Shown in pieces: positions 1 to 53,187 of a DNA stretch of 53,187 bases. The DNA is from Girardia tigrina (taxonomy: Eukaryota), in NCBI GenBank assembly GCA_001938485.1, contig MQRK01216559.1, positions 1-53,187 on the forward strand, read 5' to 3'. Every line of letters begins with the position of its first letter. Positions within the stretch are counted from its first letter, which is position 1. Under the pieces are notes generated by a model that was not told where the DNA came from, searched no databases, and was given only the letters and a program-made list of their open reading frames with translations. The position numbers and the translations under genes were made by a program.

Positions 1-1202
1 TAGTTTCAAGAACATCATCTTCACCGAAAGAAACTCGGAAGCCATTCAAAATGGTTGAAATATTTATTTCTTCCCAAGAAGAGACAATCCATTCAAAAAT
101 AGTATCCCAGTCAGCGGCTGTCATGTTGTTTGACTTAGTACGTTTGATATTCTCATATTCATTGATGATCCAATCCTCCCACTTCTTGCGCAATTTAGAT
201 TTGAAGGAACGGTTAACAGTGAGATCCAATGGCTGCAGCTTTGNNNNNNNNNNNNNNNNNNNNNNNNNNNNNNNNNNNNNNNNNNNNNNNNNNNNNNNNN
301 NNNNNNNNNNNNNNNNNNNNNNNNNNNNNNNNNNNNNNNNNNNNNNNNNNNNNNNNNNNNNNNNNNNNNNNNNNNNNNNNNNNNNNNNNNNNNNNNNNNN
401 NNNNNNNNNNNNNNNNNNNNNNNNNNNNNNNNNNNNNNNNNNNNNNNNAACCGGATCCATTAGCTGCAACAATAAGCTTTGATTCAGGAATGCAGATCTT
501 TGGAAGTGTCTTTCTGTCCAAAATAACAAAAGGAGGAAGTTTAGTACCATCTTTGAGAACACATAGATTGACAGTAAAACATTTTTTCTCGTGTCCTGTA
601 GTTTTAATTCGAACTTCGGTGGCACCTTTAGTATCAACTGTATAATCTGAAGGCATGTCACATTGAAAGGGCACTTCATCAAAATTCCCGATTTGATTAT
701 CGGGCAAATCCTTTACCAAGTCAGTGATGATGCTTCTATACTTAGCTACTTGAAATTCCCACTGTTTGGGTAACTGTTGCTTTGTTGTTGGCCGTCGAAC
801 ATCAAAATTTTTGCGTTTCATAAAATTATCGGCCCACTGGGAGCTCACAATAAATCTTTCAACCTTCATCTCTTTGGCAATAAGTTGTGCTTGTAATCGA
901 ATTTGTGTAACTGACACTTGAAGTTCGCGTTCACGTTGCTTTACCACCCATTCGTGTAATTTACATTCCAATTCTGGGTATCTAGCATTGCCACCACGCA
1001 ACGCTCTTCGATTTGGATTCATTGTTTTGATAACACGTTCTTGGGCGCTCCACAGTCGAATCACAGTTTCGTTAATTCCATATCGTCGCGCAGCTTCCCT
1101 TGTATTTCCTAATTGACGTGCTAATTCAATAATTTCTTTCTTCTTTGTTGAAGTAAAAGATCTTCGTAGTTTCTTTTGGTTTGGTTCTCCGTTGTCAGCC
1201 AT
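1..1202 (-). CDS. pogo-family transposase (Brinker-like HTH + CENP-B HTH + DDE_1), partial, contains N gap 244-448
   Basis: MADNGEPNQKKLRRSFTSTKKKEIIE...YPELECKLHEWV...NFDEVP...TTGHEK...LPPFVI. After the gap the frame reads KLQPLDLTVNRSFKSKLRKKW...ILNGF, open to the window edge. No stops visible in sequenced parts. Confidence 0.88.
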
Positions 1203-1586
1203 TGTTACAGATATAAAAAAATCATACAAAATGAAAATGACCTTGCAGTAATATTTAAACAAAATCATAAATTTTTACTATTTCATTAACAGATAGCATT
1301 TTATAAATCAGTTGTACCAGATCAAATTTGTTTAGTTCTTCTAAAAAGAAAGTAATAGTAAAAACATAAAACCCTAAAAAACTACTTAAAATTCTTACCT
1401 TTACAATATAGATAGACAGTCGATATTTTCTTGCAAGGACAAATGAGCAGCATGTTAAAAAGTGGAAAATCTGTTGCAAATAGTGCAGCTAATACGTGTT
1501 GCAGCTTATACGACTAAAAAGTACACTTCCAGAAATAGACTCTCTGCAGCCAATACGTGTTGCAGCTTATACACGGGATTTTACAG
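1..1586 (-). mobile_element. pogo/Tigger-superfamily DNA transposon (5' end and most of transposase; runs off window start)
   Basis: On the minus strand the element starts TA|CTGTAAAATCCCGTGTATAAGCTGCA (terminus at 1586, TA at 1587-1588). Duplicated subterminal motif GCAGCYAATACGTGTTGCAGCTTATAC at ~1485 and ~1547. Encodes the transposase listed next. Confidence 0.9.
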
Positions 1587-2276
1587 TATATATAAAAGGA
1601 AAATCTTCTGAATTTATTAATCTTTAATGAAATCATACGATTTTTCTTTTTGATGAAATTTTATTCAATAAATATTTATTTAGTTAGTCCTTCTACTGTT
1701 GTCAAAACTACTCAGTTTTTTATTATTATTCATATTCAAGTTCATCTAATGCATAGTATGTCAAAAGTCTTCATACATAAGAAAATTTAAGAAACTTATC
1801 TTATTTTTAAATTGTCGAAGTCCTAAAAGCTCATAACTATAGTAAGATTTTACGGTAATATCTCACTTAGCGCTTATGACATTTTCTGATACGCAAAGCT
1901 CTGAACAAAACAGTGTCATATTTTATTGAAAATATTTTTTTTACTTTCTTTTAGATATTGTAAATGAAATAGAATAAAAGAGAAACCCGCGATAAACTAA
2001 AAATTTAGTGCTCGTTTAGGGTTTAAGTAGACGCGTTATATCCAATTAGCATTATCGAAGAATCACTAATCCAGGTTATTTAAATAATCCACGTTAAAAT
2101 GATAATCATTAATGGTCCGATCAATTATAAAAAATAAATATAAAAAAAATTTAATGCATTTAATTTATGGATATTTTTAGATTCGATTTAAAAAAATTAT
2201 TTTGATTATCTTTTATTTCAAACTTAGTTTGTCATTATAAAACTTCTTCAAGACAACAATAATTCAACTTATTTAG

Positions 2277-5200
2277 TCATTACAAACTCAGTCCTCTATT
2301 GACGAGAATATTAAAAAGTTACAAAAACTTTCCAAGAAGATCGACTCTATATTTCCGGAGACCGTTTGCATTGAAACAAAAAATAAACTCAACAATTTGT
2401 TTGATCAATACACAGGTCTCCAAAATAGTACATGCAAAAAAATGCAAGATCTTATTGACTTTGGAAAATCTTTGAAACATTACATGGACAAATCGAATCA
2501 ACTGGAAGAGATTTGTTTCGGATTCGAAGACGAATTGAATAATATAAAACTGGATATTTTAAACCTTTATCAGTCAAAGCCTGATTTAGAACGTTTATCG
2601 GTAATTTATAAATCATGCTTTGCTAACCGCTTGCTAAGTACTTCACTTGTTGGAATATAATATGTTATTGTATTTATAACCTTTATTTTACAAGCGCGAA
2701 TATTTTTTTTGTTTTTGAATAAATATTAATAAAGAATATATATTTGATAAAGTCAGGAACACATTTTATAAATAATCAACTAATTTTTAATAACAAAATT
2801 TATATTTTCTACTCCCAAATTACTTTAATTAATTTTAGAATCTTGTCAAAGAAGTGAAAGCTCACGAACAAACTTTGGCAAATTTAAGTGAAGTTGGCGA
2901 AGATCTAATGAAAATTAGTTCAGGTTTTACTGCTTAACTATTTTTCAGACTTTTATTATTATTACTATTTCAATAGAAAATGATTCGATTGCGATTAGCA
3001 ATAAAATTAATACTTTAAAGAATTATTTTGAAGAAATATCTGTTAATGCTTCAAAGAAAATGAGTCTTTTTGAAAGCTCGATTCCCATAGCGGAAAGATT
3101 TTTACTGGCCAATAATAAATTGGATTTAGTCTTGCCATCTTTGACAGCTCTTGTGAAAGAAAATGACACTTTTAGTGGCCCAATGGGAGAACGAAACATT
3201 GAAATACTTGAAAACGAAACAACATCCGTTGAAAAACTTGTGTCTCAAGCTAGAAATGATTTGAATAAATTGAAATCTGTCGATGCTTTTGAAGCGTCTT
3301 TGGAGAAAGTCGAAGATTTGTTTGTTGAAAATGAGAAACGATTCAAGGAAGTGTTAAATGAAGTTAGTATTCTTTCTCAATATTATCTATTTTAAGTTAT
3401 TAAATAATTAAATTGATTTTTAAACATTTTTAAAATGGGCCCAGCACGAACACGAAATCTCCGACCTTCAAATCTGCCACTGCCACTCTATTACTACCAC
3501 CGTCCGGTCTGCAGGGTAACCTGCAGATCGGGCGGAACAATTGCATTTCTTTAAAATCAAATGATTGTGATTTTCGCACCCGTCTGAATGGAATTAAATA
3601 AGATTTATTTCTGTTTTTTCATCTTGTTTCTAAATAATTAATTTTCCCATTTGACTCTGATATTGATACTGACTTATATTGACTGTAAAATTGAAATGAA
3701 ACAATTTTTATCCTTATACCAATCGTAAACACAAAGTACAAACAAAACTCAATAAACATATATGATTATATTTCAGACATTAACAGTGCTAAATGTCAAT
3801 TTGAAGCCAATGACAATAATAGTTGACTTTTAATTGACAGTTATACAAGTTCAGAAAGAATTTTCCCTGAAAATAAATAAAAAGTAATATTTTGGGGTTT
3901 CTTTTTAAATTATTTTTTTGCAATTTAATACTTGCTACTGAATAATGTGTGTTTTGAAACGACAGATCGGGTGTCTCTGGCTTTTAATCATTTTCAATTC
4001 ATTTAATTAAAATAAAAGCTTTTAATATTCAAAAATTTTATATAAATTGGAATTAAATATGCTTTCATTTAGAAACTCTTATTATCTATCGAAGTATTAG
4101 CATTAATGTTATTGTCTTCACACATCGTGTTCCGAAACTCTTCTAGGAGTAGCACCTCATTCAACACAATTAGTATTTCACTGATGTATTTAAATATTCC
4201 GATCGTGATTAAATTTTCAAGCTTTAAAAACATTTTTAATTAATAATTTCAATTTTTACTAATCTAAAAGTATAATAATATTATTAATAAAAAAATTTTT
4301 TTATAAAAACAACCACGTTTTTCAAGCATTACCAATGCACTAAAAAGAGGAAAATAATTTTTTTTTCTAGACATGTGCGAAATTTTATACCTAACCAAAA
4401 ACGTGGGGCATAGAAATGATATATTGTTACTAAAAAGCAGTAAAGGGGAAATAGCAGTTACTAATAGCAGTAATTCAGAAATCCACCCCACGTTTTTGGG
4501 TTAGGTATAAAATTTCTCACATGTCTAGAAAAAAAATTATTTTCCTCTTTTTAGTGCATTGGTAATGCTTGAAAAACGTGGTTGTTTTTATATAAAAAAT
4601 TTTTTTATTAATAATATTATTTTACTATTTTTAGTTATCATTTAGGAATTCAGATCTTTCGATTGATTTCGAATAACAGAAATGATAATAAAACCAAAAT
4701 AACAAAGTTTTATTTTAATAAAAACAAGTTTTATTTCAAAATAATTTTTTTGTACGTATTAATTAATATTATTGATTTTTTTCATAAAGTTAAAATTTTC
4801 ATAAAATTAAATTATAGCATATGCCGTTTATGTAGAGCCGTAATGTTTTAAAATATTGTATTGTCCTCGGAAGCAAGCCTGTATATAAAAATTCAGCTCA
4901 ATTGGATGACTGAAAGTGGTCGAAAAATCAATCGCAAGATTTGTTGCAGACAGACAAACAGACAAGAAAGCAAGCTAATAGAAACGTAGTAAAATAGCAG
5001 ACAATTTCTAATATAATAATTGAGAATTGAAAACTGAATTTGATTCTACTTTAAAGAATTTTTGATCTATTAAATTTTCAATGTTTAGGTGACAAGAAAA
5101 GCTATAAAAATGGGTAGCAATAGAACAAAGGCTAAGATCCAAGAAGAAAATCTCGATGGTTGTCTGGAAATTATGTCGGAATACGAAAGTAAAATAAGTG

Positions 5201-8200
5201 ACATGAATGAAAGAATAAGCAATGAATATTCGAATCTTGAGGAATGTAAAAACGATTTTAAAATTTTATTATTATCTTGGAACGAAAAGAAAGAATCTAT
5301 TAATACAACGATTAATGATTCTAAAAAGTTAATTCGTCAAGTATGCAGTTTTATAACTTCTTTTATTTGTTTAATGATGTAAATAAACCAGGCACCCGGA
5401 TCTGATTTGAAGACCCTCCGCCAATCGGTAGATCGAGTCAAAAAACAAAGTCAAAACATCACGAAAACATTAGAAAATCAGCAACAGAAATTTGATGAAG
5501 CAATACCTTTGGCAAAAGAATATATAACAAACTTTAACAAACTAAAAGATTGGTTAATTGCAACTGAAGAAAGTATGTATCAAAACAAGATTAACAATCT
5601 TGATCCTGATCAATTACATAAAGCGGAGCGAGAAATAAAAGTAATGGATAGTTTCAATTTTAATGTAAATAGTAAATTACAATATTAATTAATTGTTATT
5701 CTAATTTAAAGGTTACCAACAAGCAGGTAATAAATAGATACAGTGATTGATTTACCCCATTTTTTAAAGAGCTTTTTATAGTTTTGGTGTAGTGATTTAT
5801 TTAAATCATTAGTTGTATTTATTTATTGTATTTAAAATTTTATTATTTATTAAGGAGCTTGCAAACTCTTGGGAAGATCAGAAACCCTTATTAGATGTCA
5901 TAATTAAAGCCGGCCAACCTCTTAGTCAAATCGTTAACAGGGTTCATGGAAAACATATCATTGCGAACATTGATGATGTGAAGAAACGGTATAATAACAT
6001 AAAAGATTTCATTAAAGTCCGAGCTACAGATCTCGAAAATATCATCTCTATAAATACAGAGGTAGTATATACGTAAATAATTACAATTTTTATTTCACTT
6101 TGTCCTTTAGTTAAACGAAAAAGTTGATCAGTGTACAAATCAGCTAGAAAATCTTAAAGACAGAATAAACGATTGCTATCAACCTTCAGTCCACCCAGAG
6201 AAACTCGAAGAAGAACTTGGAATGTTCGATGATATCAGCAATGATTTAGAGAAATTACAAAACTTTGTTGAAAAATTACAAGTGGGAATCGAAAAATGTT
6301 CTCCAACGAAAAAGAAATTCGAGGATGAAAATGAATCAGTTGAAAGTAAATTTCTATAGATTGTTATTTTTCAATAAAACGTATTTACATTTATACAATA
6401 TTATTAAAAAAGGTATGTAACACAATTTAAATCGATAAATATTACTTTTCCAGTCTCAAATCAAATAATCTTAACAAGAAGATTGAAGGAGAATTGTAAG
6501 ACAATTAATGTGGTTGAATCGTTGTTTTTGTTTTTGTCGTTCGCATGATAAATCTTTGAAATTAATCGACAAAAAACCTTTTGATTACTTTTATGTATTT
6601 ACGTAAATCTAAACGCAAATTGATATTTGACATTTGTTATTTAAAATATTCATATGAATAGTTATGTTGATAATTTTGATGTTTTGATTATTTGTATTCG
6701 CAACACTTTAAGAACCGCTAAATTATACTACAATCACTTTTTAGAGAAATGTATTATTTTTTGCAAAATTATATTATTATTATATAATCGTAATATGGAA
6801 TATGGTAATGTTAATGATAATATTATAATAAAATTGCTACTAATAATATTGGCAAGTTGGAGAATAATAGAAATAACGGTGAAGATGACGAGAATAAACA
6901 GAGTAAATTCAAAAATTTATTCCTATTTCCATAGTAAAAATAATGTCAATCAGGATTCAATACCAGAAAAGATATCGAAGATTTTGAACAAGGAAGATAA
7001 TCTAATATCAAAGTTTGACAAAGACAATGGCTTGATTATCCTGAACAAGGAAGATTAAGTGTTGAAAAAGAAGGAGATGGAAATAACAAACCGCAGCGGT
7101 TATTGTTGAGGAGCAACAGCGATTAAGGAAGAAACAAATCTGAAAACGTTATTGAATTTATTAGTAAAACAGAAATTTGTGTATGAGAAACTTGTAAATG
7201 CTAGAAAATGTCACTGAGCACAACCTGCTAAGTTATTAGGTTGTTCGATATGAAACGGGTCAAAATTAAAGTAAAATGTAAATCGATTTTTTTTAAATAA
7301 TAACATTTTATTTTTAATCAAAATATCCTCCCATGTTGTCAACACACTGTTNNNNNNNNNNNNNNNNNNNNNNNNNNNNNNNNNNNNNNNNNNNNNNNNN
7401 NNNNNNNNNNNNNNNNNNNNNNNNNNNNNNNNNNNNNNNNNNNNNNNNNNNNNNNNNNNNNNNNNNNNNNNNNNNNNNNNNNNNNNNNNNNNNNNNNNNN
7501 NNNNNNNNNNNNNNNNNNNNNNNNNNNNNNNNNNNNNNNNNNNNNNNNNNNNNNNNNNNNNNNNNNNNNNNNNNNNNNNNNNNNNNNNNNNNNNNNNNNN
7601 NNNNNNNNNNNNNNNNNNNNNNNNNNNNNNNNNNNNNNNNNNNNNNNNNNNNNNNNNNNNNNNNNNNNNNNNNNNNNNNNNNNNNNNNNNNNNNNNNNNN
7701 NNNNNNNNNNNNNNNNNNNNNNNNNNNNNNNNNNNNNNNNNNNNNNNNNNNNNNNNNNNNNNNNNNNNNNNNNNNNNNNNNNNNNNNNNNNNNNNNNNNN
7801 NNNNNNNNNNNNNNNNNNNNNNNNNNNNNNNNNNNNNNNNNNNNNNNNNNNNNNNNNNNNNNNNNNNNNNNNNNNNNNNNNNNNNNNNNNNNNNNNNNNN
7901 NNNNNNNNNNNNNNNNNNNNNNNNNNNNNNNNNNNNNNNNNNNNNNNNNNNNNNNNNNNNNNNNNNNNNNNNNNNNNNNNNNNNNNNNNNNNNNNNNNNN
8001 NNNNNNNNNNNNNNNNNNNNNNNNNNNNNNNNNNNNNNNNNNNNNNNNNNNNNNNNNNNNNNNNNNNNNNNNNNNNNNNNNNNNNNNNNNNNNNNNNNNN
8101 NNNNNNNNNNNNNNNNNNNNNNNNNNNNNNNNNNNNNNNNNNNNNNNNNNNNNNNNNNNNNNNNNNNNNNNNNNNNNNNNNNNNNNNNNNNNNNNNNNNN

Positions 8201-11200
8201 NNNNNNNNNNNNNNNNNNNNNNNNNNNNNNNNNNNNNNNNNNNNNNNNNNNNNNNNNNNNNNNNNNNNNNNNNNNNNNNNNNNNNNNNNNNNNNNNNNNN
8301 NNNNNNNNNNATATCTGTCAAGAAATACCTTATTTATTTTCATACGATAGTTCAAAGTTAAGTTATACGCGATTGAAATGTAAGGTGTGAAGTTTGACCC
8401 GTTTCATATCGAACAACCTAATATATGGATTACTGAAAGTTCATTAATATGCTTATCTTCTACGTCCAGTGTTATCAATGGTAGTGACTCCCCAGTACAG
8501 AGTTACTAAAATTCTGACTAGATTATTGAAGTTTTAATTTTAAATGAGTTAGAAGTTAAGGATAGCTTTGAATTCATAGACTTTATTTTAGACCACTCTG
8601 TTACGATTGAAAAAATGGTATGGTATTATTTGACGTGACAAGTTTGTTCACAAATATTCAAATTGATGATTCATTGTAATTAGTGAGGGGTTTGTGGAAA
8701 GAGGTTGATGTAATATTTAAAGATCAAGATCTATATTGGAAGTGAGAGGAGTTGCGTATCTATTTGTATTTACTACAAAGAATGAATCAGTTGTGTTCGT
8801 CAATAAGTAGTATAAGCAAATAGATTGAGTGGCAATGAGTTAACCTTTAGCATCTACTTTGACATCCATTTTTATACAATTCATAGAGAAATAAATGAAT
8901 TTGTTCACAAGAAATGAACCTTTGCTTTATAAGAGATATGTGGATGATGTTTTGTTGATATTTAAAGAAGAATCTCATATAGAATCGTTTTTGAGTTTCA
9001 TAAATAAAGGAAATCCTAATATAAAGTTCACAATTTAGATTGAGTCTAAAAACAGACTTGCTATTCTTGGATATTTTTATTAAAAACATGAATGGTAATT
9101 ACGAGACAGGAATCCACAGAAAGAAAACGAACACAGGACTTTATACTACACTAAACAGTTTTTGTGAGAAAAATACAAAAGAAATCTTTTCAAAGGCTTG
9201 ATATACAGAGTATGGTCTTTATTTTCAACCTTTACGTTAGCTCATAAAGGTTTCAACATTTTAAAGAAGAGACTGAATAATATGTACTCTTACTGCTTTT
9301 TGTCAATATTTTTAGTAATGTATTTTTATATTTAAATTTAAAATAAAAATCGTTCTTTATCTCTCAAAAAACGCTACGAATTAATTCCAACACCTAATAC
9401 AAAAAATCGTTAAAATATTATATTTTTTATTTAGTTCAATATTTCAGCAATTCTAATGAATAATCTGACGATTAATCATCCTTAAGAAAAATGAAAATGT
9501 GATGAATGGGGCAGTGCTGAAAATTCCTAGAATAAAAAAAGCAAAAATATAGGGGTATTTAGGCCATTTGGTTTTTATCATTTATTGCCTCTCATGTGTT
9601 ACTTTATTTAACTATTTTGTGTAAATTTACATTTAAATATCTTCATTGAACATTATATTTGAATATTTATTCGCAATATTGATACAAAAAATAATAAGAC
9701 TCATTTTATATGAAGGGTAAGAATTAGCCTACTTTTTCATCTTAATGGGGAAGAATTAGCAATCTGGTTCAAAAAAATTAATGATAATGAAATCTATAAA
9801 TTCAAATATCTAGTTGCATCTTGAGACTATTTGGTCCATCCTAATGGGCACCCAGCATTTTGGTATCAATTTTGCGAAAATCATTCGATTTGAATCAAAG
9901 TGTTCATATTTTTTATTTTCATCTTTTGAAATTAATTTTAATTAATTTAAGGTTTAAAAATTTTTATTTTAAGAAATTTAAAAGCCATTAAAAAAAGCAG
10001 CTCCTATTGACTTTTCCAAGATTGTGAAGATGCCGCACAATCAATGTTTGAGTAATTTTGAGTTCGGAGGATAATCTACGAGTGCTTGTTTTGAGAGATT
10101 TGTTTTTATGGCTTTACAGATTGCTTTAGACTTTACTGTCAAAGGGCGGTTTATACGCGACTTGTCTGTGAGGTCATGTCGTAGTCGTTGAAAATTTTAA
10201 ACCAATTTTACACAGTACGAACCGAAACCACATTGTCACCTTCATCGTTCAATATCTTCTTCATTACTGAAGCCTTATTTCCAATAAGCACTTAAAGGAA
10301 CACGATTTTCTAATTTTTTCTTGATGCTTTTAGAGGTTAAAAAATTCAATAAACGATCTTTTTATCAATTTTAACATATATTATTATAGAACAATTTCGT
10401 ACCTTTAAAAAAGAATGTAATTAATCTATACAAGTATGTTTTTTGTAGAAAAACAATTAGACAAAGAACATAAAAATTGGAAAGAACGTTTGGTTCACAA
10501 TAATAATTAACACCCTACATATGACTAGAAAAAGTTTGTGTTTGAGTCAAAAATTACTAGTGTCATAGATGTCATGGGACAGTGATTCCTAGAGTGTGGT
10601 GTGCATACCCATAGGGGTACACAGAAGGTTCATATTGGCTACACGAAAAATTAAGGAACATTAATGTGTAATATATCCCAGAAAATTCAAATTTAACCCA
10701 CAATGATAATAATTTTAAATATTTAGGTACCTTTCGATAAGTTTCTTTAGAATAAAATTAGCTTACTAATGAAAATAATTATAGAAAGAAGAAATTCTCA
10801 TTTAATTTGATAAATTAAATATATTTGTGGTTTTATCATCACTTGTCTGTTACAAATATTACAAAAAATCTTATTTTATTTTTCGTTGCTTATCTTGTCC
10901 ATTAGCTCACGATGATTTTAGACAACTTGAATGCATCTGCAACTGACTCAACTAAACCAAATACGCTTTCCCATTCGACAACGACTTTGTTTCAGAATCT
11001 TGCTCTTCACAATCTCCAACACTAAATTTATTAAATGTGCATAATTTTCCTTAGAGTTTATTTAAAATTAAAAGATTATCATATTAACAGTAATATAAGA
11101 AATAGAAAATCGAGATAATGTATACTGTGAGCGGTTCTTAAAGTGTGATTTCTAATCTCATAATTTTGTACTATAATTTAAATGATCTATATATGCATGC

Positions 11201-14200
11201 ATTGTTTTGTTGACAAATACAATAATTTTTAGAATTCTTTAGAAAATTTATTTTAATGTTTTTTTGATATTCATCATCCATTTCAGTCCTTGATAAGTTA
11301 GCAAAGATCTCAGACTCCAATAAAGATCTTTTGAAGCAATCTCTGGAATTTAAGGAAAAAATCAAACAATTACTCGAACTAGCAACTCAGTTCTGGAATA
11401 ATGTGAAGAATATTGAAGACAAGTTCAAACAAATTTCTTCCGATTTAAACGAAAGTGTTATTGAAGATATTAATACAAAATATGTGATTGAAAAGAAAGA
11501 CAGAGTAAAATTCAAGTTATTTTCTTTTTCAAACTGAAAAGTTTTGTTTAGATTGAGAATTTGAAAAAGGATATCGATTTATATCAAAATAAATTGGAAA
11601 CCATGAAGAAAAATGGTCTAGAACTGATTGCAAAGGTTAACAATCCAAATGAGACTCCCGATATCGAACAAATCGAAGAAGAATTGACAAGAATTTTCGA
11701 AAGCGTTCAAAACTCGTGTGATCAAAAGATGAAACATATTGATAAACAACAATCATTAATTGTGAAACTTGAAGTAAATTATCTTTCTCTGTAATTTATG
11801 TTCATTAGAAATATTAGGAAATGAAAGTGGAATTAGACGAGTGGTTTAAAGAACAAAATAATCGTTTATTTATCCTCGGACCACTTCCAAATGAAACAAG
11901 ACCTGTATTAAATCAAATTGAAAAGACAAAAGAATTAAAATATGAAATCGAACCAAAACATCGTGACATTGAATTGATAAATCAGCTCGGTTACCAACTG
12001 ACGAAAGGCTCACATCCAAATATTAAAAATCAAGTCAACAATACCTTAATTCGGATTAACGATTCCTGGGCTCGATTGTTAGATGGACTCGGTCAACGAC
12101 AGCATCAGTTGCAGTGCATTCTTCTCAGTCTCGGTGAATTCCACAGAGCCGTTGATGAATTCATGGAATGGATTATTAACACCGAAAGAAATCTTTCCAA
12201 TATCAAAATAGAACATGGAGATATTACTTTTCTTGAGATGGGTCTTGCTCAACATAAAGTAAATAATTTATATAAATTAAATACTCATTGCTGTTTTGTA
12301 TAAATATATAATTCAGATCATATAATAAATATATAATTCAGATTATAAGCAAACATTTTGATCGAAATCAGATTTTATTAATTTCCCTAAATCGGGAGAT
12401 TAATAAAATTAAAAATAAAGTTGGTTTATTTCTAATGTTTGGAAATAATAGTTTTTTTGGAATTATTTTTATCATATCGGTTTCGGATTACTTTACTTTC
12501 AATTAACTCTAGAACAATTTTCAATTATTTCTTCATTTTCAATATGTTTTATTATATTTACATCTAAATAGTTATACGATTTTTATCAAATATTTTCTTT
12601 AATTCTCTTCAATTTAGATGATTCGAGCTGATATGAACATTTCACAAGCTTCTATCAGTAAGATCGAACGAAAAGCAGCTGAGATTATCAAAGAGGATGT
12701 TTCCAGTCTTGGTCATGAAGCAACACAGCGTTTAGAACAATTAAATAAGTCTTGGGAAATGTTGAAAGAACATATTCGTACAAAACATTTCGAACTGGAG
12801 GACGCATTGAAAGAAGCATTAATATTCTATGGAGATCAACAGGAGATATTGAAACACATTGATGAATTAGGAAGTAAATTGGATGTATTCAAATTTTCCG
12901 GTGGACTTCCTGATTCTGCTAAAGAACAATTAAAACGATTTATGGACATTTATCGAACATTTCCAAAACTGAGCACTAGAGTTAGTATTATGTTTTATTA
13001 TCTTAGATTTGATTTTTGAAATTTATGTATTTCATTATAATTGTTATTTGTATATAGATTGATAGACTTTTGGAAGATGCTAAGGAAATTGAGAAAAAGT
13101 CTTCTGATTCAATTAGAGAAATGATAGAAAATGACACAGATAATCTTATTAAAAAATGGGCAGCGATTAAAACATTAGCAGAGTCGAGAAAAGTACGATT
13201 AGAGAAGGCAATCGAAACTGTTGAATCATTCCATTTGGATATGGGAAAGTTTATTAGCTGGTTAACTCTAACAGAAAAAAATCTGAATCAACAAAGACCA
13301 GTGTCAAGAATTGTAGCAACAATATTAGATCAAATTGAAGCCCACAGAGCATTGAAAAGAGATATTATATCACACAGAGAAGAGGTAATAATTAAATTTA
13401 TAGTATTATAATCTCTATTTTCTCTAAGACTGTGCACTCATTTTTTCTTTTCGCATGTATAATTTTTAATACATTTATATTGTTAAATTGTGGTCAAAAA
13501 TAACGTAGTGTCGCAATCACGGTAAATGGAGGTATGTATAACTAGACAAAACATTATTTGGAGTAAATATAAATTTTAGGTGTAAAACCTGCATATTTTT
13601 CCATTCTTTATATTAGCTTACTTTCTAGGTATGTATCCATGGAATTTAGAAACCTATTTTTGAAGGTTTTTTACTCAATCAATTTTCTTCAAACTTTGAA
13701 CACTTGCTCATTTTCGATAACAATAAATGATTATGCGAAAATTTGATCAAAAAAATTTTTTAAGATCCCAAAATGTGAAAAAAGCGGAAAATTCGGAGTT
13801 CCAGAACAATATTAATTGAAAAAGATCTATTTATAAATTATAAGTAGTTTATATTAATTTTATAGTGTTTTTTTAATTATTTTTTTAATTAAAACTTTGT
13901 TGGCAAAATAGAGTTCTGTTTGCATAAAGAATGGATATAAAAAATTTAATTTTTTGATTTAATAGTTGTAAATCAATATTACAACTTTATTATGTCATAT
14001 CATATACTGAGCAAATAATTAATTCATCATAAATGCATTTTCATTTTTGTCGTTTTAAAATATAAATTTAATTCCCAAATAAAATATGTGAATGATATTC
14101 TTGGTAACATTAATAAAATTATCACATTTCTCCAAAAAAAATCATTAGAAAAATTTATGACGTTAATTTAGATTTATTATGTATATTTAAAACAAATAAT

Positions 14201-17200
14201 TTTTTCATCACAAATATTAATATAGTTTTTGAATTCATTTGTTATACAAATTAGTCTTCCTCTGGAGAATTATACACATTCTATTTCCAATTTCAGAATA
14301 TAATTCTGCTAATCACTCCCTGTTGTTAATATTTATGAATTTGATAACATCATTGATTTTTTCGGATAATTCTCTGACATTTTTAAATTTTGGCCCGTCA
14401 TACACACGATCAGATATCATTTTCCAAACGTCTTCGACTATATTTAAGTTGGGATTCTTAGGTAGCCACTCCAATACCTTTAATTTTGTTTCACGTATGA
14501 CATTTTTCACTTCCGACATTTTTGCATGGGGCTATTATCCTCTTGGAAAAATATATTTTCGTCAAAATTTAATTTAATTATGGGTACTTTCTGTTAATAA
14601 GTTTATATATTCATCACCATTAAACTTTCCCTTGAATAGTCTGTATAATAATAGACCAGTGAATCTACGCTTTTTCGATATACATTTTTCAATTAGCTGA
14701 ATATTTCAGATTTTATCATAAGCAGGATATATAAAAAGAAAGTGTACCAGCTGAACTTTCAAATAATATATAACATGACACAAAAAATAAAATTTTGTTT
14801 GCTTCATTCTAATTTAAAATTACATTGCAAAATTTTCTTATCAACCTAATAATATAGATAATCAAATTCTAAGATTGACAAAAATATACATCTTAATGCT
14901 TCAAAGGTCATGTTTAAAGGGTTCAATTAAAATATTCTAATTAACGAATATTAGTTTAATATTAAAATGTTTTTATTAACTAATATTTATTTGAATATGT
15001 TTTTATATATAACAAAGTAGGAAATTTCAAGATATTAGATTTACCAAATTTTCAATTAAATTAATATTGCCTATATTTAATAATAATTTATATTCATCTT
15101 AGATGTTGAATCTCGACAAAGTAGCGACACATCTCAAATATATCAGCCAGAAACATGACATTGTCCTTATAAGAAACTTAATGAGTAGTATACATCATCG
15201 ATGGGAAAAAGTAGTTTCAAGAAGTTCCGAAAGAACAAGAAATTTGGATTACGGGTACAAAGAAGCCAAACGATTTGAAGACATGAATAAAGCTTTACTG
15301 GAAGATATAGCTAAAAATTTGGCCCAATTAGAACAAGATACATCAATAAGCCAGACGCCTTCAAAGATTCGAGAACAGATTGATAAGCATAAGGAATTTC
15401 ATTCCAATCTCGGTGTTCATAATTTGGCTTACGATGCTACCAGAAGACTTGGGTATCAATTGAGAGATAAAGCACCTATTCAGGATACCAAAAAAATAGA
15501 CGAGATAATTCATAATCTTCAGATGAAGTGGCAACACTTATGCAATAAATCAATTGAAAGGTTCTTTCATTCTTTTTTAATGAATTTATAAAAATCTGTT
15601 CACGAAATTCAGAGAGAAAGCTCTAAACGATGCATTACTTTTGTCGGGCAACTACAAAGATGCAATGGACAATTTGTTAGTCTGGTTAAGAACAATTGAA
15701 CCTAAATTAAGTGATACATCAACTGGGGTTTGTGGAGATGTCAATATTGTACAAGTAATTTAGTTCAAGTAAAAATTACTTATTTTACTAATGTCTTTTA
15801 GAATTTGCTCGCTGAACTCGCTACTATTGAAAAACAACTAAAAGATCGAGAAAATATGTTTGAGAGAATTAACACAGATGCTATGGCATTGATGATTAAA
15901 TCAGAAGAAGATTCCTCGATTATTGATGATCAATTAGCTGAATTAAAATCGTCATGGAGCAATATTAATTCGTTGGCTGAAAATCGAAGAAAACGTCTTG
16001 AAGACGCCAAAAATCAAGTAAATTTACTAATTTCCTAAGTATCAAAATACATTTTTACACATTCTCTTTTAGGCCCTTGATTTTGAATCTCAGTGGACTT
16101 CATTGAAAGACTTTTTTGCAAAGTCTGAACATGAACTTAGAAAATTTACAACTAATTCTGAAGAAGATAAAGAAGAAATTATCTTGGGTTTAATCGCAAA
16201 TCATAATAAATTCCATAAGAATCTTCAAGATAACGAAATGAAAGTAAACAATTTTCAGCAATTTGGTCATGAAATTCTTGCCAGAGCACATCCTGATGCA
16301 GAAGGTCCCATCAAGCATTATATCAATATCATCAAATCACAGTGGACTGACGTAAGAAAAATATTTTTATAATTAATTGTTTAGAGATTTCTTCTCTAGT
16401 TGCTTGGATGGTCGGAACAACGTGGTCAAAATTTGAAAGACTATTTAGATAAATTGAACGAAAGAAAATTACTCCTTGATGATCTTCTATTATGGCTGGC
16501 TACAGCTGAAGGTACTCTATCAGCATCTGAAAGTCGAGATTTGCCTTATTCATTGACCGAGGCAAATTTCCAAAATGAAGAACACGAACGATTTATTACG
16601 GATATGACCCAAAGACAAAAAGATCACGACGAAATTGTAACTCATTCGAAAAAGAAAAGTGCACTTCCAGTTCCATTTGATAAAAACAGGTATGATAATC
16701 TCTTTTTGCTTGTGTCAATCGATAAAATAACAATTTTTGTTCTTATAGACGTAAGGAAATAGAATTGAATCAAACATCGAGTAAGATCCAAGACGCAATT
16801 TTTATCAATCCAAAAGTAAATCAACTTCATTCGAAATGGAAACAAGTTTGGTTCATGATTTTGAATCGAAGAAAACGACTTCTAGACCATATTGAATATT
16901 TGAAAGAAGTAGAAAACATGAAGAATTTCAATTTCGATGATTGGCGACGAAGATATATGTCATGGATGAATCACAGTAAAGCTCGGGTGACAGATTTTTT
17001 CCGACGACAAGATACAGATCATGATGGTCGAGTTACTAGGAAAGAATTTATTGATGGAATCATCGAATCAAGTATGTTATCCTTCTTTCTGTATGAGAAT
17101 CTTTTAATCTTCTATGAAGCAAAAAAAGAAAATTTATTAAAAATACATCTCAGATTTAAACAAATTTTTTTTGAAAAAATTTTAAAAAGCATTATTAAAT

Positions 17201-20200
17201 CCCTGCCGAAAGTCATATTCTTATTTCGTAGTCATTGTACCATATAGGTTCTCTGCTTTCTCTCCCTTCAAACGTATCTAGTAACCATCTGTATTGTCAA
17301 TAATCTCCTATATACTCGACTCTAGATGCACAACATTGCTCCAGTCTTCTCTGGTGTCTGAATCATAATTAAAATCATTCTCTGAAGCAACCTGATCATT
17401 TGATCGTTTTCTGATATCCTGGACATGTCTTGGGATTCCGTCTACTTAATATTTGTTTTCACTAATTTTTGCTGTAATTGTAATATGATTCAGTTCACTT
17501 GTACATCGAACCTGTTCAATCGGCTTAACCAACACTATCTCCTACTGCAAACATTTTTATAATTGTGTTTAGTCGGCTTCTCATTTAGTTTTTCACTCAT
17601 TTCTTTCCACTGGTAATTAAATAACATTTCACTTAGATATTTAATTCCGTCTTCTTTTTTTAGGGCCGATATTATATAAATAAACAGCTTCAGCAATAGA
17701 AATATTCGAACTCTCGGCACTTCTTTTTACTGTACGATGACAGCACTCAACAATTCCGTTCGTACTTCGCCTATGCGCTCCACTTTTTACTCTATTTACT
17801 GCATGTGTTTGAATTAAAAAAAAAAAAAAAAAATATAGCTTCTCCATTGTCAACAAGACTTTTTATGGGTTCTTTACGCTCAATTTAGTTCGTCAACAAT
17901 CATTGTAGCATCGTCCGCTCTTCCCGTCCTAGCTTTTCGCCAAATTGCAAATCGACTTTACCCACAATCAATATTATTGATAAATGCGTGCATGAATTAT
18001 TTAATATTAATCGTTCGGTGATACTTAATCACTATGGCACTTAAACACTAGACACTTAATCACTAGAAATTTAATTAATTGGAAAAAAATTGATTAAAAT
18101 AATTTTTTATTGATTATTATTATTATGAAGAACAGAGTTTATTTAAACATACATATCATAAACCCGCTATGGGCACTAGCCCTGTCATACGTGTTATCAA
18201 GGCTGCGGACCAGCAGCGTCCCACCCATGTCCAAAGGGCACCTGCTCTATCTATCTCCACAGGTTGTGCAAAATATATTGCTTTGACGTTTTCCCACGTC
18301 GTTTTCTCCCACCACCTACCCAAATAAATTTCTTATTTTTTATTAAAAAAATTTTTTTAACTAAAAATCGAATTTTAATTAATTAGTGGATAAGTATGCA
18401 ACAATACGCAAATATAATAACCTTTCACTTGAAGAATAACAACAAATGGCATCAATGACTCTGTTTTAAAATTCGATATTTTTTGGTAAGTTGTTTTCTG
18501 CATTTTTAAATCATTCCTTAGTTCAATTTAAAAATTCCACAATGACGGATGATGGCACTGAAAGAGAGATTGAAGACCATAATACCATCGTTCAATACTA
18601 TTTGTGGTTCTTGCAATTCCCTCAGAGGCAGATTCAAAATGATCCCATGTTTCGATGGGAAATAAGACTGGATTATAATATAAACTTCAATTCTGCTCTG
18701 TAATAAACTTAAACAATAAACTTCTGTGCTCTCCAAGGAACCTCGACTGCCGTTCAAGCAAAGATGCCAAGGAATGACGCCATTCGCAAGGTTATTCAGC
18801 GTCTTAGAAAACACAATCAAGTAGCTCCTCCACAACCGGTCGATCGAGCTTCAATTATTATTCCGGATGCATACAGAATTTACGAAGTCGCACCAGATCA
18901 GATGGAAGAATTTATTTTATAGGATTCCGGAGAACAAGATGAAGATCTCATTTTTCTCTTTGGCCGACAGTCGAATGGTGATTTGAGTAACCAAATGGAC
19001 AGACTGTATGTGAATGGAACATTTAGCCTAGCTTCTGCTCTTTTTGCACAAATATATGTAATCATGGCAAACAGAAGAGGATTTGTGCTACCGGTTCTAT
19101 ATGCTCTGCTACCGAACAAAGAAAGAAGAACATACCGACGATTGTTTGAACCCATTAAAGAATTGTGGCCATATCTCAACCCGTCGTCAATTTCTATCGA
19201 CTTTGAACAGGCCGCAATTGGAGCTATTAGGATTGTGTTTCCGAATTTTGCAATCCATGGATGCCTCTTTCATTTGAAGAAGAACATGCGGAAGAAGCTA
19301 GCAGACGAAGGTCTGCTTAGCCGATATAACATCGATCCTGAATTCACTTTGTCTACCAGAATGATAGTCGCTCTCTCCTTTATTCCAATCGAAGACCTTG
19401 ATGGTGCTTTGGAGGCACTGGAAAACGAAATTATGGAGGACCAATAATAGATTGGTTTGAGCATGTCTACATTGGACGTCTTTTTAGCTGTATTGACTAC
19501 ACTTTGGAATGTGAAATCACTGTCAAATCTTGACTACGCCTCTTTTTTAAGTGATCAGGCAAGCTGTGAATGAATAACATTGAACAAAATGCATAGATCT
19601 GGTCTTGATCTCTGACCACAGTCTTGATCAATTGTTTAATTTCAGCCGCCGAAACATCCAATCGATCACCCGTTAGAATTTTATTTTTACCAAGCAGTAA
19701 CTGCGCATCAAATTTACTCAAACCGGACACTGTACAATTAACTTTTAACTTGCTTGGCGTTTCTTTGATAATGGGACGATAATCCCTTCCATGAGTCATA
19801 TGTCGGCTAATCTAACATCATAACGAAGATTGAGATCTCTTTTTCACTAAAACATAAACCTCAATGACACATTCAAATTTGTCAATCCAACGCTCGACAT
19901 CCTCTCCCCCATTAAAGTTCTTGAGATTCTTGATTGCTTTCCTTTCCGCGTTAGTTTGTTACAAATTGATAATAAGATTTTTAAAAGTGATATATTTATA
20001 TCTACAATATTTGTTTTATTTAAAAAATATATTACCAAATATTTAATTACATTTATTTATAAATCTAACTGGTTTTATTCATACTTTAGGAATAAAAGGT
20101 TTGTAATAAAGTCACTTTGTTTAGAAATTAATAAGTGTACAGGAGAGATCTGTGAATCTGATAACACTCTTCTAGACATCGGTTTCTTAATTAATATATC

Positions 20201-23200
20201 TAAGTGTTTAACGGTAGATGAATAGGATTCCGAAAAATTATATTAAAAAATAAGGTTAGACACTTTTGTTTGAAAGATATAAATTGTAAAAACCTTAATA
20301 ATTGTTAATTAACCTTGGATAACATAAATGTGAGCTAGATATGATTAAAGTATGGTTTCAGCATAATAAAGTAGATAAAAAAGTATAAAGTAGATAATAA
20401 AGTTATGAAAAACCACTGATGAAATTGGTTATTTCCTTTGTCTCCAAATAGAAACCCTATTCTTAAGTACTATCGTTATTTGGAAGATAGGCGACCATAT
20501 TGTCTAAATCAGAGAGCTGTTAGAAACAGGTTTTTATAATCCATTGAAAGAACAAATAAATTGGTTATTAATTTATTTATTTGTATTTATCATTAACTCT
20601 GATTTGTTTTAAAAACTTTTCAAACTAACCTGATTTTCAATAAAACTATTTAGAAGTTTTTCGCCATATATTTTCAAGTAAGCTCTATCATTTAAGAGGC
20701 ATGGAAGTATATATTTGAATATTTTTTTTATATTCGCATGTTTTGAGTAAAATGACCTTTTTGGATGTTTACTTAATTTTCGTAAAAGTTTGTTGGTACA
20801 AGCATTCATAATATGCTTGTGAATTTCTGCTTGAATATTGTTGTTTATGTATGATATTGAAGATCATTTGTTAATGGAATTTACTTATTAAGAATTCCAA
20901 ACGACTCGAGTCGAAATGGAAGTTGTTGCCGACATATTCGATAAACAGAAATCTGGTTACATAGACTATCGCCAATTCATTGCAGCTTTAAGACCCGATA
21001 AGGAAACATACCAATCTAAACCGGGAAATGAAAATGAAATTATTCATGACGAAGTGAAAAAGCAAATTTCTAAATGTACATGTAAAAATCCTTATAAAAT
21101 AACTCAATGTGGAGATGGAAAATATAAAGTAAAATATTTACATGTCTCACTTTATGTATTGTATTCAATGTAGTTTGGAGATACAGAAAAATTACGATTA
21201 GTAAGAATTCTAAGAAGTAATGTTATGGTACGTATTGGCGGAGGATGGTGTGCCCTAGACGAATTCCTAGTGAAACACGATCCGTGCAGAGGTAACGTAT
21301 TCATTATTATATCAATGGTTATCACTTATTAGTTTCCACTTCATATAATATTTCAATGCAACATTTTTGCAGACTTCTATTAACACATTACTAACGAGAC
21401 ATTCTGTACTTATTATTACTTCTCTGTTGATTTTGCACACTTTGCAACATTTTTGACTTATTCTTGTTTTTCGTTTTTCATGGAATTTTTTGAGGATGGT
21501 ACCAATTCATATGAAAAACAATATGTTTTTTCATCCGTTCACAATGTGTTAATACTGATAAAATTATGCTTTAATGATAAATTTGTAACTAAAAAAATAG
21601 TCGAAAAATAAAATATAAATTGTAGTATTAAAGAATGTTTTTTACAATATCATAATATCATAACAAGCCTTGAAGTTTTTAAACTTGTCTAAGAATTTTA
21701 TATTTTATGCAACGCAATCAACATTTGTTAAGTCATTTATTTTTGTTTGAATCTTCAATACATTACAAAGATTGAAAAATAAGATTCACGAGTCCAGTAG
21801 CACAACCAGGGGGTGCAAGGGTGCATTTGCACTCCCCAAACTTTTCTAATTATATTTAAAATTTATAAAAAAATAAAAATGAAATGAATTTGATTTGAAA
21901 ATTCAACTCAAATTCAAATTCCTATACTCGTATGTAAAAATAACATTATTTAAATTCATGTACTTATTTAGCGTTTAGATCAGTGTTTAAATACATACAT
22001 TTTTTTGAAATTTTTAATGTGTTAAAAATTATTTTTTGCTCTTCCCAATAATAATTTCTGGTTGCGCCCCTGCACAAGTCCATATTTGCATTATTAAAAT
22101 AAATCGACATCAAAAGCACAATTTCGCTAATCTCAAATACACTACTCGACACATGAAAAAAACTGAAGTGAGTTCTATATTTTCTTAGTAAGTTTCATGC
22201 ACTGATTCCAAATCTGAAGTCCATTTGATTTTACCAGGTCTAATTTTTGAGATATAGCTCAAATCTCATTTTGAGTGATGTCAAATGATGTCATGTATAT
22301 ATTACCGTTACCTAATTATCTGTGTTTATGCTTGCTTGCAATAGCAAATGTTGTCTATTGGAGCGAGAGCTTTATGTCGCACTCATTGTATTCATTCAGC
22401 ATAATATTTTAATTTCATGTTGTTCATGGAACATAAGATAGAAATTCAATCAGTGCACACACGGTGAATGGCCTTTAAGAAAGCACAATATAACCAATTC
22501 ACCCACTAATCTTGCTAAAAGAAATTCTCCTTGCTGCCTTTACCTCTATAAAACTTGATCTATTCAATCAATTCATCAAAAGTCTGGAATCTGAGAATGT
22601 CAAGGAATTTTTCACGTAGCTGAAGGAAGGAGTATTTTTTGGTCTTCAGAATAATGGAAGACAATGAGGAATTATCAGCTTTACTCAACACAAATAAACG
22701 TCGAGTGTGAAAAACACTTGTCAGTGTTACCAAAGGCTTTCTTGGGAAACATGGGGAGTAATTATAAGGTTTTAATGACTGACATCTTTAAGGTATTTGA
22801 CATACAAAAAGTGAGAATGTTCTTTAAAGTGCATTTTTGAGCTCTCCCTTGGACTTCTATCATGATGATTTTGTTTATGTGACCGATGAACATGAGCAAC
22901 GGTTCGGAAAATCTATCTTGACTATAGAAAAACTGTATTCTGGTGCGAATGTATTCTAAGGAGCGAATGATGTGTGATTTAGCTAGCTTTTGGAAGCCTG
23001 AACCTCTTTATATCCATATATATGTTCTTATTATATACTGTGTTTTGTACAAAACTGAGTTTTCCCTTATTAACATGTTACATAGTAAAGGAACTTGATG
23101 TATTAAAACGGATTTCAGATTCGGAATCAGTGTATCACTTTACTAAAGAAATGTACATGTCGTTCCAGAATCCGAAAATAATTTTTTGTCGACTAGTGAT

Positions 23201-26041
23201 GTTTATCATTCTGTAATTTAAGTCTCCATAAATTTATATTTTAAGTAATTTTTGGAATTTTTAAAAAACTAGATTTTCTATTGAAATTCAATTCGATTAT
23301 TACATTTATCATTTATTATCTTTTATGAAGGGCATCGAAACGAAACGAGCGTTTGGAATCATTAAATACTTCATTTTCTCAAAACAATAAACCTTCTTTC
23401 TTTTAAACAAAATTCACTTTGTAAAAATTGTATTATTCAAATACGGAGTTTTGAAACGTTCATAATATGTATTAGGTTATAAATATTTTCTGTCTTTGTC
23501 TCTTTCTTCTACATTCATTCGTGTATCTGTAATTTAATTATCTTGAATCTTGCCTACAGCCGGCGCGATCGTAAAAGCGTCAGCTGCAGAGAATATTTTT
23601 CTCTCGTCGTTTTATAATAACATCGTGTTAATGCTTAAAATTACGGACCCTATCCAGTGTCTTTGAAAAACTGACCAAGACAAGCCCCCATCTGCTCCTT
23701 GTTAATACACCAGTGTTCAATGTCACATGTGTCACTAAAAGAATGATTTTCACAATTTTGTTCTTTACACAAATTTCCATAAAAATTTGCCTTTGAAACG
23801 GACTTACAGTTTACAGACTTAGAGAATTTTATGAGTTTAGAAAAGTGATTAAACATAAAATAAAGATTATTCGCAAAAGATGATGCTAATGATTTGAATC
23901 CGATATGACAGACTCGACTGCGCCAGAAGCGTCTCGTGTGAGTGAGCTGTCCAAGATTCGTAAGTTGCCATTCGATTTTGGTGATTTGAAATCCTTGATT
24001 TTTAAATGGTGATGGATAATGGTGATAATAATCATTAATTATATAAATCGTATTCTTGATTGATAATCCCTGGAATTATTATTTTAGGACATAGAAATAT
24101 TGATTGCTGTTCGAATAAATCACAACGCAAAGGCTCATTATACACGATTGATAATGTAATTTCAGTAAATATTTTGTTGCTTGGTGCACGAAAAAATTCT
24201 GAACAACAATTGATTTTTGTTAAAAATATTTTGTTACGATTATAAAAGGAACATTTGCATGAAAATATTATCATAATAAAATATTGAAATATTGAAATTC
24301 GAATTTATATTAATCAATAACTACTTCAATAATTGTGAATGTATTTCATTCAATATTGTGTTGATTATAGTATCGCATTCTCGGAATTGTGAATGTATTT
24401 GTCACTTTTCCATGAATAGCTTGGAGTTGCTTGAAGGTAATGGTATGTTTGTGCGTCCTCGAGTCGCTGATTCGTGTTGTATTGGTGTGTCGTTTTTTGT
24501 TGGTGTGTTGGTGTCGTTTGATCGTTCAATATTCAAATTTCTTTAACACTAAAACTACCGGCGCTAAATGTACTCCTAGCTTTAGTAAATGTCTATCAGC
24601 GGTTCTCAGCATTTTCAAATTGGTCGCCAAAATATCCAGACATTAACTTTTTTTTCTTTGATTACCATTGTTAGGATTTTAAAATTTTAGGAAAATTTTT
24701 GAAATAAGGTTAAATTAAATATGTACAAATTAAAATTTGCATGTAATCAAATATGTAAAGGTTGAAAATAGAAATTACTAAAATTAAGAAGATCTAATTA
24801 ATTTGTTAATAATTAAAAAATTTAGAGTTTTAAATATAATATAAAAATTAAAATGTATGATTTTTATATGTAACGATTTTTAAAAATTAATAAAATTAAA
24901 CGAAACGATTAAATATTTTAAAATGTTATCGTAATTTAAAATTGATTTATAAAATTAAAATAAAATATTAATATTATAAATATTTTTATTTATATCGGTT
25001 TAAGATTCATAAAACAAATTGTTTCTCAGAAAAAATAAGTTGGTTTAAATATTAGATTTAAACATTTTTTGTGTTGTATAATAAAGTTTGGAAGTCTGAA
25101 GCAACTCTTATTAATTATTCCGAGGATGTTCCAAGAACCTCTAATAACTGTTGTACAATGTTATTAGTAAATATTAGAATTTTTAATTGTATTTATCCAC
25201 AATGAATAAGTCCATTAAAATCTCTAGATGAGAAGTAAATGGATAAATAAAAATATAAGCATCAGGCATCCATTTAAATTTAATAAGCAAACGATTAATT
25301 GATTTAGTTTTGGAAATGTTTTGATGGAAATAATGTTCTTGGTTACGTGGATCTCTAATCTAAATTTTTTTAATGGTTGGGATCACGAAATTCATTGAAC
25401 AAAATTTATAAATTTTTAATGATCGACAGAAAAAGTTTGAGAACCCCTGATCTATTTTGAAAATATTAGAAAATTACAATTTACAAGTTATTTTTAAAGA
25501 TATATTTCACATTAAATTTTAACAAACGAACAGTTATAATTTTTGAAATTGTTGAGAGAAAATTATTAATTTCTTCGTTTTGACAGATTTTGTAGTTCTA
25601 GTGTTAAAAGAGCGCTTATATAATTTCGTTTGTGTTGTTGCTTGATTATTTATTATTTTATCAAAAATAAATTTTGAACATTTTTCAGCAAAAGGACGAA
25701 CAAATTATGAGCTTCGAGAAAAGCTGTTCTCTCCAAAAGGCGCCGTTAACACAATGGCTCCATTTAAATTCAAACAGACCACCCTACCAGTGCCACCGAA
25801 AAAGTCTACCGGGGCAAAAGCTACAAGTCCGGTGTCGCCAGCAGTTGTTGCCAGTCCCTCTTTTCAGACGAGATCCAGTTACACTTTTTTATGATTAGAA
25901 CTCAGATTTATCCTTAACATATTCACAGGAATCCCCACCAGACAAACCAGTCGGCAAGGTAGCCGGACATCCACAAGACCTCAATCCAGAGACCTTAGTC
26001 CCGCATCAAACGACCCCATGTGGGGAAACGACCCAGAGTGA
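2277..26041 (+). CDS. macf1: Spectraplakin (MACF1/dystonin/short stop family), 3' portion, multi-exon
   Basis: Phase-consistent GT-AG exons read manually: 2277-2600, 2839-2923, 2977-3362, 5089-5340, 5392-5640, 5855-6061, 6111-6345, 11287-11504, 11552-11773, 11818-12258, 12618-12980, 13058-13384, 15103-15560, 15613-15754, 15802-16017, 16073-16351, 16400-16689, 16749-17071, 20893-21128, 21174-21291, 25689-25877, 25929-26041 (TGA). Spectrin repeats (e.g. [23 protein letters not shown]), then [45 protein letters not shown] (EF-hand), GAR domain and [12 protein letters not shown]. 5' part lies upstream of the window. Confidence 0.93.
3500..3535 (+). other. GC-rich 16-bp hairpin with GTAA (GNRA) tetraloop in an intron
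   Basis: CCGTCCGGTCTGCAGG-GTAA-CCTGCAGATCGGGCGG; the two non-Watson-Crick positions are G.U wobbles on the + strand. Confidence 0.7.
4264..4634. repeat. Long inverted repeat (fold-back), arms ~4264-4408 and ~4487-4634
   Basis: AAAAACAACCACGTTTTTCAAGCATTACCAATGCACTAAAAAGAGG...AAAAACGTGGGG is mirrored by CCCCACGTTTTT...CCTCTTTTTAGTGCATTGGTAATGCTTGAAAAACGTGGTTGTTTTT. Confidence 0.92.
4810..4994 (-). mobile_element. DINE-1/Helentron-associated (HINE)-like non-autonomous element end
   Basis: Minus strand reads TTTTACTACGTTTCTATTAGCTTG..TGTCTGTTTGTCTGTCTG..CCAATTGAGCTGAATTTTT: a T-rich terminus, GTCY microsatellite and core resembling DINE-1-like elements. Recognised by pattern only. Confidence 0.45.
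6940..9275 (+). mobile_element. Degraded Penelope-like retroelement reverse transcriptase, interrupted by a mariner
   Basis: Fragmentary motifs [20 protein letters not shown]|[82 protein letters not shown]; many stops and frameshifts. Confidence 0.82.
7236..8421. mobile_element. mariner-like element (interior mostly N gap)
   Basis: TIRs TTAGGTTGTTCGATATGAAACGGGTCAAA / TTTGACCCGTTTCATATCGAACAACCTAA, each flanked by TA (7234-7235, 8422-8423); ~1.2 kb size fits mariner. Confidence 0.88.
9990..10330 (-). mobile_element. Highly degraded mariner-type transposase N-terminal (HTH) relic
   Basis: Minus-strand [24 protein letters not shown] resembles the mariner FDLEDKPRSGRP motif; multiple lesions. 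Confidence 0.45.
10579..10650. mobile_element. hAT (Charlie/Buster-like) terminus fragment
   Basis: CAGTGATTCCTAGAGTGTGGTGTGCATACCCATAGGGGTACAC resembles Charlie-type ends; no partner end identified. Confidence 0.4.
13620..13735 (-). repeat. Dispersed repeat, copy 1 (related copies on the opposite strand at ~44870-44975 and ~46110-46185)
   Basis: Shared core TCATTTATTGTYATCGA.AATGAGYAAGTGTKCAAAG...AAATAGGTTTCTAAATTCCATGGATA. Confidence 0.75.
14230..14660 (-). mobile_element. Tc1/IS630-like transposase C-terminal relic
   Basis: [42 protein letters not shown] is a degenerate WP..SPDLNPIENVW motif; an upstream QDNxP-like remnant lies near 14530-14560. Confidence 0.75.
16749..21128 (+). CDS. 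macf1: Spectraplakin EF-hand exons (16749-17071 and 20893-21128) and start of GAR domain
   Basis: [22 protein letters not shown]|[33 protein letters not shown]...[29 protein letters not shown]; phase-1 junction is consistent. Confidence 0.92.
17230..18000 (-). mobile_element. Ty3/gypsy-like LTR retrotransposon integrase relic
   Basis: Minus-strand IDCG*SRFAIWR and [36 protein letters not shown] (integrase core ..NG.VER.HRT.K); a [12 protein letters not shown]-like C-terminal segment near 17410-17445. Confidence 0.75.
18146..18322 (-). mobile_element. Probable 3' end of a 5'-truncated LINE (RTE/L2-like) with (TATG)n tail
   Basis: GC-rich island. Minus strand reads [11 protein letters not shown]...GL* followed directly by TATGTATGT. 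Confidence 0.4.
18720..19480 (+). mobile_element. Mutator-like (MULE) transposase relic
   Basis: [20 protein letters not shown]...[16 protein letters not shown]...[25 protein letters not shown] (MULE DGTF/DFE/CxFH motifs). A repeated TIR-like sequence (ACTTAATCACTAG) at 18017-18066 may be its left end. Confidence 0.85.
19500..19955 (-). mobile_element. Ty3/gypsy-like gag relic
   Basis: Minus-strand [28 protein letters not shown] / [30 protein letters not shown] is gag-like. It is on the same strand as, and upstream of, the integrase relic. Confidence 0.6.
21174..21291 (+). CDS. macf1: Spectraplakin GAS2/GAR microtubule-binding domain exon
   Basis: [39 protein letters not shown], the GAS2 signature; AG at 21172-21173, GT at 21292. 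Confidence 0.95.
21795..22072. mobile_element. hAT-type MITE, copy A
   Basis: Ends CAGTAGCACAACCAGGGG / TTTCTGGTTGCGCCCCTG; 8-bp TSD CACGAGTC/CACAAGTC; homologous to 33804-34086 in opposite orientation. Confidence 0.85.
22140..23198 (+). mobile_element. Internally deleted DNA transposon, probably Chapaev3/CMC-like
   Basis: CAC...GTG termini (CACTACTCGACA / TGTCGACTAGTG) and an inverted subterminal CACTGATTCC.AATCTGAA. Relic [40 protein letters not shown]. Superfamily name is from recall. Confidence 0.65.
24597..25449. mobile_element. Possible degraded hAT MITE (or two unrelated hAT ends)
   Basis: CAGCGGTTCTCAGCATTTT at 24597 and AAAAGTTTGAGAACCCCTG ending at 25449; no convincing TSD. Confidence 0.35.
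25689..26041 (+). CDS. macf1: Spectraplakin C-terminal tail exons (25689-25877, 25929-26041)
   Basis: [30 protein letters not shown]...FQTRS|[37 protein letters not shown]. The ORF-track entry 25674-25898 is in the wrong frame. Confidence 0.82.
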
Positions 26042-26160
26042 TATATAGAGTCAAAGATACAATATTGATTTATTAGAGTGTAAATCGTTTTTCCTGTCAA
26101 TATCAGTCATATCAGTCTAGCCTATTGTGATTATGGACGCTTTATTATTACTTTTACTAT

Positions 26161-26231
26161 TATATATATATATATATATATNNNNNNNNNNNNNNNNNNN
26201 NNNNNNNNNNNNNNNNNNNNNNNNNNNNNNN

Positions 26232-26289
<58 letters not shown>

Positions 26290-26293
26290 TATA
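26161..26293. repeat. (TA)n microsatellite spanning an N gap, in/near the spectraplakin 3' UTR
   Basis: Perfect TA dinucleotide run on both sides of the gap. Confidence 0.95.
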
Positions 26294-27189
26294 TTAGATG
26301 AAGATAACTTTCTGAATTTCAAGATGTAGATGAAGAGATGATATGTATATGCGCGCGCGAGTGTGTATGTAACAGACAGAGAGAGACATATTGTGTTTGT
26401 GTGCACTTCTTGTGTGATACACACACACATGCACACATTACGACGTATATTGATTTTAATTGATTGATCTTGTTTAAACATTTTTATTGTACATTTTTAC
26501 TTTTTTTGATTTTTCAAGTATTACCATTTACGATCACATTTTATTATTACCAGAAATATACGGCTACTCTTTATTAATTTAAGGTTTTTGTATGATTAAT
26601 TGGTCCGTTTAAAGTGAGCTTGTTCGGGAAAACATTGGAAAATAGCAATTTCAAGAAATCATTGTCATTTGTTTTGGTCTAATGCCATACCAATATCTAT
26701 GATTTATTAATCAGAAAGATATGCACTGAATTATAACATATTTGAGGTTACCAATAGAAATTAAAAAAATTAGAGTTTTGATAATTAATTAATATTATAA
26801 ATATTTTCCATTTGTTTTCAAAAATGAGGATTAAACATAGAAAAATATTAATCAAGAGATGTCGTGTAGTGAAAAAGGTTTGAAGAATTGTTGTAATGGC
26901 AATTCAATCTGTAATAGTAATAAATAATCAGTCATATTTATGTTGTTAATATACACTATCCGTAAAACAGCCAACATGCGAGTTGCATAAAGAAGGCTGA
27001 CTCCTGGCATAAGAGAAAGAAATAGAGCCAGAGTAACTAGTAAGAATGTGTTAATACTTTAATGATGTTTTCGAATCGGTATAAATCAGAAATAGCATAA
27101 AATTATTTACCATAAAATTCATAGATTAACTTTAAATTTAAGTGAGACGTAGCACCATAATATATAAATAAGAATAGAATAGTGTAGCG

Positions 27190-30100
27190 GAATTGAGAGC
27201 TTCTACAGACCTCGATGCTGGAACTGAACAAAGTCAATCTATTGCACCCAGCGACACTGAAGAATCACAAATCGACGATGACAGCTCAGTCTGCTCAGTA
27301 AAATCAGAGATTTCCCTCCTCAAAACACCCAAGAGTAAGAGACTTAGAGGACCAAAGTGCGCTCAATGACGGGCCGGCTCCATAATCCTAAAAAATCAGG
27401 AGATTATGGATAAGCCACCAGAACCCGACCCAAGATATTGGTTCGATGACCTCGACATCCATGCCTACCTAGAGGTGATCGAAAAACCAGATGACATCCT
27501 GCTCGCACCGACCTGGGCAATCACCAAAACTTTCGAAGGGGAGGAAGACCTTCCATCTATTCTTCCCGGTTACAACCTGGAGAAAATCCAATATTGTATT
27601 GTAGCAGTTAACTATGGCAGCACACATTGGTTCACCATGTGCTGCACTAAAGGTCATGTTTTCATATTCAACTCCCTGATGGATTGCCCGAATGAAAGAC
27701 AATTAACAACACTCATCACTCCATTCATCAACGCTCTCAATAAAACTGCAACGGACAAAAGCAATTGACTCTTTAACATTAAACTCCCGATCAAGTACAG
27801 CACATGTCAACAACAAAAAAGCAATTATGACTGTGGGCCATTTACATGCGGGTTCATAGAGAACTTTATCAAAAGAAGGCAAAACCCTCTGTTTGACATT
27901 CCAATTAGTGAGATCAGAATAAAAGCACATTCTCTGCGCCCACAAAGATCTAGCCAAGCAAAACCGCAAAATGTAGGTGGAGGAAAAATGACAAAAACCG
28001 TTAAAAAACCACGAAAACCACGAAAAAAGAAGTACTCAAAAAAGACTGGCCAAAAGACACAGAAAGAACACAATGAGAAGAGACAAATCAAAGCCGACCT
28101 GTACAGATTTCAGGCTGATCGAATGTCACGACTAATCCAAAACTTACAAATCCCTGATGACATTCTGATACTAGACAACAGAGTGACCCACAAGATTAGC
28201 AAGGGTAATGAGGAATTCATTAAGACACACATTTCTTATTCCTCATTCATTGGAAAAAGACTTGTCCTTTGCCCACTCTGCATCTCCGACATGCAATTGA
28301 TTCTAGTATCCTTCGATCAAGAAAACAAAAAAACATCCATCATGAACAGACTTTCAATATCAGACGAACAATGGACGGTCATCAAGACCCTGAACACGAA
28401 CCTCTATTCGTTCTACAGAAATGTCAGCAATATTTGGGAACCAGAAGAAGTCAGTACGACAAAATCCGAGCAATTCGCTGGAAATGGATACTGGATTGCC
28501 AATTATATTTACCAAATTGTTCACAATGAAGATATCAATCAAGACAATCGACAAACTGTTTGGGAATTGACAAAAAAGAAGAAATTTAACAAAATTTCTG
28601 CCCACCCAACAGGGGATCGAAAAAAGACGGAACAAAATCAGACATACAAGGACAGACTGTCATCTGCAGAAGAGTTCCTTAAAACCGTCGCTAATGAACA
28701 TATCGAACAATTTTCTGATCAATTACAACAATACATTTTACAAAAACAGAAAAAGAGCCGCAAAAAACCATACCAAGGAAAGATCGGTAAGGATAGAGGT
28801 AAAAATGACAAATACCTACACATCAAATATAGAATTGAGCCAAAGAAAGTGATAGAGATGATCCTATCGGACTCGAAAGTAACCACAAGCCCACCTATTG
28901 AAAAGATAAAAGAATACGGTCAGACAAAAACACCAGACCCACCAAAGACCGACTGGACCAAATTTCCCCTCATCGAACAAGGTCCAGAATTTTTCCAACC
29001 GGGCACTTTTGCTCAACGATCAAGAAGATTAGCATGGCCCCTGCGCAAGGATGACACGCAAAATCGTGAAGCGTTCCATATTTTTTAGATTATTTATTAT
29101 CTTTGATATTTTTAGTTTTTTTAAAAATAATTTATTAATTTCTTTTATTTTCCTTCTTTTATCGTTAATAAGCAAAACATAATTCTTTACTTGATTAAGT
29201 AGCATTTGTGATAAATTATTTTTGTGATAGTTATGCAAAAGTCAATGGCACTGCGTATTCCCAATCGGTCACCCATATAACAGAATTCAAAAAGATCACC
29301 AAGGCAGAAATTCTATCAGTCCTGCTTAAAATGAAAAAATCCAGCCCGGGAAAATCAAACATCACATACAAAGACATTGAATACTGTGATCCCAGCGGCT
29401 GCATCCTTGAAAAACTCTTTGAGAAAATCATGGATAAAAATGAAATACCAAAGAACTGGGGCGAATTCATAACAATACTTATCCCCAAACCAGGAAAAGA
29501 CGATAAATATGATCAAATGTCGTCCTGGAGACCAATTGCACTACTAGAATGCATATACAAAGTCTTTGCATCCTGTCTAACAGCCCAACTTGAAAAATGG
29601 CTGACAGTAAATGACCTGATTTTCCCACTGCAAAAAGGAACAGGAACATCAGATGGATGTGCTGAACACAACAATGTGTTGAGAATTATATTAGAAGAAC
29701 TGGAAGAAGTCCACGTCGCCTTCCTCGATCTCACTGACACATTTAGTAGAATGCCCATAGATCATGTAATTGAAATATTACGCAGAAAAGGAATGGTCTC
29801 GAAATCGTGTGACTTGATAAGTCAATCTACACTGAAAAGACATCTGAATACTCATGCAATGGCCGATCTATCCCAGCAATACCGATCAACAGAGGAGTTC
29901 GACAGGGTTGCCCATTATCGATGCTCCTATTCAACGTTGACATAGACCCAATCTTGATGGAAATTCACAACTCACCAGACTCCTGAATAAAAATCTCTGA
30001 TCACAAAATATCCTGCCTGGCGTATGCCGATGATATTGCCTTGATATCAAACACAAATTAAGGTCTCCAGGAAATGGTCAACAATGCCTTCAATTGGGCC

Positions 30101-31830
30101 TCCTGACATCGATGACCTTCAATTCGAGCAAATACGGTTATCTGTCAACAACGAAGGGAAACGAGAAGATATACATCAACGGAGAAGAAGTCGCAATAGT
30201 TGACGACGAAAAGGGATACAGATACCTGGGAGTAGACTTTACAAGATAAACAAAAAGCTCTCCCACCGAACTTTTCGAAGGTATCATAAGGGATATGAAA
30301 AAATCGCCAACTCCTCTCTTGATTCTTGGCAGAAGATTGACGCATACAAAACATTCATCCACTCGCGCCTAATCTTCTCTTTTCGAAATTATAACATTCC
30401 GAACAGAGAACTGTCAAGCTATGGTAGTGCTGATATTAAAAACAGGACATTCGCAATCGGTCTGGACAGAGAAATTAGAAAGTTGATAAAACCCGTGTGT
30501 GGTCTACAACCAACAGCAACAAACGACTATCTTTACGCAGGGAAAGAGTATGGGGGACTTGGACTAGTCGAAACCCGAGATGAATATGCCATACAATCAA
30601 TCATACAGGCATTCAAGAACTTGACCTGCGAAGACATGAGCGTTGCCGAATTAACACTAATCAATTTGAACAACACTCTGAAAAAACAAAGTAAAAACAA
30701 AAGGAGAAAGTACAATCCAGATAGAACAATCAGCGAAATGATGGATTGGCTCAACGAAGGAGATTGAGAGAACGGAATCCAATCTTGGTGGACCAAAATC
30801 AGAAATAATATCAGATATCTGGACAAGATTGGATTACAAACTCGTTTCCTACATGATCAAGTAAAGGGGATATGCTTACAGATCAGGTCGTCTAGCGAAA
30901 CTCTGACTCTATCTGCCGCCAACAAAAAAACCCTATCTTTCCAATTCCACAGACTATACCACCACCAAAAGTTTGTGGATTGGTCAAATCAAAAATGCGC
31001 GGGTAGATCAGCTGACGCCTTGAGTAAAAACAAAACCTCCAGTCAGATACTTTACGATAGAAGCCTAACAGCAACAGAATGGCAATTCATCCATCAAGCA
31101 AGAACAGGAAACCTCCCTGTAAACTACAGGCCGAAGAGACCAAAAGAAAAACACTCTGCCGTGCTTGTCGAAATTATGTGGAAACACAAATGCATGTCCT
31201 TTGCCGCTGCAATTACAATATGACACTTGTCACTGCACGACACAATGCTGTGGTTGACCTGGTTGTTGAGGCTTTAGACTTTGAAATGCCGTATTACGAA
31301 ATCAAAACTGACGAACAAAGTGATTTCTCTACAACGAGCAGAAGAATAGACCTACAAGTCAAAAACAGCGGTGGAAAAACCCTGTGGCTGATAGACATCA
31401 AAACACCGTACGACGAGACGGAGAACCTCAAGTCCGCCAGAGAGCTGAATGAGACAAAATATGAGTCACTTGAAGCCGAGGCAAAAGCCAAATTTCCAGC
31501 CTGGAGCATACATCTCGGAACGATAGTCGTTGGTTGTCTTGGCTCCTGGACAAAGGAGAATGATGATGTCCTCAAAAATCTCAACTTGTCGGACACCGCA
31601 TTAACCAACTTGCGACGACGATGTGTGATATCGAATATCAAGCATAGCGCGTCGACTTGGGCGAAACACAACATTTACTGTTTCAACCCATGTGCCAGCT
31701 CCACGGATAAACCAGTCGACTCAATCCTGGAGCGGATTCAAACGTTGGACGCTTAACGACGCTTTAGTCATTAGCTGTCCTGTCTCTGTGGTCACACGTT
31801 TAAGTGGACAAGCGACAGTTGCTAAATTTA
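27190..31830 (+). mobile_element. Decayed, 5'-truncated RLE-type non-LTR retrotransposon (NeSL/R5-like) with Ulp1/C48 protease, RT, CCHC and restriction-like endonuclease
   Basis: Protease: WFDDLDIHAYL..VNYGSTHWF..VFIFNSL..QQQKSNYDCGPF. RT: SSPG, WRPIALLECIYK, QKG..GCAEHN, AFLDL, GVRQGCPLSMLLFN, LAYADD, YRYLGV. C-terminus: CRACRNYVETQMHVLCRC, ARHN, RRIDL..LIDIK..KY, IVVGCLGSW; stop at 31756. Multiple stops and frameshifts. Confidence 0.9.
27406..27900 (+). pseudogene. Ulp1/SENP-like (peptidase C48) domain of the retrotransposon ORF
   Basis: His of HW at 27625-27627, FNSL (Asn at the usual D-S position) and Q-x5-DCG with Cys at 27832-27834. All in one frame with a single in-frame TGA at 27766-27768. 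Confidence 0.8.
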
Positions 31831-32700
31831 TTTCAAAAGTTCACGCAGATAAGCGTCAAGTTTAATCTATTACAAAGTACTTCGAGATATTACAAGAAGT
31901 TATCATTTGGTTAAATTACGCAGTTTATTGGAAGAGAAATAAAAGAAAAGATTGATTAAATTGATTTAAGAATTCAACTATTGAAATAGAGAAATCGTCA
32001 TTATTGGAAGGAGTCATTGAATTTACTAAGGAACCGGCAGGAATAATTCGGGTTAATAGTTTTTCCATAATATCTGCAAATTTATCATTATTAAATTTAT
32101 AAAGATTTCTCTTTTAAAATTATATTTCTCTCTATAATTAAAATCTTTTAATTGAAATGAAGTTGAATATTGGACGGTGAATCTGTTCAATAAAACATCA
32201 AATAGAATTGGTAAATATTACACACATTTATTTGTATTTATTATATATTGTGAGGAATATTTTAAATTGTTTGAATGTGTAAATGTATGGATGCTGTATG
32301 TTGATTTAAGTAGGTTGAATTTAGAATGATGATTCTCCCACCCAGATGGTATTTGGTATTTTTTTATTAAATTTAAAGTGATTGACTATTCGAACATAAT
32401 TAAAATAATCATTTTAAGTTCATATCTTTAATTTCAGAATTAAAATTAAGTTTAATAATTTTTAGTAAAATTTAAATTAAATGCATTTTTAATAATTTGA
32501 TGTCATTTTTATTATTTTGGGATTTATTGAAAATTGGTAAAAATTAATATTTTTAATTAATATTTTTAGAGGTTAAATATTTTAAAAAATAACTTAGAAA
32601 AATTGTTCGAATAATAATGATTAAAAACAGAAAATAAGAAAACCAATTAGAACGATGTCAAACGATGAAAGACCTTCTGAGAGTTTTAATGACTCTAAAT

Positions 32701-33328
32701 CAGTGGTGGCCAAACTGGGTGTCGCGAAAATTTTTCAAAACTATCAAAAATACTCACTTTTTGGAAAAAAATCTTTAGGTGTTATAATGCTGGATTATAT
32801 AGTGAGTAGTACTCACTGAGTATTATTTCCAACCATTTTACAAGATTTATAGTTGGTTGTTAGTTTCGGTTTAACGACCTTTTTGAAAATTTTTTTTTTC
32901 AAAATAATCCACTGAACGAAGAAATCAAAAACAACTTTTCTGCTGATTTTTAAAGAGATTTTTACGCGTAAGTAATTGTTTTATCATTCTACTAACGCCT
33001 TGTTACAATTCACCAAAAATTTATTGCAAAAAGCACCAAGCGGCAAGCTCAGCCTTCTCATTAGTTAATTTTAGTGTGATAATTTCGTAACTTTTCGTAA
33101 AACTTTTTTAAACCAAAGAATAACCAAACCACTATATTAAATGTTTCATCATTAATAAATAAGTTTTATCCAACTATGCTTGAAAAGCTAAAAGTTATGT
33201 CTTTTTCATTTTCAATTCCAATGACCGAAAATTCTAGTTATGTAGAAAGGCTGAAAGGCATATGGGTGTCGCGAAATTTTTCCGTTTACAAAAAGGTGTC
33301 ACGGCGCAAAAAAGGTTGGCCACCACTG
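32701..33328. mobile_element. hAT (Buster/Charlie-like) MITE
   Basis: TIRs CAGTGGTGGCCAAACT / AGGTTGGCCACCACTG; perfect 8-bp TSD CTCTAAAT (32693-32700, 33329-33336); repeated GGGTGTCGCGAAA subterminal motif. Confidence 0.93.
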
Positions 33329-33803
33329 CTCTAAATGTAATTACAATAAAGATTCAAACGAGACTTGTTTAAATGTTATTAATATATATAATTAATATTG
33401 TAAATTTGTCAATATTTAAATAAAAAGTATTTTAGAAAATCGTTCTGTTGTTCAATATGTTAAAATAAAAATCTACTCATAATTATTAAAGTTAAAATAT
33501 CTTTCATCAATCCGCAATCACTACACAAAGTTTATATCTAAATTCTAAAATAAAGAACTGACTTTTCTAAGAAAACCACCTAGAAAAGTGAACCAGTAAA
33601 GAAATTATTTTTGTTGAGCATTCAAAAGATTTCATATCTTTTATCGGAAACCCAGCAGATAAAGCTATGTTAACTTTTTGTATCTTAATGATTATAAAAT
33701 TAAAATGAAATGTTTTAATTAAAAATACTCAACAAGTCAACTAGCTCTTTAATAAATTAAGCGTTATAAAAATATCAATTTTTAATTAGTCTTTCGTCAA
33801 ACT

Positions 33804-34086
33804 CGGGGGCGCAACCAGAAATTTTTATTAAAAATAATTTTTAACACATTAAAGATTGCAAAAAATATGTCTTTAATTGATTTCGTATAATACACTGCTT
33901 TAAACGTTGAATAAATACATGAATTTAAGTAATGTTATTTTTACATAGCAGTATAGGAATTTGAATTTGAGTCAAATTTTCAAATTAAATTCATTTCATT
34001 ATTATTTTTTTATAAATTTTAAATATAATTAGAAAATTTTTGGGGTATAAATGCACTCTTGTACGCCACCCCTGGTTGGACTACTG
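33804..34086. mobile_element. hAT-type MITE, copy B
   Basis: Ends CGGGGGCGCAACCAGAAA / CCCCTGGTTGGACTACTG; perfect 8-bp TSD GTCAAACT (33796-33803, 34087-34094). Confidence 0.9.
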
Positions 34087-37000
34087 GTCAAACTCATAGT
34101 CTGTAATGAATGTTGAAACCCTGAAAATCTTTTATTATATTAAAATTGATTTATATTGTATATCTTTAAAAAATAATTTTGTTTACCTTTCTAATTACTT
34201 TATTTCTTGATTTAATATCAGAATAATGACCGACATAAGTAATTAAAATTGTTTTGCAATTACTATTTATGGTTTTAATTATTAATCCATCGTATTTAAG
34301 ATAAATTACTATTTACACATGTATTAAAATTAATGTATTATTTTTTTAATATTGTTATTATATACAACTTTTTAAATTTTGATGTGAAACTTACATGTTT
34401 TCGACAAATTTTACAGTTAAAATGTGAGTAGTTGTACATGTAAAAGCAACCTAAAGTCCAGATATAGTGTACTTGAGATTGCTTTTACGTCAAGAGAAAT
34501 GGCAAAATAAATAGAACGAAAATTCGGATGTTAAAATAATATTTACACAACAACAATTAACAACCGATACAAAACATATAACCGTTCAGCAGCAATAAAT
34601 TCTATTTAAATGTTAATCCGAATTATGATAATAATAATCCACAAAATTGCCATGAATATTCCCATTTCTGGATCCGCTATTGAAATTGATATAGAAATTG
34701 AAATTGTGATCAATTTCAATTATTGATATCTATTTCTATATTAATTGCCCTTGGCAATAAATAATATAACCCAATTTACATATAAAATACACAAAAATAA
34801 AAAAAATAATGTACATTTACAAAAGCTCTCCCCCTAAAAGCGGAGCGAAGTGTTTTTCTGTGGTTGGTTTTATCTATTACAACAGTACATAGTAGTGAAC
34901 ACTACAGTACAACAGCTTGTTGCTCAATTTATGAAACTATAATATAACTTATATATAACTTTTATTATTTTAAATACAATTTACGAAAATAAAATAAATT
35001 TTATTCTTTGAAAGACAATTTACGAAATTATGAAACAACTTCTGTTATTTAAAAATTTATAATTTAAGCAAAAATAAATACATTTTGTTAAATTAAGGGA
35101 TATATACATGAAATATGTAAATTTTTCGTATAAAAATTAAATAAATATTACATGCATATATCAACAATAGATGTTTTAAGGTGGACAGATCAACAAACTA
35201 AAATGATTAAACAATATTCAAAGAAATTTAATATTTTACAAAAAGCACTAGAAAATAAAGAATATTTTAGTGTATAAGTAACTAATTTTAAGTCATTTTG
35301 TATACCTATAGAAATTAGAAAGTTCATTTTTAGCAATATAAGATGATCAAATGAATTTAAATTAAATTTATCATTTTATTTAATTTAATTTTAAATATAA
35401 TTATTCAAATATTTGTAAATTCTTTTTTAAGTAATGTTGGGGTTATATTATGTAAATAATTGACTTATTGAGTTTTGTGAATTTTATTATTTATGTTTTT
35501 GTTTTTATTGGTTTTAGGAATTTTATTATTTATGTTTTGTGTGAATTTTATTATTTATTATTTATAATTAGTCTTATGAATTTTATTATTGTTATTTATA
35601 ATTTTATTTAAAATAAATTTAAATTTTATATCTGTTATTTATCTATAATTTTATTTAAATAAAATAAAGTTTTTAATTTCATATTATATTTGTTACTCAC
35701 TGTGCGCTCTTGTCACGCATAGTGCGTCCTTTGTGGTGGCCGCATGCTTCTTTTGAGTCCAACGCGCTCTTATTTTTCTTCTACGCTTCAACCTTAAGCC
35801 ACGCGTTTCAATCTAGGCATTTCATTTTTTGTGCTTCAACCTTACAGTAAGCCACGCGTTTTTAATAAGAATTATAAAAAGACCAAAGAAGAATAAATAA
35901 TGTTAGATTTTTCTTCATTCTTACAGGTAAAGATATTTTATCAAACGTTAACGGGTTATAGATTTTTCTTCATTCTTACAGAAGTTGAGATCCTGATTTC
36001 CGAATTATCGAGAAAATTTCCTGTTATTGATTCCGAATTATTGAGAGAATTCCGTTATTGATTTCCAAAAATTTCTGAGATTAAATTGTTTCTCTTTGCA
36101 AAGGAGTTTGATATATTGACGCATCGATGAGATCCTCTGCTTATAATAATTGTAAAGCAGATTTATAATTTTAAAAGATTTTTCTTTAAAATCAATATAT
36201 TTTAAATTTTATAAATTCCATAATTGTGATCGTTAATATATTAAAATAATAATTTCTATTTATTAAACTGATTAGCTATTTAAAACGGTTTTTCTGAAGC
36301 AGTCTAAATTTAACATTACACAAAAGGATATTTTTATTATTTGCTTTAATAATAACAATAATTGTAAAGCAGTTATTTTATATATATAATAAAGTTTTTA
36401 TAACAATTGTCTTGCGTTATTGATAATTGATCATTTAATTCATAATTCGTTATTGACTTTTTTTAATTTAATAAAAAAAGGTTTAATAACATTTAAATTC
36501 AAGTGAAGATTGTCAATCTTCTTTGTTAACTCATTGTTGGGTGAAGGTAAACCAATTCTCTTTTGCCCAGTGTCTTAACAGTAAGCTATATTTTTCAGCC
36601 AAATTGTTGACTTATTTTAAATAATTTTGTAATTTTTTATCGAGTTTATTGATAAATATTTTAAATACATTTCATTATTATTTTTTACGAATTCTCGATC
36701 CAACAGTTCGAAAAATAAATGAAAAATCAAGTCATAAAAATATATTATTCAGATAATGTACTTTTAAAGGAAATTATAATTCTAAAATTATAAAAGTAGC
36801 AAAAACAGAATGATTGAAAAGTCTAAGGATAATCATAAGGGTTGAGAGATGTAAGGAACTATTTGATTTTTCTTTAATTTATTCATGAAATTGATTTCTC
36901 AAAAATTTTCGAAATTTAATATTAATTAAAATATTTGACAAGAATTAAAATTTTAAATCAAAAGCCAAATCACAATATTTTTAAGATAATACTTTATGCT

Positions 37001-38279
37001 TCATAACAATTACAAATATTATATAAACAGTTTAAATAAAATAATACAAACACATCATAATGTGACAGTTCCTGCAAATTTTACGATGAAAACTCTAGCA
37101 GCATTTAACTTTTAAAACAGGAATTCTAAATTATATTAAAATTGAGTAAGTAAAATTTAGATTAAATTTTAAAATATAATTAATTAACTTCGAATAAAAT
37201 ATTTATTATATTTATATTTGTTTTTTATACAATTGCAATGAATTAATTTTCAATATTCATACAAAATCTGTTTAAATATTTTTTTATTAATAATACTTTT
37301 ATTTAACTTCTTCTATTCTAATAATATTTCAATTAATTTTTTATTAACAAAAAACAAATAATTTACTCTGGTAGAATAAAGTATATTATTTTAATTACAT
37401 TTTAAACTAATTTATGTAAAGAATAAAAGAATTATATCTAAATATAATAAAAATAAATAGAAAACCTTAGACAATAACAATGTTTGTTTTTAAACATTTA
37501 TTTTTCACATAACTATCAAAAGCGTATGATAAATGACTATAGCCATTGTTCTGGAAGACTAATGTAAAATATAATAGTAAAGTTAATCGCCTTTAATTGA
37601 TCGTCTCTAGTAGAACAATGGCATTTATACATTACTTACAAAAAAGAGTTTTCTTTAATTAACGAATTAGAATGAAATTATAAGTAAAAAACTAAATATA
37701 TAATTAGTTATCTAATTTAAAAATTATTTTTCGAATACATTTTTGTTACAATTTGAAAATTTGTAAATAGATGCAAACATTTTTTTTGACATCTAATGAG
37801 AATTTCAAAATAAAATAAAATTTTCTATTAAAATTATTTTCTATCAAAATTTTAAAATATTTCTAAAAAATATTTTCAACAAAAATATGAATAATTACAA
37901 TTTAATATTAAACTTCAACATTCATTATAGTTATTAAAATAACTTTTTTAGAATCATCGAAATTATTTAATAGAAACATTAATATTTTAATTTGATAATT
38001 TACCGATTTCTTTTTCTCCAAAAAACAAAGTTTATTCCGAAATATTAATTTTATTCAAAAATTTCTTTTTCGTTAAAAAAACTTTAACAAACAATTATTT
38101 TAAATCTTTCATTATCGTTTTTTTTCGACCAAATAAAATATAAAATCCAAAATTATTTTCCTTTAATTATTACTGAAAAAATATTCAAAAATATCTTTAA
38201 TAAATTTGTTTAGTTAATGCTAATTGTTTAATCGTGCTCATTTTAAATTATTATCAACAGAATATAAGTGCTTATTGTA

Positions 38280-41200
38280 ATGAATTGGGAACCGAATGGT
38301 AATGGAATAGGACAAATTTTACAATTACTAAATGAATCACAATCAACGGATACCAATGTTCAACGATCAGTTCAACAAGTAATAATTTTCTAATTTTACT
38401 GGACGCTATTTTAACTCGTCTCTTACTCACCCCTAAAAAATTAATCAGAAACTCGAAGAACTCAACAAATATCCGGATTTTAATCAATATTTAATTTTTA
38501 TTCTCTCCCAAATGACAGATCAAAGTAATAACCGATTAAAATTCGATAAAATTTATAAATTAAAATCAATAATAATTTCTCATTGACCCAATTTAATAGG
38601 TGACGCGACGAGAAGTCTCAGCGGTCTGATCTTGAAGAACAATCTCAAGAACTCGTACGATAAGTTCAATCCGAGCGTCATCGCCTACATCAAGAATCAG
38701 TGTCTCGTGTGCGTCAGCGACGACTCACCGATGGTGCGCGCCACCGTCGGCATCCTCATCACCACCATCGTCAGCAACGGCAAGCTAGAGACGTGGCCCG
38801 AGCTCATCCCGCGACTCATCATGTGTCTCAAGTCCAATAGCGACAATCTATGCGAGGGCGCTCTCGGCGTGCTCCAGAAGATCTGCGAGGACTCCAGTGA
38901 CCAGCTGGATAATCCGGCACTCGGGCTGCCCGTCAAGGACCTGCTGCCCGAGTTCTTTCGGTTTTTCTCCCATAAAAATCCGAAATTTCGGTTTGTTTTT
39001 TTATAATGATTATTTACAAGCCAGTGATTTGTTAACATGAAAGATAAACTATTGATTAAATTGGAATTATTTTCTGAAATTTTATAAGGAATAAATATTC
39101 ATAAATTAATTAAAAAATATTCATAAATTAATTAAAAAATATTCACAAATTAATTAAAAAATATTCATAAATTAATTTTAAAAAATTCATAAATTAATTA
39201 AAAAATATTCATAAATTAATTAAAAAATATTCACAAATTAATTAAAAAATATTCATAAATTAATTTTAAAAAATTCATAAATTAATTAAAAAATATTCAC
39301 AAATTAATTAAAAAATATTCATAAATTAATTAAAAAATAATCATAAATTAATTAAAAAATATTCATAAATTAATTAAAAAAATTCATAAATTAATTAAAA
39401 AATATTCATAAATTATTAAATAATATCAAATTAATTAATAAAAAAATCACAAATTAATAAAAAAAAATATCCGTAAATTAACAAATATTCATCAATAATT
39501 TATTGATAATGATTTCAAGTTTTAAATTACGAAATAATAAATTGTGTTTTAGATTGCATTTAATTGATCTTTAAACAACCCTTGTTAAATCTAAAGAACT
39601 CTCTAATATAATACAATACTTCATAAATGAATCATTCAGATCGACAGCCTTAGCGAGTGTCAATCAGTTCATAAATGAGAGATCAGAAACGCTCATGAAT
39701 CACATCGATGATTTCATCCAGAATTTGTTCTATTTGGCTGAAGACGAGGACCCTGAGGTACGAAAATTGGTCTGTTCAGCTCTTGTTCTATTGGTGGAGG
39801 TCCGAATCGATCGACTGATTCCTCAAATCAATAATGTGGTCGAGTTCATGCTGATGAGAACTCAAGACACTGATGAGAACATTGCACTGGAAGCTTGTGA
39901 GTTCTGGCTTTCGCTGTCCGAGCAGCCTATGTGCCAGAATGTGCTCCATCCATTCGTGAATCGATTGGTACCTGTCCTTGTTAGGGGCATGAAATATTCC
40001 GAGAATGACTTACTATTTCTACAAGTTGTTTTATCGAGTTATATTGATAATAAATGATTAATCAAAATATTGGTTGCGGTGTGTAGAACGATCTCGAGGA
40101 AGACAGTCACATTCCCGACAAAGAAAGTGATATTAGACCACGATTTCACAAAGCAAGGACTCGCACTGCGTCAAGTGTTGAGGTAATTTATTTACATTAT
40201 TATAACTAAGATATTTAATTATGACTAGTAAAAGAAACATTAATCAATATTTATTTATTTAATCATGAGAATTTTTATTCTTTGTCAAATGTATTGTTTT
40301 TATAAAAGTACATTTTTATGTCCCTATTTCTTCTACTGTTCTCCAAATATCACAATCTCGTGACTCGATAAAATCAATACCAACCTGAATTATAATTAAA
40401 TTCCCGCTTATATGACTTGTGTTTTGCCCAATTGAGTATTCATATATTTCTCTGTATATATCGATTGGAATATATCGCGATGATTTCCCTCTTTTAGAAT
40501 AAATATGGCCGACGTAATCGATAAATGTTAGAGAAGGCGTGATTGATTTAAGATCACTTCTAATGCTTATCCTGTTTGCTAAAATTTACATTTCCATAAG
40601 TGCTTATACAATCTCTGTATCCATGCACAAAACACGAGGGGTATTGCACTCATTTACGAATTAAAACAATAAGAAATTATAACAAATGAATACTAAAAAT
40701 TATTGTTGGAATATAATTAATATATTTCATGTTTTTATCATTGCAGGAGAGTGAAGATGAAGGAAAAGACGATGATTATTTGTCGAATTGGACTTTAAGA
40801 AAGTGTTCTGCAGCCGCTCTTGATGTTTTAGCTAATGTTTTTCACGATGATCTTTTGCATGTCTTGCTTCCAATTATCAGGGATACTTTAGTTTCTTCAG
40901 ATTGGTTGGTAAAAGAATCTGCGATTCTTGTTCTAGGAGCAATCGCTGAAGGTAGAAGAAATATTTACTCGCAATATTTACATTTTTTTCATAGGATGCA
41001 TGCATAGCATGGTTCAATATCTTCCAGAACTGTGTCCTTTCCTTATCAATTCGTTGAGCAATCCAAAGCCATTGGTTAGAAGTATCACCTGTTGGGCACT
41101 GAGTCGCTATGTGCATTGGATTGTCGCTCAACCGCATGAACAATATTTGAAACCTCTAATGTCAGAATTATTAAAACGTATTCTCGATCCCAATAAACGT

Positions 41201-44200
41201 GTCCAAGAAGCCGCTTGTTCAGCATTTGCCACTCTCGAAGAAGAAGCCTGCACCGAACTCGTTCCATATTTACCTGATATTCTCCAAACATTAGTTACCG
41301 CTTTTGGCAAATATCAGCACAAAAATCTATTGATACTCTACGATGCTATCGGTACACTGGCAGACTCTGTCGGCAATCACTTGAATAAAACAGTACGATT
41401 TCGCTTTTCAAATAAATTGATTTGTTATCATTCCAATGCAGGAATACGTGGAAATGTTGATGCCGCCATTATTTCACAAATGGAACCAGTTAAAGGACGA
41501 CGATAAAGATCTTTTCCCTCTTCTCGAGTGCCTGTCGAGTGTAGCCACAGCGCTGGGAGATGGTTTCATTCCTTATTCAGAACATGTTTTTCGACGTTGT
41601 ATTAAGCTTGTCGATATGACTCTCAAACTGACCTCAGTAGATATTGAATTAAACCAATTATCTTTTCTTTAACATTTGCTTTTCTCTCTTTCCAGAGTAC
41701 CTATCAGAATCCAGAATATATAGAGACTCCGGACAAAGATTTTATGGTTGTTGCTCTGGATTTGTTGAGCGGTATTACAGAGGGTCTTGGCAGAAACATT
41801 GAACCGCTTATCAGAAGCAGCAATATTATTCAATTGCTTCATCAATGTGCACAGGTTAGTGACTCGATATTTTATTTTATAATGCTTTTTCTTCCGTGAA
41901 TCACATGCTTCATTTACACATACGCATTTATGTTCCAAAAAGCTCTTTTCATTCTAAAATATATTGTGAACAATACATTTTCCTAAAAACGATCATGATT
42001 ATCTGTGACTCGGTTATTTATTGAGATAAATCTTAAGACTTTTACAATGTATGTTTAATGTTATTCATCAAACTACCACCACTTTCAATACAATCTCTGT
42101 CTTTACTAGGGCTGACAATCCCGGGATTTGTATAATAGTTCAAACTATCGGACACCTACTAATCAAACTGCTCTTTTTTGTTAAGACGACTAACATTTAC
42201 GAAACACAATGTAAACATATTTCTCAATTGCTGGTATCATAACATAATTTACAAAGATTTAAAATGATAACATAACAAACAAAGTTTCTCCAATGTTTTA
42301 TCATTTAGACTAGAGCACAGCTTTGTACGAGAATATCTCACAGAGGAAAAGACACGTTCGGCTTCAATGAAAGTTGGGGGAACAGTGAGAAGATATTTGT
42401 AGACCCAGTCCATAAAATATCCTCTTTCCCCAACATGTTCTAAAATGATAAGTTCCTTATCATCAAATCAGTTTCTACAATCGCCGTTTTCGGTTTCGTT
42501 GACACCAAGATAGCTTCTTTCAATCGAAATTTGATTAATTTCAGTCTCGATGATGTCTTTGCTGATGATATTTTCCTTCACAATTGATCGTTTAACAACT
42601 CGAGCCATGGGATCACAAAGATAGCGAACGATGTGGGTTGCGTCTGACATTCTTTCAGTTATCATAAAGATATTTATTATTCTTTACAGATATCATTTTA
42701 AAATTGATCACTTTTTAAAATCTTATTTTTGACTTTTTTTGGAAAATAATTCCAATATTAATCAATTATAAATTATAACTGATCATTGGCGGATTTTGTT
42801 ACCAAAAAGTAAAAATTTAAGTTATCAATTTTTATCTCTATGAAAACATTTTTCTGAAATCCGGGATTGTCAGCCCTAGTTGTGACTGAATGCCTCTTAT
42901 TTCAAATATTTTTCATTTCCCCTTGAACACACACAATCACAGATTCATTAGTTATTTTTATCGACTGCGATTTAATAAACCGCCAAAAATCAACTGAAAA
43001 CTATTGCTTTTAAGCCATTTAGTCTTATTGATTTACTAGAACTTAACGTGTCAATTGGAGCATGTGAATCTTGATAATCAAGAAGAGATAATTTTATTGA
43101 AAATAACTGATCTAATAAATAACCCAATCAATATCCAGGATGCTCAACCGGAAGTCAGACAAAGCAGTTTCGCACTGCTCGGGGATCTAACGAAAGCCTG
43201 TTTCCCTTTACTCCAGCCATACACTCGGGAATTCATGGAAATTATCGCTCCCAATCTCAACAGCCAGCACATCTCTGTCTCCAATAACGCAATTTGGGTT
43301 GTCGGAGAAATGTGTATGCAACTCGGTTCGGAAATGAAAATTTTTGCTCCGATGTTCGTTGAGAATCTCGTTACCATCATAAACACTCATGTCACTCCAA
43401 AAACCCTCCACGAGAACACTGCGATCACGATCGGTCGACTCGGTCTAGTTTGTCCCGAAGAAATTGCTCAGCACTTGCAATATTTCATTCGCAACTGGTT
43501 AGTGTTATTGTTCTATTTTATTCTTGTCACATGATCGATATTTCTCTTTATTTTGCACTCATCAATGACTTCTTTTTGTTATTTCTAGTAAATATTAATT
43601 GATTTTTTGCTGTAATTAATATTAATTCGATTAATATTACTTCATTTCAAATGTTATTAATAGAACTGCGAATTGTCAGGTCAATAAAATTGACATTTAA
43701 AACTTGCAGTGCAAAAACTATTTATCGAATTTATATTTTAGGTGTATTTCTTTGAGAAATATCAGAGACAACGACGAGAAAGACTCCGCTTTCCGAGGAA
43801 TATGCAATATGATCACTCTCAATCCTAACGGTGTCCTTAATGATTTCCTATTTTTCTGTGATGCAGTGGCATCCTGGAACAACCCGCGGCCAGATTTGAA
43901 GGAGATGTTTCACAAGGTACACCTTTCAATCGATTAAAACATTTACTATTGAATTTTATTTTTTAAATATAATCTAAACCAGGGGTAGTTACCCTTTTCA
44001 TACCTATCGCCCACTTGTTCTACAGTGTTGATGATTGATAAAGTAGGAAGGTTTAAACTATTTATCAAGTAGATTTGAGGACAATTACTTACTGTGTTAT
44101 AAATGAGTACCTTATAAACGCAATATCGCATCTACATGGAAATATTTTGCCCTTAACGATACGAATGGTTCGTTTATATAAACTGCACAAAGCTAATTCC

Positions 44201-46736
44201 AAATATGCATAAGAAAAAATTGAAGACCTTAGTACATTTCCTATTAAGTTTCTGTAAGTGGTTCATTCTATTGAGCTGCTGTAATGTAAGAGGATTTTAA
44301 GTAGTACTGTAAACCACAAAATAGCAAACGATGTGATGGTTAGTAAAACTTCCTGTTTGTATGAATACAAGGAGACAATAAACGATGAGAATAAGAGCAA
44401 ATAATCTGCACACATTGTTCATATTAACGTATAAAAATCGAATATGTCTGATAAAAAATTTTATTAAGCAATATTTTCAACAGGAAAAATCTTTTTATAT
44501 ATCGGAAAAAGTCTTACGGCGGTATGGACCAGGTTGACTATCACTGGTCTAAACCATGGACACAGAACAATTTAATTAACCCAAGAAGTTCGATGGAATT
44601 CGATATTTAAACCGGAGTAGAGCGTATCTTAACTGCTATATCCATTCTTTATGCTGACAGAACTTTTATTTGACCAAGAGATTTTTTCTTGATATCTTTT
44701 GCAGATGGGAAAGTGACATTTATTATTTATTCATCTATCAATACTTTTCTGCGTAATATTGACTACTTAAAAATTTATAAATAGATACTTTTCAATTAAT
44801 ATTGTCCAGGAACTCCGATGGAACCGTTTCCCCAATCCTGGGACCTTTAAACGTTTTTTGATCAAATTTTCACTCATTTATTATTATCGATAATGAGTAA
44901 GTGTGCAAAGTTTTCAGAAAATCGATTGAGTAAAAGACCTTCAAAAATAGGTTTTTAAATTCCAAGAATGGAAGTAGTAAACCAGAAACAATTTTTTTAA
45001 TCTTTTGTATTGGGTTGAGGAATAAGTTCCCGACGTTTTCTGAAAAATTAAAATTTTATTTTTTAACACAAAAGTTACTACAAATTAATCACAAATATAA
45101 TCTCCGCCATTGTTCACAACTTCTTCCCAACGTTCAACGAGTTTTTCAATGCCTCTTTGGTAGAAATCGCCCGGTCTTCTCCATCATTATTGAACGAAAC
45201 ACCACGCAAAGCGTTAGAAAGCGAACGGAAAAGATGAAAATCAGATGGATCCAAGTCAGGTGAATACGGAGGGTGCGGTAACACAACACAAAGCTCTCGG
45301 GCAGCGTCTGCGACTTGACACTCCATTTCAATGGTCTAAAAATCGACCAAAATTAATCTGAATAAGAAAAAACAAAATTCATCATTTTTAGAGCAAAACA
45401 AGAGCTTTCAAATAACATATAACATTACATCAAAAACTTAATTTAAATATTAAACTGATTAAAAATTAAAAAAACGACGGGAACTTATTCCTCAACCTAA
45501 TACAAGGGAAAATTCCATACAACAATATTTACAACTCCATTTCGCAATTAAATAGTTACTAATGACACAAGTTAATTATAAAAACATTTCTACCGTGTTT
45601 CCCCGAAAGTAAGACAGTGTCTTACTTTCTTTTTATCCCTAAAGCCCCACTATGTCTTACTTTCGGGGTATGTCTTATATTAGGAAAAAAATGTCGAATT
45701 TTTTGTTTTAACCATAAAATTAACATTTATTAACAACCTGAATAGTATTGTATTCACCACAAAACAGGTTAATAAAAGGAAGTGCCAAGAATGTCTTGTT
45801 ACAACATTGCATAACATGTAAAACAATGGCACCCTCCCCCAAGATGCGGCCCGCACCCCCAGCCCCACTCTTTGTACCGCACGTCACTGGAGGCAAATCC
45901 CCCGTGTTTCCCCGAAAGTAAGACATATGTCTTACTTTCGGGGTACGGCTTATATTAGCTGATCCTTCTGAAACTCCCGATACGTCTTACAATCGGGGGT
46001 GTCTTACTATCGGGGAAACACGGTATTTAAACATTTGTGGATAATCGTAAAACGTTTTTTTGGAAAAAACAATTTTTTTTCGATTTACTAATTGGATGAA
46101 ATTTTCACATTGTCATTTATTGTCATCGAGAATGAGTAAGTGTGCAAAGATGGGAGAAAAATAAGTTTCTAAATTCCATGGATATAGAAAGTATATCTTT
46201 ATATCTATATATCTTTATATCTATCATATATATCTATATAGAAAGTAACTGGAATGAAACAAAAAATAAAGAAAGATTAATTTTGTGGATTTGCTAAATT
46301 CGAATCAATCGGTAATTTGTTTCAGCGATATTTCATGCAGATTTACTTTCACCTAAAATCGCAATAAATAAACGCCACCAAAATAACTGACGGTTTTCAG
46401 TTCGGTTCAATTTGAAATGCGATCGACAGATTCTTTCTAATTTTCAATCTTCGCGCTTCTCTTTCGACGATAGTTGATGACATTTTTTTTCATTTACCAA
46501 GCCGACAAATCGTTATTAGACAAATAATGTCCGGTAAGAAAAGCGGGAACATTTCAATTACACTATTTGCGACAATTAGATCTTTATTAATCGTCATTTT
46601 TTTCACTTATTAACCGAATTACGTTCAGATCCTCACGGGATTCAAGGAGCAAATCGATGATCAAGCCTGGAGCACGTTCTGGGAGCAGTGTCCGCAGATG
46701 CTGCGGGACCGTCTGAATCTACAGTATCATTTGTAA
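38280..46736 (+). CDS. tnpo1: Transportin-1 (karyopherin beta-2 / importin beta-2), complete, 12 exons
   Basis: Exons 38280-38378, 38449-38524, 38600-38990, 39640-40024, 40087-40182, 40747-40951, 40995-41392, 41442-41636, 41696-41854, 43139-43497, 43742-43916, 46629-46736 (TAA) total 2646 nt, 881 aa. Motifs [110 protein letters not shown]. Confidence 0.95.
39101..39420. repeat. 22-bp AT-rich minisatellite in tnpo1 intron 3 (~14 copies)
   Basis: Unit ATAAATTAATTAAAAAATATTC with period 22; degenerates to ~39480. Confidence 0.95.
42107..42878 (-). mobile_element. Internally deleted hAT transposon with transposase dimerisation-domain relic
   Basis: TIRs TAGGGCTGACAATCCCGG / CCGGGATTGTCAGCCCTA; minus-strand [35 protein letters not shown]; TSD degenerate (GTCTTTAC/GTTGTGAC). 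Confidence 0.85.
43980..44546. mobile_element. hAT (Buster/Charlie-like) MITE
   Basis: Ends CAGGGGTAGTTACCCT / AGGTTGACTATCACTG; 8-bp TSD ATCTAAAC/GTCTAAAC. Confidence 0.82.
45010..45500 (-). mobile_element. Internally deleted mariner (DD34D) element
   Basis: TIRs TTGGGTTGAGGAATAAGTTCCCG / CGGGAACTTATTCCTCAACCTAA with TA flanks; minus-strand [21 protein letters not shown]. Confidence 0.93.
45593..46023. mobile_element. pogo/Tigger-type MITE
   Basis: TIRs CCGTGTTTCCCCGAAAGTAAGACA / TGTCTTACTATCGGGGAAACACGG with TA flanks; internal repeats of GTCTTACTTTCGGGG. Confidence 0.9.
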
Positions 46737-47399
46737 AGAGAGAGATAATTCGTCTCGCTTATGCAACTGCACGCGTCACATCTTCAACAAAAACAGAATC
46801 GAGCGAATTGTGTCGCGTTGCTTCGATTTAACCGTTTTCCAATGTGTTATGAAATGAATATTAAATGATTTGTTTGACAGTTTGTTTTTATTTTTCAAAT
46901 ATTTTTGTTTTACGATTTTATCTCATTCACTCAGTCCTGGTTCATCAAGATTTCCCATCTGTCTTTAATATTGACTTGTGCGTGTGTGTGTGATGTTGTG
47001 ACTGTATAGGCATATGCTTGTGTGTGCTGAATTATCATTGCTCAATGTTCTGTGTGGGTATAAATGTATATTGTGTGTGTGTGTATGAGCGTGATTGGTC
47101 GTTATACCGGTTGTTTGATTTTCTCTATTGACTGATTTTCCGATATATTGATTACAAATTGATAATTTTCGCGACGACAATGAGATTCTCAAATATATAT
47201 AAAATTCATCTTCTAATATCGATCGATAATCAACCGAACTTATTCCAATCATTATACTTGTTGTCGTTTGTCATGATCATATACATATATGAAAACCAGA
47301 TGGAATGAAATTCTCGCGAGACCGGCGTGCACCTGATGATATGATTGATGGATTCTAGATTTGATGAGTTGATGTTGCGTTGTGATATATTATTTTATC

Positions 47400-47405
47400 A
47401 ATAAA
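47400..47405 (+). promoter_or_regulatory. Candidate polyadenylation signal of tnpo1
   Basis: AATAAA ~660 nt after the stop, followed by T/GT-rich sequence. AT-rich context weakens specificity. Confidence 0.4.
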
Positions 47406-50400
47406 ATTTATTGTTGTATAAACAGTGTTATATTCAATGATTTATTCAATTTATCAGTGTCGGTTTTGAAAAAATAGATAGCAAAACTTATTTTATCTAT
47501 TGTCAGAGATTTGGTAGGCGACTGAAATGAAAACGTTAGATTTTGGATAATTTCGTTTAATGTGAACGTAAAATTTATACATTTAATATTAAAATATCGA
47601 TTGAGATGAAATTTTAAAGTTTTAAAAAATTATTTTGAATTTCATCTTGACAAGAAATTGAGAAGCTACCAGTTTTACTCAATTCAGTTTAAGTGAGTTA
47701 GATTTTAACTGTAGTTTCTCTTCAACAGTTACATGTATTGGCTTAGAATAAAATTGCGGCAATTCTTTTATGAAATTCAAGAAAGATTTTAAAATGTTAT
47801 GATGAATGAGAAATTTCAAATTATAAGTATTAGAAAACCAGTTTCTGTAAAAGACAATTTATTTAAACCCTTGGTGTGTATACTCCTGTGAGATCTGTTG
47901 GCACTTTCCTACCTATTTTTTTATGTACCACATCATAACGGTTTACTTTAATAAAAAAGAAAAGTTAAAAAAAATTTTCTGATTCCATTTTGACATTAAA
48001 CAAAGCAAATATAGAAAATGAAATTAGATTTAATTTATAGTGTTTAAAGTTTAAAAACAAACTGAAACTAATTATTATAAGAGACCAAATAAAGGTAAAT
48101 TTAAAGGTGTATGATTAAAATAGAGCAGTGTCATTTAAATTGTGTACTTATTTTTTTGCAGTGAATACATATATAATTTGAATGTCATTGTAATTGTTAT
48201 GAATTATTATTGCGTTAATGTATTTCATTAGTTATGAAATATTCTACTTTTCAAAAGTCATTGAAAAAATTCTCGATTATGAGAATTTATTAAAATACAA
48301 ATATGTGTTTAAAGCTTTAAAATAATTTGGTTAGTTAAATATAAACAAAAATGACCCAGTTAAAATAATCAATATTATGTAAAGGCGTGACCCGACAAAA
48401 GAGCCACCAAAACAAAAACACCTAACGAAAATTATGAAAATTTGTTGTTTTTAATTTTTAAGTTATATTATATTTTAGAATTGTATGTTTGGTTTTTGAA
48501 AAAAATAAAATATTTGAAATGGATGATTATGTAATTAATTTTGTAAAATTAATAAAAAACTCCTAATAAATTGACAATAAATTTCATAGTAATTTAGTCT
48601 ATAAAAAGTTATGTTTGTCATACATTTCATCTAAATTTTTAATACCCTTTTAAGTCATATATCAGTTTTAGTGTAAAAATTTCAGTTATACAAGGAACGT
48701 AACTATAATACCATAAAAACCGCAAGTCTAGCATATACAATTATTTTTCTCTTGAATTTTTAAGCTAAACCTTGAAAATTCAAAACCTTGCTAATTCACA
48801 GAATTCAATAATTAAAACATAGATCAAATAGTTTGATTCTTAGAAACCTTCTCTTTCAATCTAAAGAAAAAATTGATGTCCTTATTATCATGGGTTAGAA
48901 TTTTATTCTTGATATGGTTGTCCAACTCTGGAGACTTCATCAAATCATTAGAAAGTGATATTTTACAAAAAGGTACAGAAGATATATTTCGTCATGTATG
49001 AAATCGTACTTCTAGTACCCACATTAATATTTCTAACACTTTACAATAAAAAACTATTTTTTTTAGAAAAAAACAGTTGGAATTTCCAGTTGAAAAATTC
49101 ACAATTTAAAATTAAATTAAATTAAATAACTATATATACTTATAATTTAATTTAAAATAATAATAAATGTAATTGAGCAAAATTATAATTAACTTTAAAG
49201 TATTATTAATTTTATTTTTTTCAATTTGATTAAATTATTTCATTTATATGTAAAAAAAATCATAGGCGGTGTCAATTGTAGTACCATTAAAATTTCATTT
49301 AAAAATCATAATAACAAAATTTATGCAAAATTTGCATTGACAATACAAGAATACATTTACTATATAATGAGACTTAGTGTTTCAGTAGCGTAGGAATTCA
49401 AAGTCAACAATAAATTCTAGTTTTTTGAAATTAATTTTAACCACCAGGGGATATCTTAACCCTGGTTAAGAACCACTGATGAATAATAATAAATAAAGTA
49501 TAATGAATAGTCTTTAAATAGTCTCTATTTTAAAAATCGTTTCAAAATTTGAAAAAAATCTCACCAAATTTTTAATTTAAGGATATTATAATTTGTCAAT
49601 ATACTTCAATGTTTGTTACTACCAATCACAGTAAAATTGCAAAAAAGTTGTCTATCAAGAACATAAGTACTTTAATTTAATAAATATCATTGTTTAAAAA
49701 GTGCTTATTTAAAATTTATTATTCATTTGAATCAAAATTAAAAATTTCTTTCTTTCTCGCGAAAAAAAAAATCCATCAACATTTTCAAATATTTTGAATT
49801 TTGTATTCATAAAAAAATAATATTTAACTTAATTTGTTTAAATGATTTAGTTTCATAATTATAAGTTACCGATTTTGTGTTTTGAAAAAATGGATTCGGG
49901 CAATGTAAACACATTTTTACAAACAATCGACTCAAATTTATCAAAATCGGATAATAATAATAAAAAGAAAATGAATTTCTTGAAAGAACAAGTATTCTTT
50001 TTCGAATTCCAAATCATTCTGGAATAATAGTAATATGAATCGTCAGGATCTATTTTTACCAATTGCGAATATTTCAAAAATAATGAAAAAAGATTTACCG
50101 ATTACCGCAAAAGTATTTTTTTTAATTCGAACTACGGCAATACGTACATATTGCACCTCAATTACGGAATGGTTTATTGATCCACATTTTTACAATTATT
50201 TTTTAAATGATTAATCATTATTTTTCATAATACCGAATTTGTCATAGTTCTGTTCTGGCCATGATTGTACTACATAATCCACCACTGCATTACTACTCAA
50301 AATCATAATCAAACTTAATTTAGTATGTTAGGAATTAAGAAATGTTATTAAAAGTCAGGCGCGTACAATAAAAATATTTAGGGGGGAATAATGTTACATA

Positions 50401-50708
50401 ATATTCATTTTCTTTTTCGAGTTTTTATTTTTACATTTAAAAAAATTAGAAAAAGAATATTATTCAAATAATAAAATTTATAATACCATCGAACTGCCGC
50501 TAATACAACTAATATAACTTGGCCAATGTTCATATCTGGCTTCTATAGATAGGAGGATTTTGTTATCTGCAGCATGAATAATGTTTTGAGGAAGAAAAAT
50601 TTCTATGTTCTACAAAACTTATACGTAATTAGGACCACAATTAGAATTTTTCTGGGGGATTTTCTTAAATTTTCAAAATATTTTTTGTTTCGGATAGTTC
50701 ACAAATTA

Positions 50709-52210
50709 GGTGAGGCGACTTTTCCGCGGCGACTTTACCGCGGGCGACTTTACAGCGGGCGACTTTACAGCGGGCGACTTTACCGCGGATTTTTTTCAGA
50801 ATAAAATATTAAAAATTTTTAATATTGATATTAAATAATTAAATAAATTTAATTTTCTTAAAAATTTTTTATTAAGATATTTTTTGCCATTNNNNNNNNN
50901 NNNNNNNNNNNNNNNNNNNNNNNNNNNNNNNNNNNNNNNNNNNNNNNNNNNNNNNNNNNNNNNNNNNNNNNNNNNNNNNNNNNNNNNNNNNNNNNNNNNN
51001 NNNNNNNNNNNNNNNNNNNNNNNNNNNNNNNNNNNNNNNNNNNNNNNNNNNNNNNNNNNNNNNNNNNNNNNNNNNNNNNNNNNNNNNNNNNNNNNNNNNN
51101 NNNNNNNNNNNNNNNNNNNNNNNNNNNNNNNNNNNNNNNNNNNNNNNNNNNNNNNNNNNNNNNNNNNNNNNNNNNNNNNNNNNNNNNNNNNNNNNNNNNN
51201 NNNNNNNNNNNNNNNNNNNNNNNNNNNNNNNNNNNNNNNNNNNNNNNNNNNNNNNNNNNNNNNNNNNNNNNNNNNNNNNNNNNNNNNNNNNNNNNNNNNN
51301 NNNNNNNNNNNNNNNNNNNNNNNNNNNNNNNNNNNNNNNNNNNNNNNNNNNNNNNNNNNNNNNNNNNNNNNNNNNNNNNNNNNNNNNNNNNNNNNNNNNN
51401 NNNNNNNNNNNNNNNNNNNNNNNNNNNNNNNNNNNNNNNNNNNNNNNNNNNNNNNNNNNNNNNNNNNNNNNNNNNNNNNNNNNNNNNNNNNNNTATGGAT
51501 GGGACATTCTCTGTCACCCCTCGATTATTTTACCAAGTTTATACTATACATGCTTTAAAATCAAACAAAGTATTCCCTCTTGTTTATGCATTGATGACCA
51601 ATAAAACTCAATAAAATTATACTCGTATGTTTGAAGAGCTTTTAAGACAACAACCAAATTTAAATCCACAAACTATTATGATGGATTCTGAAAAAGGAGC
51701 AATGAATGCTGTTTCTACTGTATTTTGCAATGCTACTGTTAAAGGCTGTTTTTTNNNNNNNNNNNNNNNNNNNNNNNNNNNNNNNNNNNNNNNNNNNNNN
51801 NNNNNNNNNNNNNNNNNNNNNNNNNNNNNNNNNNNNNNNNNNNNNNNNNNNNNNNNNNNNNNNNNNNNNNNNNNNNNNNNNNNNNNNNNNNNNNNNNNNN
51901 NNNNNNNNNNNNNNNNNNNNNNNNNNNNNNNNNNNNNNNNNTGATGTCTTTGCATATTTTGAGGATACATATATTGGCCGTGCTCGTGGAGAACGAAGAT
52001 TACGTCCTCGATATTCAATTCAGTGTTGGAATGTATATGACCGCGTTATTTCTCATCTACCTCGCAATAGAAGGTTGGCATCGTGCGTTTCAAAATTCTA
52101 TTACTTGCAATCACAAATTTTTATTCATATTTTAGATGACATTGTTCACTTATTGACATTTTTGTTGTAAATTTTCTGCGGTAAAGTCGCCGCGGTAAAG
52201 TCGGCGTACC
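50709..52210 (+). mobile_element. Mutator-like (MULE) element, defective, with N gaps
   Basis: Perfect 9-bp TSD CACAAATTA (50700-50708, 52211-52219); TIRs built from GGCGACTTTACCGCG repeats. Relic YMDGTFS..PLVYALMTNK..NPQTIMMDSEKGAMNAVSTVF..VKGCF..FAYFEDTYIG..WNVY. Confidence 0.92.
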
Positions 52211-52944
52211 CACAAATTATAATTCAAATATTTTAATTTATTCTTATTAATAATCAGTTAAAAAACAAAAGTAATTAAGAACATAATTTAAATTTTTCGG
52301 GGGATTTTCTGAAATTTGCAAAATATTGATTATTTTGGATAGTTCACATTTTAAACTGAAACATTCAAATTTATTCTTGGTAAAAGTTAGTTAAAAACTG
52401 AAGTTATTAGAATTATAATTTAACTATTTCGGGGGGAGTGGGATTTTTTTAATTTGCAAAATATTAATTAATTTGGAAGTTTCACAAATTAAAACTTATG
52501 GATTTTAACTTATTCTATTAATTACTAGAAAGTTTATAAGCGGTAAACCGCCCGTGGAAAAAAAACTTTAAAAAATTTAGTAATTTTTAAAAAGTGTTTT
52601 ATACTTCAACTGAAAGTTTGCAAAAAAAGTCTCTCAATTACTTTTAGATTTTTATTTAATAAGTAATAATTTATAATTGTTATCAAAAATTTGTAACCTA
52701 AACATTATTACTGTGAGGAATATTTTAAATTTAGTATGTTGAAATTGCCATGTTGAATTTTGTATGTTGGAAATGTGAAACAAGTTAATAAAAAGTCTAG
52801 TGACAATTTAAGCGCAATTTCCTTATGTTATTCGGTGCCCAAATATTAAAACGTTTATATCAGTATTTGACTATGATTAATTTTTTGTGACCGNNNNNNN
52901 NNNNNNNNNNNNNNNNNNNNNNNNNNNNNNNNNNNNNNNNNNNT

Positions 52945-53187
52945 TCTTCGGCAATATTGTTCTAAATTATTGCAGGAATCGATTGGTAAATGTTTCAAGT
53001 CGCTAAGTGGTCTGGTTGCCGAGATATAGGCCAAAAACTGCATTTTTTTCGAGGTTTTTTGGATTTTGCGGGAAATCCAGGAAGGAATTCCGGGAATTTT
53101 TTTGGCCCATAATCATCCTCCGAACTTGCTTAACATATTTGCTTTTGGAACTAGCCCTCGATATTGCTTCGTTGAGGAGGAGATACG
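52945..53187. repeat. Probable interspersed repeat of unknown class (runs off window end)
   Basis: Abrupt rise in GC next to an N gap, no ORF, and motifs such as CCGAGATATAGGCCAAAA typical of non-autonomous elements. Confidence 0.3.

Follow-up and report, generated by a model that had tools for sequence, protein, structure and literature searches.

A retrotransposon of Girardia tigrina carries, in one frame behind a conserved in-frame TGA-C junction, an intact C48/Ulp1-type protease domain (D1), a linker with a conserved Gly-Gly and a second domain of the same fold (D2) that has lost its catalytic residues throughout the clade, followed by a reverse transcriptase (RT) and an endonuclease. The best reading, and in our judgement a rather likely one, is a gag-pro-pol-like expression combined with a self-cleavage that would free D2-RT-endonuclease. 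ORF1 and ORF2 share one frame across the single conserved TGA; according to this mechanism most ribosomes would stop there, making ORF1p the main product, and a minority would read through and thereby produce ORF1-D1-GG-D2-RT-endonuclease. D1 would then cut its own chain after Gly-Gly and free D2-RT-endonuclease, with D2 becoming the N-terminal module of the mature RT-endonuclease. The single steps differ in strength: readthrough at the TGA is, judging from the sequence, highly probable and cleavage at Gly-Gly by D1 is probable, and for D2 we see an even chance that it acts as a non-catalytic N-terminal scaffold at the place occupied by zinc fingers in one-ORF relatives.

Results and Discussion

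The element and its family

The window, meaning the whole 53-kb contig that was analysed (53,187 nucleotides), contains at 27205-31799 on the plus strand, on which all features described below are located, one decayed and 5'-truncated non-LTR retrotransposon of the restriction-like endonuclease (RLE) type; it also holds spectrin-repeat exons, importin-like exons and several transposons. The host assembly is eukaryotic, AT-rich and 1.43 Gb in size. The element begins with a 3' remnant of ORF1 (27205..27366), as the 5' truncation of this copy lies at about 27205; sister copies show at least 490 further ORF1 codons in the same frame upstream of this point, and the ORF1 end has a dN/dS of 0.07 (pair L031-L044). 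Downstream of the two C48-type domains we found a frameshifted RT domain (29283..30303; Pfam RVT_1, E 5.7e-30) with YADD at 30023-30034 and, read in translation, motifs at 31115..31756 that we take to be a C-terminal CCHC knuckle and a restriction-like endonuclease, a region with zero Pfam matches. ORF2 ends in translation with a TAA (31754-31756) and is followed by a 3' UTR (31757..31799) from which the final ~45 bases of the sister copies, including AATAAA, are absent. The order of RT, CCHC knuckle and restriction-like endonuclease is the layout of the R2 group, and a Ulp1-like protease upstream of the RT is a feature of the NeSL clade, to which the element probably belongs. In addition to the 5' truncation, the loss at the 3' end and the RT frameshift, the window copy is damaged by a 291-bp insertion (28992..29282), a multicopy repeat foreign to the family that includes a 3' part of U6 snRNA (29022-29085). 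In a preliminary description of this DNA the reading frame had been thought to end near 29075, but it runs into this insertion and continues into the RT in other copies.

The family is abundant, with 439 DNA candidates, 40 of which were scored (78-96% identity), and a protein search with D2 gave 1567 candidates. Residue counts were tallied copy by copy. As the 3' flanks of the nine sister copies reaching the 3' end differ from each other, no sequence-specific target is seen for the window family, and a search for a target-site duplication of the window copy found none. A sister family adjoins the 3' half of U6.

The in-frame TGA and the downstream hairpin

ORF1 stops at a TGA followed by CGG (27367..27372), which is in frame with ORF2 and is the predicted readthrough site. 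Within the window family the TGA at 27367-9 is present in all 24 covering copies, with CGG next to it in 23 of them. Two in-frame TGA stops had been noted before. The one at 27766-27768 occurs in the window copy alone (1 of 28 copies; AGA in 24) and breaks its D1, whereas the one at 27367-9 is not a sign of decay but the ORF1 stop; because this conserved stop had been taken as one of two in-frame stops, the readthrough junction was missed.

We scanned 81 loci, namely 80 stretches from the same genome picked by D1/D2 or Pfam matches and the metagenome locus L051. In 59 rows both the beginning of D1 and an in-frame stop ahead of it are present, and 46 of these have TGA-C, the codon after the TGA being CGG in 21, CTA in nine, CAA in nine and CTG, CTT, CAT or CTC in the other seven. 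The C at position +4 is constant while the following codon changes across families, with TGA-CGG, TGA-CTAG or TGA-CAATTA being found in divergent ones, and TGA-C occurs in at least one copy of 11 of the 13 lineages (60% D1 identity). From the 13 rows with another junction ten have at most 23 open upstream codons and look decayed, although one of these ten is a D2 row counted in error; L140, L160 and L170 also have other junctions and do not look decayed. Among 20 loci added later eight contain the D1 start in full, and seven of these have TGA-C, although most belong to families that were in the first set; seven loci had no C48 match. The open frames on either side of the single TGA amount to 1225 and 1345, 1107 and 1424, and at least 593 and 1393 codons. 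Thus, an in-frame UGA-CGG, UGA-CUA or CAR-YYA lies between two coding frames, and these are the motifs given for Type II (UGA-CGG, UGA-CUA) and Type I (CAR-YYA) viral readthrough signals in the consulted part of Firth et al. 2011 (PMC3159437).

A changed genetic code at TGA was ruled out, as each element has one TGA and 6-26 TGG. A selenocysteine at the TGA would stand at a position that is not catalytic. Contigs from four runs of guessed type cover the region in part. Of their difference rows 40 were listed and a further 364 were not; none of the 40 falls in the stop codon and no listed joint skips the TGA, which says nothing about expression.

Six nucleotides after the stop lies a hairpin (27376..27416; inner 8-bp stem 27380-27409) as the predicted stimulator of readthrough. 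Folding of the 90 nt after the stop resulted in a mean z of -2.2 for 25 loci versus -0.2 for 74 control windows. A 3' structure is expected where CAR-YYA is absent, as far as the consulted part of PMC3159437 goes, and matching this expectation the three CAATTA loci have a z near 0 and no structure; six non-CAATTA loci are without a clear hairpin as well (z 0.9 to -1.1). In the CGG group 96% of the cells are paired (30-50% when the hairpin is slid) and double changes are seen at 7 of 11 pairs among 16 sequences, and in the CTA/CAA/CTT group covariation was found in eight of nine predicted pairs, all these figures being scored on the same related sequences from which the hairpin was derived and thus not being probabilities. 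Furthermore, synonymous divergence falls after the stop, e.g. to 0.08 versus 0.47-0.64, so that covariation and synonymous-site conservation both indicate a 3' structure, in few independent lineages. Taken together, the TGA-C junction and the covarying hairpin point to programmed readthrough, which on the strength of these sequence features we regard as very probable.

A different route to ORF2 would be termination-reinitiation or internal initiation with the hairpin serving that process, in which case self-cleavage could still occur. We consider this very unlikely, even if 23 of 24 copies of the window family have an ATG 13 codons downstream of the TGA, five of six three-repeat relatives share an MPA start and SART1 is described to use a stop-start arrangement with a downstream structure (PMC3894237, in part). 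An ATG between the stop and D1 is missing from 23 of the 46 TGA-C rows, and neither the same frame nor the preference for TGA over TAA or TAG nor the constant +4 C would be required for reinitiation. In the relative P0091 the upstream region is even fused to D1 with no stop in between; its fused N-terminus showed no similarity to ORF1 of the window family. As for the distant single-protease locus L051, its TGA-CTAG coincides in the alignment with the conserved tunnel Trp, as seen in a single DNA sequence, and 11 of 12 predicted proteins of the single-protease clade begin inside the protease domain.

The two C48-type domains

D1 (27439..27936) was assigned to the C48/Ulp1-type proteases by Pfam, by its residues and by profile comparisons. 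It matches Pfam Peptidase_C48 with E 6.2e-10 in the window frame (X at stops) and with E 2.6e-11 in a sister copy, and this match above the cut-off (44.2 bits, cut-off 20.7) together with the ordered His-Trp, Asp/Asn, Gln and Cys places it in C48 of clan CE. The key residues are Trp 27439, His 27625, Asn 27670, Gln 27814 and Cys 27832, of which His and Asn are each retained in 25 of 26 copies, Gln in all 29 and Cys in all 26; the third residue of the triad is Asn in the window family and Asp in most relatives. The nearest solved relatives are Ulp1 and the SENPs, which match over the whole catalytic domain (E 3.8e-17), followed by adenain with E 7.9e-6. The W-x-x-D motif is kept in the D1 profile, and the Ulp1 segments 'NSFF' and 'RRW', which have a role in SUMO contact, are unmatched. 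D1 shows dN/dS values of 0.06, 0.12, 0.10 and 0.06 in four of the five pairs with unsaturated D2 dS.

D2 (28087..28581) has Gln 28294 at the His position and Asn 28483 at the Cys position. The window D2 alone gave no match in Pfam; from a set of 30 D2 sequences, 23 reach PF02902 at E<=0.1. When 27 active D1 domains were built into a profile, with the window family and P0104 left out, this profile matched D2 at 21.7 bits over positions 5-150 of 160, compared with 10.2 bits for the best of 300 shuffles, and comparison of the D2 and D1 profiles with hhalign gave a probability of 99.4 and E 6e-22, which confirms the likeness of the two domains that had first been judged by eye. When the D2 profile was searched against the PDB all 30 matches at E<=10 were CE-clan proteases, with SENP1 on top (E 7.8e-6). 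The AF2 model of D2 (pLDDT 90.3) is similar to Ulp1 (Foldseek TM 0.72, E 5.7e-7) and can be superposed on the NEDD8 protease and SENPs with Z 14-17, rmsd 2.6-3.2 and 152-163 aligned residues, the top superposition having Z 16.9, rmsd 3.0 and 163 aligned. The second segment thus does adopt the C48 fold.

The loss of the catalytic residues is a property of the whole family, with Gln at the His position in 29 of 29 and Asn at the Cys position in 26 of 26 copies; the 'MQLI' of the segment as first described occurs in the window copy alone, and QW stands there in 27 of 29 copies. In an alignment of 57 D2 rows (37 loci from the same genome and 20 database proteins) only P0008 keeps both His and Cys, ten rows keep His alone and three Cys alone, and Ser stands at the Cys position in 39. 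The first tunnel Trp is absent from all 57 rows, and the Gln motif is also absent; as both are missing, it is hard to see how D2 would bind a Gly-Gly tail in the normal manner. That His and Cys were lost through decay of the window copy was ruled out, as the loss is common to all family copies and 56 of the 57 rows lack the pair. D2 is under purifying selection: using the Nei-Gojobori method and approximate domain borders we obtained dN/dS values of 0.09, 0.19, 0.10 and 0.12 for four of the five pairs with unsaturated dS (D2 dS is saturated in 8 of 13 pairs) and 0.59 for the fifth, which has a low dS of 0.13. From its fold, the family-wide loss of His and Cys and the low dN/dS we conclude that D2 is an old and maintained pseudo-protease. 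Fold and residue counts thereby support the earlier proposal of an intact C48 domain and a dead paralogue in an RLE retrotransposon, both Ulp1-like segments being located in one frame where they had been placed and the first one being a Pfam Peptidase_C48.

The Gly-Gly linker

D1 is followed by a Gly-Gly-Gly (27976..27984), the predicted self-cleavage site on the basis of conservation and modelling, and by a Lys/Arg-rich linker (27985..28086) that is long only in the window lineage and its nearest sister families. The three glycines are conserved in 28 of 30, 30 of 30 and 26 of 27 copies of the window family with V, I or R as the varying preceding residue, and conservation of G189 and G190 in alignment A3 is 90% or higher. 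Across the tandem linkers GG is found in 47 of 55 and GxG in six, with two being out of frame. The distance from the catalytic Cys to GG is 42-51 aa (SD 2.2) and that from GG to D2 5-42 aa (SD 11.7), and since the former is fixed and the latter variable a geometric tie of GG to D1 is suggested; because of the fixed distance a cleavage would probably occur in cis. No GG was found behind D2 in the seven ORF2s in which the D2 region was scanned, so D2 would stay attached to the enzyme. At position P4 of the site 33 of 47 linkers have L, V, I or F, and a SUMO-like Gln occurs in none of the 47.

A two-chain model of D1 and the linker had a score of 0.73, the best of three controls reaching 0.01; the mark used for docking was reached by 51 of 78 solved pairs and 2 of 108 mismatched pairs in a calibration without peptides. 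The docking runs share at least 86% of their contacts with a partner pLDDT of at least 59, and C141, H72, W10 and W73 touch G189-G191 in the model. The folded D1 copy has a private Asp-to-Val change beside the Cys. Complexes of SENP with preSUMO have been solved, and the docking may stem from model memory. In the single-chain AF2 model the linker is unplaced (pLDDT <50 at 180-213). Within these models the docking supports a position of GG in the D1 active site, and Ulp1-related viral proteases are described to cut polyproteins after Gly-Gly (PMC4584293 and PMC1198262, each in part).

The Gly-Gly might also be a flexible hinge or an autoinhibitory pseudo-substrate, with ORF2p remaining whole and D2 being a structural or regulatory partner of D1. 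We see only a small probability for this: a hinge needs neither an exact GG nor a mostly hydrophobic P4 nor a fixed distance to the Cys amid a linker that varies from 5 to 42 aa, every catalytic residue of D1 is kept, and the two-domain AF2 model shows no confident packing of D1 on D2 (pTM 0.49), which speaks against a partnership of both. In its favour are the six linkers with GxG and the fact that docking in an active site is no proof of turnover.

Originally the element had been proposed to carry an anti-silencing module, in which D1 would mainly act on silencing proteins of the host by stripping off SUMO, ubiquitin or NEDD8, with D2 binding either the modifier or the substrate. We consider this unlikely and found no direct support for it, as D2 has neither the first tunnel Trp nor the Gln motif and as it leaves the Gly-Gly at a fixed distance behind D1 unexplained; the unmatched 'NSFF' and 'RRW' segments of D1 and the lack of a SUMO-like P4 also argue against it. 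On the other hand, the solved structures nearest to D1 are those of Ulp1 and SENPs, and the linker with its mostly hydrophobic P4 resembles the tail of ubiquitin and NEDD8, so that D1 might accept those modifiers. Moreover, in Drosophila the SUMO pathway is described to repress interrupted rDNA units, in a paper that also has a section on transposon insertions in rDNA (PMC7676866). GG is also missing at the equivalent place in all ten single-protease relatives, and because these have an intact protease with no GG behind it the protease has or had other substrates. For the same reason D1 may have a second role on host modifiers alongside self-cleavage. Nevertheless, anti-SUMO action ranks as the weaker rival below the gag-pro-pol-like self-cleavage reading, and the processing module that had been named as its alternative fits better to a conserved, substrate-like Gly-Gly site at a fixed distance behind D1.

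Relatives and the RT tree

A word-based protein search with D1 and D2 alone found nothing, and relatives were reached through the RT. The closest RT relatives have one intact repeat combined with one dead repeat or, in six proteins, with two dead repeats. In a FastTree RT tree of 101 rows, which was midpoint-rooted and contains no named NeSL, R5, LIN or Utopia references, all 26 multi-repeat rows fall into one clade of 39 (support 97), whose sister group consists of 12 single-protease elements (support 100), and one-ORF, single-protease elements with zinc fingers are located elsewhere. Seven loci from the same genome or from metagenomes, including L051, were left out by the RT filter. Most of the inspected other members of the 39-row clade are N-terminally cut predictions, and a number of the database relatives hardly differ from families of the same genome. 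Row counts given here are not independent, since the rows are related, the loci were picked for long frames or C48 matches and some database relatives are near-identical. Of the 80 metagenome loci listed at least one (L051) has a C48 domain, and a search of the same genome with a single-protease D1 gave no match, which does not imply its absence.

We regard it as somewhat likely that the whole RLE clade has independently reached the retroviral gag-pro-pol plan by means of UGA readthrough and a captured, self-cutting Ulp1-type protease, with D2 left on the enzyme; UGA readthrough would then set the ratio of ORF1 to enzyme and the cut would fall at a Gly-Gly resembling a ubiquitin tail. If true, this would assign a concrete function to the NeSL-type protease and provide an instance of a non-LTR element that matures by proteolysis. 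As APE-type non-LTR proteins are described as unprocessed (PMC3894237, in part), self-cleavage together with readthrough would mean that the retroviral expression plan was reached convergently by a second route. The literature searched, as far as its consulted parts go, contained neither a function for the Ulp1-like domains of NeSL-type retrotransposons nor any mention of non-LTR elements that process themselves or have a GG site or a dead tandem repeat; the primary descriptions of NeSL-1 and R5 and Repbase were outside its scope, and the priority of the tandem and GG finding is uncertain. Since R2-group enzymes are under development for gene insertion, according to the consulted sources, it would be useful to know where the mature RT-endonuclease starts. 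With its further duplication in six relatives, the conserved Ulp1-fold pseudo-enzyme also makes an attractive target for structural work, and with the fixed distance from Cys to Gly-Gly the question of the protease function can be tested on one gel.

Comparison with known systems

NeSL-1 was reportedly described by Malik and Eickbush in 2000. R5 of planarians is a NeSL-related RLE element with two ORFs, and like LIN it resembles the window element as a NeSL-related RLE element when compared by description alone; an in-frame stop or a tandem domain may already be visible in R5 or LIN entries. LIN is a planarian NeSL-related family, and a Ulp1-like domain has already been published for NeSL elements of nematodes and for Utopia-1_TSP, which like the window element are RLE non-LTR elements with a Ulp1-like cysteine protease upstream of the RT (PMC4640811). 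In the consulted part of the same paper these have one protease domain, and Utopia has one ORF, N-terminal zinc fingers and U2 targeting. In contrary, the window group has two in-frame ORFs, an intact and a dead repeat (two dead ones in six relatives) and the GG linker, and it stands apart from the one-ORF, single-protease elements in the RT tree. Readthrough has also been suggested for the non-LTR Group 3 of Paramecium, which unlike the window element is APE-type, has no protease and lives in a ciliate host; a motif or hairpin analysis was not seen in the consulted part of that work (PMC5405496).

Adenain, pS273R of ASFV and I7L of vaccinia are Ulp1-related as well and mature the proteins of their own virus after Gly-Gly or Ala-Gly (PMC4584293 and PMC1198262, in part), but they are stand-alone enzymes, whereas D1 lies within the chain that it is predicted to cut and in sequence is nearer to Ulp1/SENP than to adenain. 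The window group shares UGA-CGG, UGA-CUA and CAR-YYA with the viral Type I and II signals (PMC3159437, in part), and with gammaretroviral gag-pol an in-frame stop between the structural and enzyme ORFs and a 3' stimulatory structure (PMC5009743, in part). Differences to gammaretroviral gag-pol are its non-LTR nature, a C48 cysteine instead of an aspartic protease, UGA instead of UAG and a single predicted cut. In the retroviral order the protease comes first after the stop, and so it does in the window element, which by analogy would work like gag-pro-pol but outside that group.

Results and Discussion

Other repeats and exons in the window include Tc5/pogo-type transposase pieces at 2-1274 (−) and a MULE transposase piece at 18923-19444 (+), along with spectrin-repeat exons (11818-17244, +) and importin-beta/transportin-like exons (38587-43531, +). 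The insertion at 28992-29282 is itself a multicopy repeat with 40 scored matches. Inside it, Rfam identified a 64-nt stretch of U6 snRNA, from the 3' end of that RNA (E 7.5e-16), and related loci of this U6-bearing sequence are L203:7684-7949 and L224-L228. At L203 the sequence lies about 145 nt 3' of the stop codon that ends ORF2 in a protease-bearing sister family. The 5' flank in L227 resembles that in L203. This sister family may use U6 genes as a target or may carry a U6 piece at its own 3' end.

A cold-shock domain (CSD) was detected with Pfam (E 9e-7 to 3e-4) in ORF1 of one sister lineage, at L153:4589-6367 (−), L154:5057-6742 (−), L160:1964-3712 (+) and L163:1-3570 (+), with the Pfam cut-off being passed in L160 only; in ORF1 of the window family Pfam revealed no CSD.

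The divergence of D1 versus D2 is sharply unequal among subfamilies (L036 and L044 versus L031), with the pair L044-L036 showing a dS of 1.49 in D1 and 0.13 in D2, which suggests that subfamilies have recombined with one another close to the GG linker.

Among the one-ORF single-protease relatives scanned, 5 of 17 (P0107, P0176, P0180, P0194 and P0212) possess an (L/M/I)RGG motif upstream of the protease, a possible second type of cleavage site. At L052:495, a further, protease-less RLE relative carries a single in-frame TGA (TGA-TGG) 5' of the RT.

Six relatives (P0016, P0020, P0021, P0024, P0093 and P0098) each contain three C48 repeats, one intact and two dead; five of them open with MPA and so may be translated from their own start codon. 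A fragment in locus L216 of the G. tigrina genome resembles a dead repeat of these proteins. Among the 57 aligned rows, the sole D2-like repeat with both His and Cys is that of P0008, for which no sequence upstream of the repeat is available. Finally, P0091 is a single frame of 2421 aa, in which a long N-terminal region is followed, with no stop, by D1-GG-D2-RT, and it is a natural counterpart of the predicted product of ORF1-to-ORF2 readthrough.
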